Part shown: one piece after another, positions 1-64,000 of the stretch
Position numbering within the stretch: position 1 is the stretch's first letter
How the letters are laid out: every line of letters starts with the position of its first letter
Sequence record: OP114734.1
Strand: one strand, 5' to 3'
Length of the DNA stretch: 64,000 nt
From: Escherichia phage vB_ESM-pEJ01
The notes under the pieces: generated by a model
Database searches by the model: none
Seen by the model: only the letters and a program-made list of their open reading frames with translations
What the model was told of the DNA's origin: nothing
Made by a program: the position numbers and the translations under genes

Positions 1-1
1 C

Positions 2-982
2 AGTGCACAGGTTACTCCGGCGAAAGTAGGTCAGGAATCCGAAGATGAAGTTGTAACCAAACTGATCGAAGAAGGCAAACTGGCAGAAATCGCGCATGGC
101 ATGGCTACTTCCATTGCAGAAATTCAGGAAGGCTTTAACGGTTCCAGCAATAACCCGTGGTCTGAAATGTCAATGCGTATCGACAAACAGGTTGTTGAAG
201 CGAAATCTCGCCAACTGAAAGCTCGTTACTCTATCGAAGTTGCGCAGGATCTGCGTGCTGTACACGGTATGGACGCTGACGCTGAACTGAATGCTATTTT
301 GGCTAACGAAGTTCTGTTGGAAATCAACCGTGAAATCGTTGATGTAATCAACTTTACCGCTCAGGTTGGTAAAACTGGTATGACTCAGACCGTTGGTTCT
401 AAAGCTGGTGTATTTGACCTGCAAGACCCGATCGATACTCGCGGTGCTCGTTGGGCTGGTGAATCCTTCAAATCTCTGATCTACCAGATCGACAAAGAAG
501 CTGCTGAAATCGCTCGTCAGACTGGTCGCGGTGCTGGTAACTTTGTTATCGCTTCCCGTAACGTTGTAAACATTCTGGCTTCTGCTGATCAGGGTATCAG
601 TCTTGCTATGCAGGGTGCTGCAAAAGGTCTGAATACCGACACCACTAAAGCTGTTTTCGCTGGTGTTCTGGCTGGTAAGTACAAAGTGTTCATCGACCAG
701 TATGCTCGTCAAGACTACTTCACCGTAGGTTACAAAGGCGACAACGAAATGGATGCTGGTATCTACTATGCTCCGTATGTTGCTCTGACTCCGCTGCGTG
801 CAACTGACCCGCAGTCTTTCCACCCGGTTCTGGGCTTCAAGACTCGCTATGGCATCGGTATTAACCCGTTTGCAGACAGCAAATCCCAGGCACCGTCCGC
901 TCGCATCACCTCCGGTATGTTGAGCAAAGACAGCGTAGGTAAAAACGCATACTTCCGTCGTGTATGGGTTAAAGGTTGCTAA
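2..982 (+). CDS. 23: Major capsid protein gp23, C-terminal part (5' end lies upstream of window)
   Basis: Frame open from nt 2; translation matches T4 gp23 C-terminal region; terminator and late promoter follow. Confidence 0.9.
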   Translation, partial: SAQVTPAKVGQESEDEVVTKLIEEGKLAEIAHGMATSIAEIQEGFNGSSNNPWSEMSMRIDKQVVEAKSRQLKARYSIEVAQDLRAVHGMDADAELNAILANEVLLEINREIVDVINFTAQVGKTGMTQTVGSKAGVFDLQDPIDTRGARWAGESFKSLIYQIDKEAAEIARQTGRGAGNFVIASRNVVNILASADQGISLAMQGAAKGLNTDTTKAVFAGVLAGKYKVFIDQYARQDYFTVGYKGDNEMDAGIYYAPYVALTPLRATDPQSFHPVLGFKTRYGIGINPFADSKSQAPSARITSGMLSKDSVGKNAYFRRVWVKGC

Positions 983-1066
983 TATAAGCCATTCCTGAAA
1001 AACTCCGGTCGGGTGCAATACCCGACCTATCATAAACCTTATGACAGTGTAAAGTGTTAATTCCAA

Positions 1067-1097
1067 AGGGAAGACTCGAAAGGGTCTTCCCTTTTTG
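1067..1097 (+). terminator. Intrinsic terminator after gene 23
   Basis: 9 bp stem AGGGAAGAC/GTCTTCCCT followed by TTTTT. Confidence 0.6.
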
Positions 1098-1112
1098 CGT
1101 ATTATATCCCGT

Positions 1113-1120
1113 TATAAATA
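1113..1120 (+). promoter_or_regulatory. T4-type late promoter box TATAAATA
   Basis: Exact TATAAATA just after the gene 23 terminator. Confidence 0.5.
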
Positions 1121-1481
1121 AGGTTGCAAGCCTATATTCTATTGGGAGCGAAAATAGATACACACAACAAAGACAGGAAGATGCAGAACATCGGTGGGTT
1201 GCTAGCCTAAATCCGGTGGCTATGATATGTGATTTCTTTTGATGCTGGATTTATTAAAACACAACAAACAATTCCACCAATTTTCGTAGTAACTGCATGG
1301 CAAAGGGACCAATGAATGAAATGAGCGTTCATGTTGATATTGGGTCGGATAGATTTGGTAGATATACAGATCTGGTGTATGCCGACCTTGTTATGACATT
1401 CCAGTGTGACGCTAGCGGTAATTTTTGGTTTTGGTACGCTGTTCCCCGAATTAACCCAAAATTCTCCATAAGGAGGAATGC

Positions 1482-1634
1482 ATGAGTAAGAAAGAAAACA
1501 GCTATGTTATGACTCGTAAGGAATACAACGAATTGATGTTAGCATTAGCTTATGCAATTATTCGTTCTGATCATGCAATTAATCTGGTAAACAAAGTTAA
1601 CCGTAGCGTTGATAATGTTTCTAGGAAGAAGTAA
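1482..1634 (+). CDS. Small hypothetical protein (50 aa)
   Basis: ATG 6 nt after AAGGAGG; ORF MSKKENSYVMTRKEYNEL...; below the 60 aa cutoff of the ORF track. Confidence 0.45.
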   Translation: MSKKENSYVMTRKEYNELMLALAYAIIRSDHAINLVNKVNRSVDNVSRKK

Positions 1635-1673
1635 GTTTATTTTTGGAATCCTTTGGATTCCTTTTTCTTTTTG

Positions 1674-1681
1674 TATAAATA
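1674..1681 (+). promoter_or_regulatory. T4-type late promoter box TATAAATA upstream of gene 24
   Basis: Exact TATAAATA about 38 nt upstream of the gene 24 ATG. Confidence 0.6.
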
Positions 1682-1718
1682 TGATATATCCATTAAGGCA
1701 AATACAGGATTCATAAAC

Positions 1719-2960
1719 ATGACTCATATTTTTACTGAACTGTTGCGGGAATCTACTTCCTCAGTAGCTAACCAGACAGCGCGACCGCAACTATTATCAT
1801 TAACTCGCGCGGTAAACAACCTGATTTTCTCTGATCTGGTAGCAATCCAGCCAACGGATCAACCAGTATCTGCATTGTACGGCCTACGTTATCTTAATCA
1901 TGATGGTCAGATGACTTTCCGAACTGCTGCGACCTACGGTGGCGCGGCTGGTGATCGCACAGAGATTGAAGAGTTTTCAAAAGAAAAATCTTATGAAGAA
2001 GGCGCACTATTCAAATCAGGCGATGTTGTATACGAAGTTGTGACCGCTGGTACAGTCGGTGAAGATGCCGCAACTCCAGAAGCTGCGATCTTTAAAGGCG
2101 TAATGACAAACAAAATTCGTTTCTATAGCGATTGTGCATCGGTAGAATACTTTGAAGATAAAAACACCGAAATTTCGTCTACCTCTATGCAGTTTGATAA
2201 ATGGCAGGTTAATGTAGGTTCTCGTAAACTGAAAACCTCATTCACGACCGAATTGATGCAGGATCTTGAGGCAAGCCAAATCAACTCTGAAAACTCTGTA
2301 ATTGATCTTCTGGCTACTGTTGCTTCCGAAGAGATCAACAAAGATATTATTCAGAAGTTGATCACTGTATCATCTCGCTATAAAATTAAAGGGATCACCC
2401 CTGATGGCGTACTTTCTCTCGTTAGCGTTCAGGATGCACCAACACAAGCGCGTGAACTTTACCGCTACGCGTGCGAAATGAGCAATCAAATGTTGCGTAC
2501 TTCCTCCTTTGCTGGTACATACGTTTTGGCTTCTTCTCGCGTGGTTGGCCTCCTGCAATCTACCGGGTGGATGGAAGAAACCGACAATGCTCTAAGCGAA
2601 GGTCGTCTACGTTGCGGTCTGGAAGTGTACGCAGACACGACAACACCTTTCGATTATATGCTCGTTGGTTGTAAGCACATGATCGGTGATATGGAGAGTG
2701 TAGGTTCTCTGTTCTACTCCCCATATACAGAAGCCGACGGCGCTGGCGCGTATAAGAGCGTAATTGACCCTAATAGCTTCCAGCATCATGTAGCTATTAT
2801 GAATCGTTATTCACTCTCTGTCAACCCATACACATCAAAAGTTGATCAGGAAGAACACCAGGTCATCAAGGGTGACGATTGGGGTAAAATGGCTGGACGT
2901 TCAGAAATGTCCTACATTTTAGGAATCGAACTGCCACCGCTTGAGATTGACAACGCTTAA
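1719..2960 (+). CDS. 24: Capsid vertex protein gp24
   Basis: Translation from internal Met MTHIFTELLRESTSS... aligns with T4 gp24 (ELLRESTxT, SDxVAxQ, MAGRS motifs); late promoter upstream. Confidence 0.9.
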   Translation: MTHIFTELLRESTSSVANQTARPQLLSLTRAVNNLIFSDLVAIQPTDQPVSALYGLRYLNHDGQMTFRTAATYGGAAGDRTEIEEFSKEKSYEEGALFKSGDVVYEVVTAGTVGEDAATPEAAIFKGVMTNKIRFYSDCASVEYFEDKNTEISSTSMQFDKWQVNVGSRKLKTSFTTELMQDLEASQINSENSVIDLLATVASEEINKDIIQKLITVSSRYKIKGITPDGVLSLVSVQDAPTQARELYRYACEMSNQMLRTSSFAGTYVLASSRVVGLLQSTGWMEETDNALSEGRLRCGLEVYADTTTPFDYMLVGCKHMIGDMESVGSLFYSPYTEADGAGAYKSVIDPNSFQHHVAIMNRYSLSVNPYTSKVDQEEHQVIKGDDWGKMAGRSEMSYILGIELPPLEIDNA

Positions 2961-3548
2961 CTAAATATCTAACCAAGACAAGTCAGATCCGCCCAAGATT
3001 TTTTCGACGGCGGATCTATTTTCTTGATGATATAAGTTAAAACATGGTATCCCATGTCTACGGGCAACATAAACAGCAATTCGAGTTCCTCCCGAAACGA
3101 TTCCATTAACTTCTTTCGCCCAGAATATCACACAATCTACAGGATCATCAAGTGTCTCACCTAAGACTTGAGCAACATTTCTAGAAAACAGATTTTGCAT
3201 GTATAACGGTATAGAACGAGGATTATCATAAACGTGTTCTAATTCATCCATCGCCAGATTCTTTTGTTCTAAGGTTTGCCATGCAATAACATCATGACCG
3301 TTATGCTTATGGTCATAAAACTTCCAAATTGGAATGAAAATTTTTCTATAATCTGGATCGTAATACTTCATGAAAGCATTGTCCATACCGTAAGCCCCTC
3401 CAGAATGCGCTACAACGCGATTTTCTGACAATACCCTCCCAATGGTACTAGCCATTATCAAAATGTCGTTAGGCGCTTTTCTAGAGCCTATCAAAGCACA
3501 TCTACGAAGTGGTTTTACTCCAAATAGATCTTGTAACTGGTCAAACAT
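2961..3548 (-). CDS. DprA/Smf-like Rossmann-fold (SLOG superfamily) protein
   Basis: Motifs HSGGAYGMDNAF, FSRNVAQVLG and SGGTRIAVYVA resemble the DprA/LOG Rossmann core; sits where T4 has rnlB. Confidence 0.4.
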   Translation of the reverse strand: MFDQLQDLFGVKPLRRCALIGSRKAPNDILIMASTIGRVLSENRVVAHSGGAYGMDNAFMKYYDPDYRKIFIPIWKFYDHKHNGHDVIAWQTLEQKNLAMDELEHVYDNPRSIPLYMQNLFSRNVAQVLGETLDDPVDCVIFWAKEVNGIVSGGTRIAVYVARRHGIPCFNLYHQENRSAVEKILGGSDLSWLDI

Positions 3549-3572
3549 AATATTTCCTCCATAGAAAGCAAT

Positions 3573-3601
3573 ATCATACTACAAGTTAATAACAAATGCA
3601 A
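3573..3601 (-). promoter_or_regulatory. Sigma70-type promoter (TTGCAT-N17-TATGAT on - strand)
   Basis: -35/-10 hexamers with 17 nt spacer about 25 nt upstream of the 2961..3548 start. Confidence 0.5.
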
Positions 3602-3668
3602 GTATCCGCGTAGCGGAAGCGAGCACAGCGAGCAATAAAAACACTTCCAGTAATTGATTAATAAATGT

Positions 3669-3727
3669 TCGAAACAAATTTTTATTATTCTATAAGATAA
3701 GTCTTCGTTTTGATCATAATTTAATCA
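3669..3727. repeat. ~60 bp repeat unit, copy 1 (CGAAACAAATTTTTATTATTCTATAAGATAAGTCTTCGTTTTGATCATAATTTAATCA)
   Basis: Near-identical to 3817..3876 and, inverted, to 55212..55270. Confidence 0.7.
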
Positions 3728-3816
3728 TACATGTAAAAACTACACAAAAGGATATCGCTTCGCGAACCCCTACGGAGTATAACATTTGTGTTACAATATG
3801 TAGTGATTAATAATTA

Positions 3817-3876
3817 ACCAAAGATACATTTTCTATGTTCTAAAGATCTTTCTTCGTTTTGATCATAATTTAATCA
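3817..3876. repeat. ~60 bp repeat unit, copy 2
   Basis: Direct repeat of copy 1; both share the 26-mer TCTTCGTTTTGATCATAATTTAATCA. Confidence 0.7.
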
Positions 3877-3934
3877 AACAGTATTAATATTGTGCACATG
3901 TAAACTAAAATTATGTTAATAACAGATACAAAAA

Positions 3935-3954
3935 AGCCGCCCAGAAGGACGGCT
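3935..3954 (-). terminator. Intrinsic terminator (- strand)
   Basis: Stem AGCCGTCC/GGGCGGCT with one G-U pair, then T-run on the - strand. Confidence 0.55.
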
Positions 3955-3962
3955 AATGTTAA

Positions 3963-4400
3963 TTATTTGTTGATAACGATCTGATTTCGGCGAATGGTAA
4001 CATTACTCTTAGAGATGATCAGATCATCCGGCACTACGTTAGTTTTGTATGGTTGGAATCGAACAAGCATCTGATTGCGTTTAGACCATTCCTTAATCTT
4101 GATTTCCATCTGGATATTGTTGCCTACGTGAGCAACCGCAATTTCACCTTTATTCTCATAGACCCACTTGCTGGTAACGTCTCCAGCAAAAGCCTTAATA
4201 ACTTGCAATGCTTCGTCGTATGCGGTAGAGCTGTGAACTTTCAGAAGGCCAGCCGTAGCAAGACGGGAGCAGGTGATCGCCGGAGATTGCCAAACATCAA
4301 CATTAATTTGCTCAATCAGAGTAACACCGCCCTGATCAACTGCTTTGAATGCTTCGAACATTGCCTTTTTCATTGCTACGTGGTTTTTACGGAATTTCAT
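3963..4400 (-). CDS. Hypothetical protein (145 aa)
   Basis: ORF with terminator immediately downstream; no recognisable motif. Confidence 0.6.
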   Translation of the reverse strand: MKFRKNHVAMKKAMFEAFKAVDQGGVTLIEQINVDVWQSPAITCSRLATAGLLKVHSSTAYDEALQVIKAFAGDVTSKWVYENKGEIAVAHVGNNIQMEIKIKEWSKRNQMLVRFQPYKTNVVPDDLIISKSNVTIRRNQIVINK

Positions 4401-4446
4401 AATTAGTCACCTCTATTGATTAGTTATTCAGAATATTAATTACAAA

Positions 4447-4722
4447 TCAGGACATTGCCCGTTTGAATGCGTCCATTATAACAGTGTTATTTGGCTTGTC
4501 AACACGTTTTTGAACTTTATTTTTAAATTTTTTGTTGATGTGGTGTTTACGATAAACAACCTTTTCACGATTGGCGTAAGACTCTCGTGCATCTTTTACC
4601 ATCAACCATGCCTTAGCCGCATCTTGTCCGCTGATCCCGCCAATCTTCTTAGCAATATCAACAAAATTAAGACCGTGGTCTTCGCGTAGCATGTAAACCA
4701 TTAACGCTGTTTTCTTGTCCAT
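4447..4722 (-). CDS. Small HTH-like DNA-binding protein (91 aa)
   Basis: Helix-turn-helix-like segment FVDIAKKIGGISGQDAAKAWL; basic C-terminus. Confidence 0.45.
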   Translation of the reverse strand: MDKKTALMVYMLREDHGLNFVDIAKKIGGISGQDAAKAWLMVKDARESYANREKVVYRKHHINKKFKNKVQKRVDKPNNTVIMDAFKRAMS

Positions 4723-4919
4723 TACTTCGCCTCATTGACGATTAACAGGATAGTGATCAGTACCGGAAACTGGATCATGACAGTACCAAAAAACCGGATA
4801 AACGCATTTTCTGACTTCCACACATGACATGCGACTAGCTGATAGACCATTGTTGCAACCAAAGCCAGAAAATACATCTCGATTGGTGCTTCTTTGATCA
4901 ATCGTACAATCTCATTCAT
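4722..4919 (-). CDS. Small membrane protein (65 aa, two hydrophobic helices)
   Basis: Hydrophobic segments YFLALVATMVYQLVA and FFGTVMIQFPVLITILLIV; overlaps downstream start. Confidence 0.5.
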   Translation of the reverse strand: MNEIVRLIKEAPIEMYFLALVATMVYQLVACHVWKSENAFIRFFGTVMIQFPVLITILLIVNEAK

Positions 4920-4927
4920 ACTTCACC

Positions 4928-4999
4928 TCATACATTCATAAACACAACAACGAATAATACAGTAACAGTTATCAACGCCATTTTCAACCCCATATTCAT
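4928..4999 (-). CDS. Possible 23 aa hydrophobic micro-ORF
   Basis: ATG after GAGGAGAAG; MNMGLKMALITVTVLFVVVFMNV; just downstream of a promoter. Confidence 0.25.
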   Translation of the reverse strand: MNMGLKMALITVTVLFVVVFMNV

Positions 5000-5046
5000 A
5001 ATATTTTCTTCTCCTCACTATGGACAGTAGCATGTCGATGCGTGCC

Positions 5047-5074
5047 ATTATAGGCATCTAAATCGCTCTGTCAA
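5047..5074 (-). promoter_or_regulatory. Sigma70-type early promoter (TTGACA-N16-TATAAT on - strand)
   Basis: Consensus hexamers immediately downstream of the hoc terminator. Confidence 0.55.
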
Positions 5075-5089
5075 GCACAAAAACAAAAA

Positions 5090-5109
5090 AGCCACCCCGA
5101 AGGATGGCT
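5090..5109 (-). terminator. Intrinsic terminator after hoc
   Basis: Stem AGCCATCC/GGGTGGCT followed by T-run on the - strand. Confidence 0.6.
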
Positions 5110-5120
5110 GATAGATTTCA

Positions 5121-6335
5121 TTAAGCAGGATGCGTTTCACGAATGCGTAGAACTCGCTCTAACGTATCTCGGTCCAGTTTATGTAACTCTTTGGAATGAT
5201 ACATGAAACCATTGCGAGATTCCATGCAAGTGCAGTCACTATATTTTTCTTCCGCTGCCGCGATTGTCTCCAGATCTTTGGCGTACTTGCTGGTTGAATA
5301 AACTTCTCTGTTACGCCACTCTAACCCAGCCTCATTGAATTTAACAATCTCGTCAAATACCCACCATCCAATGTAGATAAATGAAGTTTTGCGCCACGGG
5401 ATCGGGTGTACGTAACGAAACATTTTAACAACTTCCATTGAACATTTTCTACTTGTACTTGTTGCAACTTCTACTGTTTCATCTTCGATCTGTTGATATA
5501 GTTTAGCAACACACCAGAATTTGGCTGTGTCATCGTAAGTAGCACTCTCTTTGAACAGATGACCGTCTGGAGTGATAGAAAATCCTTCCAGTGCTTCGCC
5601 AACCTCACTACCGATCAGAGTCGGTGGTATTTGCCCTTCGCGCTGCAAATACCAGTTATATTTGATCGTCAAATTAGGCATACCGCTAGAATCGCCTACA
5701 ATGTTCTCTGACACAACATAATTAAGTAAGATCTCATTACCTAGTGCCACGGTCTTTGATTCCACCACATCCTGATCTACGTTCATTGTTGCCAGCATGA
5801 TTTTAGTCGATGCGCTAGCGGCTGAATCTTCCGACTCACCCCACACTTTTACAGTATACACGCCGTTTTTATCTGCTGTAAATTCTTGGATCGTAATATC
5901 CTTTTTTGTGTCTATAACGCCATCGCCCTTACTCCAACTATAATGTAGTTCATAGTTGTCTGATGGAGTCTTCCCACCCGAAAATTTTACTGTTGCATGT
6001 AATTCTACGTTTGTTTGTGATGATACGTAGAAATGCTGCGGTTCGGTGATATTTACGATTAATTCAGCTTCTTCAATGAGGAAAACTTCAGATTCTACTG
6101 ATGTCATCGTATCGGTATCCTGTACCGTTACTTTATAGCTACCCGCATTTTCACTTGTTGCGTCTGCTACAGTTAGCGTAGCTGTGCTATTTTCATGCGG
6201 TTGGTCGTCTTTTGTCCATGTATATGTCAAATTGCTGGGTAATGGTTCGTCACCCGCTACAGTCGCCGTTAAGGTGAAACCATCTCCAGCAAGAAAACAT
6301 CTTTTGTCAGATTTAATTGATACTGTGAAAGTCAT
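5121..6335 (-). CDS. hoc: Hoc, highly immunogenic outer capsid protein
   Basis: Repeated Ig-like modules (TYTWTKDD, YSWSKGD) plus C-terminal module; position next to inh as in T4. Confidence 0.8.
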   Translation of the reverse strand: MTFTVSIKSDKRCFLAGDGFTLTATVAGDEPLPSNLTYTWTKDDQPHENSTATLTVADATSENAGSYKVTVQDTDTMTSVESEVFLIEEAELIVNITEPQHFYVSSQTNVELHATVKFSGGKTPSDNYELHYSWSKGDGVIDTKKDITIQEFTADKNGVYTVKVWGESEDSAASASTKIMLATMNVDQDVVESKTVALGNEILLNYVVSENIVGDSSGMPNLTIKYNWYLQREGQIPPTLIGSEVGEALEGFSITPDGHLFKESATYDDTAKFWCVAKLYQQIEDETVEVATSTSRKCSMEVVKMFRYVHPIPWRKTSFIYIGWWVFDEIVKFNEAGLEWRNREVYSTSKYAKDLETIAAAEEKYSDCTCMESRNGFMYHSKELHKLDRDTLERVLRIRETHPA

Positions 6336-6504
6336 ATAAAGCCACTCCCATAGAAAATCCGAATTTAATTAATTGAAATAGTTGATTGCCATCAACCAGA
6401 TAACCATTGCGAGATTCCAATACATGAGTATTAGAATAGTGATGCCACGAGGCCGAAATAGTATCGATCTCGTCTGGGTATTTGTTCTGTTTGATGTAAT
6501 ACAT
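6313..6504 (-). CDS. Small ORF resembling the Hoc C-terminal module
   Basis: HYSNTHVLESRNGYLVDGNQLFQL vs Hoc KYSDCTCMESRNGFMYHSKELHKL; shared 18-mer AACCATTGCGAGATTCCA at about 5207 and 6403. Confidence 0.35.
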   Translation of the reverse strand: MYYIKQNKYPDEIDTISASWHHYSNTHVLESRNGYLVDGNQLFQLIKFGFSMGVALYDFHSIN

Positions 6505-6600
6505 TGATTTTGTTAGACATGTAGTATCCTCTTTTTAATTGCATAACGGAACTACAATTAAAATTATAACAAATATTTCACAACTTTTATCACCCAAAAA

Positions 6601-7326
6601 TTACTTGAGTGTGTGGAATTGGCTGTGTTTAGTCTCTCGCACCTTGACAGACCCATCGCGTTTGATATAATAGATCAGCGACTTGAGGGTGTCGTGTACA
6701 TACGCGTGCGGGAAACGTTCTGGATACTTCTTCCAATCTGGAGTATTAACGATCCAGTCGAAAATCCACCACGGGCAGGAGTAGTAACCACGACCGCCAC
6801 CGATCAAGCAAATGGTCGGACGGAAGCCAGTAAGATCGCAAAATGAATCAGTGTCATGTGCTGGGGAACGATGCTCTGCTTCGTTAGAGAAAATGTTGGC
6901 TACCGGAGATTCCACTTTAACTTCCGGTGCTTCTTCAACATATGACTTAACTTCTTCGACCACTGGTTCAACTGCCGGAGATTCTTCTTTTGTTTCTTCA
7001 ATGACGATCTCAGGTTCTTTCATTGCTTCAACCAGAGACGGATCAACTTCGTCGAATACCACTTTATCATCTGCGGTGTCTGCTGCCAGAATAAGATCGT
7101 TAATACTGGTTCCTTCCGCCGGAGTTTCTTCTTCCATTTCGGAAGCCAGTTTAGTTAATTCTGTTTCTACGAACTCGATCATGTTCTCTAGCGAGAGCGT
7201 CTTTTTGACCTTTATATCAAATTGTTTTGCGTAGTCCGCTAATTCTGTTTTAGCGACTTTCTGTGATTCTTTGTCGTCGGACGCCGCAATAGCGCGGAGT
7301 TCTTCGAAATATTCTTTATCAAACAT
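6601..7326 (-). CDS. inh: Inh-like protein (inhibitor of prohead protease), putative
   Basis: Position upstream of hoc as in T4; acidic central region; identity not verified. Confidence 0.45.
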   Translation of the reverse strand: MFDKEYFEELRAIAASDDKESQKVAKTELADYAKQFDIKVKKTLSLENMIEFVETELTKLASEMEEETPAEGTSINDLILAADTADDKVVFDEVDPSLVEAMKEPEIVIEETKEESPAVEPVVEEVKSYVEEAPEVKVESPVANIFSNEAEHRSPAHDTDSFCDLTGFRPTICLIGGGRGYYSCPWWIFDWIVNTPDWKKYPERFPHAYVHDTLKSLIYYIKRDGSVKVRETKHSQFHTLK

Positions 7327-7352
7327 GTTATTCTCCTGATTGGGGGTGTTTG

Positions 7353-7360
7353 TATAAATA
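7353..7360 (+). promoter_or_regulatory. T4-type late promoter box TATAAATA upstream of uvsW
   Basis: Exact TATAAATA about 37 nt upstream of the uvsW ATG. Confidence 0.6.
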
Positions 7361-7396
7361 TTTGTATACTGTATTTATTGAGTGAGGCTATTCGCT

Positions 7397-8899
7397 ATGC
7401 AAGATATTAAAATTCACTTTCTGAACTACTCCCATGTTCAAATTGAATGTAGCGATTCAATTTTATTAGAAATGCGAGATTATTTTAGTTTTGAAGTCGA
7501 GGGAGCGCGGTTTCAAAAAAGATTTAAGTATGGTGGATGGGATGGGCGTATTCGTCTTTTAGATTACAACGGAAAGCTGCCAATCGGCCTAACTAAAACC
7601 GTGGGAATCTTCGCTAAAAATATGGGCTATAGCGTATGGGTAGATCCTCGCTTATTCGAAAAAGAACAAGTTACAGAAGAAGAAATTACAAAATGGTGTA
7701 ATGACTTAGAATTATATTCCGGTGCTAACAGGATCACCCCGCATTGGTATCAATCAAAGGCCGTCTTTGAAGGTATTCATCATAAACGCCGTATGTTAGT
7801 TTTGCCTACGTCCGCTGGTAAATCTGCGATTGCTTGTATGTTGTCTCGTTGGTACTTAGAGAACTACGAAGGGAAAGTGTTGATCATCGTTCCTACCACG
7901 TCGCTAGTGCTGCAAATGCGTGATGACTTTGTTGATTATCGCCAGTTTCCTTATGAAGCAATTCATACTATCATGAGCGGTACTAGTAAACACGTAGGTG
8001 ATCGCCTGATCGTTGTTAGTACGTGGCAATCTGCATGTAAACAACCTCGTGAGTGGTTCCAACAATTCGGGATGGTTATTGTTGACGAATGTCATAAAGC
8101 CACTGCTAAAAACCTGCTAAACATCGTTACTGATATGGATCATTGCCAGTTCAAAATCGGTATGACTGGTTCCCCGAAAGAATCAAAGTGCCATTTAATG
8201 CAGTATGTCGGGCTTTTCGGTGATATTTCTAAGATCGTGAGTATTGACCGCCTGATGGAAGAAGGCCAGGTGACAAAACTGAAAATTAACTGTCTTTTCC
8301 TTCGTTATACCGATGAGGAATGTAGCGCGGTTAAGGGGCGAGAATATGCGGAAGAGATCAAGTATATTACGTCTAACCCACGACGAAATAAGTTTGCTTG
8401 TAATTTGGCGCTAAAACTCGCTAAGAAGGGCGAAAACGTATTCCTGATGTTCCGCAATACTAAGCACGGAAAACTTATGTATGACGCGTTACAGAAGGTA
8501 CACGACAAGGTTTATTATATTGACGGTGGAGTTAAGACAGAAGAACGTGATGAATTTAAGAAAATGGCGGAGGGTGACACCGGGATCATTTGTGTTGCGT
8601 CTTATGGTGTGTTCTCTACTGGTGTTTCAATTAAGAATTTGCACCATGTTATTTTCGGTCATCCAGTGAAGGAATCAACTATCGTTCGTCAGAGTATCGG
8701 TCGTGCATTGCGCAAACATGGTTCTAAGGATATTGCAACGGTCTGGGATCTTATAGATCATCTGGCGGTGAAGACAAAGAGCAAGAATGCTAAGAAACAG
8801 TTTAGTCACCTTAATTATGCTCTTAAACATGCCCTTGAAAGAATAAAAATTTACAACACCGACCGATTTGAATATGTCACGAAAACCATCGAGATTTAA
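7397..8899 (+). CDS. uvsW: UvsW DNA helicase
   Basis: Aligns with T4 UvsW from MQDIKIHF; Walker A LPTSAGKS, DECH box, helicase C motifs. Confidence 0.93.
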   Translation: MQDIKIHFLNYSHVQIECSDSILLEMRDYFSFEVEGARFQKRFKYGGWDGRIRLLDYNGKLPIGLTKTVGIFAKNMGYSVWVDPRLFEKEQVTEEEITKWCNDLELYSGANRITPHWYQSKAVFEGIHHKRRMLVLPTSAGKSAIACMLSRWYLENYEGKVLIIVPTTSLVLQMRDDFVDYRQFPYEAIHTIMSGTSKHVGDRLIVVSTWQSACKQPREWFQQFGMVIVDECHKATAKNLLNIVTDMDHCQFKIGMTGSPKESKCHLMQYVGLFGDISKIVSIDRLMEEGQVTKLKINCLFLRYTDEECSAVKGREYAEEIKYITSNPRRNKFACNLALKLAKKGENVFLMFRNTKHGKLMYDALQKVHDKVYYIDGGVKTEERDEFKKMAEGDTGIICVASYGVFSTGVSIKNLHHVIFGHPVKESTIVRQSIGRALRKHGSKDIATVWDLIDHLAVKTKSKNAKKQFSHLNYALKHALERIKIYNTDRFEYVTKTIEI

Positions 8900-8905
8900 T
8901 AAATA

Positions 8906-8929
8906 GGGGCTTTAATGCCCCTTTATTCT
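8906..8929 (+). terminator. Weak intrinsic terminator after uvsW
   Basis: Stem GGGGC/GCCCC followed by TTTATT. Confidence 0.4.
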
Positions 8930-8942
8930 ACGGAGATTAAAA

Positions 8943-9179
8943 ATGATTAGCTTTAAACGTTTTTTGGTTGAGGCCGCTATTGACGGTTTCATGCGTAAGA
9001 TTTATTCTTGTAATACTATCGAGGGATTAAATGAACTTGAGGCATATTATGAGAAGCGCAAGAAAGAAACAGAATTGAAACCTGCTGATGATATTTCGAT
9101 CCGTGATGCCATCGCTGGACGCCGTAAGCAACTGGAAGCGGACAACGAGCCGGAAGAGGAGCCGGAAGAGGATTTTTAA
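8943..9179 (+). CDS. uvsW.1: UvsW.1 small helicase-associated protein
   Basis: 78 aa; LKPADDISIRDAIAGRRK and acidic C-terminus as in T4 UvsW.1. Confidence 0.8.
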   Translation: MISFKRFLVEAAIDGFMRKIYSCNTIEGLNELEAYYEKRKKETELKPADDISIRDAIAGRRKQLEADNEPEEEPEEDF

Positions 9180-9190
9180 GATATAAAAAA

Positions 9191-9209
9191 GCCCCATCAA
9201 TGATGGGGC
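9191..9209 (-). terminator. Intrinsic terminator (- strand oriented)
   Basis: Stem GCCCCATC/GATGGGGC; T-run on the - strand side. Confidence 0.5.
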
Positions 9210-9242
9210 AAAATAAACCAATTAAAATCGGTTATCAACAAA

Positions 9243-9419
9243 TTACATTAACAGCATTGTTTGCTCTACGAGTTGTTCTTGTTCTTCGCCGTTCGCATCT
9301 TCACTAATCGAACGTTCTGTTACTAGCTGTAAGCAGTAGCCAGTGTGAACAACGCCGTTTTCTGTCTGGACGGATAACGCATCCTCGACAGGTTGTTTAC
9401 AACAAATACAGATTTTCAT
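9243..9419 (-). CDS. Small Cys-rich protein (58 aa) in the uvsY.-1/-2 position
   Basis: ATG after GGAGG; MKICICCKQPVEDALSVQTENGVVHTGYC...; below the ORF-track cutoff. Confidence 0.45.
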   Translation of the reverse strand: MKICICCKQPVEDALSVQTENGVVHTGYCLQLVTERSISEDANGEEQEQLVEQTMLLM

Positions 9420-9440
9420 AAAAATTCCTCCTGCATGTAT

Positions 9441-9848
9441 TTAGCGACCAGATTCCAGCATACGCAATTCTATAGCATTCTTGATCGCAAAGCCACGAGA
9501 TTTAACGATATCAAGTGCGCGACCAGCAAAATCCATTACCATCTGGTAATATGCAATTTTCGTATCAAGCGGTAAGATCTCGTCGTCTGCTGCCATGACA
9601 ACTTTCAATTCTGATTTCTCATATTCAGCACGACACCAGTCATCACTACGGTTAGTGTAAAAATCAAGACGATTTTTCATAGCCTTTTTCTTTTTAGCCT
9701 CAAGAGCAATCGTCTCTCTTTTCGCCTCGCTGTAAATCCTTAACCACTTTGAGTATACTACCGGATTATTCAGCGCCTCCCATTGCAACTTAGTCGCATC
9801 GATCTTCATGTCAGCTTCTAATTGTTCTTTCAAATCGTTTAGGTCCAT
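9441..9848 (-). CDS. uvsY: UvsY recombination mediator
   Basis: 135 aa; KLQWEALNN...SRGFAIK aligns with T4 UvsY. Confidence 0.9.
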   Translation of the reverse strand: MDLNDLKEQLEADMKIDATKLQWEALNNPVVYSKWLRIYSEAKRETIALEAKKKKAMKNRLDFYTNRSDDWCRAEYEKSELKVVMAADDEILPLDTKIAYYQMVMDFAGRALDIVKSRGFAIKNAIELRMLESGR

Positions 9849-9895
9849 AATATCCCCTTATTCACACTAAGACCTATATCATATCACACACAAAA

Positions 9896-10282
9896 TCACT
9901 TTGCAAGTCTTATGCGTAGTTGTTCAAGATCATCTGGGTTATCTATTACTGAAAAGTAGATTGATACTATGATCGAGTTGTCATCATACTGCGGAGTTAC
10001 TTCTACTGTCAGGTTTCGGACCCGTGGTTCATAGTTTCGGATCGCCTCATTGATGTTTTTTGATAAGGTATCCACTGTCAGTGGGTTCATGTTCTCAAAC
10101 AGTGATTTATTGAGATCGCATCCAAACAGTGGATCAAATGGACGAGATCCTTTGCGAGTAGTTACGATCAGTAGAATAGAATCCTTAACCGCTTTAATCC
10201 CTATGTTCTTTTTAACGTCGTTATTCCACGATCTGGATATATTGAGATCCAAATCAGTATACATCTGATTAATAGTTGCCAT
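9896..10282 (-). CDS. 25: Baseplate wedge protein gp25
   Basis: TTRKGSRPFDPLFGCDL and FSVIDNPDD match T4 gp25; ATG chosen at MATINQ after GAGG. Confidence 0.9.
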   Translation of the reverse strand: MATINQMYTDLDLNISRSWNNDVKKNIGIKAVKDSILLIVTTRKGSRPFDPLFGCDLNKSLFENMNPLTVDTLSKNINEAIRNYEPRVRNLTVEVTPQYDDNSIIVSIYFSVIDNPDDLEQLRIRLAK

Positions 10283-10290
10283 GTTATACC

Positions 10291-10920
10291 TCAAAGAATT
10301 TTAAGGAAACTGGATAGACCTGATAATGAATATACACCAGATTCCCCGCATTCGCACTTGATCGGTACTGCCAGCGTGATTTGATTTCTTGTTAGCTCGT
10401 CGATCACTTCTTCCACTTTATCCGTGGTAAGCATATCCAGCACGCGGTCAAAGTCCTGTGCGTTCAGGTCGTCTATATTGAATTGCTGATCGCCGATCAC
10501 GATATATTCGATACATGCAATTACCATCTGCATAATATCAACATCTTCTGTAAACTTAGGTTGACGAAACTTGATTTTTACTTGTCCTAAGTCTAGAATA
10601 TATGGTTCAACTTCTGGTATCTGTGTGCGTGAAACATCAAGAGAGTATACTTTCTCTTTATTGCATACACCACACACCCAAGTAGCATCAATTTTCATCT
10701 TATTGAGGCTGTGACACCATAAGAGAAGAAAAATATATTCTGCTTCGCATTTCTCTAGCTCTAATGCATTGATCCCCGTACATTCATGTATGATCTCTAT
10801 AACAACCTCTGACAGCTTGCCAGTCTCTTTTGCTGCTACCAGTTTTTGAAATTCGCCGAAGGTGAAAGCACGGGCGTGTATCAACTTTTCGCCTAATTGG
10901 ATCTTGAAAAAGTATTGCAT
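10291..10920 (-). CDS. 26: Baseplate hub subunit gp26
   Basis: Size (209 aa) and position between 25 and 51 as in T4. Confidence 0.75.
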   Translation of the reverse strand: MQYFFKIQLGEKLIHARAFTFGEFQKLVAAKETGKLSEVVIEIIHECTGINALELEKCEAEYIFLLLWCHSLNKMKIDATWVCGVCNKEKVYSLDVSRTQIPEVEPYILDLGQVKIKFRQPKFTEDVDIMQMVIACIEYIVIGDQQFNIDDLNAQDFDRVLDMLTTDKVEEVIDELTRNQITLAVPIKCECGESGVYSLSGLSSFLKIL

Positions 10921-10962
10921 AATAAAACACCCTTTATAAACACATAGAATTATTTAGTATTT

Positions 10963-10970
10963 TATAAATA
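10963..10970 (+). promoter_or_regulatory. T4-type late promoter box TATAAATA upstream of gene 51
   Basis: Exact TATAAATA about 20 nt upstream of the gene 51 ATG. Confidence 0.55.
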
Positions 10971-10990
10971 CCCGAAAGGGGGATTATACC

Positions 10991-11761
10991 ATGAATATTA
11001 TCCGAATAAAACTACCGGAAGGTGTGCAGAGATTTAAACCATTCACGGTAAAAGATTATAGAGATTTCCTTCTGGTGTCAACTGAAATTAAGATGAATCC
11101 AGAAGAAGAACAAACGATTCTTGATGAGCTATTAGAAGAAATATATCCAGACGTAGATCCGGCATTTCGTGAATATATTTTCCTGAATGTCTTTACTAGT
11201 TCAATTGGTAAAACTAAGATACCGCTTTGTTTTACTTGCCCGACTTGCAACAAAGAAAGAAGAATGTTGCTTAACTTACAGGTTGAAGCACTAAAACCAA
11301 TCGTTCTAGAGGCCGCAGGGCTTAAAATAACTTTCCGGTATGTTAAACCATCAACCGACTATGCAAAAACGTTTCTGGATGCGATAGAGCGTGTATCTGA
11401 TGGTATTAATGACTATCTATGGACTGAATTGCCGGAAGAAGTTAGAGAACAGGTTATCGATTCAATCTCATTTTCTGAATTTGAAGAAGTTGTTAAGCAG
11501 ATGCACACAATCAAGATCGAACAAAAGATATCTTGTTGTGAGAGTCATGACCTGAAATACATAGGTCTTCTTCCATTATTCAAATTGTTGTTGAATCCAG
11601 ATGAGTTATTCATCTTTTATCGAATAAACCATCTATTGGCAAAATCAAATTATTCTATCAGTGATCTTATGGACATGTTACCCGTCGAGAGAAACATTGC
11701 ACTGACACTGGTCGAGAAAGACGTAAAAGAGGCAAACAATGCAAAGAACGGGGTTTCCTAA
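10991..11761 (+). CDS. 51: Baseplate hub assembly catalyst gp51
   Basis: Size and synteny (26-51-27); Cys pairs CPTC and CCESHD. Confidence 0.75.
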   Translation: MNIIRIKLPEGVQRFKPFTVKDYRDFLLVSTEIKMNPEEEQTILDELLEEIYPDVDPAFREYIFLNVFTSSIGKTKIPLCFTCPTCNKERRMLLNLQVEALKPIVLEAAGLKITFRYVKPSTDYAKTFLDAIERVSDGINDYLWTELPEEVREQVIDSISFSEFEEVVKQMHTIKIEQKISCCESHDLKYIGLLPLFKLLLNPDELFIFYRINHLLAKSNYSISDLMDMLPVERNIALTLVEKDVKEANNAKNGVS

Positions 11762-12848
11762 TGTCTCAATAAAACTTTATCAGGATTATGAGGCATTTCT
11801 AAATCATCGCTTTATAGAATTGGGTGCTACCTTTGTTACAATGACTCTGCGTGATTCGATTCGTGGGGTGAACGAAGGATTGTTGCAATTCTATGATAAT
11901 AAGGCGATGCATACAAAATTAAATGGACGAGAGATCATTCAGATTTCGCTATCCACTGCTAATACAGATGAAGTGTTTAACCGAATCTATGGGATCTCTC
12001 ATAGTAATGTAACGATTGACCAAAAATCTGACAACATTTTAACATTCCAGTTAAAGAGCTATCACGAAACACTAAACCTTAAATTTTCTCGCTCATTAAC
12101 AAATAACGCTGTTAATAACGTAACTAGCATGATCGATGCCATCTATAAGGAAGTTCCTTTATGGAAACCTACTATAAAGGGTGATAACGTTGTTATTCCT
12201 CGTTGTCCGTGGGTTAGTACCATAAATGACTATATGGATTTTGTTAGGGTATACGGGCAAAGCGTAGAAACCGAGTCTTTCGTGTATTGCTGGGAAGATT
12301 TTGATGGTATAACGATCGCTGGACACGATACAATATTAAAAAATGAGCCAATACCAGCTATAATCTGTGAGCCTAGACTCATGGGGCAATTTATTGATAT
12401 GTCGCCTAATCTGATGGTTTTTAATTTCGAGTGGCAGACTAAGAGCAATGCTAAAGTTAAAAATTCATTTAGCAATGTGACATACACAACTATTGATTTT
12501 GTTACTAAGCAGTATAATAAAATTGTTGTTGGTAATGGGGATAATATTGCACACTTTGCTCATGGTGGCGCTTATGGTAATTTAACTTATAAGAATGCGT
12601 TTTTGGAAGGTTCTAAACTTGCCACAATAGAACAATATGATTCATATGCTACCGCCGTGTGTCACGGTAATTTTTCGTTGCGCCCTGGTATGGTTATTCG
12701 ATTCTTTGATGAGAAGCAACAAGCACGCAATGATTTTATTGTTGACGAAGTGGTGCATGAAATTAGCCGAGAGCAATCATTAACTCACCTGTATATGATC
12801 GGTAACAGCGAAGAATTACAGGAAGTCAAATTTGAAGGTAAGATATAA
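11739..12848 (+). CDS. 27: Baseplate hub subunit gp27
   Basis: Aligns with T4 gp27 (YQDYEAF, MTLRDS, EGLLQFYDNK, IIQIS, SLTHLYM). Confidence 0.9.
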   Translation: MQRTGFPNVSIKLYQDYEAFLNHRFIELGATFVTMTLRDSIRGVNEGLLQFYDNKAMHTKLNGREIIQISLSTANTDEVFNRIYGISHSNVTIDQKSDNILTFQLKSYHETLNLKFSRSLTNNAVNNVTSMIDAIYKEVPLWKPTIKGDNVVIPRCPWVSTINDYMDFVRVYGQSVETESFVYCWEDFDGITIAGHDTILKNEPIPAIICEPRLMGQFIDMSPNLMVFNFEWQTKSNAKVKNSFSNVTYTTIDFVTKQYNKIVVGNGDNIAHFAHGGAYGNLTYKNAFLEGSKLATIEQYDSYATAVCHGNFSLRPGMVIRFFDEKQQARNDFIVDEVVHEISREQSLTHLYMIGNSEELQEVKFEGKI

Positions 12849-13366
12849 TGACAGAAACTAAACCTATGTTAAAATTTGTTGTTCCTGTAAAAAAATTAGA
12901 GATAAACGGGAAACATATCAAGATCCCAAAAATGGGGATTAAGCAACATCGATTATTAAAAGATGTTCGTAGCTGTGATGAAACATTAAAGATTCTTCTT
13001 GATTCAATCTGTCCTGGGTTAAACGCTGCCGAGTCTGAATTGGTTATGCTTAACCTTTGTGCGTTTAATGGTAAGTGTCTGGAAGAAAAAGATGGTCTTA
13101 AGCTGTCTGATGTGTATATTTGTACAGAGACTGAATTTACTTTAAATGGTAAAGTCTTTAAATTTAAAAATCCAATGTATACTTCTGACCCCATTATCGA
13201 TGACGCTGATTTCTTGAGTCATCATTATCACGATCCTAGCGTAGACTTCCATGATTTCCCAGCTTTTATTATGGATTGGGCTACAGGATTAAGAAAAACT
13301 ATTGCACTGGATACACCGGAAGGTACTATCTATGGTGGAATTAACATATTGGATCGCCTATCATGA
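12848..13366 (+). CDS. 28: Baseplate hub distal subunit gp28
   Basis: Size and synteny; start overlaps gp27 stop. Confidence 0.75.
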   Translation: MTETKPMLKFVVPVKKLEINGKHIKIPKMGIKQHRLLKDVRSCDETLKILLDSICPGLNAAESELVMLNLCAFNGKCLEEKDGLKLSDVYICTETEFTLNGKVFKFKNPMYTSDPIIDDADFLSHHYHDPSVDFHDFPAFIMDWATGLRKTIALDTPEGTIYGGINILDRLS

Positions 13367-15096
13367 ATGACGCATTAACATCATTTCGCGGGATGCGCAA
13401 GGAAGCGGAAGAAAACCCGATTGATAAACTTAACAAATTAGATAAACTTGATTCTATTGATAATTTGCAAGCCGCTACCGAATTGGTGGCGGAGACAGTA
13501 GAACAAAAATCTAATGAAGTTGTTGGTGCGGTAGAGGATAACACCGCAGCCAATGAATTGACGGCAGAGAATACCCAATCTACCGCTGGTAATACCCAAA
13601 AAACTTATGAAGAATTGCAAAAACTCAATAATTTCTCTTCTCAGATGAATGAGAAATTACGTGGTTTTGGTGTTATGATGGAACGTAGATTTGGTGTTGT
13701 CAGTAAAATGGCTAGCGGTATTGGTGCGATTGAAGAAGCACTGAAAAAACCGGAACAGCCGCAAACAATGCCATCACCTCAGCCAGTTTTGCCTACTGTA
13801 CCGGAACAGCCTAATAATGACAACTATCAAGGTCTTCCAAAGAAAAAACCAGATGTTGAGGAACGGAAGAAAAAGAACGCCACAGATAAGCGTAATGCCG
13901 ATTCTATGGAAAATCTTCTTAAAGTTGTTCGTGGAGGATTTAAAGAAACCATAGGTATCTCTAATAAGGTCTTAGGGATGTTATTTAAGATCACCTTGAC
14001 CGCTATGGCAGAAGCCGCAAAATGGGGCGCTATTTTGATGGGTATTGTTTTTGCCATCGACACCCTTATGATTCATTTCAGATATTGGAGTGATTTATTC
14101 GAAACAAAATTTGATGAATTTATGGATAAGGCCGGAGAATGGGCTGGACCAATTAGCGATATCTTAACCACGATTCGTCAAGTTCGAGATTATTGGTCTA
14201 AAGGCGAATATGGAGAATTAATTAAATCTCTTGTTATGGGTATTGGTGATGCATTCTATAAAACCTTTATCCAACTTGATCGAATTATCACTACTGGTAT
14301 TGCTAAAATTCTTCGCATGATCCCCGGTATGGGTGATTATGCCGATAAGTTAGAATACGGTGCTTTAAAGTCTGCTGTTGCTAAAGGCTATAAGCCAAAT
14401 GAAAGAGAACTTGAATTAATGGATAAGGTCGAGTCTGAACACGAAGAAGACAAATATGGAGAGCGCACAGGATGGACAGGAAAAGCCCGTGATATTGGCG
14501 AAGCTATTGGGGATTCTATTAAGGATAAAGTTAACGAAGGTCTTGTTAGTCTGGGCTGGAGAGATCAAAAGGATGTTGACGCAGAGAAACGACAAGAAGA
14601 ATTAAAACGCGGGGAATACAAGTCTGTTTCTGCTGAACAACGATCTGCTAGTCGTAAACTTAAAATTAAAAGTGAGGGAGCGATCAATAATATTAATGAA
14701 GTTATGGAGAATTTGAGCGGTGACTATGACAAAGAAAGAATGGGAGAGTTGAAAAAGGATATTGATGTTTACCGTGAGCAAGTTCAAGATCCTACATTAG
14801 TTGAAAGTGATCGTTCTCAGTTAGAGCGTCTTATTGAAAAATTTGATGAGATGTATGCTGATAAAACTAAGGGTGTGGTTCCAACTAATCCTGTTCCTGC
14901 AACTGAAACGGAAACAGCAAAACAAGCGGAACGTACTGAACAAATGCAGAAACAAGCTGCAATCCAGCAACAAACGACAAATCAGACCTCAAACGTAAAT
15001 AATACACAAATTGTAACAAACAATAGAACTATTAAACAGGGTGCACCAACAACTAGAATTGATGCTCCCGGTACAATTAATATGGGGAACTTTTAA
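13363..15096 (+). CDS. 29: Baseplate hub / tail length determinator gp29
   Basis: 577 aa, synteny, coiled-coil and Gln-rich C-terminus. Confidence 0.8.
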   Translation: MNDALTSFRGMRKEAEENPIDKLNKLDKLDSIDNLQAATELVAETVEQKSNEVVGAVEDNTAANELTAENTQSTAGNTQKTYEELQKLNNFSSQMNEKLRGFGVMMERRFGVVSKMASGIGAIEEALKKPEQPQTMPSPQPVLPTVPEQPNNDNYQGLPKKKPDVEERKKKNATDKRNADSMENLLKVVRGGFKETIGISNKVLGMLFKITLTAMAEAAKWGAILMGIVFAIDTLMIHFRYWSDLFETKFDEFMDKAGEWAGPISDILTTIRQVRDYWSKGEYGELIKSLVMGIGDAFYKTFIQLDRIITTGIAKILRMIPGMGDYADKLEYGALKSAVAKGYKPNERELELMDKVESEHEEDKYGERTGWTGKARDIGEAIGDSIKDKVNEGLVSLGWRDQKDVDAEKRQEELKRGEYKSVSAEQRSASRKLKIKSEGAINNINEVMENLSGDYDKERMGELKKDIDVYREQVQDPTLVESDRSQLERLIEKFDEMYADKTKGVVPTNPVPATETETAKQAERTEQMQKQAAIQQQTTNQTSNVNNTQIVTNNRTIKQGAPTTRIDAPGTINMGNF

Positions 15097-16154
15097 TGAA
15101 AATTAGTGTTATCAATGATGCCGTTGATAGCTTTAAAGCGGGGGTTAAAACCTCCGCTGGTTTTACCTCAAAAAATAAAGGGAAAACATTAACCGCTCAA
15201 TTCCCCGCTGAACGTGCTAGCGGTAATGATGCTAGCGGTTATTATATCAACGACTTATATAATAATGGTCTGTTATTCACTGCATACGATTATACATCTC
15301 GTACTACTGGTTCGTTGCGTGATTTCAGGAAAAAGAAAAATGTTGCTAGCGGTTTTGGTGGTAGCGTTAATATCGCTGGTTTTGATTTAAATTTGGGTGG
15401 GAGAAATGCTGCATTTGACCGAGAGGCAATTGCTAATATTCTTCTTCCTCGTAGTCAATCTGACGTTGACGCTGCTAGCCATAAGTTTAATGATGTTGGT
15501 GAATCTGTTATTTCTCGCGGTGGTGGTACTTTAGGCGGTGCTCTTTCTAATATGGCATCTACTGCCGTTTTTGGTGGTATCGAAAGTATTACTGGTGGAT
15601 ACCTTGCCGATCACGGTGAACAGATTTATAATACTGCGCGAAGCATGTATGCTGGTGCTGACGCACGAACTAAAAACTACGTATGGCATCTAACCCCACG
15701 TAGTATTGAAGACCTTCGCAATATTCTGATCATATACGAAACGTTTTTAGAGTTGTCTTATGGGTCTAGTGGTATTTCCAGCACCGCAAAAGAATTAAAA
15801 GCGGAAGTTGATGCGTGGTATAAAAATACACTATTGAGAAAATCCACCCCAGAGGAAGCGAAGAGAAATGATACTCTGTTTGAAGGGATCACCGATTTTC
15901 TATCAAACGCAATTACTGTATCTAACCCGACAATATGGATGATCTCTAACTTCGGCAAGCGTACATCGTTTGAAGGGCGTAGCGATGCATTTGGTCCCGC
16001 TCAGATCTCAAGTGTACGTCTGGACAAGTCGCCTGATGGTAAGTTTAATGGCCTTGCTATTTCTCCTAACTTGCCCAGTACATTTGTTCTGGAAGTATCA
16101 TTTAGAGAGATCTTGACACTTTCCCGTGGTACTATATTTGGGAGTGTGGTATAA
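15096..16154 (+). CDS. 48: Baseplate tail tube cap gp48
   Basis: Size and synteny (29-48-54), coupled starts. Confidence 0.8.
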   Translation: MKISVINDAVDSFKAGVKTSAGFTSKNKGKTLTAQFPAERASGNDASGYYINDLYNNGLLFTAYDYTSRTTGSLRDFRKKKNVASGFGGSVNIAGFDLNLGGRNAAFDREAIANILLPRSQSDVDAASHKFNDVGESVISRGGGTLGGALSNMASTAVFGGIESITGGYLADHGEQIYNTARSMYAGADARTKNYVWHLTPRSIEDLRNILIIYETFLELSYGSSGISSTAKELKAEVDAWYKNTLLRKSTPEEAKRNDTLFEGITDFLSNAITVSNPTIWMISNFGKRTSFEGRSDAFGPAQISSVRLDKSPDGKFNGLAISPNLPSTFVLEVSFREILTLSRGTIFGSVV

Positions 16155-17086
16155 TGTTTGATTTAAATGATTTTAACGAACAAGCCGCTAACCTTGACTT
16201 TCAGCGATCTAACTTATTCAGCGTGGCATTTGCCACCACTCCAAGTAATAAGACACAAGCGATCCTAGAAAGTATGGGCGGTGCGGTATATGATATTATA
16301 CCAAATGCATTAAATGACTATTTCGGGATTACTCGTGGTGATTATACTGACGCATTAACAAATCTTGCTGTACAGGGTGTTAGGCGTGCTGTTGATTCAT
16401 CCGGTGTCAAAAAGTATCTTTTAGGTGCAATGTCATCCCGCGTAGTTCAATCTCTTCTGGGGCAATTTGATGTTGGTACATATGCGCTTGACTGGTTCAA
16501 TATGGCATATAAGACAAGCGGTCTTCTGGTGTATGCTGTTAAGGTTCCAGAAAACAGATTGAATTATGAAATGGACCGTAACCACAATGCGCCAAACATT
16601 CGAATTACCGGACGTGATTTTGATCCGCTTGTATTGAGCTTTAGAATGGACTCCAGCGCATCAAACTATAGAGCAATGCAGGATTGGGTTAACTCAGTAG
16701 AAGACCCCGTTACAGGGCTTCGTGCGCTTCCTGTTGACGTTGAAGCAGATATTCAGGTTAACTTACATAACCGAATGGGAGTTCCTCACACGATCATGAT
16801 GTTTAATGGTTGTGTTCCTGTTGGTGTGAGTGCACCGGAATTAACCTATGAAAATAACAACGAAATTACAACATTCGATGTTACTTTTGCGTATAGGACT
16901 ATGCAAACTGGTGCTGTAGGAGAGCAAGCCGCTCGAGAATGGATTGAGGATAAGGCAATAAACGCAATAACAAACACTTTCGGCAATAATTTACTTGATA
17001 GTGGGTTATCTGCTGCTGGTAATGCTTTATCGCGTCTAAATGGCGTTGGTGGACGTGTGGTGAATACTGTCACTAACTGGTTCTGA
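16154..17086 (+). CDS. 54: Baseplate tail tube initiator gp54
   Basis: Size and synteny. Confidence 0.8.
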   Translation: MFDLNDFNEQAANLDFQRSNLFSVAFATTPSNKTQAILESMGGAVYDIIPNALNDYFGITRGDYTDALTNLAVQGVRRAVDSSGVKKYLLGAMSSRVVQSLLGQFDVGTYALDWFNMAYKTSGLLVYAVKVPENRLNYEMDRNHNAPNIRITGRDFDPLVLSFRMDSSASNYRAMQDWVNSVEDPVTGLRALPVDVEADIQVNLHNRMGVPHTIMMFNGCVPVGVSAPELTYENNNEITTFDVTFAYRTMQTGAVGEQAAREWIEDKAINAITNTFGNNLLDSGLSAAGNALSRLNGVGGRVVNTVTNWF

Positions 17087-17094
17087 TAAACGAA

Positions 17095-17120
17095 AGGCGG
17101 GGATAATCCCCGCCTTTTTA
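17095..17120. terminator. Bidirectional intrinsic terminator between gene 54 and the convergent lipoprotein gene
   Basis: Stem AGGCGGGGA-TAA-TCCCCGCCT followed by TTTTTATTTT. Confidence 0.65.
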
Positions 17121-17603
17121 TTTTGCTAAATCATTGCAATATTTTAGTGCCTTAGTTTGAAATTCTGAGCTGTTAAGTTCTTCATAACGGTCATAATCAC
17201 CGTTTAATGCTGCCTTTCTTGCTTCTTGCTCTATCTGCATGTCAGACATGATAATACAGCGATCCCGCGCTTTCATCTTCTCAAGTTGTATAGACTCTTC
17301 TTTCTGCTTGCGCAATTCTTCTTGACGCTTCTTTTCTTCTTGTGCTTTCTCTTCCCGCGCTTCTTTGATTGCCTCCTTGAACATCTGCGTTTGTGGTGCT
17401 AAACCAACTTTAACTCGATCTACGTCTCGACGTTCCATTTTAGAAATAAAGCATGATTCGATCTGATCATCACTTGCATATGCTGCTTTACATTCACGAA
17501 GCAAGAAAACCGGATCTGATTTAGCATTCATCATAGCTTCCATGTTGGCACAACCAGTAAGCATGAATGCAGCCGCAAGACCAATCAGTTTAATCATTTT
17601 CAT
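17118..17603 (-). CDS. Predicted lipoprotein (161 aa)
   Basis: Signal peptide with lipobox LTGC; charged coiled-coil-like middle. Confidence 0.6.
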   Translation of the reverse strand: MKMIKLIGLAAAFMLTGCANMEAMMNAKSDPVFLLRECKAAYASDDQIESCFISKMERRDVDRVKVGLAPQTQMFKEAIKEAREEKAQEEKKRQEELRKQKEESIQLEKMKARDRCIIMSDMQIEQEARKAALNGDYDRYEELNSSEFQTKALKYCNDLAK

Positions 17604-18424
17604 TTAGTCACCTCACCGAAAATTGTAAATTGTCTACGATTCTCATCGCCGAAAGATTCTACTACGTCGTTTACCTTGACGCAAGTCCCTCGCGGTAAAA
17701 TTACTTCACATTCGCAAGGGTTCCATGCAATTGACCCAACAACAAAACCTTTATGATCTTTTACGTCAATTACCCATGATACATTACAAGAATGTTGCAT
17801 CTTTCCGGTCATTGATTCATATCGATTCTCACAATAAAGGCTAGTGCTGTTTGATAGCCATCCTCCAAAGATGATCGGTGTCATGCTGGTAGATACAAAG
17901 TTTTTAAAGGTAAACTCCTTATCTTCAATGATACGCTCTATTGTCTGAATGTCAAGATGTTGACCTCGATAAAGAGTACCGTTTAACTTTTCGGTTTTAT
18001 CCATGACACAATCCATCAAATCAACAATCTCTGATATCTCATCGGTCATGTCTTCTTCCCCTAAGAGAGCACCATTTACCCATTCGTATTGTTCAGACAC
18101 ATAATCACAGATTGCATTATATTCTGCTGGGGTTATGTTGTTATGTTTGTAATGTTTGAATACATTATCTCCAAAGTCTTCGGAGTGTACTTCATACATC
18201 ACATTAATGATTTTCTTGACAAATCCATAATCTTGTGTCTCGCGCTCAAGGAAGCGGATAACCTTCACATAATCATCAAAGTTAATCTGATCGCTGATCA
18301 TCTCAGTGATCATGTAACCATTAATCCCCTCAATGTCATATGTTTCGATGTAATTATCCATACGTTCCATCATTGATTCGCGTGATTCTTCTGAAAGACG
18401 AAAATCCTGTAATTTCTTGAACAT
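17600..18424 (-). CDS. ADP-ribosyltransferase, Alt/Mod-like (274 aa)
   Basis: R-S-ExE triad: LYRGQ, STS, ECEVILPRG; paralogous to the Alt catalytic domain. Confidence 0.7.
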   Translation of the reverse strand: MFKKLQDFRLSEESRESMMERMDNYIETYDIEGINGYMITEMISDQINFDDYVKVIRFLERETQDYGFVKKIINVMYEVHSEDFGDNVFKHYKHNNITPAEYNAICDYVSEQYEWVNGALLGEEDMTDEISEIVDLMDCVMDKTEKLNGTLYRGQHLDIQTIERIIEDKEFTFKNFVSTSMTPIIFGGWLSNSTSLYCENRYESMTGKMQHSCNVSWVIDVKDHKGFVVGSIAWNPCECEVILPRGTCVKVNDVVESFGDENRRQFTIFGEVTK

Positions 18425-18502
18425 TTTAAACCTCCCATATAACAGAAAACGGGGCTAGTATAAAACTAGTCCCCGTTTGAGTCAACCATTATTTCTTAAA
18501 AA

Positions 18503-20554
18503 TTACATTTTAAATTTATCTGGCATTGCGTCTACAGATACCAGATCAGCGATAAGCTGACGTAGAGTTGCCTTATCTGCTTTCTTACGTTCGGTTTTAG
18601 CTTCGCTAATGAAGCTGGAGAAAGACAGGTCAGAAGCAGGTTTAATAACACCTTCACGGATGAATGCATCACCGTCCGCGATCATCTCGCCAGATTCTTG
18701 TAATGCTGCCAGTTCATTTTTGTTCATAATATGTGCCTCAATGTAATAAGTTTCTTGTGAATCAGTCGATGCCGTGGCACTAGTTACCGTATCAAAGGAT
18801 AACACAACACCGCGAGGAAGTAAAATCTCGCATTCTTTGTAAGCAAATGCTTTGTTACCTACTGGCAATACAGGGATGTTTTCCGCGCCAGCAATGGAGA
18901 AAGCAACATTAGCGCCACCTTCACCGCGAGAGCCAGCCATAGAATCAACACCAGCAACGGCACTAGCCACGTTTGCATTCCAGCCGCCAAAAATGTTAGG
19001 TGCAAGGGAAGTGCTCACATAGTTTTTAAAGTAAAACGCTTTTTGCTTACGTGCAGTTTCCCACATTTGCGACCGGAAGTCCATACCACGATACAGAATA
19101 GTACCCGGATCAAGTTTAACGCCATAGTTGGAGAAGGCATTATCCAGTGCATCGCACATCTTGACCAATTCTTCTGGATCTGCGATGCCTTCAAACTCTT
19201 CCAGCTTACGGTCGGTTAGGAAGTTGTTCATATTGATGTATGCTGCATCGGCATATTCGCTCAACACAAAACCTTCCGCGCCTGGCAGATCAAGATCAAT
19301 ATCTGCCATCATTTCACCCATGTTGCTAGCAATTGCTTCAAACATACCGGACGCAACATTACGTAGGGCATCGGTTTTAATCTGGGTGATATGACTACGC
19401 AGCATTTCAGCTTTTACATCTGCTGGCATAGACTGGTCTACTCGATCCATTGCCAGGGCGGTGATCTTGTTTTCGAATACTTCCTCGCTCATGATTTCTT
19501 TTAAGCGTTTGACCGAGGCTGCGATAACTTCCGCAGACAACGGATCATATTGATCCTGAACTTTTACCAGTTCGCTTACTGCGTATTTTGCATCGGCTTC
19601 GCTTTCAAAAATAGTACGCATGAAACCATAGCGAGTGATAATATCACTTGTCCAGTCATTCAGAGAACGGGCGGTTGAACGTTCTAAGGCTTGACGGTCA
19701 ATCAGAGTATTAAACTGTTTCTTAGGTTCGGCTTCGGTGATATCTTCTTCCGGTTTAAGATTAATTTTTTCTGGATGATTCACATAGTCGCTGTTATAGG
19801 TCGCTTGAGTTTTCAGCATTTCTTCTTTAGTCAAACGAGATTTAGCCGCTACGCGTTGTTCCGCTTCCGCGTTTCGTTCTTCTTCTGACACAAGACTAGC
19901 CGCATACGCTTCATCTTTAGTCAGAGATTCACCGGTAGCCTTAGATACCCAGCGATCACCTAAATCACTTTCTACTTTAGTGAACAGGGAATCATCAAGT
20001 TTAATCCCTTTAATCTTATCAATCGCCATACCGCGACGCTTGACAACAACTAAAGCGATCTTTTTGCTGGTCATTACTTCCTGCTGGAATACTTCAAACT
20101 TCGGTGTACGACGCACCAAACGCTCTATAACGCGCTTAACCAGTTCGGTCTTACCTTTCATGCGGGATACGTTAAAACGGAACATAACAGCGTCTAATTG
20201 CGCTTTACGGGCTGTTTCCATAACCACATCAAAAGCACTTGCCATAACTGCAATCGGGTTATCACCTAGACCATTTTTAAGCTGTACAATACGACCGCTT
20301 TTGTTCATTTCGCACAGTACAACATGTGCGGTCTTGTCACCCATACGAATGATTTTAGGTGTTTTGTTGGTGAAGTTACAAAGACGGACAATCACATCTT
20401 TATCGCGTGTCTGTACTGCAAAAAGCTGTTTAGGATTCTGCTTAGGCTTTAAGCACTGTACCGGGGCAATACTACCAAAGTTTTCTTCCTCTTCCGTCAA
20501 CAGCCATTTCTCGAAAGATTCAATCATTAGATCGTCGATTTCTAAGTTAAACAT
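18503..20554 (-). CDS. alt: Alt ADP-ribosyltransferase (virion-packaged RNAP modifier)
   Basis: 683 aa (T4 Alt 682 aa); C-terminal ART motifs LYRGMD, STSLAP, ECEILLPRG. Confidence 0.85.
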   Translation of the reverse strand: MFNLEIDDLMIESFEKWLLTEEEENFGSIAPVQCLKPKQNPKQLFAVQTRDKDVIVRLCNFTNKTPKIIRMGDKTAHVVLCEMNKSGRIVQLKNGLGDNPIAVMASAFDVVMETARKAQLDAVMFRFNVSRMKGKTELVKRVIERLVRRTPKFEVFQQEVMTSKKIALVVVKRRGMAIDKIKGIKLDDSLFTKVESDLGDRWVSKATGESLTKDEAYAASLVSEEERNAEAEQRVAAKSRLTKEEMLKTQATYNSDYVNHPEKINLKPEEDITEAEPKKQFNTLIDRQALERSTARSLNDWTSDIITRYGFMRTIFESEADAKYAVSELVKVQDQYDPLSAEVIAASVKRLKEIMSEEVFENKITALAMDRVDQSMPADVKAEMLRSHITQIKTDALRNVASGMFEAIASNMGEMMADIDLDLPGAEGFVLSEYADAAYINMNNFLTDRKLEEFEGIADPEELVKMCDALDNAFSNYGVKLDPGTILYRGMDFRSQMWETARKQKAFYFKNYVSTSLAPNIFGGWNANVASAVAGVDSMAGSRGEGGANVAFSIAGAENIPVLPVGNKAFAYKECEILLPRGVVLSFDTVTSATASTDSQETYYIEAHIMNKNELAALQESGEMIADGDAFIREGVIKPASDLSFSSFISEAKTERKKADKATLRQLIADLVSVDAMPDKFKM

Positions 20555-20596
20555 TTTATATCCTCTAGTTGATAACCTATAAACCTATATTTATGA

Positions 20597-20620
20597 AAAG
20601 GGGGCTTAACGCCCCCCTTT
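20597..20620. terminator. GC hairpin with flanking A/T runs (bidirectional terminator-like)
   Basis: AAAGGGGGC-TTAA-CGCCCCCCTTT. Confidence 0.5.
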
Positions 20621-20621
20621 A

Positions 20622-20834
20622 TTATAATGCACCATCGAGCAATTGCTCTAATGTGTATCCTGAATAGTCTTTTTCAATCAGGATATATTTTCCTACTCGT
20701 TTAATACAACCGCGCATTTCAACGTATTCTGCGTAGTTGATGGTGCGAGTTGTTCCATCTTCTAGCAAAGCAGTACCGATTTCGTTAATGCGGTCATAAG
20801 TTACGTCGGTAATGATGATTTCGATGTTAGCCAT
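20622..20834 (-). CDS. Hypothetical small early protein (70 aa)
   Basis: ATG at MANIEIIITD preceded by AGGAG; promoter 40 nt upstream. Confidence 0.55.
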   Translation of the reverse strand: MANIEIIITDVTYDRINEIGTALLEDGTTRTINYAEYVEMRGCIKRVGKYILIEKDYSGYTLEQLLDGAL

Positions 20835-20870
20835 TTGATACTCCTTAGTAGTTCGTTTCGGTATGTGTGC

Positions 20871-20900
20871 ATTATAGGGGATCACCGATCCCCCTGTCAA
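20871..20900 (-). promoter_or_regulatory. Early promoter (TTGACA-N18-TATAAT on - strand) with GGGGATC/GATCCCC palindrome in the spacer
   Basis: Plus strand reads ATTATAGGGGATCACCGATCCCCCTGTCAA. Confidence 0.6.
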
Positions 20901-20907
20901 CAACTTT

Positions 20908-21426
20908 TTAGTTATTTTTTAATTGTTCATCTTGCAATAATGCAATCACATGCTGGCGATGCTCTTCTGATTGAGGCACACCAAAAAAGTTTGTTTTGTA
21001 GAAATACTCTAATCGGTCTTCTCGTGTGCTCTCTTCCATCATGATCGCGGGTAGTCCGAGATTTCGGAAACGTCGCTTTTCTGCTGGCGTAAAATCACTG
21101 TAATACAACATAGAATCATCATTACCAGCAATGCTAAACTCATCCTTCATGAAAGAGAATATTGCGTTTAAACGCTGTTTACCGTCCACGATTTCGATCT
21201 CATAGCGAGAGCCATCATCAATCTTAGCCATTGCGATAGAGCCTACCGGAAAATCATTAATCATGTTTTCGATAAACATACGTTTGTTTTCGGTGTCCCA
21301 TACCAAAGGACGCTGATAATCTGGGTTCATGTTGATATAGCCATCTTCTAACCATGCCTCATAAACAGAGATGACAAAGTTTTTAGTATTGGTATAGTAA
21401 CGGCGTTTAGGCGTTAAACGGTTCAT
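20908..21426 (-). CDS. DUF262 / ParB-like nuclease-domain protein
   Basis: NPDYQRPLVWD and IVDGKQRLNAI (DGQQR-type motif); ATG at MNRL after AGGAG. Confidence 0.6.
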   Translation of the reverse strand: MNRLTPKRRYYTNTKNFVISVYEAWLEDGYINMNPDYQRPLVWDTENKRMFIENMINDFPVGSIAMAKIDDGSRYEIEIVDGKQRLNAIFSFMKDEFSIAGNDDSMLYYSDFTPAEKRRFRNLGLPAIMMEESTREDRLEYFYKTNFFGVPQSEEHRQHVIALLQDEQLKNN

Positions 21427-21427
21427 G

Positions 21428-21760
21428 TTATAGTCTCCTGAATGGATCATCACGTAAATCAATATCTTTTAAGAACTCATCCCATGAATGGCGGATATTA
21501 TTCTTAATTCTCCAGATAAGCGAAGGGATTGAACGCTCTCCCATCTGGAAGTATGGATCATATGATCCGTATGCCCAATATGCTACTACAATTCCGCAAT
21601 CAGTGCAATAGTATTCTATCTCGCTTGCTGGCGACCAAAGTCCATCAATATGATCACGGATCTTGCTTTCAATGTTATGACTATGGCAATCAGGGCAACG
21701 GATGCAATGACCTTGTTTGTCATAATTTGACGTTAGCGAATACTTAAACAATCTCATCAT
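21428..21760 (-). CDS. Zinc-ribbon protein (110 aa)
   Basis: CIRCPDC...CTDC (two CxxC pairs); start overlaps upstream stop. Confidence 0.5.
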   Translation of the reverse strand: MMRLFKYSLTSNYDKQGHCIRCPDCHSHNIESKIRDHIDGLWSPASEIEYYCTDCGIVVAYWAYGSYDPYFQMGERSIPSLIWRIKNNIRHSWDEFLKDIDLRDDPFRRL

Positions 21761-22473
21761 AGATCCTTATTGGCTTCAAATACTGCCTTTGCGAATCCTC
21801 GCGGGGTAAGTGACCTGATAGTCTTTGTTCTGGTTCCTTTCCCGCCTAGCTTAGAATGCTGTTTACTGTACCCTTTATTAATCGGCAACGGTTTCTTTTC
21901 TGGCATTATAAAGCCTTGTCCGGTCCATAAGCAAGTCTTTTTCGGGTACATATCACGGGCGGCAATATACTCAGGAAACGTAGGATGTATATCATCTTCC
22001 GGCAAATAACCGCCATATTCCCACGGGTGGAACATGTAATCAGGCTTACGCCACATGCTAGAGATAACGCTTACAGGATTCTCTATCATGTAGGGAACTC
22101 CTAGCCATTCACCCAAATAAGCGGTTATTTTAGCTGCCCGTACATCATGAACTTGAATCAACGGTCCTTGTTCTAGTTTCTTTCGTTCAAAGTGCGCAGC
22201 GCCACTAACAGCTAAATTGGTGCACGGTGGGAATGCAAAGATAATATCCGGTTTCCCCCATTCAAGGTCCATTGCTCTTTCCAGCCAGTTCAAATCAATC
22301 CAGGTGTTTACATAGGTAATGTTTTGATGTTCAAATCGGGTATTATATTTTTTGTATGTACCGTGGTCGCCATCGTCAGCATTAAAGCAGATCACCTTAT
22401 GACCTGCTTTAGCCCATTCTAACCCCATTATCCCCGATCCGTCAAAGTTGCAGAATATTAATTTTTGTTTCAC
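21757..22473 (-). CDS. C5-cytosine methyltransferase-like protein, truncated (238 aa)
   Basis: Motif I-like FCNFDGSG, motif IV-like FPPCTNLAVSGA (Pro-Cys), motif VI-like MIENP; no obvious target-recognition domain. Confidence 0.4.
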   Translation of the reverse strand: MKQKLIFCNFDGSGIMGLEWAKAGHKVICFNADDGDHGTYKKYNTRFEHQNITYVNTWIDLNWLERAMDLEWGKPDIIFAFPPCTNLAVSGAAHFERKKLEQGPLIQVHDVRAAKITAYLGEWLGVPYMIENPVSVISSMWRKPDYMFHPWEYGGYLPEDDIHPTFPEYIAARDMYPKKTCLWTGQGFIMPEKKPLPINKGYSKQHSKLGGKGTRTKTIRSLTPRGFAKAVFEANKDL

Positions 22474-22721
22474 GCTGCCCCCATTGGTTTGATAGTAACA
22501 GAATCTAAAAGACCTTTGTTAGCCAGTTCGCGGCAAGTTTTCAGATCCGCAACTTCCCAGCCAGCCGCAATCAGGTTATCGATTAGGCTGTTAGCAACTT
22601 CTTCGCTCATGAAAGAGCACTGTTTGCCGATGGTGTAGCGTACACGCTGTAATTTCAGTTTACGGAAGCCTTTAACGTTCAGGTCTTTAGCGATTTTCTT
22701 TGCGGTTTCGATGTTAGCCAT
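22470..22721 (-). CDS. Hypothetical small early protein (83 aa)
   Basis: First gene after promoter 22762..22790; coupled to downstream gene. Confidence 0.55.
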   Translation of the reverse strand: MANIETAKKIAKDLNVKGFRKLKLQRVRYTIGKQCSFMSEEVANSLIDNLIAAGWEVADLKTCRELANKGLLDSVTIKPMGAA

Positions 22722-22761
22722 TGTTTGATTCTCCTAAGTGGTATCTCGTCTTGATGGTTGT

Positions 22762-22790
22762 ATTGTAGGGGAGTTATCCTCCCCTGTCAA
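22762..22790 (-). promoter_or_regulatory. Early promoter (TTGACA-N17-TACAAT) with GGGGAG/CTCCCC palindrome
   Basis: Plus strand reads ATTGTAGGGGAGTTATCCTCCCCTGTCAA. Confidence 0.55.
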
Positions 22791-22804
22791 CACTTTTTAT
22801 AAAA

Positions 22805-22972
22805 TTATTTGTTAATTTCTGGTGCGTTGCTAGGATAGTAACCTTCTTTAACTCCGAGATATTTCGCAACCATCCCTACAATCTTCTGTGCTACTACAAT
22901 GTCAAATTTCAGATAATCTTCGCCGTGGGTTTCAATGATATATGCTTCACATGCTGCTTTAGTCTCGAACAT
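22805..22972 (-). CDS. Small early protein (55 aa), paralogue of 26083..26250
   Basis: MFETKAACEAYIIETHGEDYLKFDIVVAQK...; about 85% nt identity to the second copy. Confidence 0.6.
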   Translation of the reverse strand: MFETKAACEAYIIETHGEDYLKFDIVVAQKIVGMVAKYLGVKEGYYPSNAPEINK

Positions 22973-23005
22973 TTTGATTCTCCTATTTCGTTTCGTTATG
23001 TGTGT

Positions 23006-23034
23006 ATTATAGGGGATCTCCAGATCCCCGTCAA
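23006..23034 (-). promoter_or_regulatory. Early promoter (TTGACG-N17-TATAAT) with GGGGATC/GATCCCC palindrome
   Basis: Plus strand reads ATTATAGGGGATCTCCAGATCCCCGTCAA. Confidence 0.6.
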
Positions 23035-23048
23035 CAACTTTTTTAAAA

Positions 23049-23330
23049 TTATTCGTGATTAGTTTCGATGTTGTGCATTTTGCACCAGTTCAGCCAATCA
23101 CCCAGATCCTGATAGTTAATGCTTTTATCTGCTGCCATCGTTTTTGTCTTGATACCCATATGTGCGTTATGAGTAAGCATTTTTACAGTGAACTCAATTT
23201 TATCACCTTTAGCTTTAACATCAACCAGTTTGGTCCACTGGCTACCAGCGCCGCGAATGTTCATACCAACGATGTTTCCGATGTATGCTTCTTTGTTTTT
23301 CAGGATTTCGGTTGCTTTGATGAATTTCAT
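23049..23330 (-). CDS. Hypothetical small early protein (93 aa)
   Basis: ORF with own promoter and AGGAG ribosome-binding site. Confidence 0.55.
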   Translation of the reverse strand: MKFIKATEILKNKEAYIGNIVGMNIRGAGSQWTKLVDVKAKGDKIEFTVKMLTHNAHMGIKTKTMAADKSINYQDLGDWLNWCKMHNIETNHE

Positions 23331-23363
23331 TTTTGATTCTCCAGTTCGTTTCGGTATGTGTGT

Positions 23364-23392
23364 ATTATGCTATGTTCTTACTTTGGTGTCAA
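23364..23392 (-). promoter_or_regulatory. Early promoter (TTGACA-N17-CATAAT)
   Basis: Same upstream AAAAAGTTGTTGACA context as neighbours. Confidence 0.5.
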
Positions 23393-23400
23393 CAACTTTT

Positions 23401-23670
23401 TTAGATATTTTCAGAAATAAATTTTAAAACTTGACGTAAATGTTTCTCATCTTTGATAGTCGCCGGAAGTTCTTCTTTTACTTCCTGTGCAAGATAGATA
23501 TTTCCGTTCCAAGTGAAAGATCCGTCTTCGTTTACGCGATAGCTGAACATCCACTCGCAATCATTTTCGATTTCATATACACACAGAAGGGTGTAATCGT
23601 TAAAGCTATTGATTTCAAGGTCGAAGCCGTGACGTTTTGCAAAGTTGGTAGTGGTTTTAGTCAGCGCCAT
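23401..23670 (-). CDS. Hypothetical small early protein (89 aa)
   Basis: ORF with own promoter and AGGAG ribosome-binding site. Confidence 0.55.
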   Translation of the reverse strand: MALTKTTTNFAKRHGFDLEINSFNDYTLLCVYEIENDCEWMFSYRVNEDGSFTWNGNIYLAQEVKEELPATIKDEKHLRQVLKFISENI

Positions 23671-23710
23671 TGTTTGATTCTCCTAAGTGGTATCTCGTTT
23701 CGATGGGTGT

Positions 23711-23739
23711 ATTATGCTATAGGCGTGATCTGGTGTCAA
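23711..23739 (-). promoter_or_regulatory. Early promoter (TTGACA-N17-CATAAT)
   Basis: Plus strand reads ATTATGCTATAGGCGTGATCTGGTGTCAA. Confidence 0.5.
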
Positions 23740-23768
23740 CAACTTTTTTAAAATTTTATGCAATAAAA

Positions 23769-23788
23769 AGCCGACACTAAGGTCGGCT
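23769..23788 (-). terminator. Intrinsic terminator (- strand)
   Basis: Stem AGCCGAC/GTCGGCT with T-run on the - strand. Confidence 0.55.
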
Positions 23789-23795
23789 AATAAAA

Positions 23796-24104
23796 TCATT
23801 TAGACAAATAATCATTCAGTGCAATCCGGTCGGCATGTTCCGGCGTTACGTCAATCGCAATCAGTTTAACGCGTGCTTTCTTGCGACCTGGGTTTTCTCG
23901 TAACCAGTGCTCATGACCGTGAACATTTTTATACTGCGATGCTTCTTCGAAGGTACGGATCGGACCTGGGTAATCAGCGTAAAGGATCTCTAGGTCATCG
24001 GTGATGTAAAAATATACGTTGTAATTGCTGTTCTCTAGTTTAAGCAGAGACATTCGGAACATTGGGAGATTTTCGCGGGTAAATTCAAAGATATTATCTT
24101 TCAT
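23796..24104 (-). CDS. HxHW-family small protein, member 1 (102 aa)
   Basis: ATG at MKDNIFEF after GAGGA; motif HGHEHW...VKLIAIDV. Confidence 0.55.
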   Translation of the reverse strand: MKDNIFEFTRENLPMFRMSLLKLENSNYNVYFYITDDLEILYADYPGPIRTFEEASQYKNVHGHEHWLRENPGRKKARVKLIAIDVTPEHADRIALNDYLSK

Positions 24105-24153
24105 AGTATTATCCTCAATAGTTGGATGAAACGGGGGCTTAACGCCCCGTATA

Positions 24154-24441
24154 TTAAAACAGCCCTTCCTGTACACCGTAGTAGAGTTCATCGCTGATAA
24201 TTTCATTAATGCGACGGTGTGCATATTCCTGATTTGCGAAGTTGTCAGCAAGTTCTACTTTAGTTTCGCCGTCATGAGTCCATTTAGTGATAACTTTACC
24301 ATCTGCAAATTTGAAGTTGAACTCTTTAGCTACCGCATCGCGTACCAGACGTGCAAACTTGTTGTTGCGGATTGCATTGTCGGTTTCGTGTGCAGCGTGA
24401 GCGAATTTGTTAACTTTCAGAGTGATAGTAATGTATGCCAT
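24154..24441 (-). CDS. Hypothetical small early protein (95 aa), paralogue of 27727..28038
   Basis: Shared segment VRDAVAKEFNFK vs VRKALAKEFNTK. Confidence 0.5.
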   Translation of the reverse strand: MAYITITLKVNKFAHAAHETDNAIRNNKFARLVRDAVAKEFNFKFADGKVITKWTHDGETKVELADNFANQEYAHRRINEIISDELYYGVQEGLF

Positions 24442-24487
24442 AATTTGATTCTCCTAGTTAGAAAGTGTATCTCGTTTCGATGGGTGT

Positions 24488-24516
24488 ATTATGCTATACA
24501 CCCGATCTTATGTCAA
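24488..24516 (-). promoter_or_regulatory. Early promoter (TTGACA-N17-CATAAT) with GGGTGTA/TACACCC palindrome around the -10
   Basis: Plus strand reads ATTATGCTATACACCCGATCTTATGTCAA. Confidence 0.5.
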
Positions 24517-24522
24517 CACTTT

Positions 24523-24801
24523 TTATAAAATAATTTTTTGATATTTTTCTATGATGTTCGTGTAAGTCACATCAACCGCTATCACCGTTGCTTCGAATCC
24601 ACCGTTTAGCCAATGGCTATGGTCATGATCGTGAAAGAAACCAAGACCAGTACGAAGACCTTCTTTATATTCGGCGCGTACATTTAGATCATCATCGATA
24701 AACAGATAAAACCATGAATTTTTACTAGGATTGATGATACAACCTTTCAGATTAGGGAGAATATCACGACTAAGAATAAACTTATCACCTACTTTGAACA
24801 T
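24523..24801 (-). CDS. HxHW-family small protein, member 2 (92 aa)
   Basis: ATG at MFKVGDK after GAGGA; motif HDHDHSHW...VIAVDV. Confidence 0.55.
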   Translation of the reverse strand: MFKVGDKFILSRDILPNLKGCIINPSKNSWFYLFIDDDLNVRAEYKEGLRTGLGFFHDHDHSHWLNGGFEATVIAVDVTYTNIIEKYQKIIL

Positions 24802-24815
24802 AATATTTTCCTCAC

Positions 24816-25124
24816 TTATAAAGTTTGACCGTTGTTTTTCGCGTAATGCTGAATGCGTGCTTGATCTGCTTCCGCTGGTGATAGATTCCATGCAACCACT
24901 ACAACTTCTGACGCATCGTCATCCGTTTCTGATACCCAATGATTGTGATTCATACAGTTATTTGCTATCGAGTGAGCAAATGATTTCATCACTGGAGACG
25001 TATAATCATAGTAACGGATTTTCAGATTTTCATCAACATACAAGTAGATCGTATAAGGTTTATATTCAGTAACCAGTAACAGACAGTTACGCAATTCTGG
25101 GAAAATCTTTTTAGTTAATTTCAT
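24816..25124 (-). CDS. HxHW-family small protein, member 3 (102 aa)
   Basis: ATG at MKLTKK after GAGGA; motif NHNHW...VVVVAW. Confidence 0.5.
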   Translation of the reverse strand: MKLTKKIFPELRNCLLLVTEYKPYTIYLYVDENLKIRYYDYTSPVMKSFAHSIANNCMNHNHWVSETDDDASEVVVVAWNLSPAEADQARIQHYAKNNGQTL

Positions 25125-25125
25125 T

Positions 25126-25344
25126 TTATAATCCTCGGTCTCGGCTATAGTACACGGTACGCCATACAATTTCATGTTTCGTGTCGCTCCAGCACACGAT
25201 CTCATTTACTCTTAAATCTTTGTTATCAACAAAAGATGAACATTGTGACGCTTCTTTCATCATTTTATCTGCTGTTTTCTCATCAAATACAGCACAGATT
25301 TCTTTATACACTCGATAATCTTTGAATTGACTCTGAATACCCAT
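25126..25344 (-). CDS. Small Cys-containing protein (72 aa), paralogue of 25304..25567
   Basis: SQFKDYRVYKEICAVFDEKTADKMMKEASQCSSF vs SKFKEYKAYQQILRVYAPEFAEKMMEDASKCPSF. Confidence 0.45.
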   Translation of the reverse strand: MGIQSQFKDYRVYKEICAVFDEKTADKMMKEASQCSSFVDNKDLRVNEIVCWSDTKHEIVWRTVYYSRDRGL

Positions 25345-25567
25345 AATTAACACCATTCCAACCAATTGTTTTTGAGAAAACGTCTATCCACTGTTGAGTG
25401 TAGCATGTTTCTTTCCATGATACAATACGAGTGGAATAATGGTTTTTGTTTCCAGAAAAGGACGGGCATTTTGATGCATCTTCCATCATCTTTTCGGCGA
25501 ACTCTGGTGCGTATACTCGCAGGATCTGTTGATATGCTTTGTATTCTTTAAATTTGCTCATAATCAT
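25304..25567 (-). CDS. Small Cys-containing protein (87 aa), paralogue of 25126..25344
   Basis: See paralogue; overlaps neighbours by a few codons. Confidence 0.45.
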   Translation of the reverse strand: MIMSKFKEYKAYQQILRVYAPEFAEKMMEDASKCPSFSGNKNHYSTRIVSWKETCYTQQWIDVFSKTIGWNGVNYGYSESIQRLSSV

Positions 25568-25826
25568 TCACTACCTTATCAGCTTCTTTTGTTGTTTTTA
25601 CATCAACTGCGATAACTCGTAAAGGTTCGTCATGGTTCCACCAGTGGTCATGAATATCAGCTTGTGATTTATCACCAAAGGAATCACGAATATCATTTTT
25701 ACATTTATAGCTAATGTGACCTTCATAGTCAACATAAAGGTAATTATCGAAAATCGGCGTTTTTAAGATCATACCGAAAAATCTTTCTTTGTGTGTCTTA
25801 TCCAGCGTTACAGTAATTCGCATCAT
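25548..25826 (-). CDS. HxHW-family small protein, member 4 (92 aa)
   Basis: Motif HDHWWNHDEPLRVIAVDV; AGAGGA ribosome-binding site. Confidence 0.55.
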   Translation of the reverse strand: MMRITVTLDKTHKERFFGMILKTPIFDNYLYVDYEGHISYKCKNDIRDSFGDKSQADIHDHWWNHDEPLRVIAVDVKTTKEADKVVNDYEQI

Positions 25827-25838
25827 AATATATTCCTC

Positions 25839-26018
25839 TTAGAAAGGGATGGTCATTTCTTGAGCTTGTACATTCTCGTTAGGATTAAACTTCATCCAAC
25901 CGATATTGTCTACCAGCATATGTACATTTTTATCATATCCTACGTGAGTAGTCAACACTAAATGTGCTTTACCTTCAACGATGATTTCCATGTACTTCTG
26001 AACTTCGATAGCTTTCAT
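25839..26018 (-). CDS. Hypothetical small early protein (59 aa)
   Basis: ATG after GGAGAATCAAA leader; MKAIEVQKYMEIIVEGKAHLV... Confidence 0.45.
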   Translation of the reverse strand: MKAIEVQKYMEIIVEGKAHLVLTTHVGYDKNVHMLVDNIGWMKFNPNENVQAQEMTIPF

Positions 26019-26050
26019 TTTGATTCTCCGTTTGTTGTCTTGATGGGAGT

Positions 26051-26079
26051 ATCTTACTACTCCCTTTAATCATTGTCAA
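26051..26079 (-). promoter_or_regulatory. Early promoter (TTGACA-N17-TAAGAT) inside GGGAGTA/TACTCCC palindrome
   Basis: Plus strand reads GGGAGTATCTTACTACTCCCTTTAATCATTGTCAA. Confidence 0.5.
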
Positions 26080-26082
26080 CTA

Positions 26083-26250
26083 TTATTTGTTAATTTCCGG
26101 TGCGTTGCTCGGATAGTAACCTTCTTTAACACCTAGATATTTTGCAACCATTCCGGTGATCTTCTGTGCTACTACGATATCGAATTTCAGGTAGTCTTCA
26201 CCGTGGTTTGCTACAATGTATGCTTCGCATTCTGCTTTAGTCTGGAACAT
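26083..26250 (-). CDS. Small early protein (55 aa), paralogue of 22805..22972
   Basis: MFQTKAECEAYIVANHGEDYLKFDIVVAQK... Confidence 0.6.
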   Translation of the reverse strand: MFQTKAECEAYIVANHGEDYLKFDIVVAQKITGMVAKYLGVKEGYYPSNAPEINK

Positions 26251-26284
26251 TTTTGATTCTCCTATATCTCGTTGGTATGTGTGC

Positions 26285-26313
26285 ATTATAGGGGATCGGT
26301 GATCCCCTGTCAA
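26285..26313 (-). promoter_or_regulatory. Early promoter (TTGACA-N17-TATAAT) with GGGGATC/GATCCCC palindrome
   Basis: Plus strand reads ATTATAGGGGATCGGTGATCCCCTGTCAA. Confidence 0.6.
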
Positions 26314-26320
26314 CAACTTT

Positions 26321-26623
26321 TTATTCTTCATCTTTATCTTGATATGCGTACTTCATAAATTTGTCTGCTACTTTGTCCGCGTTTTCAGGTTCTACGTCTG
26401 ACGCTAGGACAACAGCTAGTTCGGTTTTGTCGTTTCCATCATACCAATGATTATGAGTGTCGTTTTCTTCGATATAAAACGAATCGTTTGGAGTTGTGCG
26501 ACAATATACGTCTAAATTCCCATCGATATAAAAGATCCAATCCGAATACAAAATGATTGTTTTAGCAAGATTTTTATTGTCTCTTACAAAAGGTTCCGCG
26601 ACAAATAGCTTAGTTTGTTCCAT
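26321..26623 (-). CDS. HxHW-family small protein, member 5 (100 aa)
   Basis: ATG at MEQTKLF after GAGGA; motif THNHWYDG...LAVVLASDV. Confidence 0.55.
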   Translation of the reverse strand: MEQTKLFVAEPFVRDNKNLAKTIILYSDWIFYIDGNLDVYCRTTPNDSFYIEENDTHNHWYDGNDKTELAVVLASDVEPENADKVADKFMKYAYQDKDEE

Positions 26624-26639
26624 AATATTTTCCTCAAAA

Positions 26640-26828
26640 TTATACAGCTTCGTAAACTTCCCAATGTTCAGCACCAACACGCTTAACGAAAAGGTTTTCT
26701 TTGATGTTATTCATAAACGTCTGGATGGATTTAATGCGGTTGGAAGGTTTCCAGTCTTCGTTGGCATTGCGGTGATACATAATATTACCAGTTCGCTTAT
26801 ATTCAGCAACCATTTTAAGACCACACAT
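26640..26828 (-). CDS. Hypothetical small early protein (62 aa)
   Basis: ATG after GAGGA ribosome-binding site. Confidence 0.45.
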   Translation of the reverse strand: MCGLKMVAEYKRTGNIMYHRNANEDWKPSNRIKSIQTFMNNIKENLFVKRVGAEHWEVYEAV

Positions 26829-26884
26829 AATATTATCCTCAATTTGTGGGAGAGTATTACCCTCCCGATTATTGTTATACTACA

Positions 26885-27187
26885 TTACGCAAAATGGCGT
26901 GTCAATGCTTCTTTTGCTGTTCCGCTAAGATTCTCGATCTCTCCTGGCATAACATCAACCGCCAGAACTTCTACAACATCCTCTGATCCTAACCAGTGAG
27001 TATGACCTTTGTAGAACTTGATATCCCATTTATCGCTATCGCTAGCCCACCACACATCACCGTCTATAAAGTTGATGTAAAGCACACTACGACACATTGA
27101 ATTAGTTACTTTCAATACTGCGCCTTTCATCTCTTCCACGGTATGGTCTTCCATTTTGAAGACCTCGCCTACCTTAACTTTTGCCAT
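26885..27187 (-). CDS. HxHW-family small protein, member 6 (100 aa)
   Basis: ATG at MAKVKVG; motif GHTHW...VLAVDV. Confidence 0.55.
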   Translation of the reverse strand: MAKVKVGEVFKMEDHTVEEMKGAVLKVTNSMCRSVLYINFIDGDVWWASDSDKWDIKFYKGHTHWLGSEDVVEVLAVDVMPGEIENLSGTAKEALTRHFA

Positions 27188-27188
27188 G

Positions 27189-27455
27189 TTACATGCTCCG
27201 AATATGTTTAGATGCATCTTCCAGTTCGTCGATAGTGACACTGTGAGCCAGTAAGTGTACTGGTTGTGGTTCTTCACCTTCCATAGTATTGATCAGATGA
27301 CCGTTTCCTGGGTGGAATGTATCGTTGCCGTTCCAAATAGCATACACATCATCTTCTGTTACGTAGATAATAAGTCCAATCGGTGATTCTGGTAATTGAA
27401 AAATTTTACCCACTGCATCTTTGCGATTGTTTACGATATCTTTTACTGTCTTCAT
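27189..27455 (-). CDS. Small early protein (88 aa), possible divergent HxHW-family member
   Basis: FHPGNGHLIN...VHLLAHSV in the equivalent position; GAGAGG ribosome-binding site. Confidence 0.45.
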   Translation of the reverse strand: MKTVKDIVNNRKDAVGKIFQLPESPIGLIIYVTEDDVYAIWNGNDTFHPGNGHLINTMEGEEPQPVHLLAHSVTIDELEDASKHIRSM

Positions 27456-27474
27456 TTAGTTACCTCTCGTTAAA

Positions 27475-27654
27475 TTACATCACAATCACGCCAGCCGTTG
27501 AAAGTTGATGTTTCAACTGAGCATTTTCTGCTACTGTCAAATCAATGATTTCTTGTGACGCTGCAATCATATAGCCATTGGTGATATTGTTTTGCATCAG
27601 TTCAATGGTCTCTTCGTTGTAGCGGATTTTAGCGATGATTTCGTTGAAGTTCAT
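27475..27654 (-). CDS. Hypothetical small early protein (59 aa)
   Basis: ATG after AGGAGAATCAATT leader; MNFNEIIAKIRYNEETIELMQ... Confidence 0.45.
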   Translation of the reverse strand: MNFNEIIAKIRYNEETIELMQNNITNGYMIAASQEIIDLTVAENAQLKHQLSTAGVIVM

Positions 27655-27688
27655 AATTGATTCTCCTAGTTCTTTTCGGTATGTGTGT

Positions 27689-27718
27689 AGTATAGGGGAG
27701 TTTAACCTCCCCTGTCAA
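27689..27718 (-). promoter_or_regulatory. Early promoter (TTGACA-N18-TATACT) with GGGGAG/CTCCCC palindrome
   Basis: Plus strand reads AGTATAGGGGAGTTTAACCTCCCCTGTCAA. Confidence 0.55.
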
Positions 27719-27726
27719 CAACTTTT

Positions 27727-28038
27727 TTAAAGTTTTTCCATGATAACGGTCATAATTACATCTTCTGCGCGAGCGGTCAGATTATCGGCGTCAGCATGTG
27801 GGCGGTTGGTTGTTACAGAGATAACACCGTTGCGCACTGGTTTAATATTGATATCAAGATGGTCCGCGAAACGTTCGCCAGTTACAGAATGAATTTTGGT
27901 GTTAAATTCTTTTGCCAGTGCCTTGCGAACTTCACGAATCAGGGTAGCGTTTTTCAGTTGGTTCTCCGCGCTCATGGTCTTCTGGGTGTTCATGGTTCCG
28001 TCGAAGTCAATCATTGGCAGCGTTACGATGTATTTCAT
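27727..28038 (-). CDS. Hypothetical small early protein (103 aa), paralogue of 24154..24441
   Basis: Shared AKEFN segment. Confidence 0.5.
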   Translation of the reverse strand: MKYIVTLPMIDFDGTMNTQKTMSAENQLKNATLIREVRKALAKEFNTKIHSVTGERFADHLDINIKPVRNGVISVTTNRPHADADNLTARAEDVIMTVIMEKL

Positions 28039-28083
28039 TTTTGATTCTCCGTTTAAGAAAGTATGTTTCGTTTTGATGTGTGT

Positions 28084-28112
28084 AGTATAGGGGATATGTG
28101 ATCCCCTGTCAA
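28084..28112 (-). promoter_or_regulatory. Early promoter (TTGACA-N17-TATACT) with GGGGAT/ATCCCC palindrome
   Basis: Plus strand reads AGTATAGGGGATATGTGATCCCCTGTCAA. Confidence 0.55.
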
Positions 28113-28125
28113 CAACTTTTTTGAA

Positions 28126-28602
28126 TTATTTTTCTTGATGCTCGCGCTCGTACTTTTCGAAATAAAATTCTACTGGCTGGTCATGAATTGACAGCAAGCC
28201 AAAGCGTTTAGCCGCTCGCAATCCCATATTGCGCTGAATGTACTTCTGGAAGTTCTCGCGTATACACTTACGCCAGTATTCTAAGCCCATACAGCTTTTA
28301 TAAAGATTGCATTGCACACACGCCGGATTCATGTTATCAAGTATATCATGTTCCGGTTTATGCATTCCTACAACCTTATACTTCCACGATCCATCATCAT
28401 TACGGGCAATTCGTCCATTTTCATCATAGACTACCTTTGAGCGTCGCAATACTGGTTTGATGTGGTCTGCGTGCCAGCGATCCCCTAGTTCCTCGCCACA
28501 ATAGGCACAACGTCCACCGTATTTCATTTTCAGGATCTGGCGTTGCTCTTTCTTTGACAATTTTTTAGGTTTAGGGGCTTTCGCCCCTTCATTATCACAC
28601 AT
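28126..28602 (-). CDS. HNH endonuclease (158 aa)
   Basis: CAYCGEELGDRWHADHIKPV...CVQCN zinc-HNH motif. Confidence 0.7.
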   Translation of the reverse strand: MCDNEGAKAPKPKKLSKKEQRQILKMKYGGRCAYCGEELGDRWHADHIKPVLRRSKVVYDENGRIARNDDGSWKYKVVGMHKPEHDILDNMNPACVQCNLYKSCMGLEYWRKCIRENFQKYIQRNMGLRAAKRFGLLSIHDQPVEFYFEKYEREHQEK

Positions 28603-30097
28603 CGAATACCTCTTTTACTGTATTTGCAGTGGTCTTGTCGTAGCGAATACGTTTGATGATTGGGAGAAATAAAGAGAACTCCGGTTCATCTTCTTTACGT
28701 GATTTGCTGCGGATATACCCGTTGCATGTCATCTCAATGACTTTTCCGATCAGGTTATGCCGATCAGCCCATAACATTTCTCGGTCAAGTTCATTTCGAC
28801 GATCGAACGGAATTACACGTTCAATACCATCATCACATTTTTCGGTTGTAGTGTCGGTTAATCCCGATCCGGTGTTAGTCATCATTCGTCCGCACGCACT
28901 ACGGACAGTAAAACCGCCTACCTTATTAGGATCTTTACTATGCGGATATACATCAACAATTTCAGCGTCGAAGTCAATCACTTCTTTAAATTTAACCTGG
29001 TCTTTACTACGGCGATCTTCAAATACACCATGTAAATTTTTAAGGATAATACCTTCTAAGCCCATGTTTACATAGCGATGATATACTTCGCGAGCTTCAT
29101 CGATATTGTTAACTACAGTGTTTTCGATTATCTGAACACGAGGATCGTTAAGTTCTTCAACAATCTGTTTTAGTTCTTCGAATCGATCTTTATATTGCTT
29201 AGTTGCTTTCTCGTTTCCGTAATACACATCACGGTCGATAACATCCCAGACAGTATAAACAATACATTGGGCTTCTTCTTTTGGAATAGTTCCTTTAAGT
29301 GATTTGTTGAGGATACCATTTCCGGTCTGACGATCTGCAACAACGGATTCTTTCACTGCTTCCGCTACTGGCGTTAATGGCATTTCCTCTTCTTCAAATA
29401 TCCATGACAGAGTACCATCATAAACGCTTTCAACGAAGTTCTGCGCTGGTGTTTGCGAAAGGGTAGGCATATATACCAATTCGCCATCTAGAACAATTCC
29501 ACGGCCTCGTAGACGCTCTAAAACCGCAAACAAATCATCAAGTCCCTGATAGGTATTACCTGAACGGGTATAGATTGCTAATGTTTCCCCGTCAATATCA
29601 GCCATACCACGAGCGCCATCGCTTTTAAGTTGTGCATACGCCGGATACTTGATATTAGCAATAGTCTTATCAGAACATGACGATGCAAGGTGGCACGGCT
29701 GCTGGGGGATCAGTTTCTTCCATACCTTGTTTGCAGTGGTAGCGGAACAACCGCATTCCAGATCACGATTCAGGACCATCATTGCAACTTTAGCATCATC
29801 TTCTGACAAGCAAGTCAGAGTATCGGTAACTAGCTGTAATGCTGCGTTACCAGTTACTTGACGCGTGGCAAGTTTATTTTTAAAGACCTGTAATGCACCG
29901 GATAAAGACAATACAGACGAATAACGCGATGGTTTATCGTATTTCTTTACGCCAAACGTAACCTGTTTGCAATATGCCAGATAAAAGCATTCTTTCAGAG
30001 TTTCATTGCTTGCGGATTCTTTCAGGATCTTTTCTTTCAGCGATGTTTTGTCGGTCGCTGCAAGCTGGTTAATGATATTAAGAATTGACATTTTCAC
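28595..30097 (-). CDS. 30: ATP-dependent DNA ligase gp30
   Basis: KxDG adenylation motif (AQLKSDGARG); aligns with T4 ligase over its length. Confidence 0.92.
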   Translation of the reverse strand: MKMSILNIINQLAATDKTSLKEKILKESASNETLKECFYLAYCKQVTFGVKKYDKPSRYSSVLSLSGALQVFKNKLATRQVTGNAALQLVTDTLTCLSEDDAKVAMMVLNRDLECGCSATTANKVWKKLIPQQPCHLASSCSDKTIANIKYPAYAQLKSDGARGMADIDGETLAIYTRSGNTYQGLDDLFAVLERLRGRGIVLDGELVYMPTLSQTPAQNFVESVYDGTLSWIFEEEEMPLTPVAEAVKESVVADRQTGNGILNKSLKGTIPKEEAQCIVYTVWDVIDRDVYYGNEKATKQYKDRFEELKQIVEELNDPRVQIIENTVVNNIDEAREVYHRYVNMGLEGIILKNLHGVFEDRRSKDQVKFKEVIDFDAEIVDVYPHSKDPNKVGGFTVRSACGRMMTNTGSGLTDTTTEKCDDGIERVIPFDRRNELDREMLWADRHNLIGKVIEMTCNGYIRSKSRKEDEPEFSLFLPIIKRIRYDKTTANTVKEVFDV

Positions 30098-30557
30098 CTC
30101 GTTTTGTTAAACGTTCACGAATATCATTGAGGATACTACAAAATTCCGATTCAGTCAATATAGTCTTTAACGGATCAGTTCCACCTATGCTATGACGTAA
30201 TTTCTTATTTCCGGTAGCGAGTAATGCTTTACAAAATTCTGGGTTATTCCGTGCCATCGTAACAAATGCCAGATGTACCAGTCTGTAATAATGCTCACTC
30301 ATTCGATGAATCTGGCGACCCTGAAAATATAACAGGTGATTCTCAATCTTTTCAGTTCTTCCGGTTCTTTTTGCTTTGCCACCGTGCATCAAAAAGATTT
30401 CTCTTTGTCTCTGGGGGTTCTTAAATCTTAGCCCCTGTAAAAATCCTTCTGTGCTGTTAATATCGCAACCAAATAAACGGAATGGTCTTTTATTGAAATT
30501 ACTCAATTCACCCGATGGATAAGGTCCACCCGCATAGATATCAATTTCAGAAGTCAT
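30078..30557 (-). CDS. NADAR (YbiA/DUF1768)-like protein
   Basis: N-terminal GPYPSGELSNFNKRPFRLFGCDINSTEGFLQGLRF resembles the NADAR signature. Confidence 0.5.
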   Translation of the reverse strand: MTSEIDIYAGGPYPSGELSNFNKRPFRLFGCDINSTEGFLQGLRFKNPQRQREIFLMHGGKAKRTGRTEKIENHLLYFQGRQIHRMSEHYYRLVHLAFVTMARNNPEFCKALLATGNKKLRHSIGGTDPLKTILTESEFCSILNDIRERLTKRGENVNS

Positions 30558-30711
30558 TGAAACTAATCTCGCTAATTAGAGAGAACGGATCATAATCGTC
30601 ATTAGGAATATCGATAGTAATCGAATGAGGATTTACCCATACACCAAACTGGCCTTCTTCGGTGAATACTTCGGTATGGATTTCGTGGATGTTTACATTC
30701 ATAGTTTTCAT
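30547..30711 (-). CDS. Hypothetical small protein (54 aa)
   Basis: ATG start; stop overlaps the NADAR-like gene start; below the ORF-track cutoff. Confidence 0.35.
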   Translation of the reverse strand: MKTMNVNIHEIHTEVFTEEGQFGVWVNPHSITIDIPNDDYDPFSLISEISFNDF

Positions 30712-30794
30712 AATAAAATTTCCTTAATAATCAATAACTTACAAAATCATATAGCCAAAATATAGGCGGGATTATTTCCCGCCGTTTAAAATCA

Positions 30795-31118
30795 TTAACC
30801 GTAAACTACCACAATATTCTGTTTGTGTGTTACAGTCCATTTCAGGTCGATCTCTTCTTCCTTCTTAACGCCGTTAATAACGTCTGGATGAGGAACTTTA
30901 TTAAGTTTCCCATGAGGAAGCAATACAGTCTTGCCCAGCAATTCTTTATCAACGTTATCACCGATATCAATAATTTTACCGACTAAAGGAATCTCTCCCA
31001 TAGTTCTTTTTTGCTCGATGATAATACCAAAATCGCTCTTTACTTCTGTCCCTGCGCTTTCCGCTTTAGCTTCAATGATCACATAGTCACCAAGTGCTTT
31101 AGGAGTTTTAACGGTCAT
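30795..31118 (-). CDS. 31: Co-chaperonin gp31 (GroES-like)
   Basis: 107 aa; GroES-like pattern (GDYVIIEA, mobile-loop Gly, NVPHPDV); synteny with 30 and cd. Confidence 0.8.
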   Translation of the reverse strand: MTVKTPKALGDYVIIEAKAESAGTEVKSDFGIIIEQKRTMGEIPLVGKIIDIGDNVDKELLGKTVLLPHGKLNKVPHPDVINGVKKEEEIDLKWTVTHKQNIVVVYG

Positions 31119-31154
31119 AATTTTCTTACCTCTTCAATTCATCTCAATAGTAAA

Positions 31155-31772
31155 TTATTTATATTTCGCGACCTTTGGATTTCGCCGCAGACCGGAATGT
31201 ATTTGCGCTATACAACAATAAGAAACATTAAACATATCAGCTATAATTTGCTTCTTAACTTTTCCTTTAAGCCGCATTATTTCTTCGACTTGCGCATTTG
31301 TCAGTTTTGCCCGTGAGTGGTTTTCACCGACATTGTTATTGAGTCCAGTTCTAAATGAATGTCTCATATTTTCTAGTAAGGTTACTATTTCTAGATTCCA
31401 CACATAATTGCAGGTTTTTACACCATTGATGTGATTAACCTCAAGTCCGGTAACGTCTCCTAGAAATGCATTTGCTACAAGTCGATGTATCTTTTCGGCT
31501 TTAACTGAGATTTTACCATTGTCGTTTTGTTTTGACAATGTTGAATAATAATATCCATATCGGTCTAAAATTGGTTTTATTATTTTACCAGCACGTTTTT
31601 GTTTTACGAGCTTAATATTACCGGGAGAAACTTCTCTATAAAATTCGATACTTCGGTCAATAGATCTCAACCTACCATAATTAGAGATTTCATACCACGG
31701 ATAACCTACAGCTTGTCTCCATTCTTCCGGTGCTGGTAATATGATATTATCATCTTTTGTTTCCATTGTCAA
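31155..31772 (-). mobile_element. Homing endonuclease gene (NUMOD4 plus HNH, 205 aa)
   Basis: WYEISNYGRLRS (NUMOD4) and HINGVKTCNYVWNLE (HNH); inserted between 31 and cd-side genes. Confidence 0.7.
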
Positions 31773-32101
31773 CTGCCACCGTGAATTTCGACGATCTGCG
31801 CTGGAGTCAGCCCGTCCACATTAATCAGACTATCAAGCCCAAAACTACGGAAACCTTCAACTGCAATTTCATATACTGGCAAAGATGTTTCTGATTCTTT
31901 ACGCGGTTTTTCAACATTCGGAACTAACCACTTTTCGTATGTTTCGAAAGGCATCAGTGCCGGATCTCGCGTGGCGATCATATCTCGGACAGTACCATCT
32001 TTCTTAGTAAACTGCAAAGAGTGAGTACCGACCGAAAACATTTTCTTTAGTGCTTCACGAGGTGCGATATTATCAATTTGTTCAGTCATTATCAATACCA
32101 T
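31769..32101 (-). CDS. Hypothetical protein (110 aa); start uncertain
   Basis: ORF overlapping cd stop; two candidate ATGs (32101, 32089). Confidence 0.5.
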   Translation of the reverse strand: MVLIMTEQIDNIAPREALKKMFSVGTHSLQFTKKDGTVRDMIATRDPALMPFETYEKWLVPNVEKPRKESETSLPVYEIAVEGFRSFGLDSLINVDGLTPAQIVEIHGGS

Positions 32102-32588
32102 TCAAATCTGTCAATAATGCTTTTGGAATACGCGTGATCGTAATATCTGCATTATTCAGAATATCAGCCCAATCACGCCCACCATTTCGATCATATGTGT
32201 CGCAATAGTATAGATGTTTAATTCCACTGTTTGCAATTGCTTTAGCGCAATCTGGACACGGTGAAGCAGTACACCACATACTAGCGCCTTCAATCGATAC
32301 ACCGCTACGGGCAGCAAACAAAATAGCATTTAATTCAGCATGGATTTCGTTTTTCTGTGACCATGCACTATGCTCTGGTCGTTTTTCTGGGATCATTTTG
32401 CCGTCATCATCCAGCCAACCGCTTTTATGTGCATGACAGCTACAATTTACTTGCCCTGCTGGAGTTCCGTTAAATCCAGTAGAAATGATTCGCCCGTCTT
32501 TTTCGATCAGTGCTCCTACCTTCCACGAAACACATTTAGAGTTCTTTGCGATCAGATAGGCGATCTGCATGTAAGTTTGTGACAACAT
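32082..32588 (-). CDS. cd: dCMP deaminase
   Basis: HAELNAI and SPCPDCAKAI zinc-binding motifs; aligns with T4 Cd. Confidence 0.92.
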   Translation of the reverse strand: MLSQTYMQIAYLIAKNSKCVSWKVGALIEKDGRIISTGFNGTPAGQVNCSCHAHKSGWLDDDGKMIPEKRPEHSAWSQKNEIHAELNAILFAARSGVSIEGASMWCTASPCPDCAKAIANSGIKHLYYCDTYDRNGGRDWADILNNADITITRIPKALLTDLNGIDND

Positions 32589-32609
32589 AATATAATCCTC
32601 ACATATTAA

Positions 32610-32813
32610 TTAACCGTATACGCGAAAGTATTCTACTGATCCGTCGCTATACTGTTTTACATTGAATGTATTCACACCATGATTATTTCTCATGATGACA
32701 TATACACTGCGACGTTCATCGCTAAACGGCATAACTGGCGCTGGTTCAATATCAACACTAAAACCACGTTTAGCAAGTGCTTCGCCTAATTGCTTGATTT
32801 TATCGGTAAACAT
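32610..32813 (-). CDS. Hypothetical small protein (67 aa)
   Basis: ORF between pseT and cd. Confidence 0.5.
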   Translation of the reverse strand: MFTDKIKQLGEALAKRGFSVDIEPAPVMPFSDERRSVYVIMRNNHGVNTFNVKQYSDGSVEYFRVYG

Positions 32814-33691
32814 TAAAAGTCTCCGTAGTTAACCTGAAAACATTCTACACCAATTGAGCGGTACATGTCAACCACTTGATCACGGTCATCTACCGCCAAA
32901 ACAACATGATAACGCGGTGCAATTTCAGAGAAGAAAATCTCTTTCTTCACTTCATGATCAGGACGACGATCATTAGTTTCACGTTGAAAGTGATCACTCG
33001 GTTCAATACCCTGTTCACGCAACCATTGCAGAGTATCTTCTTCGCAAACATCCTCACGCCCTGAGCATGTAATGATACGATAACCATTATCACGATACAG
33101 TTTAAGCATTTCGATCACTTGCGGACGCGGTTTATCTTCTTTGACCTTTGTCCAGTCAAACGGATGACGACCGCCCTTATCCGCTAATGTTCCATCAATA
33201 TCAAAGATCACTGCCTTCGGCAGCATGGTATTCGGTTTGTATACTTCTTGACCCATATATTCCTGGGTCAGATAAAATTGGTTACGCAAATGAGAAAGTG
33301 GAATTGCTTTCTCGCCTCGATAGAAATTACGTTTCTTTAGTGTCTCAAATGATTCATTGAACACTTGTTCAGTATACACCGCGTTAAATTCTTTTGCAAG
33401 TTCTTTGTAGAATACACGATGTTTTTCTTTCAGGTTAGTATCAGAGATAATGATACTTAATCCGCGTGATAGAGTCTCACGAGCAATCATTCTCTGAATA
33501 GACTCTACCAGTTTTTCTTTTTCCTTAGTATACTTGTATTTCAAATGTGAGTCAACACCAAACAACATAAGACGAAGATCATCGCGATTCACATTACGAT
33601 AATTACTAAACCGTTTACACGTTTCCATAGCCCATGTAGTTTTACCGGACCCAGAACAACCAACGGTTAAAATCACTTCACATTTCGGCAT
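32813..33691 (-). CDS. pseT: Polynucleotide 5'-kinase / 3'-phosphatase
   Basis: Walker A GCSGSGKT (kinase) and DIDGTL (HAD phosphatase); ATG chosen at MPKCEVIL. Confidence 0.9.
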   Translation of the reverse strand: MPKCEVILTVGCSGSGKTTWAMETCKRFSNYRNVNRDDLRLMLFGVDSHLKYKYTKEKEKLVESIQRMIARETLSRGLSIIISDTNLKEKHRVFYKELAKEFNAVYTEQVFNESFETLKKRNFYRGEKAIPLSHLRNQFYLTQEYMGQEVYKPNTMLPKAVIFDIDGTLADKGGRHPFDWTKVKEDKPRPQVIEMLKLYRDNGYRIITCSGREDVCEEDTLQWLREQGIEPSDHFQRETNDRRPDHEVKKEIFFSEIAPRYHVVLAVDDRDQVVDMYRSIGVECFQVNYGDF

Positions 33692-34143
33692 TATTTCTCC
33701 TTCGGTTTGCACCGTTCCTCATTAAGTTCTTTTCGATAATAACACATGATCAACTTACTTTCAAGTGTATATCTCTTAATATCCGCAAGCCAGACTCTAA
33801 ATTTTTGGGAGTCCTCCCACGACATAGAAACTCTAGGTTTACCGTCTATTGTATCCACTTTCAGGTCAATGTCAACTTTTTCTATTGGTGCTGGTAGTGA
33901 AGGATGTAATTTCGGTTCCTGTGAATAATGGTCCAGTGTACACGAAGAAAGCGCAAATACAATAGGCACAGCGAATACATGGATTATGGCGGTCTGAAAA
34001 TTCTTATGTGCTTTCTTAAACATCCAGTGTATCGCAAAAATTGAAAACACCATCAGGATAATAATGCTTGCACCTATCCCCAGATAATCAACCAGATTAA
34101 AATTGCTTATCTGCTCTTGCGTAGGCAATATTTCTATGCTCAT
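33691..34143 (-). CDS. Membrane protein; candidate o-spanin lipoprotein if translated from internal Met (about 34023)
   Basis: Hydrophobic N-terminus, then MFKKAHKNFQTAIIHVFAVPIVFALSSC (lipobox L-S-S-C); adjacent to pseT where T4 has pseT.2/pseT.3. Confidence 0.4.
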   Translation of the reverse strand: MSIEILPTQEQISNFNLVDYLGIGASIIILMVFSIFAIHWMFKKAHKNFQTAIIHVFAVPIVFALSSCTLDHYSQEPKLHPSLPAPIEKVDIDLKVDTIDGKPRVSMSWEDSQKFRVWLADIKRYTLESKLIMCYYRKELNEERCKPKEK

Positions 34144-34463
34144 TTAGTAGCCTCCTTTAATTCTTCGGTAAACTCCTTAAATGAGTCATTAAGCTGTTTC
34201 TCTACCAACTTGGGTTTTTGTGCTACTACATAGCCTCGTGTAGCGTCTTTCATTGCTTTGTTTTGTTCTTCTGCAAACTTAGTTCTTATTCCGTACATCT
34301 CCTTTTGTAGTGAGTCTACGACCTTCATCTTCTCATCTGTCTTTTTCTTATACTCTGTAAATTCCTGATTCAGTCGATCTACCTCCTTTTTATTTTCCCA
34401 CCACATATTTCCACCTACCCCCAGCAACACAGAGATGATAACAATGTATACCAGCTTTGACAT
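34140..34463 (-). CDS. Candidate i-spanin (N-terminal TM helix plus coiled coil, 107 aa)
   Basis: ATG at MSKLVYIVIISVLLGVGG; charged helical periplasmic part; precedes lipoprotein ORF. Confidence 0.4.
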   Translation of the reverse strand: MSKLVYIVIISVLLGVGGNMWWENKKEVDRLNQEFTEYKKKTDEKMKVVDSLQKEMYGIRTKFAEEQNKAMKDATRGYVVAQKPKLVEKQLNDSFKEFTEELKEATK

Positions 34464-34483
34464 ATTACCCCCAACGACAAAAG

Positions 34484-34501
34484 GCGGGGAACTAGCCCCG
34501 C
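34484..34501 (-). terminator. GC hairpin after rnlA (terminator-like)
   Basis: Stem GCGGGG/CCCCGC flanked by A/T runs. Confidence 0.45.
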
Positions 34502-34507
34502 TTATTA

Positions 34508-35677
34508 TTACCAATCAATCTTATCAGCCGGAATCAGTTTCTTATAATTCCGTAGATAGTAAGTTTTCATTGAATCCAGAATACGGTCATAATCAAGACC
34601 ATCAAATGCAATCATCAGACACATGAAAATATATGCTTGTGCATCACCATGTTTACGTGATTCGATAGTCGCATTTGATGCATATGTCTTTCTGTCTTCT
34701 CCCGCGTGTGCGTTATAAAATTCTGTTGCTGTCGTGAAGGCATTGCGAAGAATAGACCTGAATGCTTCCTCGAATAACTCGATTCGTTCCAGTGCTTCTG
34801 GTTCGCCTTCATATGCAGCACGCAAATCATCGGTTTCGCTTTCTACGACATAGTAGATCAGGTTATTAGGAAACATCGATGTGTTTTTAATGTTATGCAC
34901 ACCAATATACCATTCACTCTTCACCTTGAACAGTTGACCGTCTTTAGTGCGTGCAACAATTCCTTCGATACCTTCTGCGGTCCGAACTTCATCAAGAATA
35001 TTGCTAAAACGCGCTGAATCAACCTGTAGCGCATTTACCAGATGAGGACGTAGGATTGCGTCAGCAAATAGCATTTGATGCGGTACGTACTCTCCTGTGA
35101 CGTTATGGCGTACATTCAGAAGTGTTAGCGACGGTTCAGAATATTCTACAACAATTCGGTTGCTGGGTGCTGTATATTCAAAGTTGAAAGTATAATCAGA
35201 CCCAATATCAGCAATCTTAGCGCGTAGATCCGCATACTTCTCTGAATACAGAAGACCGTTTGCTCTCTCTGCCTGGCTTGAGTACAAGGCCGCTTTAGAC
35301 TTCAACTGAACATAGCCGGTATCAATGTATGTGCTTACTAGACTACCGTCCATTTTGTCCATGACCATTTCCACATCTTCCGGCTTAAAGCGAGCGCGAT
35401 CATTCTCACCCAAATTAAAAAACTTCTCCATAGGACGAGATGCAATGCGGACCGGACGACCTTTATCGTCAATTTCAAACATGATCCCGCGACACTCTAA
35501 CGCATCTGGTTTATTCCACATTTCAGGTTTGCTCAAGTACAGATAGCTAAAAATGCGCATACGGGTTTGCATCGCCGTAATTTCATCTTTGTAGTAGAAC
35601 GTATCAGATCCGTCACATAGTGCCATCAGATTTTTGAACAATACTAAAACTTTTTTGTTGTTTTCTTTTGTTGACAT
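34508..35677 (-). CDS. rnlA: RNA ligase 1
   Basis: KMDGSL (KxDG) and ALECRGIMFE...RIASRPMEKFFNL align with T4 Rnl1. Confidence 0.9.
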   Translation of the reverse strand: MSTKENNKKVLVLFKNLMALCDGSDTFYYKDEITAMQTRMRIFSYLYLSKPEMWNKPDALECRGIMFEIDDKGRPVRIASRPMEKFFNLGENDRARFKPEDVEMVMDKMDGSLVSTYIDTGYVQLKSKAALYSSQAERANGLLYSEKYADLRAKIADIGSDYTFNFEYTAPSNRIVVEYSEPSLTLLNVRHNVTGEYVPHQMLFADAILRPHLVNALQVDSARFSNILDEVRTAEGIEGIVARTKDGQLFKVKSEWYIGVHNIKNTSMFPNNLIYYVVESETDDLRAAYEGEPEALERIELFEEAFRSILRNAFTTATEFYNAHAGEDRKTYASNATIESRKHGDAQAYIFMCLMIAFDGLDYDRILDSMKTYYLRNYKKLIPADKIDW

Positions 35678-36074
35678 AATTTGTGTTCCATTCTGGTTTA
35701 AATTTGGTGATCAAAACAGGTTCTTCGATATCGGCAGTGCTTATAATATCCTTACCCGTTGGATTCTCAATATATAACTCAAAGCACTGACGGTAATAGA
35801 ATGTTACTGTCTTACCTTCCTCTAGCGCCTTATGAATATTCTTACTCTTGCGAGTATCCGCCGTTGGTGTTTGTCTGTTAATGCTAGTCCGGTAATAATT
35901 GATCCGCTTTCTGAGATTGACAGTCTGTCCAATATATACCAGTTCATCATCAACCACAATAGCATAAAGAACATTTAAACGGTTCTTCTGAGGCGGTAGA
36001 ATCACATCACCATCTTTACACTCTAAACATGAATATTTAACGAATCCATAGTTTTCTATTAGCTCATTAATCAT
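35613..36074 (-). CDS. denA: Endonuclease II (GIY-YIG)
   Basis: VLYAIVVDDELVYIGQTVNLRKRINYYRTSINR closely matches T4 DenA. Confidence 0.88.
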   Translation of the reverse strand: MINELIENYGFVKYSCLECKDGDVILPPQKNRLNVLYAIVVDDELVYIGQTVNLRKRINYYRTSINRQTPTADTRKSKNIHKALEEGKTVTFYYRQCFELYIENPTGKDIISTADIEEPVLITKFKPEWNTNYVNKRKQQKSFSIVQKSDGTM

Positions 36075-36124
36075 TATCCTTTCCTCACGTCACAACAAAG
36101 GCGGGATTTCTCCCGCCCACCTTA

Positions 36125-36523
36125 TTAACTTTCCAGAATATCGCGAGCTTCGTTACGCTCCTTGATGATTTTCAGGACAAATTCCAGTTTTTCTTTGTTC
36201 AGCGTTCCATTTTCCATTGCTTCTTTGACGGTAAACACTCCGCCACCTTGCCCGTATACAGTGACAGTGATTTCACCTAACATCGTGGTATGAAAACCTC
36301 CAATTTTCGGTGATTCGAAAGAAACAATTACCTCGCGGACAGTATTACCGTCGTTGATTTCTGAGAGGGTAATGTCGTTTTTGTAGGCGGTTGCTTTAAC
36401 CATACGGATCAGCATAGTCTGATCTGGGGAGATGGTCATTTTGTCCATTGCATGTTGCAATGCAGCGTAACCGAAAACTTTAACGAAGTCCAGAACGTCT
36501 TTGCGAGTTTGAAATTTAATCAT
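36125..36523 (-). CDS. Hypothetical protein (132 aa)
   Basis: ORF with own promoter; no recognisable motif. Confidence 0.55.
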   Translation of the reverse strand: MIKFQTRKDVLDFVKVFGYAALQHAMDKMTISPDQTMLIRMVKATAYKNDITLSEINDGNTVREVIVSFESPKIGGFHTTMLGEITVTVYGQGGGVFTVKEAMENGTLNKEKLEFVLKIIKERNEARDILES

Positions 36524-36556
36524 CTTGATACTCCTTAGTTGTTTTGGTATGGGAGT

Positions 36557-36585
36557 ATCTTACTACTCCCGTGATATGCTGTCAA
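36557..36585 (-). promoter_or_regulatory. Early promoter (TTGACA-N17-TAAGAT) inside GGGAGTA/TACTCCC palindrome
   Basis: Plus strand reads GGGAGTATCTTACTACTCCCGTGATATGCTGTCAA. Confidence 0.5.
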
Positions 36586-36593
36586 CTGCTTTT

Positions 36594-36743
36594 TTATGCA
36601 ACCGCAAACATCAACATTTGAACATTCTTGGCTGTCTGGCTTTCAAAGTTCTGACATTCTTTGATAATGTCCTCTACTTTCTCGCCGGAGATCTCCGCGT
36701 AAGTTTCGATTGCCATTTTCAGTACCGAGTCAAAGTTGTTCAT
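36594..36743 (-). CDS. Hypothetical small protein (49 aa)
   Basis: ATG after AGGAGAATCAAA leader; MNNFDSVLKMAIETYAEISGEK... Confidence 0.4.
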   Translation of the reverse strand: MNNFDSVLKMAIETYAEISGEKVEDIIKECQNFESQTAKNVQMLMFAVA

Positions 36744-36783
36744 TTGATTCTCCTTAAAGTGTATTTCGTTTCGATGGGGGGGT

Positions 36784-36812
36784 ATATTACTACCCCCGTT
36801 TCATGCTGTCAA
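36784..36812 (-). promoter_or_regulatory. Early promoter (TTGACA-N17-TAATAT) with GGGGGTA/TACCCCC palindrome
   Basis: Plus strand reads GGGGGGGTATATTACTACCCCCGTTTCATGCTGTCAA. Confidence 0.5.
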
Positions 36813-37031
36813 CTACTTTTTAATGACAAGTTCGAATTTTGCTACCTTGCGTCCTCGTTTATTGAAAGCAACCCACGGACGGTTTTCAATGTAGAACAAT
36901 TCTTCGCCAATAATGAATACTGGCTGATTGTAAAGGCGACCCATCAGGTCACGCTGGCGAATGGTAGTAGATTCGTATACTTCGCCTACTACAAAGTGCT
37001 TGCTGATAGAGTCGGTGCAAGTAAATTTCAT
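36813..37031 (-). CDS. Hypothetical small protein (72 aa)
   Basis: ORF with own promoter and ribosome-binding site. Confidence 0.5.
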   Translation of the reverse strand: MKFTCTDSISKHFVVGEVYESTTIRQRDLMGRLYNQPVFIIGEELFYIENRPWVAFNKRGRKVAKFELVIKK

Positions 37032-37064
37032 TTTGATTCTCCTTTGTTTCGTTTCGATGTGGGT

Positions 37065-37093
37065 ATATTACTACCACCGTTATTCAGTGTCAA
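37065..37093 (-). promoter_or_regulatory. Early promoter (TTGACA-N17-TAATAT)
   Basis: Plus strand reads ATATTACTACCACCGTTATTCAGTGTCAA. Confidence 0.5.
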
Positions 37094-37100
37094 CTACTTT

Positions 37101-37319
37101 TTACTTGTTGTATTCATTCCACCATTGGGTTAGCTTATCAATTATTTTTGTGTTTCTATCCAACTTCTCCCACCGTTTTCTAGGGTTTATCAACCGGAAT
37201 AGGTAAGGTGTACTTGTTAAGTGAACTCGGTCAATGTAGTGATTGATGTACTGCTTTTCGATTCTAAGTTTCATCTTTTTACGATGAAAATATGCAATGA
37301 CTTGTTCTTCTGTTTCCAT
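37101..37319 (-). CDS. Hypothetical small basic protein (72 aa)
   Basis: ORF with own promoter and ribosome-binding site. Confidence 0.5.
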   Translation of the reverse strand: METEEQVIAYFHRKKMKLRIEKQYINHYIDRVHLTSTPYLFRLINPRKRWEKLDRNTKIIDKLTQWWNEYNK

Positions 37320-37343
37320 ATGTTCCTCCGTTTCGATGTGCGT

Positions 37344-37372
37344 ATTATGCTATGGCAAGATCAGATTGTCAA
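37344..37372 (-). promoter_or_regulatory. Early promoter (TTGACA-N17-CATAAT)
   Basis: Plus strand reads ATTATGCTATGGCAAGATCAGATTGTCAA. Confidence 0.5.
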
Positions 37373-37390
37373 CACCCAATAACAAAAAAA

Positions 37391-37409
37391 GTCGCCACTA
37401 TGGGCGACT
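37391..37409 (-). terminator. Intrinsic terminator (- strand)
   Basis: Stem GTCGCC/GGCGAC with T-run on the - strand. Confidence 0.55.
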
Positions 37410-37420
37410 TTGAACAAACA

Positions 37421-37897
37421 TTAATCATGACCGTGATTTGCAATATCCGCTCGCGTCTTATCTTTGTGATTTCCTACGTCAAAGACACGATAACCATTTT
37501 CACGCAAAACTTTAATCACTTCTGGGTTATCCTCAAAGACTCCGACAACTTCATCTTTATCAAAGGATTTAATTACCTCTAATTTGATGTGATAGTCTTT
37601 ACGGGAATCGGTACGGCCTCTCATAAAGATTTTATCAAAACACACCCCGTTAGAAATTAACCAATCAATTGTTTCCATGTAAGCATGTGAACTTCGTCCG
37701 GTGAGGATGTAAATCAAATGCCCGTTGTCGGAAAGAGCATTAATAACACGAATTACATCGTAAATGGGGGAATCTCCCCCACATGCCTTGTTATATTCGA
37801 TCCATGACTCGACTTTATCAAGATTTTCGGTTGGCATCTTTGCTAGTCGATGTGTTGGATCTGTGATCGTAAAATCTAAATCGACAAAATATATCAT
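37421..37897 (-). CDS. HAD-superfamily phosphatase (possible nucleotidase)
   Basis: HAD motifs VDLDFTITD (DxDxT), ILTGRS, FEDN. Confidence 0.6.
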   Translation of the reverse strand: MIYFVDLDFTITDPTHRLAKMPTENLDKVESWIEYNKACGGDSPIYDVIRVINALSDNGHLIYILTGRSSHAYMETIDWLISNGVCFDKIFMRGRTDSRKDYHIKLEVIKSFDKDEVVGVFEDNPEVIKVLRENGYRVFDVGNHKDKTRADIANHGHD

Positions 37898-39081
37898 AGA
37901 TATTTCCCGAATCGGTTGTAGTCATCGTCTGTTAAATCGGTATTAACCTGAGATACCAGATACATAATCTCTACTTCCTGCGCTGCATTCTGTACTTCGT
38001 CAGAGTTCAACCATTTACGCATCCACGGTAACGGATGACGACGAACACTAAACTGGCTTTTCAGTCCGGCAGCACGCATACGGGAATCTGCCAGGTATTC
38101 TACATAGGTTTTCAGAATTTCCGGCGACAGGTTAGGAATTGCCCCCATTGCGAATAAGTGATCTACCCATTCTTTTTCTTGCTCGACAACATCCAGAAAG
38201 ATTTTCGTTGCTTCGCCTTCAAGTTCTTCCGCAATCTGTTTCCACTCATCACCATCAGCCCCCGTTTGCCATTGACGAATAATGTATTGTGTGCCTTTTA
38301 AGTGAAGTTGTTCATCACGCGCAATAAATTTCATGATCTTCGCGTTACCTTCCAGTAAACCACGTTCGGCAAAGCTGAAAGTACATGCAAAGGACACATA
38401 AAAACGTATTGCTTCCAGTGCATTTACGCAGTGTGCACACAGATAAATCGAAGCCATCAGATCTCGTTTTGTATCTTCAAAAAATCTTCTTGCATCATCT
38501 AATTCTGTCTGATCGTCTCGTTCTTCCCAATAGTGGTGGAGAACTTCTTCTTCCCAATAGCGGAGATCTTCTTTTGCATTCTCATACTTACGAATCCAAT
38601 AGAGAACATCATCATAATATTTCCCGATAGATTCCGCTCGCTTCATGATAGCAGGGTTATCGATGATCTGGTCGAACTCACTAGCCGGATCAATGAAACA
38701 GTTACGCATAATGTGTGTATAGCTTCGGCTATGAATCGTTTCGCTGAATGTCCATGTTTGCAACCATGTATCGAGAGTTGGATCAGATACAATTGGACCA
38801 AATGCTGCGGACGGTGCGCGACCTTGAATAGAATCAAGTAATGTCTGATACTTCAAGTTTTCGGTAAAGAAACGCTTTTCAACGTCACCCATATTAAGAT
38901 ATTGAATGCGGTCGGTTGCAAGTGAAATCTCTTCTGGACGCCAGAAAAATGACAATTGCTTTTCGATCAGTTCTTCAAATACTTGATGACGCTGAATATC
39001 ATAGCGAGCGATACCCAACCCACTACCCAGAAACATTGGTTCGTTCATAATATCAACATGTTCGCGGTTAAATACGCTCAT
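37894..39081 (-). CDS. nrdB: Ribonucleotide reductase small subunit
   Basis: 395 aa ferritin-like R2 with conserved Glu/His pattern; synteny with nrdA; uninterrupted ORF. Confidence 0.9.
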   Translation of the reverse strand: MSVFNREHVDIMNEPMFLGSGLGIARYDIQRHQVFEELIEKQLSFFWRPEEISLATDRIQYLNMGDVEKRFFTENLKYQTLLDSIQGRAPSAAFGPIVSDPTLDTWLQTWTFSETIHSRSYTHIMRNCFIDPASEFDQIIDNPAIMKRAESIGKYYDDVLYWIRKYENAKEDLRYWEEEVLHHYWEERDDQTELDDARRFFEDTKRDLMASIYLCAHCVNALEAIRFYVSFACTFSFAERGLLEGNAKIMKFIARDEQLHLKGTQYIIRQWQTGADGDEWKQIAEELEGEATKIFLDVVEQEKEWVDHLFAMGAIPNLSPEILKTYVEYLADSRMRAAGLKSQFSVRRHPLPWMRKWLNSDEVQNAAQEVEIMYLVSQVNTDLTDDDYNRFGKYL

Positions 39082-39096
39082 TAATTCACCTCACTA

Positions 39097-39264
39097 TCAC
39101 TTTTTAACACAAAAGAACTTAGTATTTCTGTTTATTTCGCTATCCTGCTGCAATTCCTGCACAGCTTCAAAACAATTTTGATATGATGAAAACTCTACGC
39201 TGGTAACAGTTCCTTTATTATATACGCCTACGCTAACGGAAAGCAATAACCATAATGTAGCCAT
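39097..39264 (-). CDS. Small hydrophobic-N-terminus protein (55 aa), paralogue of next ORF
   Basis: MATLWLLLSVSVGVYNKGTVTSVEF...C...C. Confidence 0.45.
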   Translation of the reverse strand: MATLWLLLSVSVGVYNKGTVTSVEFSSYQNCFEAVQELQQDSEINRNTKFFCVKK

Positions 39265-39437
39265 TAGTTCACCTTTTGTTTTTCAACACAGTACAGATTC
39301 ATAAAGCGTTTATTGTCTTCACGGATAATCTCGCGAGCTTTAACGCAATCCTGCTTTGTTGCAAACTCAATGCTTGACATATTTCCGTAATTATACATTG
39401 AATTGCTTATTGCAATCAATAACCATACAGTAGCCAT
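39264..39437 (-). CDS. Small hydrophobic-N-terminus protein (57 aa), paralogue of previous ORF
   Basis: MATVWLLIAISNSMYNYGNMSSIEF...C...C; TAATG coupling. Confidence 0.45.
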   Translation of the reverse strand: MATVWLLIAISNSMYNYGNMSSIEFATKQDCVKAREIIREDNKRFMNLYCVEKQKVN

Positions 39438-39634
39438 TATCCGACAACCTCAAAACATTTATCATCAGGAAGAATCGCCCATTCTACACCGTATTCATCC
39501 TCGACGTAGTAGCAAGTCCCATCATGTCGAGCATCATATTCATCACCAACAACAAAGCTATCAGCTAGTTCAAAATCTACAGCAACACATTTAATTTGGT
39601 CATAATAAAATCCTCACTTGTTTTTGATGGTTGT

Positions 39635-39663
39635 ATTATAGCGGGGATTTCTCCCCGCGTCAA
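39635..39663 (-). promoter_or_regulatory. Promoter (TTGACG-N17-TATAAT) with GCGGGGA/TCCCCGC palindrome
   Basis: Plus strand reads ATTATAGCGGGGATTTCTCCCCGCGTCAA. Confidence 0.5.
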
Positions 39664-39671
39664 CACTTATT

Positions 39672-41915
39672 TTACAGCTTGCAAGATGAGCACTCGCTAG
39701 CGTCTTCCGTACCATCAGCACCATCACGCACGTTAGCGTAATACAGGGTTTTCAGACCGTAATATTGAGCAAACAACATATCATCTAACACATCAGCAAT
39801 ATCGACTTTACCAGTCTTATAAGTGCTTGGATCGTATGATGTATTGGAACTAATCGCCTGATCCACAAACTTCTGCATGATCGCTGCCAGTGTGAGATAA
39901 GGCTTGTTACCTTTCTTGATCAGTGTCCAAAGCAGGTCAATAACATCAGCATTATTCTCTACGTTCGGAATAACCTGATTAAATTGCCCTTCTTTCGATC
40001 CTTTAACCGATACAATCCCGCGAGGCGGTTCAATACCGTTTGTGCTGTTAGATACCTGAGAAGACGACTCACAAGGCATCAGCGCCGACAGTGTACTGTT
40101 ACGAATGCCATATTTTTTCAGGTCTTCGCGCAGTTCTTCCCAATCCATCTCATACACCGGATCAACCAGTTCATCTACTGTCTTTTTGTACCAGTCGATA
40201 GGAAGTTCACCGCGACCATAGCGTGTTTCGTGCATCAGTTCGCAAGCACCCTTCTCTTTAGCCAGTCGCACACTAGCCTTAATCAGAGCATATTGCAAGC
40301 GTTCAAACGTTTTATGCGTAAACTCGTTAGCGTCTTCATATGTGAAGAAATTATCTGCTAGATATGATGCAAAGTTAGTAACACCAATACCCAGAGAGCG
40401 ACGTTTTTTGGCTGTCAGAGCTTGTTCTACAGGATAATCCTGATAATCTAACAGGTTGTCAAGTGCACGCACCATAACCATAGCAATGCGTTCTACTTCT
40501 TCCATATTTTCGATATCGAAATTACCTAAAACATATGCTGCCAAAGTACATAGGCTGATCTCTGAATCATCACGCCCCATCGGTTTTGTTGGCAGCGCAA
40601 TTTCACAACACAGGTTAGATTGTTTAATCGGTGCTACATTACGAATAAACGCCCCGTGATTGTTCATGTTGTCTGTGAACGTTGGGTAGATTCGACCTGT
40701 GTTAAAACGTTCAATTGCCACCGCTAAAAACAGGTCTTCGGCTTTAACACGAGTTTTACGAACACTCGGATCTTTTTCCAGTTTTTCGTAAAGCTGGCGG
40801 AAACCTTCCTCATCTCGGAAGTATAGATCCCACAATAAGCCACCCGCAACATCTGGACTAAACAGAGTAATGTAATCCCGTTTAAGGAATCGCTCTACCA
40901 TCAGGTTATTAATCTGTACGCCGTAATCAAGATGACGAATGCGGTTATCTTCCACCCCCTTATTGTTCTTTAACACAATCAGACTTTCAAACTCTAAATG
41001 CCACATTGGGTAATAGAGAGTAGCTGCCCCGCCACGAATACCGCCTTGTGAGCATGACTTAACGGCAGTCTGAAAATGTTTCCAGAATGGGATAACGCCA
41101 GTATGACGAACTTCACCATGCCCGATCTTAGATCCTTCCGCGCGAATCATACCAGCATTGATACCGATACCAGCACGCTTGCTAATATACTTGATGATTG
41201 CATTTGCTGTTTCGTTGATGCCCTGCAATGAGTCATCACTTTCAATCACCACACACGAACTAAATTGGCGTGTTTGGGTACGCACACCTGCCATAATCGG
41301 AGTAGGCAGAGAGATTTGCTTATTCGCAACAGCATTATAAAAATCAATCACATGTTCAAGTCGATTTTCTGTCTCTTCTTGATGCAAGCACATACCGATC
41401 AGCATATACGCAAATTGCGGTGTTTCGATGATTTTCTTAGTGCTGCGATCCTGAACAAGATATTTCTCTTTTAACTGCATCGCACCAGCATAGGTCATTT
41501 TAAAATCAAGTTTATGGTCGATGAATTTCTCCAGATATTCCACTTCTTCACGGGAATATTTTTGCAGAATTTCGCGATCATATTTTCCGGTTGCAATATT
41601 ACGCTCAATATGGCTATAAAAATCAATAGGTTGGAATTGACCGTATACTGATTTACGAAGCGCGAACATTGCAAGGTTACTTGCTACATATTGATAATCA
41701 GGTGTTTCTACAGTAATGTTATCTGCGGCGACCTTAATCAATACTTTCTGGATATCATTGGTAGACATACCTTCTGTCAGAAGTGGTTCAACCATATCAA
41801 ACAATTCATATGGATCAACGTTATGACCTTCGGCTGCCGCTTCCAGAATTTTCATTACTTTTTCTTTTTCAAACGGAACAGTCAGACCGGAAGACTTAAC
41901 AACATTTTTAATCAT
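39672..41915 (-). CDS. nrdA: Ribonucleotide reductase large subunit
   Basis: 747 aa; N-terminal ATP-cone, catalytic Cys regions, C-terminal CxxC tail. Confidence 0.93.
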   Translation of the reverse strand: MIKNVVKSSGLTVPFEKEKVMKILEAAAEGHNVDPYELFDMVEPLLTEGMSTNDIQKVLIKVAADNITVETPDYQYVASNLAMFALRKSVYGQFQPIDFYSHIERNIATGKYDREILQKYSREEVEYLEKFIDHKLDFKMTYAGAMQLKEKYLVQDRSTKKIIETPQFAYMLIGMCLHQEETENRLEHVIDFYNAVANKQISLPTPIMAGVRTQTRQFSSCVVIESDDSLQGINETANAIIKYISKRAGIGINAGMIRAEGSKIGHGEVRHTGVIPFWKHFQTAVKSCSQGGIRGGAATLYYPMWHLEFESLIVLKNNKGVEDNRIRHLDYGVQINNLMVERFLKRDYITLFSPDVAGGLLWDLYFRDEEGFRQLYEKLEKDPSVRKTRVKAEDLFLAVAIERFNTGRIYPTFTDNMNNHGAFIRNVAPIKQSNLCCEIALPTKPMGRDDSEISLCTLAAYVLGNFDIENMEEVERIAMVMVRALDNLLDYQDYPVEQALTAKKRRSLGIGVTNFASYLADNFFTYEDANEFTHKTFERLQYALIKASVRLAKEKGACELMHETRYGRGELPIDWYKKTVDELVDPVYEMDWEELREDLKKYGIRNSTLSALMPCESSSQVSNSTNGIEPPRGIVSVKGSKEGQFNQVIPNVENNADVIDLLWTLIKKGNKPYLTLAAIMQKFVDQAISSNTSYDPSTYKTGKVDIADVLDDMLFAQYYGLKTLYYANVRDGADGTEDASECSSCKL

Positions 41916-41963
41916 ATTACCTCACTTCATATTTTAGTAGGAACAAGTTTTATCCTCCATATT

Positions 41964-41980
41964 GGGGGCTTTCGCCCCCC
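41964..41980. other. GC hairpin with tetraloop between td and nrdA
   Basis: GGGGGC-TTTC-GCCCCCC; T-run only on the + side. Confidence 0.4.
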
Positions 41981-41985
41981 TTTGT

Positions 41986-43206
41986 TTATACTGCCATTTG
42001 AGCGGTGATCGCTGGATGGCTTTGATAGTTGTGAATTTTAAAATCTTTCGGAGTCTTTGTCAATACCTCATCTAAAGATTTAAATTCCGGCAACTCAATT
42101 GTTGGTTTATCAAACGGAACACGGCTTAACTGTTCCATAACTTGATCAAAATGGTTTTTGTAAATGTGAGTATCTCCACCAGAGAAAATCAGTTCTCCTA
42201 CCTCAAGATCACACATTTTCGCTATGATGTGAGTTAACAGCGCATAGCTGGCGACGTTAAAGGGCAAGCCCAAAAAGCTGTCTACGCTTCGCTGAAACCA
42301 CATACAAGACAGTTTACCTTCATTGACGTAGAATTGTACGAACGGATGACATACACCCAATACAGCATTATGTGTTCCTTGTACGTTCCATGAGTCAATG
42401 ATGATACGTCGATCCGTTGGATTGTTTTTAATTTGTTCAATCACGTTTTGTAACTGGTCTTCCCAAATCTTCGGGCGATAGACATATTCTTCATCGTCTT
42501 TAGTGCTTGATGTGTCTACGTCCATACTAACAAACATCGTGGTATCCGGTGCTATAATATCCCCACCCAGATAATCACTATCAAGCAGATAACCGAAATA
42601 ACCATCATCTACCCATTCCTGGAATCCCCACAAGCAATATGCATCATTAACAAAATTAGATTGAGTCTTCCAGTGGTCTGCTACCAGAATATAATCAAAC
42701 TCTTCATAACGCATACCACGCCAGATAGCACATAAACGGTCTTCTGTGTCATTGGTTGGCGTAAAGTCTTCTACCCACGGGTGCTTAAATGTATGTGTAT
42801 ATTTGCTCTTAACGCGCTTAATTTTGATTTCACCATGTGGATGAATCGGTTTGCGTCTCCACGCCATACCATACATATTGCCGACATTATAACCATTGAA
42901 TCGCAAGGGATTCTTTTCTTTCATATCAAGACAGTTGCCGCGCCAAATATCAAAGGCTTCCTCGTCAAACTTGCCGCGTGTAATTTCCTGTAAGCGACGG
43001 CGGTCAAGTGATCCCTCCATAAACCATAGCAATTCGCCAATTACAGAGGCTGTAGCCATCTTTTTAGTGGTCAGTAATGGGAAACCCTTGCTTAAATCAA
43101 TTCGCATCTCTGCGCCGAATTTAGAGAGCGTACCTACCCCCGTGCGGTCTTCACGAGGACAGCCATTATCAAGAACATCACGCAATAGTTTCAAATATTC
43201 TTTCAT
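41986..43206 (-). CDS. td: Thymidylate synthase with a large in-frame insertion (406 aa)
   Basis: DRTGVGTLS and catalytic CHPFVQFYV core; about 120 extra residues between YGMAWRR and DQLQNVIEQIKNNPTDRRIII. Confidence 0.85.
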   Translation of the reverse strand: MKEYLKLLRDVLDNGCPREDRTGVGTLSKFGAEMRIDLSKGFPLLTTKKMATASVIGELLWFMEGSLDRRRLQEITRGKFDEEAFDIWRGNCLDMKEKNPLRFNGYNVGNMYGMAWRRKPIHPHGEIKIKRVKSKYTHTFKHPWVEDFTPTNDTEDRLCAIWRGMRYEEFDYILVADHWKTQSNFVNDAYCLWGFQEWVDDGYFGYLLDSDYLGGDIIAPDTTMFVSMDVDTSSTKDDEEYVYRPKIWEDQLQNVIEQIKNNPTDRRIIIDSWNVQGTHNAVLGVCHPFVQFYVNEGKLSCMWFQRSVDSFLGLPFNVASYALLTHIIAKMCDLEVGELIFSGGDTHIYKNHFDQVMEQLSRVPFDKPTIELPEFKSLDEVLTKTPKDFKIHNYQSHPAITAQMAV

Positions 43207-43447
43207 CCCACATCACCTTTTTCTTATTGATTGCTTTCTTACGCAGTTTTGCTACTGTCTCGTCAATGTCTATAAAGATAACACCACGGTCGAATATAGT
43301 AGCAGGTCTTGATATATCGCTATTTTCTTGCACAGGAAGCCATGATGCGCTCGCTTCATCATAGAGATATTGTAAACCGTAATAATCTACGGCTACTGCG
43401 TAGTTTTCACTGGTAGCTGACCATAATTGAATAATACCGACTTTCAT
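43178..43447 (-). CDS. Hypothetical protein (89 aa)
   Basis: ATG at MKVGIIQLW; overlaps td start. Confidence 0.45.
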   Translation of the reverse strand: MKVGIIQLWSATSENYAVAVDYYGLQYLYDEASASWLPVQENSDISRPATIFDRGVIFIDIDETVAKLRKKAINKKKVMWDERIFETIA

Positions 43448-43539
43448 TATTGTTCCCGTCCGCAATGTAAACACCGACTACCAGCAAACATCAAAGATTC
43501 ACCACAATGTTTGCACTCATAATCTGTCAGAATTTTCAT
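43447..43539 (-). CDS. Possible 30 aa zinc-ribbon peptide
   Basis: MKILTDYECKHCGESLMFAGSRCLHCGREQ (two CxxC); TAATG overlap. Confidence 0.3.
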   Translation of the reverse strand: MKILTDYECKHCGESLMFAGSRCLHCGREQ

Positions 43540-43540
43540 G

Positions 43541-44122
43541 TTACGCCTTCTTACGTTCTAAAATTTGTTCGCTGATCAGGTAATCATCAAGGAAGTAATT
43601 ATGTTCTTCTTTTGTTGCAAAGTCAAAATATAATTCCTGAATCATTTCCTTAGAGATGCCAACATCATATTCAAACAGATCATTAATTCCTGATCGTTGA
43701 ACATACGTTAACACAATACGGTCCGCAAAGTCAACTGCTTTTTCAATCAGGGAAGGTCCGCCAATAACGCTTACCAAACCTTGCAATTTCTCTATGACTT
43801 CTAATAATTCCTTCAATCCACCATCATTAGTAATCTCGGTATACACATCTGGTTGGTCGCCGTTTTTTGCTTTCGGTGCTGGCTTACTGGTATCGGTGCT
43901 AACAACCACATTCACACGACCTTCCAGTGCTTTAGGGAGACTTTCAAAGGTATTACGTCCCATTACAACCGCCGCAAGATCAACATCTCCCATAGTGCGC
44001 ATTTTAAAGTTTTCCATGTCCTTTTTGATTGGACGTCCCCACGGTAAACCGCCTTTAAAACCAAAAGCCCAATTTTCATCTGACATTTTAGTATCACCAA
44101 TCGCAAATACACATTGAATCAT
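43541..44122 (-). CDS. frd: Dihydrofolate reductase
   Basis: 193 aa, same length as T4 Frd; GGLPW and MGRNTFESLP motifs. Confidence 0.9.
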   Translation of the reverse strand: MIQCVFAIGDTKMSDENWAFGFKGGLPWGRPIKKDMENFKMRTMGDVDLAAVVMGRNTFESLPKALEGRVNVVVSTDTSKPAPKAKNGDQPDVYTEITNDGGLKELLEVIEKLQGLVSVIGGPSLIEKAVDFADRIVLTYVQRSGINDLFEYDVGISKEMIQELYFDFATKEEHNYFLDDYLISEQILERKKA

Positions 44123-44137
44123 AATATAAATCTCCCA

Positions 44138-44467
44138 TCAAATCAGTTTGAAATAGTTTTCGTTTACATTTTCTTCTGTGATTGCTGTCTTAAATTCTTG
44201 ACCGTTATCCGGTGTGATGAAATAACGGTCTGAATAATCACGAAAACGTTTTAAGTGAGATACCCCAACATTAACACCATGTTCCCAAAAACGAAAGGTA
44301 ATCATTTTTGGTTCATATCGATAGTCGCTGGTTAACACAGTACCATCACCGCGACGGGCTTCATAAACCGTAATACATTCACGATTAGCGGCTTTAAGGC
44401 ATTCTTCAATAGTGCCGCACGAGATAATACTTACTTTTTCATCTACGATTTGTTCTACAGTCCACAT
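44138..44467 (-). CDS. Hypothetical protein (109 aa)
   Basis: ATG at MWTVEQIV after GAGGA; promoter upstream. Confidence 0.5.
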   Translation of the reverse strand: MWTVEQIVDEKVSIISCGTIEECLKAANRECITVYEARRGDGTVLTSDYRYEPKMITFRFWEHGVNVGVSHLKRFRDYSDRYFITPDNGQEFKTAITEENVNENYFKLI

Positions 44468-44498
44468 AATATAATCCTCTCTTTGTTTCGATATGTGC

Positions 44499-44527
44499 AT
44501 TATACTTTGATTCTTACAAACTTGCAA
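44499..44527 (-). promoter_or_regulatory. Promoter (TTGCAA-N17-TATAAT) embedded in the 3' end of the upstream gene
   Basis: Hexamers with 17 nt spacer about 30 nt upstream of the 44467 start. Confidence 0.45.
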
Positions 44528-44937
44528 CCTAATTCTTTTTCAATTTGTTTCTGGCGCTCTATGTCCTGAGTAATTTTGTATTTGTGTTCCGGTTCGTCGA
44601 TTTCATAAGCAACGTTATTAACCGGATCATAACCATCAATTCTATACCCCAATATAGGGTATTGTCGTTTTAATTTTATATTCAAAAGCTGTTCTATTGT
44701 GTCTAGTGCAATCTTTTCGGCAGCTGATAATCCAAAACGTATTCCAAAATATTGTTTCCTCACCGCTTCCGCAAGTTCTTCTGTTAAAATTATTTGCTTC
44801 TGTTTTCTACCATACACATCAAAATATTCACTATAATCATAACACAGACCTGTGTTTCTTGCAACCTTTTTTATGTCTCTAGTTACATGGGCATGACGTT
44901 TATTAAATTCTTTCGCAATATCCAGTGAGCTAATCAT
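44500..44937 (-). CDS. Rha-like N-terminal domain protein (145 aa)
   Basis: N-terminus LDIAKEFNKRHAHVTRDIKK resembles phage Rha family; C-terminal GYRIDGYD...EIDEPEHKYK. Confidence 0.4.
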   Translation of the reverse strand: MISSLDIAKEFNKRHAHVTRDIKKVARNTGLCYDYSEYFDVYGRKQKQIILTEELAEAVRKQYFGIRFGLSAAEKIALDTIEQLLNIKLKRQYPILGYRIDGYDPVNNVAYEIDEPEHKYKITQDIERQKQIEKELGCKFVRIKV

Positions 44938-44964
44938 TTTATCCTCCGTTGCTTAGATGAGTGT

Positions 44965-44992
44965 ATTATACATTACCACATCATCATGTCAA
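44965..44992 (-). promoter_or_regulatory. Early promoter (TTGACA-N16-TATAAT)
   Basis: Plus strand reads ATTATACATTACCACATCATCATGTCAA. Confidence 0.5.
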
Positions 44993-45023
44993 CACCTTTT
45001 CATAAAATTTTAGGCAATAAAAA

Positions 45024-45043
45024 AGCCTCCCCTAAGGAAGGCT
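45024..45043 (-). terminator. Intrinsic terminator after gene 32
   Basis: Stem AGCCTTCC/GGGGAGGCT with T-run on the - strand. Confidence 0.55.
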
Positions 45044-45053
45044 TTAAAATTCA

Positions 45054-46028
45054 TTACATCCCTAACAGAGCGTCAAGATCATCCAGATCAGAAGCGGAGG
45101 AAGTACCGCCACCCAGGTCCAGAGATGCCATCAGGTCATCAGCGGAAGAACTCGACGCTGCGATAGCTGCGGTAGAAACAGACGCGGCGATAGCTGAGGT
45201 AGTGCCAGCATCGAATGCATTCATCTGTGCGTCAAAATCGTCAAGCTGGCTGTTAATCGCTGCCGCAGCACTGGAAGCCGCCGCACCAGCTACCATAGAA
45301 ACGCCCATAGTTTTCTTAAATTTGGTTTCCAGTTCATCGAACGGTTTAAACTGGCTAGGCGCTACAATCTCACCCAGATCAACCATGTTTTCCATCAGAT
45401 ATTTCTGATATGCTTCGTCTTCAATCTTCGGAAGCTGTGATTGCTGCATGAAACGAGAATCATCATAGTTCTGGTGTTTATCAACCTTCTTAGCTTTCAG
45501 GAGGAAGTTAGCACCGGAGAACACACAAGTTACATCTACAGGAACTTCGCCCATATCGGTATTCACGTTCACCATTGCAACGATCTTATCATAAATTTTC
45601 TGACCGAAGCGGAATTTGAATACATTACCTTCATTTTCTGGTGCTTGAGGATCTTTCAGTACCAGAATATTTGCGTAGTAAGAGGCTTTACGCTTAATCA
45701 GTTGCCATTCGGTTTTATCGGTATTGTACAGGTCTTTTTCGTTAATATATTTGCACACAGGGCAAGAATCAAAATCACCGTGGGTGCTTGAGCAGTTTTC
45801 CCAATACCATTTACCATTAACTTTGAAGGAATGGTTTACCAGTTTCACAATCGGCAGACCGTCTTCTGTCTTAGACGGCAGGAAGCGAATCAGGGCTTCA
45901 CCGTTACCTGCTGCATCAGTCTTAATCTTCCACTCTTTCGGATCTTCTTTGGAGAAACCGTTGCCACCTTTCAGTGCGGCCAGTTGAGCTTGCAGTTTGG
46001 AAGAATCTTGACGACGAAACATGTTCAT
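45054..46028 (-). CDS. 32: Single-stranded DNA-binding protein gp32
   Basis: Aligns with T4 gp32 (FLPSK, zinc site CSSTHGDFDSCPVC, LYNTD); acidic C-terminal tail. Confidence 0.93.
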   Translation of the reverse strand: MNMFRRQDSSKLQAQLAALKGGNGFSKEDPKEWKIKTDAAGNGEALIRFLPSKTEDGLPIVKLVNHSFKVNGKWYWENCSSTHGDFDSCPVCKYINEKDLYNTDKTEWQLIKRKASYYANILVLKDPQAPENEGNVFKFRFGQKIYDKIVAMVNVNTDMGEVPVDVTCVFSGANFLLKAKKVDKHQNYDDSRFMQQSQLPKIEDEAYQKYLMENMVDLGEIVAPSQFKPFDELETKFKKTMGVSMVAGAAASSAAAAINSQLDDFDAQMNAFDAGTTSAIAASVSTAAIAASSSSADDLMASLDLGGGTSSASDLDDLDALLGM

Positions 46029-46088
46029 AATTATACCTCTTTATACATTAACTATTGATTAATTTACGTTTTATACTATATCAGATAC

Positions 46089-46685
46089 TTAATTGCTTGT
46101 CAATACTTTATCAATTATATCTAACAGTTTTGGCTTTCTATTTTCAAATTCTAACATCTCTTCGGGAGAAATGTCAACTACTTCTGTTTTGTTGAAAAAG
46201 TTTGGGTCTATAGCATCAGCAACAAAGTTTCTCGCAAGTGCTGCCGCTTTCTCATGAACATATATTCCCAAATATATCAACTTCTTTCTTTCGACCTGAA
46301 TATTGGCAACATATTTACCATCTCGTTTATAAAGACTAACACCGATATATTCAGACGATCGACCTTTCTGTTTACCCATATTTCTTGAGTTTTGTTGCTC
46401 GTTCGCATCTCTCAAGTTTTCAATCCGATTATCTGTTATAATTCGGTTAACATGGTCAACGTATTTTGGCATGTATCCATGATGCATAAAGAAAATTATT
46501 CTATGCTCTTTATGATGTTTACCATCGATACACACCAATCTGTATCCATGACTAGGATTAACTCCACCCGCTCTAGATCCGACTTTATGCTTTCGGTTTG
46601 TCGATATCTTGCGAATCAGCTTACCGTTATCATATTTAAAGAGTTCATGACAACGAGCATACAATTCAGGATCATATGTTTTCAC
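46089..46685 (-). mobile_element. HNH-AP2 homing endonuclease gene (198 aa)
   Basis: HNH motif VDHVNRIITDNRIENLR...QQN and AP2-like SEYIGVS...KYVANI; inserted between 32 and 59. Confidence 0.65.
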
Positions 46686-47349
46686 CTTTTAACCTCGATA
46701 TTTCTTTACACTCTTTAACTACTTTAACAAATAATGCTCTTGCTTTTGCGGCGTCAATAACAAGTAGTTTCTTGTACGCCTTCATTTTAACACTATAAGT
46801 TTGCCAAATCAAGTCTTTGGCTACCTTGTCGTGTGCGTCGATTATATTTAGAAAGCTATCTAACAACATAAACGACTCAAACGATATAATCCGATTTTGC
46901 AGTAGTTTAAAGATACCGCTAGTTTCGGTTGCGGGATTGTATGTAATTAGCTCTTTAAGAGTAACCCCGCGTTTCTCTGAGAAGTATACCAGACTTTTAA
47001 TGTCATCGTCAAATCGTGTTGCTGCATCGGTTATCTTTCCTATGTATTCCATATAAAAGCCGTATGCGTCAACATCAGTGATTTCACCTACCCATGCATC
47101 GGTATTAGCTACCAGATTGCTTAGGAATAGGAAGTATAATTCTCTTAGATTGTACTTTTCCGCTAATTTTGCGAAATAATACTTATCTCTGCGTTTATTG
47201 AATGCGGCATCAGACAACCGCATCCTCCAATTGTATTTTACGCAATCATAACGCCCGTTCATGTGAGCTTTCATCATGCAATATAACATATACACAGATT
47301 TAGCATTAATTCGCATATCTGGATCTGGAGGAAGACGGTTTCTGATCAT
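46672..47349 (-). CDS. 59: Helicase loader gp59
   Basis: Aligns with T4 gp59 (KSVYMLYCMMKAHMNGRYD, ISFESFMLLDSFLNIID). Confidence 0.9.
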   Translation of the reverse strand: MIRNRLPPDPDMRINAKSVYMLYCMMKAHMNGRYDCVKYNWRMRLSDAAFNKRRDKYYFAKLAEKYNLRELYFLFLSNLVANTDAWVGEITDVDAYGFYMEYIGKITDAATRFDDDIKSLVYFSEKRGVTLKELITYNPATETSGIFKLLQNRIISFESFMLLDSFLNIIDAHDKVAKDLIWQTYSVKMKAYKKLLVIDAAKARALFVKVVKECKEISRLKGENI

Positions 47350-47358
47350 ACATACCCC

Positions 47359-47613
47359 TTAAATATCGAGAGTGTTTGTCGGTTCGTCGATCACTCCCTT
47401 CCTGAGCGTTCTATTTACTATACATTCTTGTGTGATCTTGTCAATAATGGACACCGGAATATATTTCTGATAGTGACCATATTCGATAGAGTTTTCCTCT
47501 ACAAACTGCGTTGTCGCTTCAAGATAAGTCAATCCATCTTCAACAACCAGTTTTTCGATTGCAAGACCGTTTGCTGTTTTGTTCGCGGCTTTTACCGCAT
47601 GTTCATTAAGCAT
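47359..47613 (-). CDS. 33: Late transcription co-activator gp33
   Basis: YLEATTQFVEENSI matches T4 gp33; ATG chosen at MLNEHAV. Confidence 0.8.
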   Translation of the reverse strand: MLNEHAVKAANKTANGLAIEKLVVEDGLTYLEATTQFVEENSIEYGHYQKYIPVSIIDKITQECIVNRTLRKGVIDEPTNTLDI

Positions 47614-47881
47614 TGAACACCCGATCATAGAGTTCTACCGCTTCATCGCGTTCTGCTTCGAAGGTTTCGCGCTGTTGCTGGTGATACAGTTTAAACAGAA
47701 TACCCCACATTTTACCGTCTACGCCCAATTCTTCTTTAGCACGCTGTTTGATCTCTTTGATCTTATCGCCGTATGCTTCTTGAATGGTTTTCTGATCGCT
47801 GGCTTCTTTAATCAGTTGTGCCAGGGTATTTCCGTGCACTGCTTCGTCAAATACTACTTTTTCTTTTTTCTGTTCAGTCAT
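47606..47881 (-). CDS. dsbA: DsbA double-stranded DNA-binding late transcription protein
   Basis: 91 aa; position between 33 and rnh as in T4. Confidence 0.7.
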   Translation of the reverse strand: MTEQKKEKVVFDEAVHGNTLAQLIKEASDQKTIQEAYGDKIKEIKQRAKEELGVDGKMWGILFKLYHQQQRETFEAERDEAVELYDRVFNA

Positions 47882-47885
47882 AATA

Positions 47886-48482
47886 TTAACCCTCTTTCGT
47901 CATTAATTGAAAACCACGTTCAGCTTTTGAAATTTCGCTAGGACTTAAATCGTCACCCACATATTCTAGCATCATTTCTCGGATAATGTCAAGTGCTTTT
48001 TCATCACCTGATTTTAACTCGAACTTAAGTTCATAGTGAGCATCTCCCATGACTTCGCCGACTTTGCAATAATAGAAAGTGTCTTTGCACATTTCCACTA
48101 TAGCACCCTCAAGGTCAAGTGTCAATGACTTGCGGTATGTCATTACTTGCAATAAAGGAACGATAAGGTCGGAGTTTACGCCTAGACTATCAACATAGTG
48201 ATAGAAATCATCCATTGTTGAAAAAGTAATTTCTTCTCGGTTGAATAGTCCAGATTCACCATCACCTATTTTGACCATGATCAATGATCTATTAACGTCA
48301 AGTCGAGCATAAATTCCTTTTCGACGCAGTGCATGATCTTCGGTATCATAATAAAATTCGTGTTTTAGTGTGTTAGCATGATCTACGATATTGTACCCGT
48401 CATACATTGCTACCCACAAATCACAGATTGTTTCGACGCCAATTTGTGAGTGTGCATAGTATTTTAATTCAAGTTCTTTCAT
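47886..48482 (-). CDS. CYTH-like (triphosphate tunnel) domain protein, putative
   Basis: N-terminal ELELKY (ExExK) and C-terminal HYELKFELK pattern; inserted between dsbA and rnh. Confidence 0.35.
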   Translation of the reverse strand: MKELELKYYAHSQIGVETICDLWVAMYDGYNIVDHANTLKHEFYYDTEDHALRRKGIYARLDVNRSLIMVKIGDGESGLFNREEITFSTMDDFYHYVDSLGVNSDLIVPLLQVMTYRKSLTLDLEGAIVEMCKDTFYYCKVGEVMGDAHYELKFELKSGDEKALDIIREMMLEYVGDDLSPSEISKAERGFQLMTKEG

Positions 48483-48492
48483 ATGTCAACCC

Positions 48493-49440
48493 TTAGAACT
48501 CACCAATTTTCTGCAACATTTTAACTAACGCATTTGTTACAAAATAGTTATAAATTTTACCGCGTGGTGCTGGTTTAGATTTTTCCCATGACTCCAGAAT
48601 CTGATTCTGAATATCATCTGGGATGTAATCGAAATCAATAAGTTCGCGGTTTTCGTCAAAGCGTCGTGCTTCTTCCTCTGTCATCAAAGACTTTGGATCT
48701 TCGGCATCGAAAATTTGCTCTAACCATTTGGTCGCAATTGGTTTAGCTCGTTCCCCTTCCAGTCGTGAGATAATGAAATCACTACGGCACTTGACAGAAG
48801 CTACACCGTCTTTTGCGTCACCCTTAACACATTTTACCATAAGGTCTTTGTAAGGGCTACCATATTTGCATTTCTTCCATGCTTTCTGTACTGGCGCCCA
48901 CTGTTTCACGTTTTTGTATTTGTGCAACTGTGTGTAGTCACCATCGCCGGAGTTGATCAGCACCTGACGACCTTCTACAGAAAACTTTTTAGTTAACACA
49001 GCGATTATATCATCTGCCTCAACTTTGTCAACCTTAATAACGTGATAAGGCATGTTCTCTTTAAACTCTTCGGTGATCTTATTGATCGCGGCAAAGATCA
49101 TCTCCCAATCACGCGGATCTGCGTCTCGTTTTTCCTTACGGTTGCGTTTATAGTAAGGGGCGATATCACGTCGCCAGTAACCTTTACTTGAATCAAAAGC
49201 AAGTACCGTAATTGGGTATTGTTCTTTGAATTTTGTCATATTATAACGCATGGTGTCAAGGATAAGATGACGGATCATGCCTTCATTAATAGGATCTTCC
49301 GGTTTAAAGGTATGCGAGATAGTAGCAATCATAAGCTGCGACATATCAATCAAATGCACACCTTCCGGTAGTTTATCTTCTGGATCATCGAAGAAATCAT
49401 TAAGTGTAGCGGTAGTTTTTGTAAACGGGTTATACGTCAT
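48493..49440 (-). CDS. rnh: RNase H (5'-3' exonuclease / FEN family)
   Basis: 315 aa; acidic active-site clusters (VLAFDSS, EADDIIA, NSGDGDYTQL); synteny before gene 34. Confidence 0.88.
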   Translation of the reverse strand: MTYNPFTKTTATLNDFFDDPEDKLPEGVHLIDMSQLMIATISHTFKPEDPINEGMIRHLILDTMRYNMTKFKEQYPITVLAFDSSKGYWRRDIAPYYKRNRKEKRDADPRDWEMIFAAINKITEEFKENMPYHVIKVDKVEADDIIAVLTKKFSVEGRQVLINSGDGDYTQLHKYKNVKQWAPVQKAWKKCKYGSPYKDLMVKCVKGDAKDGVASVKCRSDFIISRLEGERAKPIATKWLEQIFDAEDPKSLMTEEEARRFDENRELIDFDYIPDDIQNQILESWEKSKPAPRGKIYNYFVTNALVKMLQKIGEF

Positions 49441-49442
49441 AA

Positions 49443-49628
49443 TTAAGTTCTCTCCACTCTCACAACAACATATTCGCCAAACGAGTTAGATACTTCACGA
49501 TCATACCCGTACTTCTCCATAACTCGCAGAATTGCATTGTTTAGTTCTGCGCGAAAATAATTATAATCCTTATCAGGGATTCTGTCAACTACCCATTTTG
49601 CACCATCAGACAAATCAAATTTAACCAT
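49443..49628 (-). CDS. Hypothetical small protein (61 aa)
   Basis: ORF coupled to rnh start. Confidence 0.45.
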   Translation of the reverse strand: MVKFDLSDGAKWVVDRIPDKDYNYFRAELNNAILRVMEKYGYDREVSNSFGEYVVVRVERT

Positions 49629-49634
49629 AATATA

Positions 49635-50216
49635 TCATCCTCTTTTTGGAAAATTTAAATAAGCATACTCGCCAACTATTTCATGTGCTGCACGGTCATA
49701 AGCCTTAGCCGCCTCAACTTCTGTCTCAAAGTATCCTAGATGTATATTCTTTCGATTGATAACAATATACGCCTTCCACGGCTTTTTCTTGCTTGGTGAT
49801 AATGATACACCTTTATATTTGCTATGGCAAGCCTTTTTCTTTGAGACGTTAAACTGATTTTGCTGTTCGGTTGCTTCTCTCATGTTTGACGGTCTATTGT
49901 TAGTTTTGTCTTGGTCTATGTGATCTATTCGTTCAACCTGAGTACCATACTCTAAAAACCAGACAACTCTATGTACAAACAGATTAAGTTTATGACCATT
50001 GTTGTAAAATGTAAAGTATAAATATCCTTCTTTATGGAGACATACCCTTACCACATCACCTTTTTTGTATATGGACCCTTCTTTTCGGAATCCAGCAGCT
50101 ACAGAATCCTTTAAATGGTATAATATTCCATCGACATGATAGAATCTACCTTTTATCGCTTTCTGTGTCTCGATATCCCAAAATTTTGTTTTTGCCACAA
50201 CAAACACCTCACACAA
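49635..50216 (-). mobile_element. HNH-AP2 homing endonuclease gene (193 aa)
   Basis: HIDQDKTNNRPSNMR...QQN (HNH) and YKGVS...WKAYI...GYFETEVEAAKAYD (AP2); inserted between rnh and 34. Confidence 0.65.
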
Positions 50217-50250
50217 TAAATAATTTCATATTATAACAGGAGACCCAATA

Positions 50251-53200
50251 ATGGCAGATTTTTCTCAACATTTCAAGGCCACCTTTGGCTTTGACGCTGG
50301 TAATGAAAAGGTCGTCAATGTAGCATACGCAGATAAAAACACATCAACGGATGCGGTCAACGTTGAATTTTTCAATTACCATAATGGTATTACTCAGTAT
50401 GACACAACTCGCGGTTATGATCAATACGGAACTACAATCTATCAAAACCGTCCGTATTATGCAAAAGAAGATATCACAAAGCCAGCAGGTGATTTTGACC
50501 CGACTAAATGGCAAGCACTGCGCACGGACCCACGTTGGGATTATGTTGCAGCAACTTCCGGCGATACTCCTTTAAAGTCTGGTGATTATATCGCAGCGGA
50601 CTGTCAGTTTGCAAACTTGACATTCTCAATGCCTACTAATCCGGCAGAGGGAGACACTATAACAGTAAAAGATATCGGTGGCAAGTGTGGTGTTAACGAA
50701 TTATCGTTCTTGAGTACAGGACATGAGTTTTACCATAACGGTAATGTGTACAACCGAAAATGGTATTGCACTACCCCGTATGCAATGAACTATTTCATCT
50801 TTGTTCGTAATCGTTGGCATGTTTATCAGACAGGAACAGAGCCACGCGGTGTGTACGCACAGCCAGCGATTGATGCTATTCAAATGCAGAATGGTGATCA
50901 GGTATTTCGTCGTAGTTCGTTGGGTAATATTACCTTAGTGCTTCCTAAGTTTGCCAACAATGGCGACATGATCCAGACTACAGACCTTGACGGATTAACC
51001 GCAACCAACCACGTTACGGTTAAAGTTCATGAGCACGCAGAAGAACAATCAATTGGCACGTCCGGTCTAAAAGAGATTATCGGTAAGCGTAGCGGTCATG
51101 GTGTATTCATCTTTGACAAGACGGAAAACTTATGGCGTTTGTGGGATGGTGATCAGTCTGTTCGTCTTAAACCGATCATCGATGACACTCGCTTGCAACC
51201 TAATAGCTATGTTGCTGTATTTGGTGATCGTGATGTTACTCTGACGCTGCCGACCAATGTCGAGCCGGGTGATCGTATTCAAGTTTCTATGCAGTATATG
51301 AACGGAAACCAGAATTGCCGTATTATCACCGCCACAGAGGATACAAAAATCCTTATGCAGAAAAACATGGTTCAGTTTCCTAAGCGTAGCGAGTACCCAT
51401 TCAATGGGACCGATACATGGACGGGAGTATCTGAATTGTCTTTCAACGCTGCAAATGATTATGTACCTTATGTGGAGTTCTCTTATTCAGAAGGTGATGA
51501 TGGTAAGAAATACTGGTTGGTGGCACATGCTCACCCGATTGTAGAACGAGTAGATCCGACTCGTAAAGATCGTGTTGGTGTAATTGCACTGGCTACCCAA
51601 ACTGAAACGAATAAAAACCATGAAGAGAATCCTAGCGACGAAGTTGCAGTAACACCAAAAATGCTGGCTAATAAAACCGCCAACGAAACTCGACGCGGTA
51701 TTGCTCGCATTGCGACTCAAGCGGAAACGCATCAAGATACTGGTTCCAACTTCCTGGATGATGTTATCGTTACGCCTAAAAAGTTAAATGACTGTGTTGC
51801 TACCGAAGCCCGTCGTGGTGTGATGGAAATTGCAACCCAGCACGAAACCAATGAAGGTTTAGACGATACCCGCGCTATTACTCCTAAGAAATTAGAAGAA
51901 CGTCGCGCTTCCGAAGATCTCGCTGGTATTGCTGAAATTGTTCAGGCTGGCGGCAGTGCTGCCGCTCGACGTGGCGAAGCTGGTACAGGGATCTATAACA
52001 TCAATGACCATGCTAAAATTGTTACGCCAAAAAACATCAACGAAGTCAAGGCGACCGAAACTTCCCGTGGTGTTGGCTATCTGGCAACTGACGCGGAAGT
52101 GCAAGGGGCTACAGAATCAACCCCGCAAGATGCTTTACTCATCACGACTCGCACGCTAACGAAACGTACTGCTACCGAATCGCGCACTGGTATCGCTGAA
52201 ATTGCAACTCAGGAAGAAACAAACTTAGGTCAAAGTGATAACCATATCATCACGCCTAAAAAGCTGCATACTCGCCGAGCAACGGAAACTTTACACGGTT
52301 TAGCAGAAATTGCAACTCAACCGGAGTTTGACGCAGGTCGTGACGATTCTCGCATTTCTACCCCATTGAAGATTAAAACCTTCTTTGAGAATGCACAGCG
52401 TTTGAAAGTAGATCCGACTCAGGGGCTTAACCTTACTGGTGATTTGTGGCAAGGTATCATGATCAGCGGTCTGGATGCAACCGAAGACACAAAAGGTGTC
52501 GCTAAAGTTGCGACTACTCAGCTTACTGACGCTGGTCAAGATGATACTACAATCATCACGCCTAAAAAGCTGCAAGGCAAGAAGGCCACCGAAGGTAAAG
52601 AAGGCATTATCCGAGTTGGTACTCAAGCCGAAACCGTGGCTGGTATTATGGACAATGTAGCAATTTCTCCGAAGAACTTCAAATATGTTGTTCAGACAGA
52701 GGATACATGGAAAGCAACCGAAGCGCGTCGTGGCTTCTTGAAAGTTGCTACTCAGGAAAACTGTTTTGTTGGTGATAATCTGCAAGGTTCTACTCAAGAA
52801 CTAGGAAACTACCAGCATGACGGAATTGCTGTTACCCCTAAAGGATTAAACTACGCACTTGCTAATTTCTTACCTAAGATGGCAACCGCTCAGAATAGTT
52901 TGAAATTAGGTAACGTAGAGGCCGCTAAATGGGCGCGTAGAGACATTGACCAGACCATAGAGAGCAATTACACGTTTAATAAAAACGTTAACGTGAAGGG
53001 CGATTTAGAGTGCTTAAAATCAGGTTCCTTTGAAACTCTGTCTGTGACTAAGAACTCGACCGATGTTCCGAGTAATGGTCATCTGGTGTTGGGTGAGCGT
53101 GGAGTTGACGGTCACACCGGAATTACTCTGCATGGCACAACCGCATCGGAAGGCATGAAAAACTCTTGGTCTATTATCGTTGGTGGTACTGGAACAGCGC

Positions 53201-53991
53201 AAGTTGTTGATAGTGATGCTATCGCTTTCGGTAAAATCAATGATGGTGGAGTCGTTCAGCATTACGCCTTTGCTATGAAACACAATGGCGATGTGACAGC
53301 ATATAGAGACTTTATTGCAGGTCGTAACCTGTATGCGAAACAAGGCGGGTTATACATTGTTGACCAGTCTAATCCGGCAATGACTCGTTCCCCAGATGGT
53401 ATGCTGAATATCGGTCACGGTGGAAGTGTTAACATCAAGGCAGGTCATCAAACGTTAACTACAGAGATCGCCGGACAGAAATATCAGATCGTACACGCAG
53501 GAAACGCTGACGAAGTTCTTAACCGTCAGTTTGTTAAGAATGCTGGCGATACAATGGTCGGTAAGCTGACTATGGATAATGCGCCTATTGTTTCCGTTAA
53601 GCATGAAGCTAGCGCGGCAACCGCTCCGGCAATCGGTAACATCGGTTTCTGGAATATGCGAGTTACTACCCAGAACATCAAAGAAACTTATCCAGAGAAG
53701 AAAAACGGTACTCTGATGCAATGGGGTACTGACGCGGACGGGCTTACCCAGCTTTGGTCCCCTGATGGTACTCATAAACATTATATCCGTTCCGGTACTG
53801 GTGGTCAATGGACAGCATGGGGTGAAATTTACACCAAACAGAATAAGCCTACCGCTCAGGAAATCGGGGCAGTAGTTGCAGAAGGTGGTTTAATGAACTC
53901 TATGACGGTTCGTGATTGGATCAAAGTTGGTAATGTTAAAATCATCGCCAATAATCTGACTCGTACCGTAGACTTTATCTGGGAAGACTAA
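50251..53991 (+). CDS. 34: Long tail fibre proximal subunit gp34
   Basis: 1246 aa; N-terminus matches T4 gp34 pattern; repeated TPKKL units. Confidence 0.9.
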   Translation: MADFSQHFKATFGFDAGNEKVVNVAYADKNTSTDAVNVEFFNYHNGITQYDTTRGYDQYGTTIYQNRPYYAKEDITKPAGDFDPTKWQALRTDPRWDYVAATSGDTPLKSGDYIAADCQFANLTFSMPTNPAEGDTITVKDIGGKCGVNELSFLSTGHEFYHNGNVYNRKWYCTTPYAMNYFIFVRNRWHVYQTGTEPRGVYAQPAIDAIQMQNGDQVFRRSSLGNITLVLPKFANNGDMIQTTDLDGLTATNHVTVKVHEHAEEQSIGTSGLKEIIGKRSGHGVFIFDKTENLWRLWDGDQSVRLKPIIDDTRLQPNSYVAVFGDRDVTLTLPTNVEPGDRIQVSMQYMNGNQNCRIITATEDTKILMQKNMVQFPKRSEYPFNGTDTWTGVSELSFNAANDYVPYVEFSYSEGDDGKKYWLVAHAHPIVERVDPTRKDRVGVIALATQTETNKNHEENPSDEVAVTPKMLANKTANETRRGIARIATQAETHQDTGSNFLDDVIVTPKKLNDCVATEARRGVMEIATQHETNEGLDDTRAITPKKLEERRASEDLAGIAEIVQAGGSAAARRGEAGTGIYNINDHAKIVTPKNINEVKATETSRGVGYLATDAEVQGATESTPQDALLITTRTLTKRTATESRTGIAEIATQEETNLGQSDNHIITPKKLHTRRATETLHGLAEIATQPEFDAGRDDSRISTPLKIKTFFENAQRLKVDPTQGLNLTGDLWQGIMISGLDATEDTKGVAKVATTQLTDAGQDDTTIITPKKLQGKKATEGKEGIIRVGTQAETVAGIMDNVAISPKNFKYVVQTEDTWKATEARRGFLKVATQENCFVGDNLQGSTQELGNYQHDGIAVTPKGLNYALANFLPKMATAQNSLKLGNVEAAKWARRDIDQTIESNYTFNKNVNVKGDLECLKSGSFETLSVTKNSTDVPSNGHLVLGERGVDGHTGITLHGTTASEGMKNSWSIIVGGTGTAQVVDSDAIAFGKINDGGVVQHYAFAMKHNGDVTAYRDFIAGRNLYAKQGGLYIVDQSNPAMTRSPDGMLNIGHGGSVNIKAGHQTLTTEIAGQKYQIVHAGNADEVLNRQFVKNAGDTMVGKLTMDNAPIVSVKHEASAATAPAIGNIGFWNMRVTTQNIKETYPEKKNGTLMQWGTDADGLTQLWSPDGTHKHYIRSGTGGQWTAWGEIYTKQNKPTAQEIGAVVAEGGLMNSMTVRDWIKVGNVKIIANNLTRTVDFIWED

Positions 53992-53996
53992 TTAAA

Positions 53997-54012
53997 GGGG
54001 GCGAAAGCCCCC
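53997..54012 (+). other. GNRA-tetraloop hairpin between genes 34 and 35
   Basis: GGGGGC-GAAA-GCCCCC directly after the gene 34 stop; no T-run. Confidence 0.45.
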
Positions 54013-54024
54013 TATGGGGTTATT

Positions 54025-55164
54025 ATGACACAAGATATAGAATTACGCAACACTGGAATTAGGTTTGCGCATTTCGACGAAGACTCTGCGACATTTACCA
54101 GCATTTCAGAAAATAACTCTGTGATGTATAAGCTGGAAGTGCGCGGATCTAATGCGGATTCTACCAAACCAGCAAGGATTAGATTTAATGGAGTGGAGAT
54201 CGTTGGCACTGGCTATGAAAATGGCCTAAATTTTAAAGTTCTTACTCCAACTGGACAACTACACGAAGAAAAGGTATTCTATGGTCGCGGTGCTGTTTTG
54301 GCAATGCGTGATTATCTTTCTTTGCTGAAAGGTGACTATATCATTGCGATGGCAACGCATGGAGAATTGTTTGCAGATCCGATCAGTGATGGTGTATTCT
54401 CTAAGCTGGGATCTGTATCATTCCCGAATCACATTTTGCTACAGCAAATGCCTCGTGTATCATATGCAGCAATTTATTCTACTAAAATGGGTAAAATTGT
54501 GTGCGAAGGGATGCAAGCAACTCACGGGGAAGGACAAGATTCATCTATACAAATTGAGAAAGTCTATGATACTATAGATGATCTTGCTATAACAGGAACA
54601 CCACAACGATTTTTAGATTATCCGGTTGAGTATGTTAGCGAAGATGCCGAACATTTCGAGCTAATACAATGGCCTCATGATGAGACCAGCGCCCCACTTG
54701 AGGATTTTAACATAAAGGCAGGTGACAAACTATCAATATCCTTTGAATTGTTCCGTGATAGTGCCGCAGCCGCAGCCAACGTAACAGCGCGTTTCTATCA
54801 CAACTACTTCACCGATGGACAATATCAAACTGGTGTTCGATACAATGCCAGCAAAAAAGACCAATGGGAAAAGTTTGAAGCCGTCTATACCGTACCGGAA
54901 GGAGTTGATAGTGTAGTAACTGGTTGTATCAGATATCCAACCAACTCCAATGAAGGTATTGTTAAAATTAGAAACATACTAATAACGCCGATCAGTGGAG
55001 TCGTCAAAACTACTGGTCCTACTTCATTTGGTGTTAATGGTGTTAGAACAACTCATATTCAGGATAACGGTGATTTTACTAACCCTGTAATGAGTCTTCT
55101 TAAACTACCCAGAGATAATAAACACATCACATCCAACAACTTTAAAGAGTTCGATGTTGATTAA
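54025..55164 (+). CDS. 35: Long tail fibre hinge protein gp35
   Basis: 379 aa (T4 gp35 372 aa); synteny. Confidence 0.8.
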   Translation: MTQDIELRNTGIRFAHFDEDSATFTSISENNSVMYKLEVRGSNADSTKPARIRFNGVEIVGTGYENGLNFKVLTPTGQLHEEKVFYGRGAVLAMRDYLSLLKGDYIIAMATHGELFADPISDGVFSKLGSVSFPNHILLQQMPRVSYAAIYSTKMGKIVCEGMQATHGEGQDSSIQIEKVYDTIDDLAITGTPQRFLDYPVEYVSEDAEHFELIQWPHDETSAPLEDFNIKAGDKLSISFELFRDSAAAAANVTARFYHNYFTDGQYQTGVRYNASKKDQWEKFEAVYTVPEGVDSVVTGCIRYPTNSNEGIVKIRNILITPISGVVKTTGPTSFGVNGVRTTHIQDNGDFTNPVMSLLKLPRDNKHITSNNFKEFDVD

Positions 55165-55175
55165 CATTTTTAACA

Positions 55176-55205
55176 AGCCGATCCATGTGGTCGGCTTTAT
55201 TTTTA
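55176..55205 (+). terminator. Intrinsic terminator after gene 35
   Basis: Stem AGCCGATCC/GGTCGGCT followed by TTATTTTTAT. Confidence 0.55.
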
Positions 55206-55211
55206 TACAGT

Positions 55212-55313
55212 TGGTTAAATTGTAACCAAAACGAAGAAAGATCTTTAGAATAATAGAAAATTTGTTTCGGTTAAAAAATAGCCAGTGCCTACGGCACGTC
55301 GCGAAGCGATATT
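55212..55313. repeat. Inverted copy of the 3669..3876 repeat unit plus shared CGCGAAGCGATAT segment
   Basis: Reverse complement of 55212..55270 matches 3817..3876 over about 55 nt; 55289..55313 matches 3750..3773 in inverse. Confidence 0.65.
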
Positions 55314-55325
55314 TTGTTAACATTC

Positions 55326-55333
55326 TATAAATA
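55326..55333 (+). promoter_or_regulatory. T4-type late promoter box TATAAATA upstream of gene 36
   Basis: Exact TATAAATA about 34 nt upstream of the gene 36 ATG. Confidence 0.6.
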
Positions 55334-55366
55334 CTCGGAACTATAACTAATTTTTGAGGTTACTTT

Positions 55367-56857
55367 ATGGCAGATTTGAAATATGGATCTACTGTAGGTG
55401 GATCTCCCATTTGGACGCAAGGAAACTTGACGATCCAGCCAGCAGGGGATCAGCTTTTCTACAAAGGTCATAAAATCTATACCGCTTTTGATAGACCTTC
55501 GGCTACCGATTTTGATGCTGTTAGTGCATCCGAAGGTGGCACATTTCAAAAGCAAGTTCATTTCGAGGAAGGTTTAAGCGTAGGTAGCGCATCGGCAGGT
55601 GAAACCAAAAAGAATGGTATCTTTAAAGGTCAGAGCGACGCTGCTAATTTTGACGGCGTAAGCTGGGGTTTGCATTCATGGAAGTCAATCGGCTTTGTTA
55701 ATGCCCGTGATGGCGTTATTATGGCGTATATTGACACCACAACGGGCGAATTTAAGTCTAAAGGGACTATCGAAGGGACAACCATTAAAGACACAGGTCA
55801 ACGCGTCTATAGCCCTGTTAATAAACCAACGAATAATGATTTGGATTTAGTTTCCCGTCGCGGTGATACTCTCTCAGGAACGTATAATTTAAACACTGTC
55901 ACTGTTAAACTATCGGTTGATTCGAAATTAATTGCAAGGGAACGTGATTTAATTAATTTTGATGCGACTAAGATCTATTATGGTAACGTTCTTGATACGT
56001 TGGTCTTCCGAAGTAAAGATGAGCCTACCATTTTTGTTAATGGCAAAGAAGGTCGTTTTTATCACACCAACAATAAACCAACTAAAGCCGATGTTGGGCT
56101 AGGCAATGTCACCAATGATGCACAGGTTAAACGTGCTGGTGATATTATGGAAGGTAACTTGCAAGCGCCTAGAATGTTGGCGACAAACGATCCTGCTGGT
56201 CCTAATGAATTGGTTCGTTTGAGCTACTTTGAGAGAAAATCAATGGTAGCAAATCCAACCATCATTGGAAACGTTGATTGGAACACTCTTATTAATCGCG
56301 GTATCTATCGTGTGGAAAATGCTGGGTCGGGTACTAATAAACCGTCTGATAGCTATTATAATGGCGTTTTGATGGTATATCGCCCAGAAGATGCGGTCGG
56401 TACTCGTCGAATTGTTCAGGTGTATTATCCTGAATCTATTGACCATCCGATGTGCTGGCGTTCGTGTTCTAATGAATCATGGACTGCATGGAACTATGTA
56501 GATCACCGTAAATTAGCCGATATTCGCTATGTTAACGTAACTGGCGATACCATGACAGGACCGTTAACTGTTCCGGCTGTAAACGGTGTTAGAACAGCTA
56601 AAACTAACTATAACGGGGATAACTGTTATGCGGCGTTAAGCGGTGCTGATGGTACTGCTATGATTCACCGCATTAGTGATATTAAAGGGACCGAAAAGCT
56701 GGGGATCACCCACGACTCAAAGGTCGTGTTTTTCCGTTCTCGAAACAATACTCAAACCGTGGACCGCTATCAGCTTTATCATGAAGGTAATAAACCTACT
56801 CCGGCTGATGTTGGAGCGGTTCCACTTAATGCGGTGATTGATTTTGGTACTTTCTAA
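55367..56857 (+). CDS. 36: Long tail fibre distal connector gp36 (enlarged, 496 aa)
   Basis: N-terminus MADLKYGSTVGGSPIWTQGN matches T4 gp36; longer than T4's 221 aa. Confidence 0.8.
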   Translation: MADLKYGSTVGGSPIWTQGNLTIQPAGDQLFYKGHKIYTAFDRPSATDFDAVSASEGGTFQKQVHFEEGLSVGSASAGETKKNGIFKGQSDAANFDGVSWGLHSWKSIGFVNARDGVIMAYIDTTTGEFKSKGTIEGTTIKDTGQRVYSPVNKPTNNDLDLVSRRGDTLSGTYNLNTVTVKLSVDSKLIARERDLINFDATKIYYGNVLDTLVFRSKDEPTIFVNGKEGRFYHTNNKPTKADVGLGNVTNDAQVKRAGDIMEGNLQAPRMLATNDPAGPNELVRLSYFERKSMVANPTIIGNVDWNTLINRGIYRVENAGSGTNKPSDSYYNGVLMVYRPEDAVGTRRIVQVYYPESIDHPMCWRSCSNESWTAWNYVDHRKLADIRYVNVTGDTMTGPLTVPAVNGVRTAKTNYNGDNCYAALSGADGTAMIHRISDIKGTEKLGITHDSKVVFFRSRNNTQTVDRYQLYHEGNKPTPADVGAVPLNAVIDFGTF

Positions 56858-56861
56858 TTTT

Positions 56862-56888
56862 AGCGGGGATTATCTCCCCGCTTTTCTA
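56862..56888 (+). terminator. Terminator-like hairpin between genes 36 and 37
   Basis: AGCGGGGA-TTATC-TCCCCGCT followed by TTTTCT. Confidence 0.45.
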
Positions 56889-56927
56889 AATAATATTATT
56901 CTAATAACCGTTTAAGGATTTTATAAA

Positions 56928-59834
56928 ATGGCAGATTTAAGCAGAATCCAATTTAAACGCACTAGCACTAAAGGTCGTAAACCGGATGCTAGTACGATGA
57001 ATCCGGGGGAATTGGCAATCAACCTTGCGGATCAATATCTTCTTACTAAAAATGATTCCGGTACTATTATCAATTTAAGTTGTCCTCCGGTTTATGACCG
57101 CGATGTTACAATGGCGGGTAAGGTTAAAGGTAATAATTATATCTTAAGTAAAACCGCTAACTATCTGGAAGATCAGACAGCGAGAGATCTTAACTACTTT
57201 GGCGCTTTCCGTACCAATGGTCTTGATGGTCTTCTCGAACTCACGCTAAACGTTCCTCACTCTTCCGGTGTCCAGCATGGTCGAGGATTTACTTTCCAGT
57301 ATGGACATACTGGATCACGAGTAGAAACCTATGGATACAATAAAGAAGGTCAAAAAGCATTTAGCTATAAAATGTATCACGAAGGTGATAAACCTACTCC
57401 CTCAGAATTGAACGTTTATAGCAAACAAGAAATTGACAGAATGTTTATTAAAAACGTTAAAATGTCTGTTCCTTCCGGTGACGCAACTCGTGGTTACTTT
57501 AAGATCGCGACCGCAATGATTCCGCAGAATGGTCGAATGGCATTTTTACGGATTTACGGCGGAAACGGATATAATGTTAACTCCTACGATCAGGTGGATT
57601 TCCTTGAAATTGTGATTCGTGGTGGTAATAATAACCCTAAAGGTGTTAGTATTGCTGCATATCGTCGTAATTCTTTGAACGTCCATGAAGTATTTGCAAT
57701 TAATACTTCCGGTGATAACTATGACATTTATGTTAACTATGGTCGTTACACCGATAACGTTATTGTAGAGTTTGGAAAAACTGTTGATGTTGCATTGACT
57801 GTTCACGATGTTCCTGAATTTTCGGCGACTAAACCCGCAACCGGAACTAAATTTGATGCTCGTGTTATTACGATGTTCAACACCGAAAACAAAGCCGGAA
57901 CGTTGATGTTTGATAATAACGGTCAAGGAACATATGATATTATCAGCTTGAATAACTCGACTGATAGCAATAAAAAATATCTTCGTAAGTTTCGTAGCAA
58001 ATCCGCAGAAACAATATGGCATGAGGTTGTCGAGGGTAGCGTATATCGTTTAGCTACTGGTTTTACTGATACAGCGGATCAATTAAAAATTGATTTTAAT
58101 GGTGTTACTGTAAACCGCCTTTTTGTTAAGGGTAATAACGCTATTAGAATGGAACGCCGCGACGGGCAAAGTAACTATATCGAATTCTTTGATTATCGTT
58201 CTGGTGCTAATCGTCGTCAGGGTTATCTAGGTTATGGTGATGGTACTACTAACACTGTACAGTTAGTAAATGAATTAACGGAAGGTAATAACTCTGTAAG
58301 ACTGGATGAGAACGGTCAAGTTTCATTATCCACAGGTAAAACAAAAATTGTATACACAAACGGCGAATATGTTGCTGCATACGCTAACGCATTCCGTATG
58401 ATCTACGGAAACTATGGTGCATTCTGGCGTAATGATGGTGGTAAAATTTATCTTCTGTCTACTGCCGAAAATGATAAATTTGGTAGCTGGAACGGCAACC
58501 GACCATTCATTTATTATTTGACTACCGGTAAAGTTACTTTAGGTGGTGATGGTAACGAAGGTGCATTAGTTCTCGAAAGAGATAGCCGTGCGGCTAGATT
58601 TGCAGGTGACATTTACGTCGGTAAAGGAATGCTAACCTTTGATGCTGGTCGATTAAATTCCCGCGATTACTTCCGGTTTAACCATTGGGGCGATAGCAAT
58701 AACGGTCGCGATAACATCCTACAGATTGAAGACAGTCAGGGCGCACATTTTATCACTGAACGTGCTATGGGTACTGGTAACATAACAGCACGTTTTAAAG
58801 GCTTTGTACGTGTAGAATCTGGTGAAATTGCATTTGATGCTAATCGGGGGTCGCAGTCTCAATTTACCTTACATACATGGGGTAACGAGCAACGCAAACA
58901 GGTTTTTGAATGTAAGGATGCTACAAGTTATCACTGGTATACTGAACGTACTCAGGGTGGCACTGGACCTATTCTGTTCTCTATGGCGGGTAGTCTAAAC
59001 GTTGGTAGCAATATCACAACAACTGGTGCTGATATTACGTTTAAACGCGCTGGCAATAAGCACATCTGGTTTAGAGATCCAGACGGTTTAGAGTTAGGCT
59101 TGATGTACTGCGATGATGCTGGTGTTATTCGCTTCCGTGGTCAGAAACAAGCCCAGGCGTGGAAACTTGCGGATAAGATGATTCATCTTGAATCTGGTAG
59201 CGTCGGCGGGTCTGATAAAGGTTTGATTCGTGGTAGTGTTGCTGGTGGTAGTTGGGCTGGCTGGCGTGACCGTGCTTCCGGTTTACAAGTTGATTGTCCT
59301 CAATCAACCAATTCCGCTCATAACATCTGGAAAGCTACTCATTGGGGTCAATATCATATTGCGGCAATGGGTGTACACGTTCCTGATGGTACTATCGGAA
59401 ATGCTATGGTGCGTATGCACGTACACGATGCAACTTTTGACTTTAGCGCAACTGGTGATTTCCAAGCAGGTCGTAACGGTAATTTTAACGATGTTTACAT
59501 TCGCTCTGATGCTCGCCTGAAAATCAATAAGGAAGAGTATAAGGAGAATGCCACCGATAAAGTTAATCGCTTGACGGTATACACCTATGACAAGGTTAAA
59601 TCTTTAACCGACCGTACTGTCATTGCCCATGAAGTTGGCATTATCGCACAGGATCTTGAGAAAGAATTGCCGGAAGCAGTAACAACTTCTAAGGTTGGCG
59701 ATCCAGATAAACCAGAAGAGATCTTAACAATTTCTAACTCTGCTGTCAACGCTCTTTTAATTAAGGCGTTTCAGGAAATGAGCGAAGAATTGAAAGCCGT
59801 TAAAGCTGAACTAGCGGAACTTAAAAAGAATTAA
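56928..59834 (+). CDS. 37: Long tail fibre distal subunit gp37 with C-terminal intramolecular-chaperone-like domain
   Basis: N-terminus LSRIQFKRTSTKGRKPDAS...GELAINL like T4 gp37; C-terminus has SDARLKINK and coiled coil. Confidence 0.8.
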   Translation: MADLSRIQFKRTSTKGRKPDASTMNPGELAINLADQYLLTKNDSGTIINLSCPPVYDRDVTMAGKVKGNNYILSKTANYLEDQTARDLNYFGAFRTNGLDGLLELTLNVPHSSGVQHGRGFTFQYGHTGSRVETYGYNKEGQKAFSYKMYHEGDKPTPSELNVYSKQEIDRMFIKNVKMSVPSGDATRGYFKIATAMIPQNGRMAFLRIYGGNGYNVNSYDQVDFLEIVIRGGNNNPKGVSIAAYRRNSLNVHEVFAINTSGDNYDIYVNYGRYTDNVIVEFGKTVDVALTVHDVPEFSATKPATGTKFDARVITMFNTENKAGTLMFDNNGQGTYDIISLNNSTDSNKKYLRKFRSKSAETIWHEVVEGSVYRLATGFTDTADQLKIDFNGVTVNRLFVKGNNAIRMERRDGQSNYIEFFDYRSGANRRQGYLGYGDGTTNTVQLVNELTEGNNSVRLDENGQVSLSTGKTKIVYTNGEYVAAYANAFRMIYGNYGAFWRNDGGKIYLLSTAENDKFGSWNGNRPFIYYLTTGKVTLGGDGNEGALVLERDSRAARFAGDIYVGKGMLTFDAGRLNSRDYFRFNHWGDSNNGRDNILQIEDSQGAHFITERAMGTGNITARFKGFVRVESGEIAFDANRGSQSQFTLHTWGNEQRKQVFECKDATSYHWYTERTQGGTGPILFSMAGSLNVGSNITTTGADITFKRAGNKHIWFRDPDGLELGLMYCDDAGVIRFRGQKQAQAWKLADKMIHLESGSVGGSDKGLIRGSVAGGSWAGWRDRASGLQVDCPQSTNSAHNIWKATHWGQYHIAAMGVHVPDGTIGNAMVRMHVHDATFDFSATGDFQAGRNGNFNDVYIRSDARLKINKEEYKENATDKVNRLTVYTYDKVKSLTDRTVIAHEVGIIAQDLEKELPEAVTTSKVGDPDKPEEILTISNSAVNALLIKAFQEMSEELKAVKAELAELKKN

Positions 59835-59875
59835 GGAAAATTCCCAGGGAAGGGAACTACTAAGGAGAAACGGCT

Positions 59876-60115
59876 ATGGTCTATAATATCGTCATTGGTG
59901 CTTTGTCTAATTTCGGAATGAAATTATTGTCAAAGTTAATTAGTGAAAAGATGCTCACTAAAATTTTCTTCTATTGCGCTCGTCGTCTTGCGGCTTATAC
60001 CAATACGCCAATTGATGATCGTTTTGTGGAAGAACTTTATAAGGAGTTTAATAAAGATCAGTCAGAAGATAGTAACGAGCAAGATAAACCTAGTGATAGT
60101 CAACTACCTAAATAA
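59876..60115 (+). CDS. Hypothetical small protein (79 aa) in the gp38 position
   Basis: AGGAG ribosome-binding site; hydrophobic N-terminus, acidic C-terminus; too small for gp38. Confidence 0.45.
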   Translation: MVYNIVIGALSNFGMKLLSKLISEKMLTKIFFYCARRLAAYTNTPIDDRFVEELYKEFNKDQSEDSNEQDKPSDSQLPK

Positions 60116-60148
60116 GAGTACACTGTCATAGTTATCTTAGGGCATTAT

Positions 60149-60805
60149 ATGCAAGTTTCTGAAAAAGGGAAAGACTTTGCTATCTCAAATGTCCTGCGCG
60201 CTATTTTCACAACTAAAAGCACGGAGTTGCTCGTACTTCGTGTTTTTGCTGCCGTCGTGTTGTCCATATTAGCATTTGTCGTTTATAGTAAAAACGAGTT
60301 ATTTGCGCTTTATAAAGAGACTCGTTATGAGACTTATGCTCACATTCTCCAGGTAGAGAAAGACCGCAATTTTGATAATGCAGCACAGGAGCAGTTACAG
60401 ATAGTTCATGTGTCGGCTGATGCCGATTTTTCTGCTGTTTTTAGCTTTCGTCCGAAAAACCTAAACTATTTTGTTGATTTGGTGGCATATGAAGGAAAGC
60501 TACCGCATACGATCGATGAAAAGAATTTAGGCGGGTTCCCTATCAATAAAACGAGTGAAGAATATCGTAGGCATCTTTTAGGTAAATCATATTTTACCGA
60601 TAAAGATTTCCAGTATATTCCATCGAGGGAGAAAAAATTAGAGAATATCGATATAGGGTTTATGTATTCTTGTCCTATATTCAATCTCGATAATGTCTAT
60701 TCTGGTAGTATCGCCATTGCATGGAAGAATAAACCGGATATTGACATTGAGAATTTGGATACTCTTTGCAATCAATCTGCCAGAATCCTCGGAAGGATTA
60801 GATAA
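60149..60805 (+). CDS. t: Holin T
   Basis: 218 aa, same length as T4 T; LEQLQIVH.S.EADFSAV.SFRPKNLNYFVD and YSCPYFNLDN-like motifs. Confidence 0.92.
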   Translation: MQVSEKGKDFAISNVLRAIFTTKSTELLVLRVFAAVVLSILAFVVYSKNELFALYKETRYETYAHILQVEKDRNFDNAAQEQLQIVHVSADADFSAVFSFRPKNLNYFVDLVAYEGKLPHTIDEKNLGGFPINKTSEEYRRHLLGKSYFTDKDFQYIPSREKKLENIDIGFMYSCPIFNLDNVYSGSIAIAWKNKPDIDIENLDTLCNQSARILGRIR

Positions 60806-60810
60806 CTTAA

Positions 60811-60842
60811 AGGGGAAGCCTTTCGGCCTCCCCTTCTTTTTT
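60811..60842. terminator. Bidirectional intrinsic terminator after t
   Basis: Stem AGGGGAAGCC-TTTC-GGCCTCCCCT followed by TTCTTTTTT. Confidence 0.6.
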
Positions 60843-61089
60843 ATTGGCGCATAGAAGCCCCTGAATCACATTTTGACGCTGTATGATGAAAACAGGTAGC
60901 GTACCAGTCATCGGCTTGTTTGTCTTCGTCAGAAAACGCGTAATTGCGTTGTATGCCGTTTTCTACTTTGACCAGTGCAATAGCTGTTTCTGGAAGATCA
61001 ATCAATCGGACAAAATCGCCATCTTCCCATTCTACACGAGCAATATCATAACCCATCTCAAAATAAACAATCGCTTGTTCTAATTTCAT
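60841..61089 (-). CDS. DUF2829 (Tad2-like) candidate small protein (82 aa)
   Basis: N-terminal pattern EQAIVYFEMGYDIARVEWEDGDFVRL and later ADDWY resemble the DUF2829 signature as remembered. Confidence 0.35.
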   Translation of the reverse strand: MKLEQAIVYFEMGYDIARVEWEDGDFVRLIDLPETAIALVKVENGIQRNYAFSDEDKQADDWYATCFHHTASKCDSGASMRQ

Positions 61090-61418
61090 TCTGGAAACTT
61101 CCCGTAAATGTTCTCTGCCAACATACGCGCATCGCTAATGATATCTTTCATGCTATGACCGTAGTGTTCAGCCATTGAGTTGACACAATCAACAAAGAAA
61201 TTATAACGGCGACGGTTTAAGATTTCTTCTCTGCTATAGTTTTCATATTTGACGGTCGAGTGTGCTTTCTCGATTGCCTTGATTGCTATATTGACTTCAT
61301 TGATAATGGTTTTAGCATTGTATGCGCCACGACGGATCAGGATATTTGTCAATTCTCTTGCAATATCTTGCAATTCTTCATATTCATGTTCAAACATAAT
61401 CAACCTCTCAAAATACAA
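61086..61418 (-). CDS. Hypothetical protein (110 aa)
   Basis: ORF in coupled - strand early cluster. Confidence 0.5.
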   Translation of the reverse strand: MYFERLIMFEHEYEELQDIARELTNILIRRGAYNAKTIINEVNIAIKAIEKAHSTVKYENYSREEILNRRRYNFFVDCVNSMAEHYGHSMKDIISDARMLAENIYGKFPE

Positions 61419-61421
61419 TCC

Positions 61422-61754
61422 TTACAGATGAAAACCTGTTACGATCACCGCATCGATCTTACCGCTAGGAATAAACGGTTCGCCCTCTTTTATTTCAACT
61501 TTGAATTGATGCCATTTCGCTAATACTTCTTCCGGTACACCCAGCGATTCGGCGTCTGCTTTAGTTTCATCCATAATCCAACTAGGCTGCATGAGAGCAT
61601 AGTTTACATAGTCCATTTCTGGGGTCATGTCATCAATGTTAATATATTTGCAGTTGACGCGTTTCAGAATTTCAAATTCTTTATTGTCAACCTGTACCAT
61701 GTATAATTCAGTAGTTTCTGGAATCAGTTCCCACACAATCAGTACATTTTTCAT
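61422..61754 (-). CDS. Hypothetical protein (110 aa)
   Basis: ORF in coupled - strand early cluster. Confidence 0.5.
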   Translation of the reverse strand: MKNVLIVWELIPETTELYMVQVDNKEFEILKRVNCKYINIDDMTPEMDYVNYALMQPSWIMDETKADAESLGVPEEVLAKWHQFKVEIKEGEPFIPSGKIDAVIVTGFHL

Positions 61755-61762
61755 AGTTCACC

Positions 61763-62131
61763 TCACTTAACAAAGATTTTCTTTAATGCTTTCAGGATCG
61801 TTGCTTCCGGCGCTTCTTCCGGTGGAGGAAGCAATTCTACCACTTCCTCTTCCAACTCGATATAGTCTACCAGATATTCTACATAGAATGCAAGTGCTTC
61901 CATGAAATTAGATGCTACATCCGATTCACCACAAGCGCCTACATGCATTGTATAAACATCACTGCGATCAAGTTTGTGGATGCTTCCCAGATAGTTTCGG
62001 TTATACCAGACTTCCCACACTTTCAGCTTTCCGGTTTTGGTTGCTGTTTTATAATCGGTTTCGTAATGATGCAATTGACGTTGCAAATCATTGATAATAA
62101 CACATTTTTCGTAATTGTTTTGAATTTCCAT
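61763..62131 (-). CDS. Hypothetical protein (122 aa)
   Basis: ORF in coupled - strand early cluster. Confidence 0.5.
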   Translation of the reverse strand: MEIQNNYEKCVIINDLQRQLHHYETDYKTATKTGKLKVWEVWYNRNYLGSIHKLDRSDVYTMHVGACGESDVASNFMEALAFYVEYLVDYIELEEEVVELLPPPEEAPEATILKALKKIFVK

Positions 62132-62141
62132 GATGTAATCC

Positions 62142-62333
62142 TCACTTATCGTTAAGAAGTTCTAAAACTTTCTGTCGTACTTTGTCAATATTAGTTGATT
62201 CAAAAACTGTACGGTATCCCCAGCTTTGACCGTATGATCGGTTGCAATCTCCATATCCCCATTGTTCAACCTGATAGTATTCAAGGAATGGATGCTGCCG
62301 AACTATGATACCATCTCTATTAAAAATTACCAT
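62142..62333 (-). CDS. Hypothetical small protein (63 aa)
   Basis: ORF with GAGGA ribosome-binding site. Confidence 0.45.
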   Translation of the reverse strand: MVIFNRDGIIVRQHPFLEYYQVEQWGYGDCNRSYGQSWGYRTVFESTNIDKVRQKVLELLNDK

Positions 62334-62355
62334 AATATAATCCTCACGTCAAAAC

Positions 62356-62643
62356 TTATTTTCGGTTGTGGTCACGATATGTTTTAAAATATCCCTCGTA
62401 CCACGGTAAAACATCTGGATTTTTACCACTATACAGACCTTTAACCATCATGTCAATAAGGCCATCTGGTGTTTGATAGTTTCCAGCTTTTATAAGCTCT
62501 CTGATTAAAATCTCTCTGTATATGTCTTTCGGATCTTCGTAATCAACTTGTATTGTGGTTGTGGTCTCATTCAATTTGGTTTCTGGATTATCTCGCATTG
62601 CATCCCACCAATCTTTTGTGACCTTCATGTTATTGAATTGCAT
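62356..62643 (-). CDS. Hypothetical protein (95 aa)
   Basis: ORF in coupled - strand early cluster. Confidence 0.5.
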   Translation of the reverse strand: MQFNNMKVTKDWWDAMRDNPETKLNETTTTIQVDYEDPKDIYREILIRELIKAGNYQTPDGLIDMMVKGLYSGKNPDVLPWYEGYFKTYRDHNRK

Positions 62644-62654
62644 AATTTAACCTC

Positions 62655-63413
62655 TTACTTGCAAACGTATTGATCTACATCAATTGCTCCACCGAATGTA
62701 GGATGACGTTTTTCAAATCGAATAGTTCCGTCGTTTGGTTCGAAAACGGAGTATTCATATAGATCTTTCTTGCCAACATTCTTATAAAACCCGCCTTTAG
62801 TCATAACGGTTTCTTGTACGTTTGCTTTGTGTACGTTGTATTCGTCAATGTATACAAAATCAACCATCTTCCCATTTTTAATGGTTACTTTAAGATCTCC
62901 TGGTTGATTTCCATATTTGGCATACAGTGGCGCTTCTTTAATTTTTGTGGAAATTCCATCTTTCATACTCCACTCATAACGAACGGTGCATTGATAGGTA
63001 AAAGTTTCGACCTTCGGTTCTTCCACCACTTTTTCTTCCTGTTTCGGTTGTTCTTCTTCAACCTTCGCAGAAGTCTCTGAATCGCTTTCTGACGCGGTTT
63101 CTTCTTTAGGTAATACATTCATCAAGTTTTGGATTTGAGCGTTGTATACAGCCTCCAGTGGCTGAATCTGCCCGATATTGATCATTGTATCACGAACAGT
63201 TTTATTCCAGTTGCGTTGCTCTTGTTTAAGAGACGGATCAATCTTAACAGCCTTAACATACACCTCATGAAGTTTCGAATCCAGTGCTGAGATTGACTCA
63301 TTAGCACAAATAAACTTCTCTGATTTGGTAGTGGCTTTAGCGCAATCAAAGGACGCAGCATTAGCACCGAAAGCAGTAGCGGAAATAACGATAGCAGCGA
63401 TAATGTTTTTCAT
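62655..63413 (-). CDS. Secreted protein with DUF1311/LprI-like N-terminal domain (252 aa)
   Basis: Signal peptide MKNIIAAIVISATAFGANA; SFDCAKATTKSEKFICANE pattern; acidic linker. Confidence 0.5.
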   Translation of the reverse strand: MKNIIAAIVISATAFGANAASFDCAKATTKSEKFICANESISALDSKLHEVYVKAVKIDPSLKQEQRNWNKTVRDTMINIGQIQPLEAVYNAQIQNLMNVLPKEETASESDSETSAKVEEEQPKQEEKVVEEPKVETFTYQCTVRYEWSMKDGISTKIKEAPLYAKYGNQPGDLKVTIKNGKMVDFVYIDEYNVHKANVQETVMTKGGFYKNVGKKDLYEYSVFEPNDGTIRFEKRHPTFGGAIDVDQYVCK

Positions 63414-63447
63414 AATATATTCCTCAATGTTTTGTCTTGATGGGAGT

Positions 63448-63476
63448 ATCTTACTACTCCCTTAATCCGGTGTCAA
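63448..63476 (-). promoter_or_regulatory. Early promoter (TTGACA-N17-TAAGAT) inside GGGAGTA/TACTCCC palindrome
   Basis: Plus strand reads GGGAGTATCTTACTACTCCCTTAATCCGGTGTCAA. Confidence 0.5.
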
Positions 63477-63483
63477 CTACTTT

Positions 63484-63696
63484 TTAATTTTTACCCGCTC
63501 GTGCATTAATACGCATTTTCTGCATAGCCATAATCTGGTTTACTGCTTCTTCTTTGCGTTTTTGCGTGATAACGTGACCAGATTCCGCAAACTCTCCCGC
63601 AACTTCTTCTACGATCTCGCGAACTTGAGAACGTCCAAAGATGCGGTTTCCTTCGTAGCTCATAAATTCAGTCACTACTTGCTCAATAGATTTCAT
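63484..63696 (-). CDS. Hypothetical small protein (70 aa)
   Basis: ORF with own promoter and ribosome-binding site. Confidence 0.5.
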   Translation of the reverse strand: MKSIEQVVTEFMSYEGNRIFGRSQVREIVEEVAGEFAESGHVITQKRKEEAVNQIMAMQKMRINARAGKN

Positions 63697-63729
63697 GTGA
63701 TTCTCCTTCTTTCGTTTCGGTGTGGGAGT

Positions 63730-63758
63730 ATGTTAATACTCCCATTTCTTTACGTCAA
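63730..63758 (-). promoter_or_regulatory. Early promoter (TTGACG-N17-TAACAT) inside GGGAGTA/TACTCCC palindrome
   Basis: Plus strand reads GGGAGTATGTTAATACTCCCATTTCTTTACGTCAA. Confidence 0.45.
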
Positions 63759-63761
63759 CAA

Positions 63762-63992
63762 CTATTTTAAATTATTTTCGACCTTCATCCATTCCGCGTA
63801 TTCTTGCGCGGCTACTTTCGGATTTAGTCCGTCTTCGTACATTGCTTCAAGTAATTCTTCGTCGGTGGGCTTATACCCTAGATAAGCCTCCACCTGATTT
63901 TTCCAAATTTTATACCAGTTCATATTATCACCAGTCAAGAGCGCGTGTCTCTGCGTCTTCCCATGCTTGATCCATAACAGCCTTGAAAACAT
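63762..63992 (-). CDS. Hypothetical small protein (76 aa); start may lie at an internal Met
   Basis: ORF at window edge. Confidence 0.4.
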   Translation of the reverse strand: MFSRLLWIKHGKTQRHALLTGDNMNWYKIWKNQVEAYLGYKPTDEELLEAMYEDGLNPKVAAQEYAEWMKVENNLK

Positions 63993-64000
63993 ATTCTAAA

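Follow-up and report, generated by a model that had tools for sequence, protein, structure and literature searches.

A stand-alone NADAR gene beside the DNA ligase gene of Escherichia phage vB_ESM-pEJ01 is the Krischvirus copy of T4 gene 30.3 (adfN)

In T-even phages, resistance to the DarTG1 defence was mapped by Johannesman et al. (Nat Commun 2025; PMC11825919) to gene 30.3, which was consequently renamed adfN. The encoded anti-DarT factor NADAR (AdfN) is a guanine-specific DNA ADP-ribosylglycohydrolase and supports the growth of T-even phages on DarTG1 hosts (PMC11825919, PMC11125620). AdfN of T4 adopts the NADAR fold, and the purified protein takes ADP-ribose off DarT1-modified DNA but does not act on the thymidine modification set by DarT2 (PMC11825919). 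In work of other groups, T4 gp30.3 hydrolysed ADP-ribosyl-guanine in vitro on DNA (PMC11125620) as well as on RNA (PMC11833690) and was active on guanine adducts only, not on cytidine adducts (PMC12945103). The T4 strain GT7, featuring unmodified DNA, became DarTG1-sensitive once adfN was deleted, and rescue was only partial with the variants E36A and K43A or with a C-terminally truncated allele of the RB69 type (PMC11825919). In uninfected cells AdfN-T4 fails to neutralise DarT1, and its full function is limited to T-even infection (PMC11825919).

To date, besides the T4 protein, only two other, unrelated phage NADARs have been reported to hydrolyse guanine-ADP-ribose or to rescue phage on DarTG1 hosts (PMC11825919, PMC11125620). 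Earlier bioinformatic work had already recognised a phage NADAR clade (cited in PMC11543638, PMC9503650), and fold, chemistry and anti-DarTG1 role of the family were published between 2023 and 2025; the gene described here, its family, fold, chemistry and biological role are already known from the literature and from Pfam. A full-text literature search found no paper treating DarTG together with Krischvirus.

Three active-site positions have been described in NADAR proteins. A glutamate contacts the distal ribose (E43 in PnNADAR, E88 in E. coli C7 NADAR, E36 in T4; PMC11543638, PMC11825919) and a lysine coordinates the phosphates (K50, K95 and K43, respectively; PMC11543638, PMC11125620, PMC11825919, PMC12945103). 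The third residue, located on the last strand, sets the subfamilies apart: YbiA-type enzymes have Glu, those of the DarG1 type have Asp, and phage NADARs have His (PMC11543638, PMC11125620, PMC12945103). Of special interest for the following is the K95R variant of the E. coli C7 NADAR, which kept ADP-ribosyl-guanine hydrolysis in vitro but lost the rescue of cells from DarT1 (PMC11543638).

The DNA analysed here, referred to as the window, comprises 64,000 nucleotides of Escherichia phage vB_ESM-pEJ01 (OP114734.1) and contains an ORF of 159 aa next to the DNA ligase gene (Table 1). An earlier note, made from the letters alone, had read this ORF as a NADAR-like protein, and the segment it quoted is found inside the N-terminus of the translation. 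The ORF is no chance reading frame, since tblastn detected relatives in 1509 phage records and a profile search with its family yielded 1694 representative proteins at E-values up to 0.001.

Table 1. Positions of gene 30.3, its active-site codons, neighbouring genes and further features in the window.
Feature	Position	Strand	Basis or remark
Gene 30.3 / adfN ortholog, 159 aa	30078..30557	minus	ATG-started ORF; stand-alone phage NADAR, predicted guanine-specific nucleic-acid ADP-ribosylglycohydrolase
E37, codon GAA	30447..30449	minus	Equivalent to T4 AdfN E36, PnNADAR E43, E. coli C7 NADAR E88 (distal-ribose contact)
R44, codon AGA	30426..30428	minus	Equivalent to T4 AdfN K43, PnNADAR K50, E. 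coli C7 NADAR K95 (phosphate coordination)
H122, codon CAT	30192..30194	minus	His replacing Glu of YbiA-type / Asp of DarG1-type in phage NADARs
ATP-dependent DNA ligase, gene 30	28595..30097 (ORF, 500 aa); 28595..30091 with the JSE-annotated ATG	minus	PF01068, 79.9 bits; phrog_114, E 1e-141
Conserved 54-aa gene	30547..30711	minus	phrog_15277, E 2.5e-41; annotated CDS in JSE
Terminator-like GC-rich hairpin GGCGGGA-AATAA-TCCCGCC, then T run TATATTTTGG	30765..30783	minus	Consensus scan
HNH endonuclease gene, 158 aa	28126..28602	minus	Also annotated in JSE
NUMOD4 + HNH_3 homing-endonuclease gene, 205 aa	31155..31772	minus	
pseT (polynucleotide kinase)	32813..33712		
ADP-ribosyltransferase, 274 aa	17600..18424	minus	PF03496; shorter stand-alone ART
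ADP-ribosyltransferase, 683 aa	18503..20554	minus	PF03496; Alt-like per JSE annotation

The 159-aa protein is a member of the NADAR superfamily and belongs to its phage (gp30.3) clade. It scored 129.6 bits with PF08010 (Phage_30_3, "Bacteriophage protein GP30.3"; cutoff 36), the match spanning profile positions 2–138 of 138, and also matched phrog_652 with an E-value of 5.5e-45. BLASTP aligned its residues 3–150 with residues 2–152 of T4 gp30.3 (38% identity over 151 residues, E 1e-28), the alignment extending to the last T4 residue. The score for the NADAR family PF08719 was only 16.7 bits and did not reach the gathering threshold of 35.1 bits, as the phage clade has its own Pfam family in PF08010. 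The NCBIfam "NADAR family anti-phage protein" was also considered, but a score of 14.2 bits (cutoff 240) places the protein outside this bacterial family.

An AlphaFold2 model computed from a 12-sequence alignment was confident (pLDDT 93.6, pTM 0.88) and features a C-terminal helix at residues 136–157, which is the helix absent from the weak RB69 allele. In a Foldseek comparison of this model with the PDB, the top three matches were E. coli YbiA (2b3w), the P. nicotianae NADAR with ADP-ribose (8bau) and the G. lovleyi NADAR (8bat), while all remaining matches had a probability of 0.05 or less; the predicted fold is accordingly the NADAR (YbiA) fold and matches NADAR structures only. Alignment of a 52-sequence family profile to E. 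coli YbiA by hhalign reached a probability of 92.4% (E 5e-7, 131 columns). With matches from both hhalign and the fold, the NADAR identity put forward in the earlier note withstands the profile check. Searching solved structures directly by sequence was of little use, so the superfamily was settled by fold comparison and hhalign: the profiles built from 12 and from 52 sequences found YbiA alone, at an E-value of about 0.05, and the sole match of a single-sequence phmmer search, DltA (E 7e-4), was spurious.

Active-site residues were mapped by sequence alignments, and residue counts refer to 168 aligned domains, i.e., the best 150 of the 1694 profile matches together with earlier matches and the window protein. 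E37 and H122 are invariant in both alignments (A1 and A2), and the corresponding positions hold Glu in 160 and His in 156 of the 168 domains. At position 44, 157 of them have Lys and 6 have Arg, the window protein being among the latter and thereby keeping a basic side chain. Arg combined with an intact Glu/His pair occurs among the 168 domains only in the window protein and in P0001 (97% identical), P0002 (69%) and P0145. Of the residues expected for a NADAR, E37 and the phage-type H122 are in place, so that the alignment check named in the earlier note does not refute the assignment; the phosphate-binding Lys position holds Arg. Judged from the alignments, R44 is a lineage-specific, minority and conservative Lys-to-Arg substitution, and it is the sole feature departing from the characterised enzymes. 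Among the metagenomic representatives, P0013 (480 aa) matches in three stretches and includes a degenerate NADAR-like repeat without Glu and Lys, and in P0031 and P0054 the Glu is replaced by Q or A; such multi-domain or Glu-less relatives may represent inactive or binding-only NADAR domains.

Over 4 kb around the gene, the window is 97–99% identical to 59 phage records, including ECD7, KFS-EC and JSE, the latter being classified as Straboviridae, genus Krischvirus. JSE carries the orthologous gene under the label "30.3" (protein 98.7% identical), and over the 59 Krischvirus records the gene is full-length and 95–100% conserved. It is the RB49/JSE-group (Krischvirus) copy of T4 gene 30.3. Its neighbourhood is of the T4 type (pseT, cd.2, cd, 31.1 and 31, then 30.3 and 30), and within the window the order of transcription runs from gene 31 via the 54-aa ORF and 30.3 to gene 30. 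This places 30.3 between gene 31 and gene 30 as in T4, and the annotations of T4 and JSE concur.

The adjoining ligase gene named in the earlier note is borne out by the Pfam and PHROG matches of the 500-aa ORF, while its description of the NADAR gene as lying downstream of ligase has to be reversed: the 54-aa ORF, 30.3 and the ligase gene are all on the minus strand, so that 30.3 is located 5' of the ligase gene in transcription and downstream only in plus-strand coordinates. Counted from the ATG annotated in JSE, the ligase gene starts inside the end of 30.3, with 14 nt shared by the two genes. In T4, genes 30.2 and 30.1 are found between 30.3 and 30; both are missing in the Krischvirus group, and 30.3 consequently abuts the ligase gene directly. 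The 158-aa HNH endonuclease gene follows directly after the ligase gene and overlaps its end. Gene 30.3 shares the strand of the surrounding replication genes (dCMP deaminase, ligase), and early expression is assumed here by analogy with T4.

The small ORF said in the earlier note to overlap the NADAR start is a conserved gene, and 11 nt of its 3' end are indeed located inside the start of 30.3; this stop/start overlap makes translational coupling of the two genes probable. The 54-aa product had no match in Pfam or NCBIfam and no detectable similarity to T4 30.3', which occupies the equivalent position. Small neighbours of this kind are conceivable candidates for the unknown phage factor that T4 AdfN appears to need. 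Just after gene 31, between this gene and the 54-aa ORF, the consensus scan placed a terminator-like hairpin, which may mark the upstream edge of a unit consisting of the 54-aa ORF, 30.3 and ligase; as the count of terminator-like sites in the region was not above shuffle expectation, this hairpin is a pattern match only. Promoter-like sites found by consensus scan were no commoner in the region than in shuffled sequence, and no promoter is therefore claimed.

Taken against the characterised systems, the protein is closest to AdfN of T4. Both belong to PF08010, align end to end and consist of only the core NADAR domain of about 150–160 aa, and the window protein features the Glu and His signature as well as an intact C-terminal helix; both loci lie between gene 31 and the ligase gene (gene 30) and come from Straboviridae phages infecting E. 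coli. Differences concern Arg in place of the T4 phosphate-binding Lys K43, the direct contact of 30.3 with the ligase gene in the absence of 30.2 and 30.1, the upstream small ORF, which is unrelated to T4 30.3', and the taxonomy line, which lacks a subfamily for Krischvirus and reads Tevenvirinae for T4. Assignment to DarG1, the DarTG1 antitoxin (E. coli C7; G. lovleyi, PDB 8bat), was considered and rejected. DarG1 proteins have 219–234 aa and a catalytic Asp, whereas the window protein, with 159 aa and without the N-terminal extension, is restricted to the core domain and carries His at this position; identity in structural alignments was 11–14%. No DarT1 toxin gene is found adjacent to the window gene, whose neighbours are the 54-aa ORF and ligase, making it an "orphan" NADAR. 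The YbiA-type subfamily (PF08719; PDB 2b3w) was likewise rejected, given the sub-threshold score and a His that coincides with the YbiA-family Glu or directly neighbours it, so that the relationship is one of superfamily only. YbiA is annotated as riboflavin-intermediate N-glycosidase, and neither YbiA nor the T4 NADAR shields cells from DarT1 (PMC11125620).

With good probability, the gene is the Krischvirus ortholog of adfN and strips DarT1-made ADP-ribose from guanines of the phage DNA. Enzymatic activity, guanine specificity and an anti-DarTG1 role would be shared with the T4 ortholog, to which the protein is related at 38% identity. In the mechanism proposed, the 159-aa protein would act as a minimal stand-alone NADAR-fold N-glycosidase binding the ADP-ribose on the N2 amino group of guanine, with E37 and H122 flanking the distal ribose and R44 holding the pyrophosphate. 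Hydrolysis of the ribose–base bond would give back unmodified guanine in the phage DNA, and the modification set by DarT1, the toxin of the host's DarTG1 toxin-antitoxin defence, would be undone, allowing replication to go on. The reversal of DarT-type guanine ADP-ribosylation, which the earlier note had suggested as a function, was demonstrated experimentally for the T4 ortholog gp30.3/AdfN (PMC11825919, PMC11125620), and the reading from sequence alone had thus picked out the counter-defence gene correctly. Against the assignment as adfN ortholog stand an identity of no more than 38% to the assayed T4 enzyme, the missing T4 neighbours 30.2 and 30.1, the restriction of full AdfN-T4 function to T-even infection (PMC11825919) and the Arg at the phosphate-binding position, given that C7 K95R no longer rescues cells (PMC11543638).

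This last point could also be taken as a sign of an inactive or attenuated NADAR relic, in which the Lys-to-Arg change left no real counter-defence, and the rarity of Arg at position 44 fits such a loss. We regard this as very unlikely, as the gene is full-length and conserved throughout the 59 Krischvirus records, the hydrolase activity of K95R persists in vitro (PMC11543638), and R44 is retained together with the other key residues in the 69%-identical relative, pointing to a functional protein under selection. The Krischvirus clade has fixed Arg at a position where about 93% of the aligned domains, T4 AdfN included, have Lys. Since K95R of a DarG1-type NADAR loses protection in vivo while hydrolysis in vitro is kept, it is conceivable, albeit rather unlikely, that the enzyme of this clade has a shifted substrate or partner requirement. 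If true, the enzyme could address another ADP-ribose adduct or a host ADP-ribosyltransferase other than DarT1, or could dispense with the T-even co-factor that AdfN-T4 seems to need. A possible change of ligand preference due to the substitution at the phosphate-binding site would also suit an enzyme with the same fold and chemistry but a different substrate, i.e., ADP-ribosyl-guanine in RNA or soluble ADP-ribose derivatives arising from host immune systems or in RNA repair. The T4 NADAR indeed cleaves ADP-ribosyl-guanine on RNA (PMC11833690), and Iyer and co-authors had used gene context, ahead of the experiments, to argue for low-molecular-weight ADP-ribose derivatives as the main targets of phage NADARs (PMC9503650). 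Moreover, the RNA-repair genes pseT and rnlA (RNA ligase; just past pseT per JSE annotation) are located about 4 kb or less from 30.3. This vicinity is, however, ordinary T4-type synteny and no specific association, no soluble substrate was demonstrated for any phage NADAR, and in vivo the family has so far displayed no phenotype other than the anti-DarTG1 one (PMC11825919), so that we consider a different substrate quite improbable.

A further option would be that the phage's own ADP-ribosyltransferases are the source of the modifications, which the enzyme would then reverse or limit. The two such genes noted earlier are indeed encoded in the window, one Alt-like and one for the 274-aa enzyme, on the same strand as 30.3 and about 10–13 kb off. 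Alt/Mod-type enzymes of T4 ADP-ribosylate protein arginines. NADARs, in contrast, have so far been shown to act on base adducts only (guanine, and cytosine for some), the T4 NADAR on guanine adducts alone (PMC12945103), and in the loci examined the ART genes and 30.3 were neither adjacent nor co-conserved as a pair. According to the literature, the substrate is ADP-ribosyl-guanine that host DarT1 produces, and nothing in the present analysis connects the NADAR enzyme to products of the phage's own transferases; the link drawn in the earlier note is thus not supported, and we see hardly any likelihood for this option. The two ART genes are adjacent to each other, and the 274-aa ART is followed by a 161-aa ORF without a Pfam family.

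For the preferred assignment as adfN ortholog, the natural Lys-to-Arg variant represents a ready-made test of the importance of the residue in the phage context. The adfN-like annotation can be extended to roughly 60 Krischvirus genomes, for which DarTG1 resistance becomes predictable.

Apart from 30.3, the window carries the NUMOD4 and HNH_3 homing-endonuclease gene between gene 31.1 and gene 31, where JSE has only about 40 nt. Many close relatives cover just 84% of the 4-kb query, in 2–3 pieces, which is consistent with presence or absence of this mobile insert.

What the first reader, a model, noticed from the sequence alone, without database searches (positions are those of the whole stretch)
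41986..43206. Thymidylate synthase with a ~120-residue in-frame insertion
The protein has the normal N-terminal and catalytic-Cys core, but about 120 extra residues lie between YGMAWRR and DQLQNVIEQIKNNPTDRRIII, where T4 Td has roughly 10-20. The insertion is in frame with no stop codons and does not start with Cys/Ser or end in His-Asn, so an intein or intron is unlikely. It is at a different site from the T4 td intron. It may be an extra domain on a surface loop.
Basis: seen in the sequence. Interest (0 to 1): 0.45.

Follow-up and report, generated by a model that had tools for sequence, protein, structure and literature searches.

The report
Thymidylate synthase carrying decayed homing-endonuclease domain
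The phage's thymidylate synthase gene really does carry a 132-residue extra domain in one surface loop, and that domain is a worn-down, in-frame copy of a selfish "homing endonuclease" module that many phage thymidylate synthases carry at the same spot.

Summary
ORF 41986..43206 (-) encodes a 406-aa Td of an RB49-like (Krischvirus) phage. One block of 132 residues (aa 118-249) lies between R117 and D250, where E. coli ThyA has 10 residues and T4 Td has 5. All catalytic residues are intact.

It is not an intron or an intein. There is no Rfam hit and no splice-junction residues, and the insert has a dN/dS of about 0.2. AlphaFold2 models it with high confidence.

It is homologous (E 7e-15) to the divergent HNH-like module of the "IPA-HNH" putative homing endonucleases (ICP1 gp59 type).

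At least 84 diverse thymidylate synthases, phage-encoded wherever I checked context, carry this module in frame. Nearly all have it at the same loop, and most have longer (200-285 aa) versions.

The Krischvirus copy is truncated and has lost the family's invariant D-K-D, Tyr and Cys residues, so it is probably nuclease-dead. It is nevertheless fixed in all 58 Krischvirus genomes and also kept in more distant T4-like phages.

Best reading: an old in-frame endonuclease invasion, now a retained, possibly exapted, structural domain of an active enzyme. No paper I searched describes it. Interest is moderate.

The parts
41986..43206 (-). td gene: thymidylate synthase, 406 aa plus stop codon
   Evidence: ORF. 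PF00303 scores 283.8 bits. TIGR03284 scores 284.5 bits against a cut-off of 108. 99-100% identical to annotated td genes of Krischvirus phages.
42856..43206 (-). N-terminal part of the TS core, aa 1-117, ending in YGMAWR
   Evidence: Aligns to E. coli ThyA 1-99 and T4 Td 1-114. R21, K48, E58, W88 (Ec W80) and Y112 (Ec Y94) are conserved.
42460..42855 (-). In-frame insert, aa 118-249 (132 aa)
   Evidence: Single-block gap against E. coli and T4. AF2 pLDDT is about 79-97 per 10-residue block in the full-length model. dN/dS is 0.08-0.47 among 7 Krischvirus genes. GC 0.41 equals the genome average of 0.40.
42502..42702 (-). Degenerate IPA-HNH-like module inside the insert (aa 169-235)
   Evidence: hmmsearch of the insert against a 67-sequence module profile that contains no short-form inserts: E 7.4e-15, 44 bits, profile positions 25-92. 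The insert family profile against ICP1 gp59 gives hhalign probability 98%, E 2e-13.
42571..42585 (-). L-D-S-D-Y (aa 208-212): degenerate counterpart of the family-invariant L-D-K-D-Y motif
   Evidence: D-K-D is invariant in the 67-sequence module alignment. The window has D-S-D, and all short-form inserts lack the Lys.
42532..42558 (-). I-I-A-P-D-T-T-M-F (aa 217-225): counterpart of the family motif Y-S-x-x-T-C-x-F, with Tyr replaced by Ile and Cys by Thr
   Evidence: Profile alignment. Conservation table.
41989..42459 (-). C-terminal part of the TS core, aa 250-406, starting at DQLQ and containing the catalytic Cys286-His287
   Evidence: Aligns to E. coli 110-264. R266, R267, C286, H287, Q305, R306, S307, D309, N317, H347 and Y349 are all conserved.
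39672..41915 (-). nrdA (ribonucleotide reductase large subunit), immediately downstream of td
   Evidence: ORF. Annotated as nrdA in matching phage records. This is the T4-type frd-td-nrdA order.
43541..44122 (-). frd (dihydrofolate reductase), upstream of td
   Evidence: ORF. phrog_316 dihydrofolate reductase, E 3e-42. Annotated frd in matching records.

Best explanation
The gene encodes a functional phage thymidylate synthase (dUMP to dTMP). Its surface loop between E. coli positions 99 and 110 carries a translated, non-spliced, independently folded 132-residue domain.

That domain is a truncated, degenerate descendant of the divergent HNH-like nuclease module of IPA-HNH-type homing endonucleases. 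These are selfish genes that normally sit beside or inside essential phage replication genes.

The most likely history is as follows. An endonuclease module entered a phage td gene in frame at a permissive loop, and longer versions still occupy that loop in many phage TS genes. In the T4-like lineage leading to Krischvirus it lost three things: its N-terminal beta-rich module, its C-terminal extension, and the family-invariant D-K-D, Tyr and Cys residues. It therefore no longer cuts DNA.

The remnant is kept under purifying selection as a structural, possibly exapted, appendage of the enzyme.

Shown here: the single-block insertion, an intact TS catalytic set, homology to the module family, loss of the invariant residues, purifying selection, and fixation in the genus. 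Inferred: nuclease inactivity, origin by endonuclease invasion, and that the enzyme is active with the insert in place.
For: The insertion is a single block and every TS catalytic residue is retained. PF00303 and TIGR03284 score above their cut-offs.

No intron-like RNA is found. There are no intein junction residues.

The insert matches an independent 67-sequence module profile at E 7.4e-15. Longer TS inserts match PHROG 'HNH endonuclease' families: phrog_2081 at 1.7e-33 and phrog_953 at 1e-25.

The TS-insert profile against ICP1 gp59, the prototype IPA-HNH HEG of Barth et al. 2023 (PMC10055350), gives hhalign probability 98%, E 2e-13.

The profile search of 1.84 billion representatives finds 9984 relatives. 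Of the 165 proteins I classified, 84 are TS with the module, nearly all between TS-HMM positions 118-124.

The family-invariant D-K-D, Tyr and Cys are replaced in the window and in every short-form insert.

Insert dN/dS is about 0.2. The insert is present in all 58 Krischvirus records. It is also present in more distant T4-like contigs with frd-td-nrdA synteny whose TS is only 55-60% identical.

AF2 gives pLDDT 91.8 and pTM 0.90 with the insert well ordered. Insert GC equals the genome's.

The closest structural relatives of the insert model are other phage TS inserts and phage proteins named homing endonucleases.
Against: No experiment shows that this Td is active, or that IPA-HNH modules are nucleases at all. 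Barth et al. state that homing of their HEGs is unverified.

Long retention of the short form under purifying selection fits exaptation as well as 'relic'.

The direction of evolution is inferred, not shown. The TS insert could in principle be the source of the free-standing modules, and the short forms ancestral to the long ones.

Confidence: 0.72

Rival explanations
1. Exapted functional domain. The remnant has acquired a new role for Td. It might bind DNA or RNA, which would tether dTMP synthesis to replicating DNA or regulate td expression. It might instead dock Td to partners of the T4-type dNTP-synthesising complex. Under this reading selection acts on that role, not merely on fold integrity.
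For: The short form is kept with dN/dS about 0.2. It is fixed in 58 of 58 Krischvirus records. It is shared with T4-like phages whose TS core is only 55-62% identical, and in these CLWGFQEWVD and GDI(I/L)APDT remain nearly invariant even though the nuclease-type residues are gone. It adopts a confident, fixed orientation on the core, with pTM 0.90. Relatives are often annotated as DNA-binding proteins.
Against: No binding partner or nucleic-acid site is identified. The N-terminal beta module and the C-terminal extension of the long forms are missing from the short form. Conservation may simply reflect the need to keep a large loop insertion folded so that it does not poison an enzyme the phage needs.
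Confidence: 0.2
2. Still-active selfish element. The embedded module is a working sequence-specific nuclease or nickase expressed as part of Td. It cuts insert-less td alleles of co-infecting phages and drives its own spread or excludes competitors.
For: The module family is associated with homing-endonuclease-like genes next to essential genes. Inserted and uninserted TS occur in the same TS clade: the P0017 core is 84% identical to uninserted P0095 but at most 62% to any other inserted TS. A second, different insertion site exists in an Enterococcus phage TS.
Against: In the window the invariant D-K-D is D-S-D, and Tyr, Cys and Asn of the motif are also replaced. The parts present in long forms and free-standing relatives are absent. 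No insert-less Krischvirus allele exists in the collection to serve as a target. Composition is fully ameliorated.
Confidence: 0.05
3. Removable element. The insert is an intein, or an in-frame intron, that is taken out before or after translation, so the mature Td is of normal size.
For: Phage td and nrd genes are classic hosts for introns and inteins: T4 td carries a group I intron with I-TevI, and inteins in nrdA are noted. The insert interrupts a conserved enzyme.
Against: No Rfam family matches at E<=1 on either strand. The frame is open and evolves with dN/dS about 0.2. Junction residues are R118 and E249/D250, not Cys/Ser ... His-Asn/Cys-Ser-Thr, in the window and in 20 homologues. No Hint/intein Pfam domain is found. 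AF2 packs the insert against the core with high confidence.
Confidence: 0.02

Closest known systems
IPA-HNH putative homing endonucleases (ICP1 gp59, gp115-116, gp209; Barth, Dunham & Seed 2023, PMC10055350)
   Same: The same divergent HNH-like module: W..M..RCY ... W..F..F..D ... LDKDY ... YS..TC.F ... N. The TS-insert family profile aligns to gp59 residues 26-169 at hhalign probability 98%. The window insert hits the module profile at E 7e-15. Like other HEGs, the module associates with essential nucleotide and replication genes.
   Different: Here the module is not a free-standing gene. It is fused in frame inside an enzyme. It has no AP2 DNA-binding domain. It lacks the N-terminal beta module and the invariant D-K-D, Tyr and Cys residues. 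It is fixed, not variably present, in the genus. The paper does not mention thymidylate synthase and states that T4 lacks IPA-HNH genes.
T4 td group I intron with I-TevI (GIY-YIG homing endonuclease)
   Same: A selfish endonuclease element lodged inside a T4-type phage td gene in conserved coding sequence. The gene order frd-td-nrdA is the same.
   Different: The T4 element is an RNA intron after codon 183, which is window G313. It is spliced out, and the endonuclease is a separate ORF of another family. The window insert is 63 codons upstream, has no intron RNA signature and stays in the protein.
Inteins with nested homing endonuclease domains
   Same: An endonuclease-type domain sits in frame inside a host protein at a conserved site, translated as one polypeptide.
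   Different: There is no Hint splicing domain and no nucleophile or His-Asn junction residues. The insert is therefore expected to remain in the mature protein.
Known length variation of the TS 'small domain' (L. casei 50-residue insert; eukaryotic inserts), from my knowledge of the TS structural literature
   Same: The insertion lies in the most length-variable surface region of the TS fold. Uninserted relatives already vary from 5 to 34 residues at exactly this loop.
   Different: The L. casei insert lies before the YG.QWR motif, while this one lies after it. Those inserts are short helical elaborations. This one is a 132-residue autonomous domain of foreign, mobile-element ancestry.
Free-standing HEGs that split phage nucleotide-metabolism genes (e.g. 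mobE-type insertions in nrd genes)
   Same: HEG-type sequence invades essential dNTP-synthesis genes. A related T4-like contig with a short-insert td also has nrdA split by a free-standing I-HmuI-NUMOD-like ORF.
   Different: Those insertions break the host gene into two polypeptides. Here the host reading frame runs straight through the inserted module.

Membership tests
Thymidylate synthase ThyA/Td (PF00303, EC 2.1.1.45) | Profile match above the curated threshold | tested here: met
   PF00303 scores 283.8 bits against a cut-off of 24.3. TIGR03284 scores 284.5 against 108.35. The match is split in two by the insert.
Thymidylate synthase ThyA/Td (PF00303, EC 2.1.1.45) | Catalytic Cys and the phosphate-, dUMP- and folate-binding residues (E. 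coli R21, E58, W80, Y94, R126, R127, C146, H147, Q165, R166, S167, D169, N177, H207, Y209) | tested here: met
   All are conserved at window R21, E58, W88, Y112, R266, R267, C286, H287, Q305, R306, S307, D309, N317, H347 and Y349. Asn, not Asp, at the N177 position fits dUMP rather than dCMP specificity (from my knowledge of the family).
Thymidylate synthase ThyA/Td (PF00303, EC 2.1.1.45) | Enzymatic conversion of dUMP to dTMP | not testable with these tools
   Needs an enzyme assay or complementation of a thyA mutant.
IPA-HNH homing endonuclease (Barth et al. 2023) | Homology to the divergent HNH-like domain of ICP1 gp59/gp115/gp209 | tested here: met
   TS-insert profile A3 against gp59: hhalign 98%, E 2e-13. 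Window insert against module profile A4: E 7.4e-15. The pairwise window-gp59 BLASTP is only E 0.03.
IPA-HNH homing endonuclease (Barth et al. 2023) | Family-invariant residues of the module (R, W, D-K-D, Y; near-invariant C, T-C, N) | tested here: not met
   The window has D-S-D, Ile for Tyr, T-T for T-C, Asp for Asn and R-Y-E for R-C-Y.
IPA-HNH homing endonuclease (Barth et al. 2023) | C-terminal AP2 DNA-binding domain | tested here: not met
   No AP2 or other Pfam domain is found in the insert. The insert ends 14 residues after the module and runs into the TS core.
IPA-HNH homing endonuclease (Barth et al. 2023) | Free-standing gene, variably present among close relatives | tested here: not met
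   The module is in frame inside td and present in all 58 Krischvirus records.
IPA-HNH homing endonuclease (Barth et al. 2023) | Site-specific DNA cleavage and homing | not testable with these tools
   Not verified even for the prototypes, according to the paper.
Canonical HNH / beta-beta-alpha-Me nuclease (PF01844, PF13392) | Profile match or recognisable His-Asn-His catalytic motif | tested here: not met
   No HNH Pfam hit for the window protein, the long inserts or 67 module sequences. No PDB sequence hit.
Canonical HNH / beta-beta-alpha-Me nuclease (PF01844, PF13392) | Fold similarity to solved HNH enzymes | tested here: inconclusive
Intein | Cys/Ser(/Ala) as first residue, His-Asn as last residues, Cys/Ser/Thr at +1 | tested here: not met
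   The first residue after the conserved W-R is R118. The last are W248-E249, followed by D250. No such residues are conserved at the junctions in 20 insert-bearing homologues.
Intein | Hint/splicing domain | tested here: not met
   No intein or Hint Pfam family at E<=1, nor at E<=10 for the long inserts.
Group I / group II intron | Match to an intron covariance model; interruption of the reading frame | tested here: not met
   No Rfam match at E<=1 in 41500-43700 on either strand. The frame is continuous. Substitutions follow a coding pattern.
L. casei-type TS small-domain insertion | Insertion between the I-W-D-E-W helix and the G-D-L-G-x-x-Y-G motif | tested here: not met
   The window insert lies after Y-G-M-A-W-R, between E. 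coli positions 99 and 110. L. casei chains align 162-316 to window 250-406, so their extra residues lie upstream of that point.

The most novel reading that the evidence does not exclude
The long (200-285 aa) modules embedded at this loop in dozens of phage thymidylate synthases may be active homing endonucleases that need no intron and no intein. They would be translated as a tolerated domain of the host enzyme, a 'splice-free' way for a selfish nuclease to live inside an essential gene. The Krischvirus insert would then be a domesticated survivor of such an element that now does something useful for Td, for example nucleic-acid or partner binding.
Probability: 0.25. Interest if true: 0.75.

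Novelty: new variant of a known kind. Interest (0 to 1): 0.5.

Why it matters
Thymidylate synthase is one of the most conserved and best-studied enzymes. Phage td is also the textbook host of a mobile intron. This window shows a third way for endonuclease-type sequence to reside in td: fused in frame into a surface loop and kept in the protein.

The pattern is broad. At least 84 TS sequences I classified carry the module, 67 of them 50%-identity cluster representatives, and nearly all have it at one loop.

The Krischvirus copy offers a tractable E. coli phage system (RB49, Phi1, JSE) for three questions. Can a large foreign domain be tolerated by TS? Has a decayed selfish domain been exapted? 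Does the uncharacterised IPA-HNH module bind or cut DNA?

There is also a practical point. Some relatives are mis-annotated as 'HNH endonuclease' or 'hypothetical protein' although they are TS genes.

Tried and rejected
1. Intron. An Rfam scan at E<=1 over 41500-43700 on both strands gave nothing. Rejected.

2. Intein. Junction residues and Pfam gave no support. Rejected.

3. Word-indexed search. Searching the protein database with the 131-aa insert alone returned only 1 candidate and no hit. That index does not work for this fragment, and one of the three searches was wasted. The full-length query and the exhaustive profile search did work.

4. Naming the domain from curated libraries. Pfam, NCBIfam and PDB sequence searches with single sequences and with two profiles gave nothing. 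Only PHROGs and a literature lead named it.

6. Clean insertion/excision footprint. I compared the closest inserted/uninserted pair, P0017 and P0095. The flanks are only about 76% identical at the DNA level, and the uninserted allele has its own unrelated 34-aa filler, so no footprint is visible. Parsimony on a core tree gave only 3 state changes, with a biased sample of uninserted TS. That is suggestive of gain or loss, not proof of mobility.

7. Recent acquisition. Insert GC and GC3 match the genome, so there is no sign of it.

8. Literature. Searches for a prior description of an insertion in RB49-type Td found none. The 2002 RB49 genome paper is not held, so a passing mention there cannot be excluded.

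Full report
**What the window is.** The 3.2 kb around the finding is 96-99% identical to RB49-like coliphages, genus Krischvirus, family Straboviridae. The gene order is frd (43541..44122), a small ORF (43178..43474), td (41986..43206) and nrdA (39672..41915), all on the minus strand. This is the T4-type arrangement.

**Checking the observation.**
- The ORF is uninterrupted and 406 aa long.
- Pfam PF00303 matches in two stretches, and PDB thymidylate synthases align only to aa 1-82 and 250-406.
- I took E. coli thyA and T4 td from database records, spliced T4 td computationally, and aligned all three.
- The extra residues form one block. Window R117 equals E. coli R99 and T4 R114. Window D250 equals E. 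coli D110 and T4 D120.
- Between those points the window has 132 residues, E. coli 10 and T4 5.
- Every catalytic or ligand-binding residue I checked is conserved: R21, E58, W88, Y112, R266, R267, C286, H287, Q305, R306, S307, D309, N317, H347 and Y349.
- The T4 intron sits after codon 183, which is window G313.
- All 58 Krischvirus records with a full-length match carry the insert, so it is not an assembly artefact.

**Is it removed?**
- No Rfam family matches at E<=1 on either strand.
- The junction residues (R118; W248-E249, then D250) are not intein-like in the window or in 20 homologues, and no Hint domain is found.
- Among seven Krischvirus td genes, the insert shows dN/dS of 0.08-0.47, typically about 0.2. 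This is close to the 0.15-0.19 of the TS core in divergent pairs. The counts are small (1-13 substitutions per class per pair).
- AlphaFold2 on a 51-sequence alignment gives mean pLDDT 91.8 and pTM 0.90. The insert is as well ordered as the core, with helices at 153-167, 177-189 and 195-200 and strands at 126-130, 206-209, 224-227 and 241-245.
- The insert's GC content (0.41) equals the genome's (0.40).
- Taken together, the insert is translated and stays in the protein. This is a strong inference, not an experiment.

**What the insert is.**
- tblastn with the insert alone found, besides Krischvirus, the TS genes of Klebsiella jumbo phage phiKp_21 (517 aa, annotated hypothetical) and Vibrio phage D148 (477 aa, annotated 'HNH endonuclease'). 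Both have longer inserts at the same loop.
- Those long inserts hit PHROG families labelled HNH endonuclease: phrog_2081 at 1.7e-33, phrog_953 at 1e-25 and phrog_374 at 2e-20. They hit nothing in Pfam or NCBIfam.
- A full-length search of the large protein collection gave 17 insert-bearing TS of 401-613 aa ahead of ordinary TS of 276-300 aa.
- An exhaustive profile search with 15 aligned inserts found 9984 representatives at E<=1e-3 and 3087 at E<=1e-10.
- I classified the top 148 new representatives plus the 17 found earlier. Of these 165 proteins, 84 are TS carrying the module, nearly all between TS-profile positions 118-124, which is this very loop. The other 81 are free-standing proteins of 169-724 aa, several of them (e.g. 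P0129, P0132-P0135, P0141, P0148) with tandem modules plus AP2-like segments.
- The module consensus is W..M..RCY...V..RW..F..F..D...LDKDY...YS..TC.F...N. R, W, D-K-D and Y are invariant in 67 diverse sequences.

**The literature link.**
- One free-standing relative is the ORF just downstream of the ICP1 DNA polymerase gene. I identify it with gp59 of Barth, Dunham and Seed from that position and its HNH-like-plus-AP2-like architecture.
- Barth, Dunham and Seed (2023, PMC10055350) describe gp59, gp115-116 and gp209 as 'IPA-HNH' putative homing endonucleases. These have an N-terminal HNH-like domain too divergent for the Pfam HNH_3 profile, plus a C-terminal AP2 domain. They are enriched in, among others, the Barbaviruses and sit near DNA polymerase, RNR and terminase genes.
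- My tblastn recovered the same Rheinheimera (Barba) phages.
- The TS-insert profile aligns to gp59 residues 26-169 with hhalign probability 98%, E 2e-13.
- The window's own insert matches a module profile built without any short-form insert at E 7.4e-15.
- That paper never mentions thymidylate synthase and says T4 lacks IPA-HNH genes.
- The other literature searches found no description of the insertion. The 2002 RB49 genome paper is not in the library.

**How the window's copy differs from the family.**
- It is a short form (132 aa against 196-284 aa). It lacks the N-terminal beta-rich module (G.Y.V.GK...F..TG...KD...GVGYLG) and the C-terminal extension (NKSLNGGG...FYS...LQ..RG) of the long forms.
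- In the retained core, the invariant D-K-D is D-S-D (aa 209-211). Y-S..T-C is I-A..T-T. The following Asn is Asp. R-C-Y is R-Y-E.
- All other short forms (P0002-P0006, P0013) have also lost the Lys.
- By contrast, CLWGFQEWVD and GDI(I/L)APDT are nearly invariant among the short forms.
- Short forms occur in T4-like contigs with gp59-gp32-frd-td-nrdA or frd-td-nrdA-nrdB synteny whose TS is only 55-60% identical to the window's.
- The truncated, motif-less version is therefore old and stably maintained.

**Fold.**
- Foldseek against the PDB gives only chance matches.
- Against predicted viral structures, the best hits are other insert-bearing phage TS and phage proteins, some of them named homing endonucleases or DNA-binding proteins.

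**Is the insert mobile?** The evidence is suggestive only.
- P0017 (559 aa) has a TS core of the ordinary 'MALPPCH' type. It is 84% identical to uninserted P0095 and at most 62% identical to any other inserted TS.
- An Enterococcus phage TS carries the same module at a different site, the L. casei small-domain site.
- Against this, the P0017/P0095 flanks are only about 76% identical in DNA, and the uninserted allele has an unrelated 34-aa filler, so no clean footprint is visible.
- Parsimony on a core tree gave only three state changes, with a biased sample of uninserted TS.
- This loop is length-variable in TS even without the module: 5, 10, 28 and 34 residues in close relatives.

**Most likely mechanism.** The gene makes an active thymidylate synthase with a permanently attached, independently folded domain on a tolerant surface loop. 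That domain descends from an IPA-HNH-type endonuclease module that entered td in frame. In the Krischvirus lineage it has lost the residues and accessory parts expected for DNA cleavage. It is kept either because the enzyme now needs it to fold or because it has gained a new role. I put 0.72 on this overall picture. Within it, roughly a fifth of the probability goes to a real exapted function rather than mere structural retention. An active nuclease (0.05) or a spliced element (0.02) is unlikely.

**Verdict.** The added value is the identity of the domain and the discovery that it is one instance of a widespread, apparently undescribed pattern: IPA-HNH modules fused in frame into one loop of phage thymidylate synthases. 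The gene itself has long been annotated as td. I rate it a new variant of a known kind, with interest 0.5.

Noticed in passing
window ~42157-42447 (td aa ~254-350); loci L006-L011: The C-terminal TS core of Krischvirus td exists in two allele types, window/RB49/Phi1 versus JSE/KFS-EC/Skers/LF73P4, with dS about 0.4 between them. The N-terminal core, the insert and the last ~55 aa are nearly identical across all seven. This looks like a recombination or gene-conversion tract whose 5' end abuts the C-terminal junction of the insert.
   Followed up: partly
window ~42685-42696 (td aa ~171-174); L006, L008, L009: There is a 4-codon indel polymorphism inside the insert. The window, JSE, LF73P4 and Phi1 have ..EEFD-[Y/C]I.., while RB49, KFS-EC and Skers have ..EEFDSEYN[L/Q]F... 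The insert tolerates small length changes at the position where the family's R-C-Y...G-V segment has been deleted.
   Followed up: no
proteins P0142, P0144, P0214, P0226, P0248, P0250, P0255, P0268: Some long-insert thymidylate synthases have a second, smaller insertion (~5-70 aa) at TS-profile position ~173, roughly the hairpin after the catalytic Cys strand. Its nature was not examined.
   Followed up: no
L004:2090-3565 (Enterococcus phage 163): A 491-aa TS of a Herelleviridae phage carries the same W..M..R / LDKDY module, plus an HTH-like segment, at a different site: between I-W-D-S-W and G-x-L-G-K-A-Y-G, the L. casei small-domain site. This indicates independent insertion events into TS.
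   Followed up: partly
L002:2638-4071 (Vibrio phage D148); L001:2455-4008 (Klebsiella phage phiKp_21): Insert-bearing TS genes are mis-annotated in public records as 'HNH endonuclease' and 'hypothetical protein'. The D148 protein also deviates at several TS core motifs (for example L-K-D-A-H-T-Y for G-G-D-T-H-I-Y), so it may not be a plain TS.
   Followed up: no
L018:4689-7876: In a T4-like metagenomic contig with a short-insert td, nrdA is split into two ORFs by a 237-aa free-standing ORF with a faint I-HmuI NUMOD-like hit. This is a classical HEG-split gene right next to the td that carries the embedded module.
   Followed up: no
window 41964-41979: A perfect GC hairpin, GGGGGC-TTTC-GCCCCC, lies in the 70-nt gap between the td stop and the nrdA start. 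The T-run follows it only on the plus strand, whereas both genes are on the minus strand. A 'terminator' feature is listed among the annotations under the matching 3.2-kb region of phage G37-3.
   Followed up: no
window 44500-44937 (-): A 145-aa ORF upstream of the frd region has an N-terminal Rha/anti-repressor-like DNA-binding segment (PHROG E ~5e-5). Its C-terminal half contains G-Y-R-I-D-G-Y ... Y-E-I-D-E-P-E-H, which to my eye resembles a small nuclease motif. This may be another selfish-element-type gene. Not tested.
   Followed up: no
window 43178-43474 (-): The 98-aa ORF upstream of td overlaps the td start by 29 nt. It belongs to a PHROG of unknown function (phrog_16012, E 1e-59). The same overlap is annotated in RB49, JSE, Phi1 and others.
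   Followed up: no

Follow-up and report, generated by a model that had tools for sequence, protein, structure and literature searches.

Between rnh and dsbA, Escherichia phage vB_ESM-pEJ01 encodes a 198-aa protein whose membership of the CYTH / triphosphate tunnel metalloenzyme (TTM) superfamily is supported by the profile and fold comparisons described below. We consider it probable that the phage family to which this protein belongs is a two-metal TTM triphosphate hydrolase, that the pEJ01 copy is dead or impaired through the substitution E153K, and that the gene is transcribed early together with rnh.

The window analysed here is a stretch of 64,000 nt (record OP114734.1) of the vB_ESM-pEJ01 genome, which has 166,422 bp (PMC11767321). 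pEJ01 is an RB49-like phage (genus Krischvirus), and the region is 97% identical to that of G37-3, ELT4 and RB49. In public data the exact CYTH protein occurs once, as UYE95265.1 of this phage. The CYTH ORF runs from an ATG start to a stop codon over 198 codons, beginning 10 nt downstream of the rnh stop codon and ending 4 nt before the dsbA start, and is preceded by a ribosome-binding site:

47886..48482, minus strand: stand-alone CYTH/TTM coding sequence, 198 aa, ortholog of RB49ORF244c, product UYE95265.1 (from ORF, profile and fold)
48490..48494, minus strand: ribosome-binding site AAGGG (Shine-Dalgarno), overlapping the rnh stop codon, 7 nt upstream of the CYTH ATG

The rnh neighbour encodes a T4-type RNase H of 315 aa (PF09293, E = 3e-39; PF02739) and the dsbA neighbour a DsbA of 91 aa (PF11126, E = 5e-22), beyond which follow, in order, gp33 (PF16805), gp59, an HNH-AP2 homing endonuclease and gp32. 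The CYTH gene lies in this replication and late-transcription cluster rather than in any known anti-defence island. The preliminary description of this DNA had remarked that T4 lacks a gene of such size between dsbA and rnh, and the T4 genome (NC_000866) bears this out, the dsbA–rnh gap being 8 nt long and holding no annotated feature. The CYTH ORF is a real gene rather than a chance ORF, because every one of the 58 Krischvirus records in the phage collection carries it, it spans 44 protein clusters, and its dN/dS is 0.14-0.34.

The CYTH assignment has already been published for the RB49 ortholog, and the family call made here adds nothing to it. The RB49 protein, RB49ORF244c (AAL87844.1), is the same gene as that of pEJ01, being 97.5% identical, of equal length and in the same rnh/dsbA slot; E153K and S75G are substitutions private to the pEJ01 copy. 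RB49ORF244c was listed as a Pfam CYTH domain with E = 0.0026 by Nolan et al. 2006 (PMC1524935), and its GenBank note reads 'similar to P45267, P30871, HI1598, ygiF'. In NCBI and UniProt, some cluster members are named 'CYTH domain-containing protein' and others 'inorganic triphosphatase'. In the literature on CYTH/TTM with phage, defence or anti-defence, no experimental work was found on any phage CYTH protein, and Iyer et al. 2021 offer mere speculation that phage CYTH and MazG triphosphatases may degrade unmodified NTPs. The jumbo-phage CYTH/MazG triphosphatases of that study and the CYTH proteins of Aeromonas phages (Aeh1ORF004c, 65.2, D3) are likewise phage-encoded, but they are distant structural matches (TMq 0.30-0.51) with another genomic context and fall outside the YxRxD clade described below.

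As a single sequence, the pEJ01 protein matches Pfam CYTH (PF01928) over residues 2-190 (model positions 2-178/179) with 23.2 bits, exactly the gathering cut-off, and its PHROG match (PHROG 14893) is labelled 'unknown function'. NCBIfam and PADLOC returned nothing for it, even at E ≤ 10, and a single-sequence phmmer search of the PDB gave nothing useful, namely TriTu and SusD only, at E > 0.2. A family profile was built from an alignment of 15 diverse homologues, and the same alignment was fed to AlphaFold2. Searched against the PDB, this profile matches the TTM domain of E. coli YgiF (5A60) over residues 2-195 with E = 8.9e-13, and BH2851 was also matched (E = 0.009). The AlphaFold2 model (pLDDT 92.1, pTM 0.85) is an all-β barrel of long strands with a C-terminal helix at residues 186-195, three residues after which the protein stops; the fold is thus predicted to be the eight-stranded antiparallel β-barrel tunnel with a C-terminal plug helix. 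Foldseek ranks 5A60 first in the PDB (E = 2.9e-12, TMq 0.79), followed by HpAC1, BH2851, AtTTM3, SaTTM, thiamine triphosphatases and CyaB, with viral capping triphosphatases far lower. The protein had been described, tentatively, as CYTH-like, a reading that was tied to a CYTH profile match and a tunnel fold; both were found, in the Pfam match at its cut-off, the YgiF profile match and the barrel-like model, and the identity stands.

The TTM domain of YgiF (5A60/5A61), an inorganic triphosphatase, is thus both the best profile match and the best fold match, at 22% identity, and shares with the phage protein ExExK, the catalytic Arg, R82/E84, the ExE strand and the S-K-x-x-R-G plug helix. YgiF has 433 aa with a CHAD domain, whereas the phage protein has 198 aa and no CHAD domain, Pfam matching CYTH alone. 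An HMMER scan of 1.84 billion representatives returned 3,779 relatives, 451 of them at E ≤ 1e-10, which are a mixture of stand-alone proteins of ~200 aa and proteins of CYTH-CHAD length (~500 aa). A recent capture of the host ygiF was considered and ruled out, since the identity is just 29% and stand-alone CYTH proteins score far higher (116 bits for stand-alone proteins of ~190 aa versus 52 bits for YgiF).

The catalytic set of YgiF consists of E4/E6 (metal 2), R56 (catalytic), K69, E160 (metal 1) and E162 (metal 2) (PMC4641920). When mapped through the family-profile alignment (PDB chain index = YgiF number + 2), these residues correspond to E3/E5, R60, K71, position 153 and E155 of the phage protein, respectively, with the K71–K69 pairing being one register off in the HMM alignment. 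The segments of the gene that hold the tunnel motifs are as follows:

48462..48476, minus strand: ExExK signature, codons 3-7 (E-L-E-L-K), strand β1; E3/E5 = YgiF E4/E6, metal-2 ligands (by alignment)
48297..48311, minus strand: catalytic-Arg strand, codons 58-62 (Y-A-R-L-D); R60 = catalytic YgiF R56, with Y58/D62 lineage-specific (by alignment)
48012..48038, minus strand: HYELKFELK, codons 149-157, strand β8 with the ExE metal motif; E155 = YgiF E162, metal 2 (by alignment)
47913..47939, minus strand: SEISKAERG, codons 182-190, start of the plug helix; K186 is kept in 148 of 148 distant relatives

The N terminus reads M-K-E-L-E-L-K-Y, and its opening ELELKY, noticed earlier as an ExExK pattern, is indeed found at 48462-48476, with K7 aligned to YgiF K8. 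The C-terminal HYELKFELK, which had also been called CYTH-like, does coincide with the β8 metal strand at residues 149-157, but its K is atypical: the relatives read HYELEFELK, and the K is private to pEJ01. Across the 44 family clusters E3, E5, K7, R60, R82, E84, R117, D134, E151, E155, K157 and K186 are invariant, and nearly all of these 12 residues hold throughout, or almost throughout, the 148 nearest representatives as well. The family-invariant R60, R82 and R117 are Arg in 147-148 of these 148 relatives, the family also conserves K7 and K71, and the position of E155 is invariant in the 44 clusters and the 148 relatives alike. Judged by these residues, the phage family looks like a two-metal triphosphate phosphohydrolase.

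We infer the activity and its substrate from homology to YgiF, and catalysis in an intact member of the family would proceed as follows. A triphosphate–metal complex would be bound in the centre of the eight-stranded β-barrel, one end of which would be closed by the C-terminal plug helix. Metal 1 would be held by E153, as the family has it, and metal 2 by E3/E5/E155, where it would activate a water molecule. R60 would work on the β-γ bridge while K7, K71, R82 and R117 would bind the phosphates, and the terminal phosphate would be hydrolysed via the two-metal TTM mechanism. By homology, the default substrate would be PPPi. YgiF is a specific PPPase, which does not hydrolyse ATP, GTP, PPi or polyP (PMC3440374). 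What counts against a plain PPPase role is that E. coli pyrophosphatase already gives abundant PPPase activity (PMC3440374), which would seem to make such an activity redundant for the phage.

The pEJ01 copy departs from this scheme at the metal-1 site, which had been overlooked in the preliminary description:

48024..48026, minus strand: codon 153, AAG (Lys), at the universal metal-1 Glu site (YgiF E160); relatives have GAG/GAA (by alignment)

E153K is a single transition (T48026 on the plus strand). Glu occupies position 153 in 44 of 44 homologue clusters, in 13 of 13 additional proteins from the same 90% cluster and in all five of the nearest genomes (OZ035808, ELT4, Whisky, RB49 and G2494), the nearest genomes differing from the pEJ01 CYTH gene by as few as 5-6 nt; among the 148 distant representatives it is found in 147, with Gln in the remaining one. 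The metal-1 Glu of the CYTH superfamily is therefore present in the family, whereas the pEJ01 copy is without an equivalent of E160. An in-silico K153E reversion lifts the Pfam CYTH score from 23.2 to 28.5 bits (+5.3). Residue 153 would face into the tunnel, as judged from the YgiF alignment and the strand register. YgiF E160 has been described as 'invariant in all TTM proteins', and E160A impairs YgiF; in AtTTM3, the substitutions E169A/D at the equivalent of YgiF E160 strongly reduce the activity (PMC4641920). From this mutagenesis of homologues, we infer that E153K most likely abolishes or strongly impairs catalysis in the pEJ01 copy.

In IMG/VR, an exact 23-mer search gave 0 matches for the K codon and 1 for the E version, and a profile-guided locus search gave 3 close relatives, numbers that say little on the frequency of K153 since IMG/VR has very few Krischvirus contigs. 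A second lesion was encountered in phage G2494, in which a 1-nt deletion at codon 59 causes a frameshift that splits the CYTH gene. Because G2494 is frameshifted and pEJ01, with K153, is an efficient broad-host lytic phage (PMC11767321), CYTH activity is dispensable in culture.

The catalytic-Arg strand sets the phage clade apart from its relatives in another way, as it reads Y58-x-R60-x-D62 in the phage clade versus small-x-R-x-R in cellular relatives. Of the 148 nearest representatives, 132 have A/S/G/T at position 58 and 3 have Y; at position 62, 142 have R, and the sole D and one of the two N come from P0045 and P0053, which are phage-like relatives. In YgiF the two sites are G and R. Substrate binding may differ from that of YgiF because D62 replaces the Arg of these 142 relatives. 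In ThTPases the motif is W/YxRxR, in which the aromatic residue stacks on the thiazole ring and the second Arg is retained (PMC8233210); compared with it, the phage YxRxD has the aromatic residue and the first Arg, but Asp in place of the second Arg. The mammalian 25-kDa thiamine triphosphatase (5A64/3BHD) has the same fold, and an aromatic residue stands two positions before the catalytic Arg in both proteins. However, the second motif residue is Arg there and Asp in the phage, the structural match is at TMq 0.56-0.64, and the family profile found no sequence match to ThTPase in the PDB. Since Y58 is aromatic while the second Arg is replaced by D62, the phage clade would be neither a textbook PPPase nor a ThTPase. 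As a matter of speculation, Y58/D62 hints that the substrate may be a small organic triphosphate, possibly nucleotide- or thiamine-like.

As to when the gene would be expressed, perfect matches to the sigma70 consensus lie upstream of it:

49004..49031, minus strand: candidate sigma70-type promoter TTGACA-16-TATAAT, 12/12, TG-extended, inside rnh (consensus match)
49588..49560, minus strand: candidate sigma70-like site, perfect 12/12, upstream of the CYTH gene (consensus match)

The candidate inside rnh (49031..49004) sits ~520 nt upstream of the CYTH start. On the minus strand between 45900 and 50300 there are 26 sigma70-like sites versus 14.2 ± 3.7 expected, and 11/12 sites also occur within the CYTH gene. 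The T4-type late promoter motif TATAAATA was not found near the CYTH gene on its strand. Judged from consensus matches, early co-transcription of the CYTH gene with rnh is likely.

The gene order rnh-CYTH-dsbA-gp33 is retained in metagenomic relatives (P0043, P0045) down to 36-46% identity. A recent insertion of the CYTH gene was considered and is ruled out by this shared gene order, so that the gene is old in the lineage. Among sequenced isolates the CYTH clade is restricted to the genus Krischvirus, and tblastn with the divergent P0045 and P0053 again returned Krischvirus alone. Comparison with phage Skers places most of the gene in a variable cassette:

48045..48455, minus strand: variable allele cassette, codons ~10-146, with 42-68% DNA identity to Skers

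The DNA identity drops abruptly at the cassette: the flanks match Skers at 95-100%, and the last 150 nt of the CYTH gene at 97-98%. At the protein level, RNase H, DsbA, gp33 and gp59 reach 97-100% identity with those of Skers and of P0042-type contigs, and the CYTH protein is 58% identical to theirs, with residues 1-146 at just 45-46%. A milder form of this divergence is seen in Phi1, Brandy and GEC-3S, and four allele classes can be told apart, which are mutually 40-47% identical. The dS of the cassette is 0.37-0.38 for Phi1 and Brandy and saturated for Skers and P0042, compared with 0.13-0.18 for rnh, and its omega is 0.31-0.34 versus 0.04-0.10 for rnh and 0-0.07 for dsbA. The variable part has 18 invariant columns, 10 of which are universal tunnel residues.

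The cassette boundaries coincide with ExExK and the ExExE strand, which show the highest conservation among the CYTH motifs and offer homology for allele exchange. A special constraint on the hyper-conserved C-terminal 50 residues was also considered and rejected, since the conservation is found at the DNA level (97-98%), with a dS like that of the flanks. Phages that are more distant show 46-54% identity in the C-terminal part versus 37-44% in the N-terminal part, i.e., no special conservation. Because its conservation vanishes in these more distant phages, the conserved 3′ end of the CYTH gene is a recombination boundary. We read the pattern as old, catalytically intact alleles that are shuffled among near-identical backbones. 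Such a mosaic is compatible with host-driven diversification and also with neutral mosaicism near homing endonucleases.

These features allow a reading in which the protein is an early-expressed counter-defence or host-signal eraser, hydrolysing an organic triphosphate that the host makes upon infection, such as an immune or starvation signal or a toxic nucleotide analogue. Examples would be chain-terminating or signalling nucleotide triphosphates, thiamine and adenosine-thiamine triphosphate, and pppGpp. The enzyme's surface would diversify under pressure from the host, and host-driven balancing selection would keep the old alleles. The lineage-specific tunnel, with Y58 at the position of the stacking aromatic residue of ThTPases and D62 for Arg, speaks for this reading, as do the presumed redundancy of a plain PPPase with the host PPase and the dispensability of the gene in culture. 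It would also account for at least four allele classes at ~45% identity that keep their catalytic residues next to neighbour proteins of 97-100% identity, and for a cassette dS running from 0.37 to saturation against 0.13-0.18 in the flanks, with omega at 0.31-0.34 against 0-0.10. However, the overall omega is below 1, PADLOC gave no match at E ≤ 10, and no match to a published anti-defence protein was found in the literature. Furthermore, the mosaicism may just come from recombination that starts in the two conserved motifs, with homing endonucleases nearby, and the gene lies in a replication and late-transcription cluster, outside known anti-defence islands. On balance we regard this reading as unlikely.

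The proposal of a family of two-metal hydrolases with an impaired pEJ01 copy has a weak point of its own, namely that Lys153 could bind phosphate directly and so keep binding or some activity. Taken further, the K153 protein would be a non-catalytic triphosphate binder, i.e., a sponge, or would follow an altered chemistry independent of metal 1. A Lys at the metal-1 site could indeed touch phosphate, the remaining tunnel residues are all intact, and the ORF is still full length in a fit phage. However, K153 occurs in one genome among more than 200 sequences, which argues for a recent, probably neutral or deleterious mutation rather than an adapted state, and the G2494 frameshift shows that loss is tolerated; we therefore consider this reading very unlikely.

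An equally slim probability attaches to an RNA 5′-triphosphatase of the Cet1/LEF-4 kind, which would process the 5′ ends of transcripts or primers. Such a function would fit the neighbouring rnh, whose product removes RNA primers, and the fold is common to viral capping enzymes (vaccinia, mimivirus and giant-virus mRNA 5′-phosphatases). However, no matches in the list are weaker than those to capping enzymes (TMq 0.42-0.46, 9-10% identity), the extra domains of these enzymes are absent from the family, and its nearest relatives are small-molecule enzymes with a plugged tunnel. The characterised bacterial CYTH proteins (YgiF, NeuTTM, CthTTM) use PPPi or NTPs, not RNA (PMC3440374).

The sequence determinants of CYTH sub-function were worked out by Vogt et al. 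2021, according to whom a class IV cyclase needs HFxxxxExExK, a small residue in place of the first xRxR Arg, and Ala in place of the second ExE Glu (PMC8233210). CyaB (AC-IV; 2FJT/3N10) has the same superfamily fold and is the source of the 'adenylate cyclase' label borne by some phage records, three of which (PHB13, KMB43 and AV108) give it to the ortholog. The phage protein differs from it in all three determinants: just M-K stands before ExExK (and the HF motif occurs in 0 of the 148 nearest relatives), the gate-keeper position holds the invariant Arg R60, and the second ExE Glu is the invariant E155. It is therefore extremely improbable that the protein reprogrammes its host as a CyaB-type (class IV) adenylate cyclase by producing cAMP or some other cyclic nucleotide, even though those records give it that name and the CyaB structures 2FJT, 3N0Z and 3N10 are significant fold matches, as these matches are far weaker (TMq 0.48-0.52) than that of YgiF (0.79), and YgiF itself was long mislabelled as a cyclase yet has no cyclase activity (PMC3440374). 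Since the three published cyclase determinants are absent, the family reads as a hydrolase and not as a cyclase; of the two activities that had been suggested at the outset, triphosphate hydrolysis is favoured, and cyclic-nucleotide synthesis is disfavoured by these sequence determinants.

The label 'adenylate cyclase' on several phage genomes is very probably wrong, going by these residues, and its propagation should be avoided. The signature of allele swapping resembles that of host-interaction loci, which makes this ORF a candidate for studies of phage–host conflict. If the eraser reading were true, pEJ01 (E153K) and G2494 (frameshift) would be natural loss-of-function variants, with a narrower host range on strains that produce the triphosphate. 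A metal-ligand mutant, a frameshift isolate and dozens of intact alleles together constitute a natural experiment, and their comparison on diverse hosts could reveal for what purpose a phage needs such an enzyme.

Comparison of the window with six loci of related phages (L002, L010, L011, L012, L016 and L017) places a hypervariable cassette inside the CYTH gene, which encodes a triphosphate tunnel family protein between rnh and dsbA:

Window 48045-48455: hypervariable cassette with sharp bounds, codons ~10-146 of the CYTH gene (sequence comparison).

Against the related phage Skers, DNA identity is 42-68% in the cassette, and 97-98% in the DNA flanking it and over the gene's final 150 nt. The cassette alleles fall into four deep classes, with ~45% identity between classes, and dS is far higher in the cassette than in the flanks. 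Omega is ~0.3 in the cassette vs ≤0.1 for neighbouring genes; the catalytic residues are kept.

Three GenBank records, MK573636 (PHB13), OR525698 (KMB43) and OR352938 (AV108), name the CYTH ortholog "adenylate cyclase". The CYTH orthologs lack all three published sequence determinants of class IV cyclases, and the name in these records is likely an annotation error whose source is the old ygiF name. In another ortholog, that of Escherichia phage vB_EcoM_G2494, codon 59 is hit by a 1-nt deletion, and the record splits the gene into two CDSs:

MK327935.1 (L009), 537-1132: CYTH ortholog of G2494.

Either G2494 is a second isolate with a damaged CYTH copy, or the deletion is a sequencing error.

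On the minus strand of window 45900-50300, strong sigma70-type promoter matches are in excess, at 26 vs an expectation of 14.2 ± 3.7. The TTGACA hexamer is perfect in eight of them, and some of the matches fall within coding sequence, including two sequence matches within the CYTH gene:

48125..48097, minus strand: sigma70-type promoter match.
47992..47963, minus strand: sigma70-type promoter match, upstream of dsbA.

The C-terminal part of rnh contains a small mosaic patch (window ~48630-48690) with 77-87% identity to Skers and to the related phage Brandy; outside it, rnh is 95-100% identical to both. Directly upstream of rnh lies a conserved ORF that shares 92-98% identity with its homologues from Skers, Phi1 and P0042-type contigs; it has no Pfam family and no counterpart in the T4 interval between rnh and gene 34:

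Window 49443-49628, minus strand: 61-aa ORF.

The replication cluster is flanked on both sides by homing-endonuclease ORFs:

Window 46089-46685, minus strand: HNH + AP2-domain homing-endonuclease ORF.
Window 49635-50216, minus strand: HNH + AP2-domain homing-endonuclease ORF, between the 61-aa ORF and gene 34.

Only a subset of relatives has the latter: 7 records reach a megablast coverage of 100%, the others 98%. Elements of this kind could promote the gene conversion observed locally at the CYTH gene.

Follow-up and report, generated by a model that had tools for sequence, protein, structure and literature searches.

A Peptidase_S74 chaperone domain at the end of gp37 and a probably displaced g38 in a Krischvirus tail fibre region

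Introduction

The long tail fibre region of Escherichia phage vB_ESM-pEJ01 (OP114734.1) raises the question of whether a distal fibre subunit with a chaperone-like C-terminus, encoded by a gene that no gp38-sized gene follows, dispenses with gp38, and if it does not, what occupies the place of g38 and where gp38 would be encoded. The stretch of DNA analysed here (64 kb in full, hereafter the window) comes from a Krischvirus with ∼96% identity to RB49, with which it shares the gene order 34-35-36-37-Dc5-t, the window differing in an extra HNH-AP2 endonuclease gene directly upstream of g34. Work by Desplats dating from 2002 is reportedly among the sources that name RB49 gp37, Dc5, t, and the displaced g38. 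All features of the window given below lie on the + strand.

The gene 37 product and its C-terminal domain

Gene 37 (56928..59834) is an ORF of 968 aa that encodes the long tail fibre distal subunit as a precursor of 107.6 kDa, and its product matches phrog_1699 (long tail fiber distal subunit) with E=1e-188 and RB49 gp37 with 78% amino acid identity overall. The N-terminal 76 aa, which form the junction with gp36, are conserved with T4 gp37 at 42% identity; aa 1–76 alone align, and no counterpart of the T4 gp37 C-terminal needle and receptor-binding domain was found in the gp37 of the window. The shaft contains a Gp34_trimer-type domain at aa 452–529 (58281..58514; Pfam PF21446, E=2.4e-26), which among PDB sequences matches T4 gp34 (4uxe, E=1.2e-13) and the Mu tail fibre S protein (5yvq), and this was the sole match when full-length gp37 was compared with the PDB by phmmer. 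Identity to RB49 varies along the protein, with only 40–55% in shaft residues 361–480 and 601–720, 78–90% (in 40-aa blocks) in the distal tip at aa 721–859, and ∼99% in the C-terminal domain.

The C-terminal 109 residues (aa 860–968, 12.2 kDa, 59505..59831) are a genuine Peptidase_S74 intramolecular chaperone, placed at the extreme C-terminus as in trimeric fibre and spike proteins. The first-pass annotation had read this end of the protein as chaperone-like, with SDARLKINK followed by a helix, and comparison with S74 profiles bears this out: Pfam Peptidase_S74 (PF13884) covers aa 860–919 with E=1.5e-11 and 44.8 bits (cut-off 22), SDARLKINK occupies aa 860–868 (59505–59531), and the terminal helix of the AF2 model spans aa 937–967 (59736–59828) with pLDDT >87. 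The monomer model has a pLDDT of 80 overall and >87 within the domain, and in a Foldseek search with it the top 11 PDB matches were all intramolecular chaperone structures (probability 0.99–1.00), namely the MyRF ICA (7dc3, E=1.6e-5), endoNF (3gw6), and GA-1 (3gud), whose fold combines beta-hairpins with a long C-terminal helix. A profile of the domain similarly matched S16 gp37 (6f45_A, E=3.6e-16), MyRF (7dc3), and GA-1 (3gud), homology to solved structures being visible only in searches with the C-terminal fragment or a profile. PDB 6F45 is the gp37-gp38 tip of Salmonella phage S16, as described by Dunne in 2018. A profile match to the Mu tail fibre S protein was set aside, as it is probably due to two aligned prophage sequences that resemble Mu S.

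The domain begins with the catalytic serine and, five residues on, the lysine of the S-D-x-R-x-K motif (S860 and K865). Across 20 homologues, residues S860, D861, K865, and N867 do not vary, and the S860/K865 motif aligns with SDRRIK of S16, SDERHK of GA-1, and the motif of MyRF. The fold is the same as that of the K1F endosialidase (3GW6), the GA-1 neck appendage (3GUD), and the MyRF ICA (7DC3), and the Ser/Lys motif and the C-terminal position after a trimeric fibre are shared with the Peptidase S74 domains of K1F, GA-1, T5 pb1, and MyRF. S16 gp37 likewise has a homologous chaperone at its end, and the cleavage motifs of the two proteins align. Compared with T4, folding of gp37 would here proceed through a cis-acting chaperone domain.

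The small ORF between gene 37 and the holin gene

As the first-pass annotation had stated, a 79-aa ORF (59876..60115; "Dc5" in RB49) is the only one between the stop of g37 (59834) and the start of t (60149). It is preceded by an AAGGAG Shine-Dalgarno sequence and belongs to phrog_402. S16 and T2-like phages have g38 directly downstream of g37, whereas this slot in the window holds instead an ORF resembling gp l of phage PM2. The ORF itself had no match in NCBIfam or in Pfam, the Pfam set searched being one without the PF26925 model; PF26925 (Phage_PM2_Gpl) is, in turn, precomputed on homologues of the ORF with 35–92% identity to it, and hhalign of the ORF against PM2 gp l gave 94.4% probability and E=8.4e-8 over 43 columns. 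A homologue is likewise found between g37 and t in a distant T4-like contig (L013). Gene t (60149..60805) encodes a holin (Pfam Phage_holin_T, E=2e-61), which lies downstream in T4 as well.

PM2 P18 (gp l) is an accessory lysis protein that takes part in outer-membrane disruption, a function known only in PM2 (PMC6356626). Judged from its sequence relationships, the 79-aa ORF is probably a lysis accessory gene belonging to the same cassette as t, and not a fibre chaperone. A more specific proposal, that it is the functional counterpart of PM2 P18, serving accessory lysis together with holin t and conserved between g37 and the holin gene in Krischvirus and in distant T4-like phages, is put forward tentatively. 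The ORF might otherwise be a small dedicated fibre-assembly factor in place of the T4 gp38 chaperone: it sits in the g38 slot, in several distant contigs it comes after a gene for a gp37-like protein, one of these proteins (in L011) lacking any recorded S74 domain, and a chaperone role for small post-g37 ORFs has been raised in Aeh1 (Trojet 2011, PMC3157838). This is quite unlikely, however, given the profile homology to an accessory lysis protein, the fact that the next gene downstream always encodes either holin t or a lysis-like single-TM coiled-coil protein, and its lack of similarity to T4 gp38 or Tfa-type chaperones.

Co-transcription of the 79-aa ORF with t, as a probable lysis gene, would fit the signals in this region. 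No hairpin was found between the genes in the interior of the g37-ORF79-t unit (z=0.05), and a strong hairpin after t (60810..60835, −21.1 kcal/mol), followed by the U-run UUCUUUUUUAUU, is likely the terminator that closes the unit. Further upstream, the two hairpins of the first-pass annotation, at 34/35 and 36/37, were both recovered, the former without a U-tract. The g34/g35 hairpin (53996..54013) has a GNRA loop (AGGGGGC-GAAA-GCCCCCU, −17.3 kcal/mol, z=−2.6), and the one after g36 (56862..56882) is terminator-like, with −14.8 kcal/mol, z=−4.15, and a UUUUCU tail. A terminator-like hairpin with a U-rich tail after g35 (35/36; 55175..55197) had been overlooked, and a late-promoter box, TATAAATA, lies beyond it and upstream of g36 (55326–55333). 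That the hairpins tune the ratios of fibre subunits, as the first-pass annotation suggested, is speculative. In RB49 the intergenic hairpins compared have the same or almost the same sequence, with full identity at 34/35 and 36/37, and outside the hairpins the intergenic regions compared differ by only a few point changes; because RB49 is identical across them, the hairpins receive no support from covariation.

Predicted self-cleavage of gp37

An S74 domain with its catalytic Ser/Lys pair makes self-cleavage of gp37 very likely. Conservation and alignment to known sites would place the cut at R859^S860 (DVYIR^SDARLKI, 59502..59507), which is predicted to release 109 residues. In alignments, S860 corresponds to residue 1 (SDERHK) of GA-1 chain 3gud as deposited, and it also matches the S16 site DLNVS^SDRRIKK and the fPS site DVYIR^SDGRLKI (both from PMC7917993). 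S16 gp37 is reported to be cleaved, which exposes the docking surface for gp38, and the site in the T2-like fPS phages was derived through alignment (PMC7917993).

The S74-like domain could alternatively remain uncleaved, as a C-terminal knob of the mature fibre, with gp38, if present, binding elsewhere, and a literature search found no experimental cleavage of a Krischvirus gp37, nor evidence of its processing from virion proteomics or N-terminal sequencing. An uncleaved knob is nevertheless very unlikely: the catalytic Ser and Lys do not vary among the homologues, nor does the motif around them, which is nearly the same as that of the alignment-derived fPS site and lines up with the S16 site for which cleavage is reported, and S860 falls where the deposited GA-1 chain starts. 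With self-cleavage retained as the preferred reading, aa 721–859 (59088..59504) would become the distal tip of mature gp37 and, by analogy with S16 (PMC7917993), may serve, after departure of the chaperone, as the surface on which gp38 docks. The sequence just N-terminal of the chaperone domain shows no resemblance to the tip of S16 gp37, and no notable sequence similarity was found between the pre-cleavage tip and the gp37 tip of PaulHMueller, a T2-like Tequatrovirus; since the tip is unlike both, sequence gives no support for a conserved gp38 docking surface. The gp38 of PaulHMueller, for its part, is 90% identical to that of RB49.

The location of gp38

Neither kind of gp38 was found in the 64-kb window, in keeping with the gp38-less interval between gene 37 and t described by the first-pass annotation. 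A tblastn search of the window with RB49 gp38 gave no match at E≤10, none of the ORFs of the window contains the poly-Gly (GRM) motifs typical of gp38, and a tblastn search with T4 gp38 gave nothing significant (best E 1.8) in the window or in RB49, of which positions 1–100000 and 131717–164018 were searched, the window covering the equivalent of the gap. By these searches, neither the window nor the RB49 sequence covered encodes a gp38 chaperone of the T4 type, a difference from T4.

A gp38 of the other kind is present in relatives. RB49 gp38 (RB49p079, 45367–46143) matches Pfam GP38 (E=7e-72) and Gp38_N (E=6e-18), the same adhesin family as in S16 and T2-type phages, and a gp38 adhesin of 258–261 aa (PF05268 and PF21721) is encoded in all complete Krischvirus relatives checked. 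In these, g38 is displaced to a locus between rI/tk and dam that lies ∼54 kb downstream of t and maps outside the window. Full-length homologues occur in GoldenSnicker, AV108, PHB13, TB34, SAP, JSE, ECD7, ELT3, Cognac, and Whisky, and gp38 is found at the syntenic displaced locus also in FL37, W115, and Brandy. By analogy with these relatives, g38 would be located in the part of the genome beyond the window. The general fibre chaperone gp57A, common to T4 and RB49, is RB49p127 in the latter.

The first-pass annotation had proposed that the fibre folds with a built-in chaperone rather than gp38, and had named a gp38 homologue found in another part of the genome as evidence to the contrary. The first half of the proposal holds in that the S74 domain is real and a T4-type gp38 is absent; the second half is not supported, given that relatives encode a T2-type gp38, a displaced GP38-family adhesin whose locus lies beyond the window. 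The gp38 of T4 is a chaperone and that of T2 and S16 an adhesin, the two being unrelated, and S16 has both a built-in chaperone and a gp38, so that a built-in chaperone as a stand-in for gp38 is unsupported. The pairing of chaperone domain and gp38 is on record for S16 and, by alignment, for the T2-like fPS phages (PMC7917993). Similarly, gp37 of RB49 carries a C-terminal chaperone that cleaves itself off, after which a gp38 monomer caps the fibre, and point mutations in RB49 gp38 alter the host range (Efimov 2022, PMC9569957), and the displacement of RB49 g38, with a small ORF occupying its slot, has been described (Trojet 2011, PMC3157838).

That the built-in chaperone wholly replaces gp38, with the cleaved gp37 tip contacting the receptor itself in the manner of T5 pb1 or the endosialidase of K1F, agrees with the lack of both gp38 types in the window and with chaperone-bearing fibres and spikes documented without a separate adhesin, for example the T5 L-shaped fibre pb1 (PMC4690869), but is extremely unlikely in view of the gp38 gene that all the complete relatives checked (∼96% nucleotide identity here) encode at a locus outside the window, the RB49 host-range mutations that map to gp38 (PMC9569957), and the close identity of the chaperone domain and the pre-cleavage tip to those of RB49.

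Model of the fibre tip and implications

We consider it highly probable that the fibre tip is of the RB49 type, with a self-cleaved S74 chaperone, a T2/S16-type gp38 cap from a displaced g38, and the 79-aa ORF associated with t. In this model, gp37 would be synthesised as a 968-aa precursor whose last 109 residues, the S74 chaperone, nucleate trimer formation and folding in the fibre ahead of them. Cleavage at R859^S860 by the Ser860/Lys865 dyad would follow and release the chaperone, and the exposed gp37 tip would be capped by a T2/S16-type gp38 adhesin, the real receptor-binding protein. The g38 gene would lie away from g37, at a displaced locus as in the relatives, and gp57A would also be encoded elsewhere. 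Once the domain has been released, K1F, GA-1, T5 pb1, and MyRF function with no additional adhesin, whereas a monomeric gp38 cap is expected here.

The combination of a self-cleaving gp37 chaperone, a displaced g38, and a small ORF in its slot is an already known and ordinary arrangement, because the chaperone domain is well known and the "missing" gp38 is an adhesin encoded at a distant locus in relatives. Its relevance lies mainly in annotation and host-range prediction, and the current picture of tail-fibre assembly is unchanged. The host-range determinant in Krischvirus would be gp38, encoded far from the fibre operon, and not the gp37 C-terminus, and reading the g34-t operon alone may lead to the choice of the wrong host-range protein or to gp38 being judged missing. 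The only mildly new lead is the relationship between a lysis protein of PM2 and the small ORF that occupies the g38 slot; if the proposed function is true, the lysis cassettes of T-even-type phages would hold an unrecognised component in common with PM2, a membrane-containing, non-tailed phage.

Organization of the fibre locus

The region 39001-64000 shares 95-96% nucleotide identity with complete Krischvirus genomes (GoldenSnicker, FL37, W115, RB49, and others), and the g37-t segment has matches in 61 phage records, every one RB49-like. The order g34 (50251-53991), g35 (54025-55164), g36 (55367-56857), g37 (56928-59834, with a 968-aa product), a 79-aa ORF (59876-60115), and the holin gene t (60149-60805) is the same in RB49, in which RB49p252 is the counterpart of the 79-aa ORF and dc5 (RB49p253) overlaps it in the same frame. 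As the first-pass annotation had observed, the 314 nt that separate g37 from t contain the 79-aa ORF alone and no gp38-sized gene.

The hairpins which that annotation placed at 34/35 and 36/37, with a speculative role in setting fibre subunit ratios, exist and are both stable, the one after g34 having no U-tract and the one after g36 ending in a UUUUCU tail; a third stable hairpin with a U-rich tail follows g35 and precedes a TATAAATA late-promoter box 5' of g36. All three are identical in RB49, with nearly identical flanking intergenic sequence, and covariation is consequently not assessable.

A 193-aa homing-endonuclease ORF (HNH_3 and AP2; 49635-50216, minus strand) lies between rnh and g34; since the corresponding interval of RB49 carries just a hypothetical ORF of 61 aa, the homing-endonuclease ORF is an insertion immediately 5' of the fibre operon. 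Two further HNH ORFs occur on the minus strand at 46089-46685 and 31155-31772 (the latter NUMOD4 and HNH). A weak ILEI-domain match below threshold (E = 6e-4) is obtained for the hinge protein gp35, and the gp35 homologue of the distant T4-like contig L013 has the same weak match in precomputed annotation.

The C-terminal chaperone domain of gp37

The motif SDARLKINK occupies aa 860-868 of gp37 (nt 59505-59531), and aa 860-919 match Pfam Peptidase_S74 ("chaperone of endosialidase") well over threshold (E = 1.5e-11). Across 20 aligned homologues, S860, D861, K865, and N867 do not vary, and an AlphaFold2 model of aa 800-968 has pLDDT >87 over the S74 domain and closes with a 31-residue helix, in agreement with the helical segment proposed earlier. 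In the PDB, each of the 11 best Foldseek matches is an intramolecular chaperone, namely the MyRF ICA domain (7dc3, E = 1.6e-5), the GA-1 neck appendage (3gud), or endosialidase (3gw6). The alignment profile matches the Salmonella phage S16 gp37 construct 6f45_A (E = 3.6e-16), and it pairs S860 with the first residue (SDERHK) of GA-1 chain 3gud as deposited. Because Pfam, residue invariance, the model, and the structural and profile matches concur, the chaperone-like domain recognized in the first pass is real, far beyond chance.

The S74 domain shares ~99% identity with its RB49 counterpart, and 40-aa blocks of the preceding tip share 78-90%. In the shaft, aa 361-480 and 601-720 (58008-58367 and 58728-59087) form two segments with only 40-55% identity to RB49, against 70-100% in 40-aa blocks for the rest of gp37 and ~96% at the nucleotide level for the genome; the shaft is mosaic or diversifying although gp38 is the adhesin. 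The shaft also contains a Gp34_trimer domain (aa 452-529, 58281-58514; E = 2.4e-26), which also occurs in Mu tail fibre S and in the C-terminal region of T4 gp34; this exemplifies the shuffling of domains between the distal and proximal subunits of the fibre.

A gp38 adhesin probably encoded elsewhere

The name gp38 covers two unrelated proteins, the T4 chaperone and the T2/S16 adhesin, which caps gp37 after cleavage has removed the chaperone domain. A tblastn search with T4 gp38, covering the window and most of the RB49 sequence (1-100000 and 131717-164018), gave nothing significant (best E = 1.8), and T4 gp37 is alignable over its first 76 residues only. For the T2/S16 type, the window contains no poly-Gly ORF and no tblastn match to RB49 gp38 at E ≤ 10. 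The RB49 gene is RB49p079 (45367-46143, recorded as "similar to T2 and RB69 gp38 adhesin"; Pfam GP38 E = 7e-72, Gp38_N E = 6e-18), which, on the permuted map, is reached ~54 kb after t ends, and the corresponding position here is not covered by the 64-kb window. Every relative examined has a full-length homologue: GoldenSnicker, AV108, PHB13, TB34, SAP, JSE, ECD7, ELT3, Cognac, and Whisky, together with FL37 (81526-82311), W115 (45412-46197), and Brandy (44824-45609). In the last three, the protein shares 73-78% identity with RB49 gp38 and the gene always lies between rI/tk and dam. The general fibre chaperone gp57A is present in RB49 (RB49p127). The proposal of a built-in chaperone rather than gp38 was half right: the observation is correct, gp37 brings its own chaperone, and a T4-type gp38 is lacking, but a gene for the gp38 adhesin almost certainly lies elsewhere in the genome of this phage.

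The displaced RB49 g38 (RB49 45280-46200, outside the window) is flanked on both sides by terminator-like hairpins, and immediately 5' of the gene there is no TATAAATA late promoter. The stem-loop and near-consensus sigma-70 promoter (TTGACA-N17-TATAAT) on its 3' side form a PeSL-type composite, a class of element through which modules are proposed to be shuffled in RB49/phi1 (PMC4122927).

The 79-aa ORF in the g38 position

The 79-aa ORF has a strong Shine-Dalgarno sequence; no stable hairpin separates g37, this ORF, and t, and a strong terminator-like hairpin (60810-60835) follows t. Database records label it hypothetical only, and it has no match in the local Pfam and NCBIfam libraries. Its homologues fall in the precomputed family PF26925 (Phage_PM2_Gpl), and a profile built from nine of the small homologues matches PM2 gp l in hhalign (94.4% probability, E = 8.4e-8), marking the 79-aa ORF as a homologue of corticovirus PM2 gp l. 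The product of ORF l is reportedly P18 (Krupovic 2007), and gp l is equated with P18 here. P17 and P18 are lysis proteins of PM2, and P18 aids outer membrane disintegration (PMC6356626). The order gp37 with S74, gp l-like ORF, and holin T is kept in L013; in another distant contig (L011), the gp l-like ORF lies 3' of a gp37-like protein for which no S74 domain is recorded, and a single-TM coiled-coil protein follows the ORF there as well as in a third contig (L009). The 79-aa ORF accordingly belongs more likely to the lysis cassette than to the fibre machinery, a reading of modest confidence because fibre and lysis genes adjoin in these phages and the context fits both roles. Beyond t, a 252-aa ORF (62655-63413, minus strand; RB49p262, hypothetical protein, in RB49) carries a domain of the lysozyme inhibitor LprI (E = 1.3e-5) and, by eye, a putative signal-peptide-like hydrophobic N-terminal stretch.

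Proposed maturation of the fibre tip

Both halves of the finding are in the literature, and the whole fibre-tip arrangement is already described for RB49-like phages (Trojet et al., 2011, PMC3157838; Efimov et al., 2022, PMC9569957; PMC7917993; PMC12032242). In RB49, g38 has moved away and a small ORF occupies its former place (Trojet et al., 2011), and gp37 has a C-terminal chaperone that cleaves itself off before gp38 attaches (Efimov et al., 2022). The last 113 residues of S16 gp37 are autocleaved at DLNVS^SDRRIKK, exposing the gp38 docking surface, and T2-like fPS phages have DVYIR^SDGRLKI at the aligned position (PMC7917993), compared with DVYIR^SDARLKI here. In Krischvirus, gp38 variants set Tsx/OmpA/OmpF recognition experimentally, and FL37 g38 is not holin-adjacent (PMC12032242); the gp38 substitutions E230K, and E230K with Y231S, alter host range (Efimov et al., 2022). 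A literature search returned no proteomic evidence of gp37 processing in a Krischvirus. The pre-cleavage tip of gp37 does not resemble that of S16 and has no notable similarity to that of the Tequatrovirus PaulHMueller, so the gp38 docking step lacks sequence support; PaulHMueller gp38 is 90% identical to RB49 gp38.

In the proposed pathway, the 107.6-kDa gp37 precursor would trimerise with the aid of its S74 domain and probably also of gp57A, after which Ser860, activated by Lys865, would cut the R859-S860 bond. The 12.2-kDa chaperone trimer would then depart, and the mature 95.5-kDa fibre would be capped by one gp38 adhesin supplied from a distant gene.
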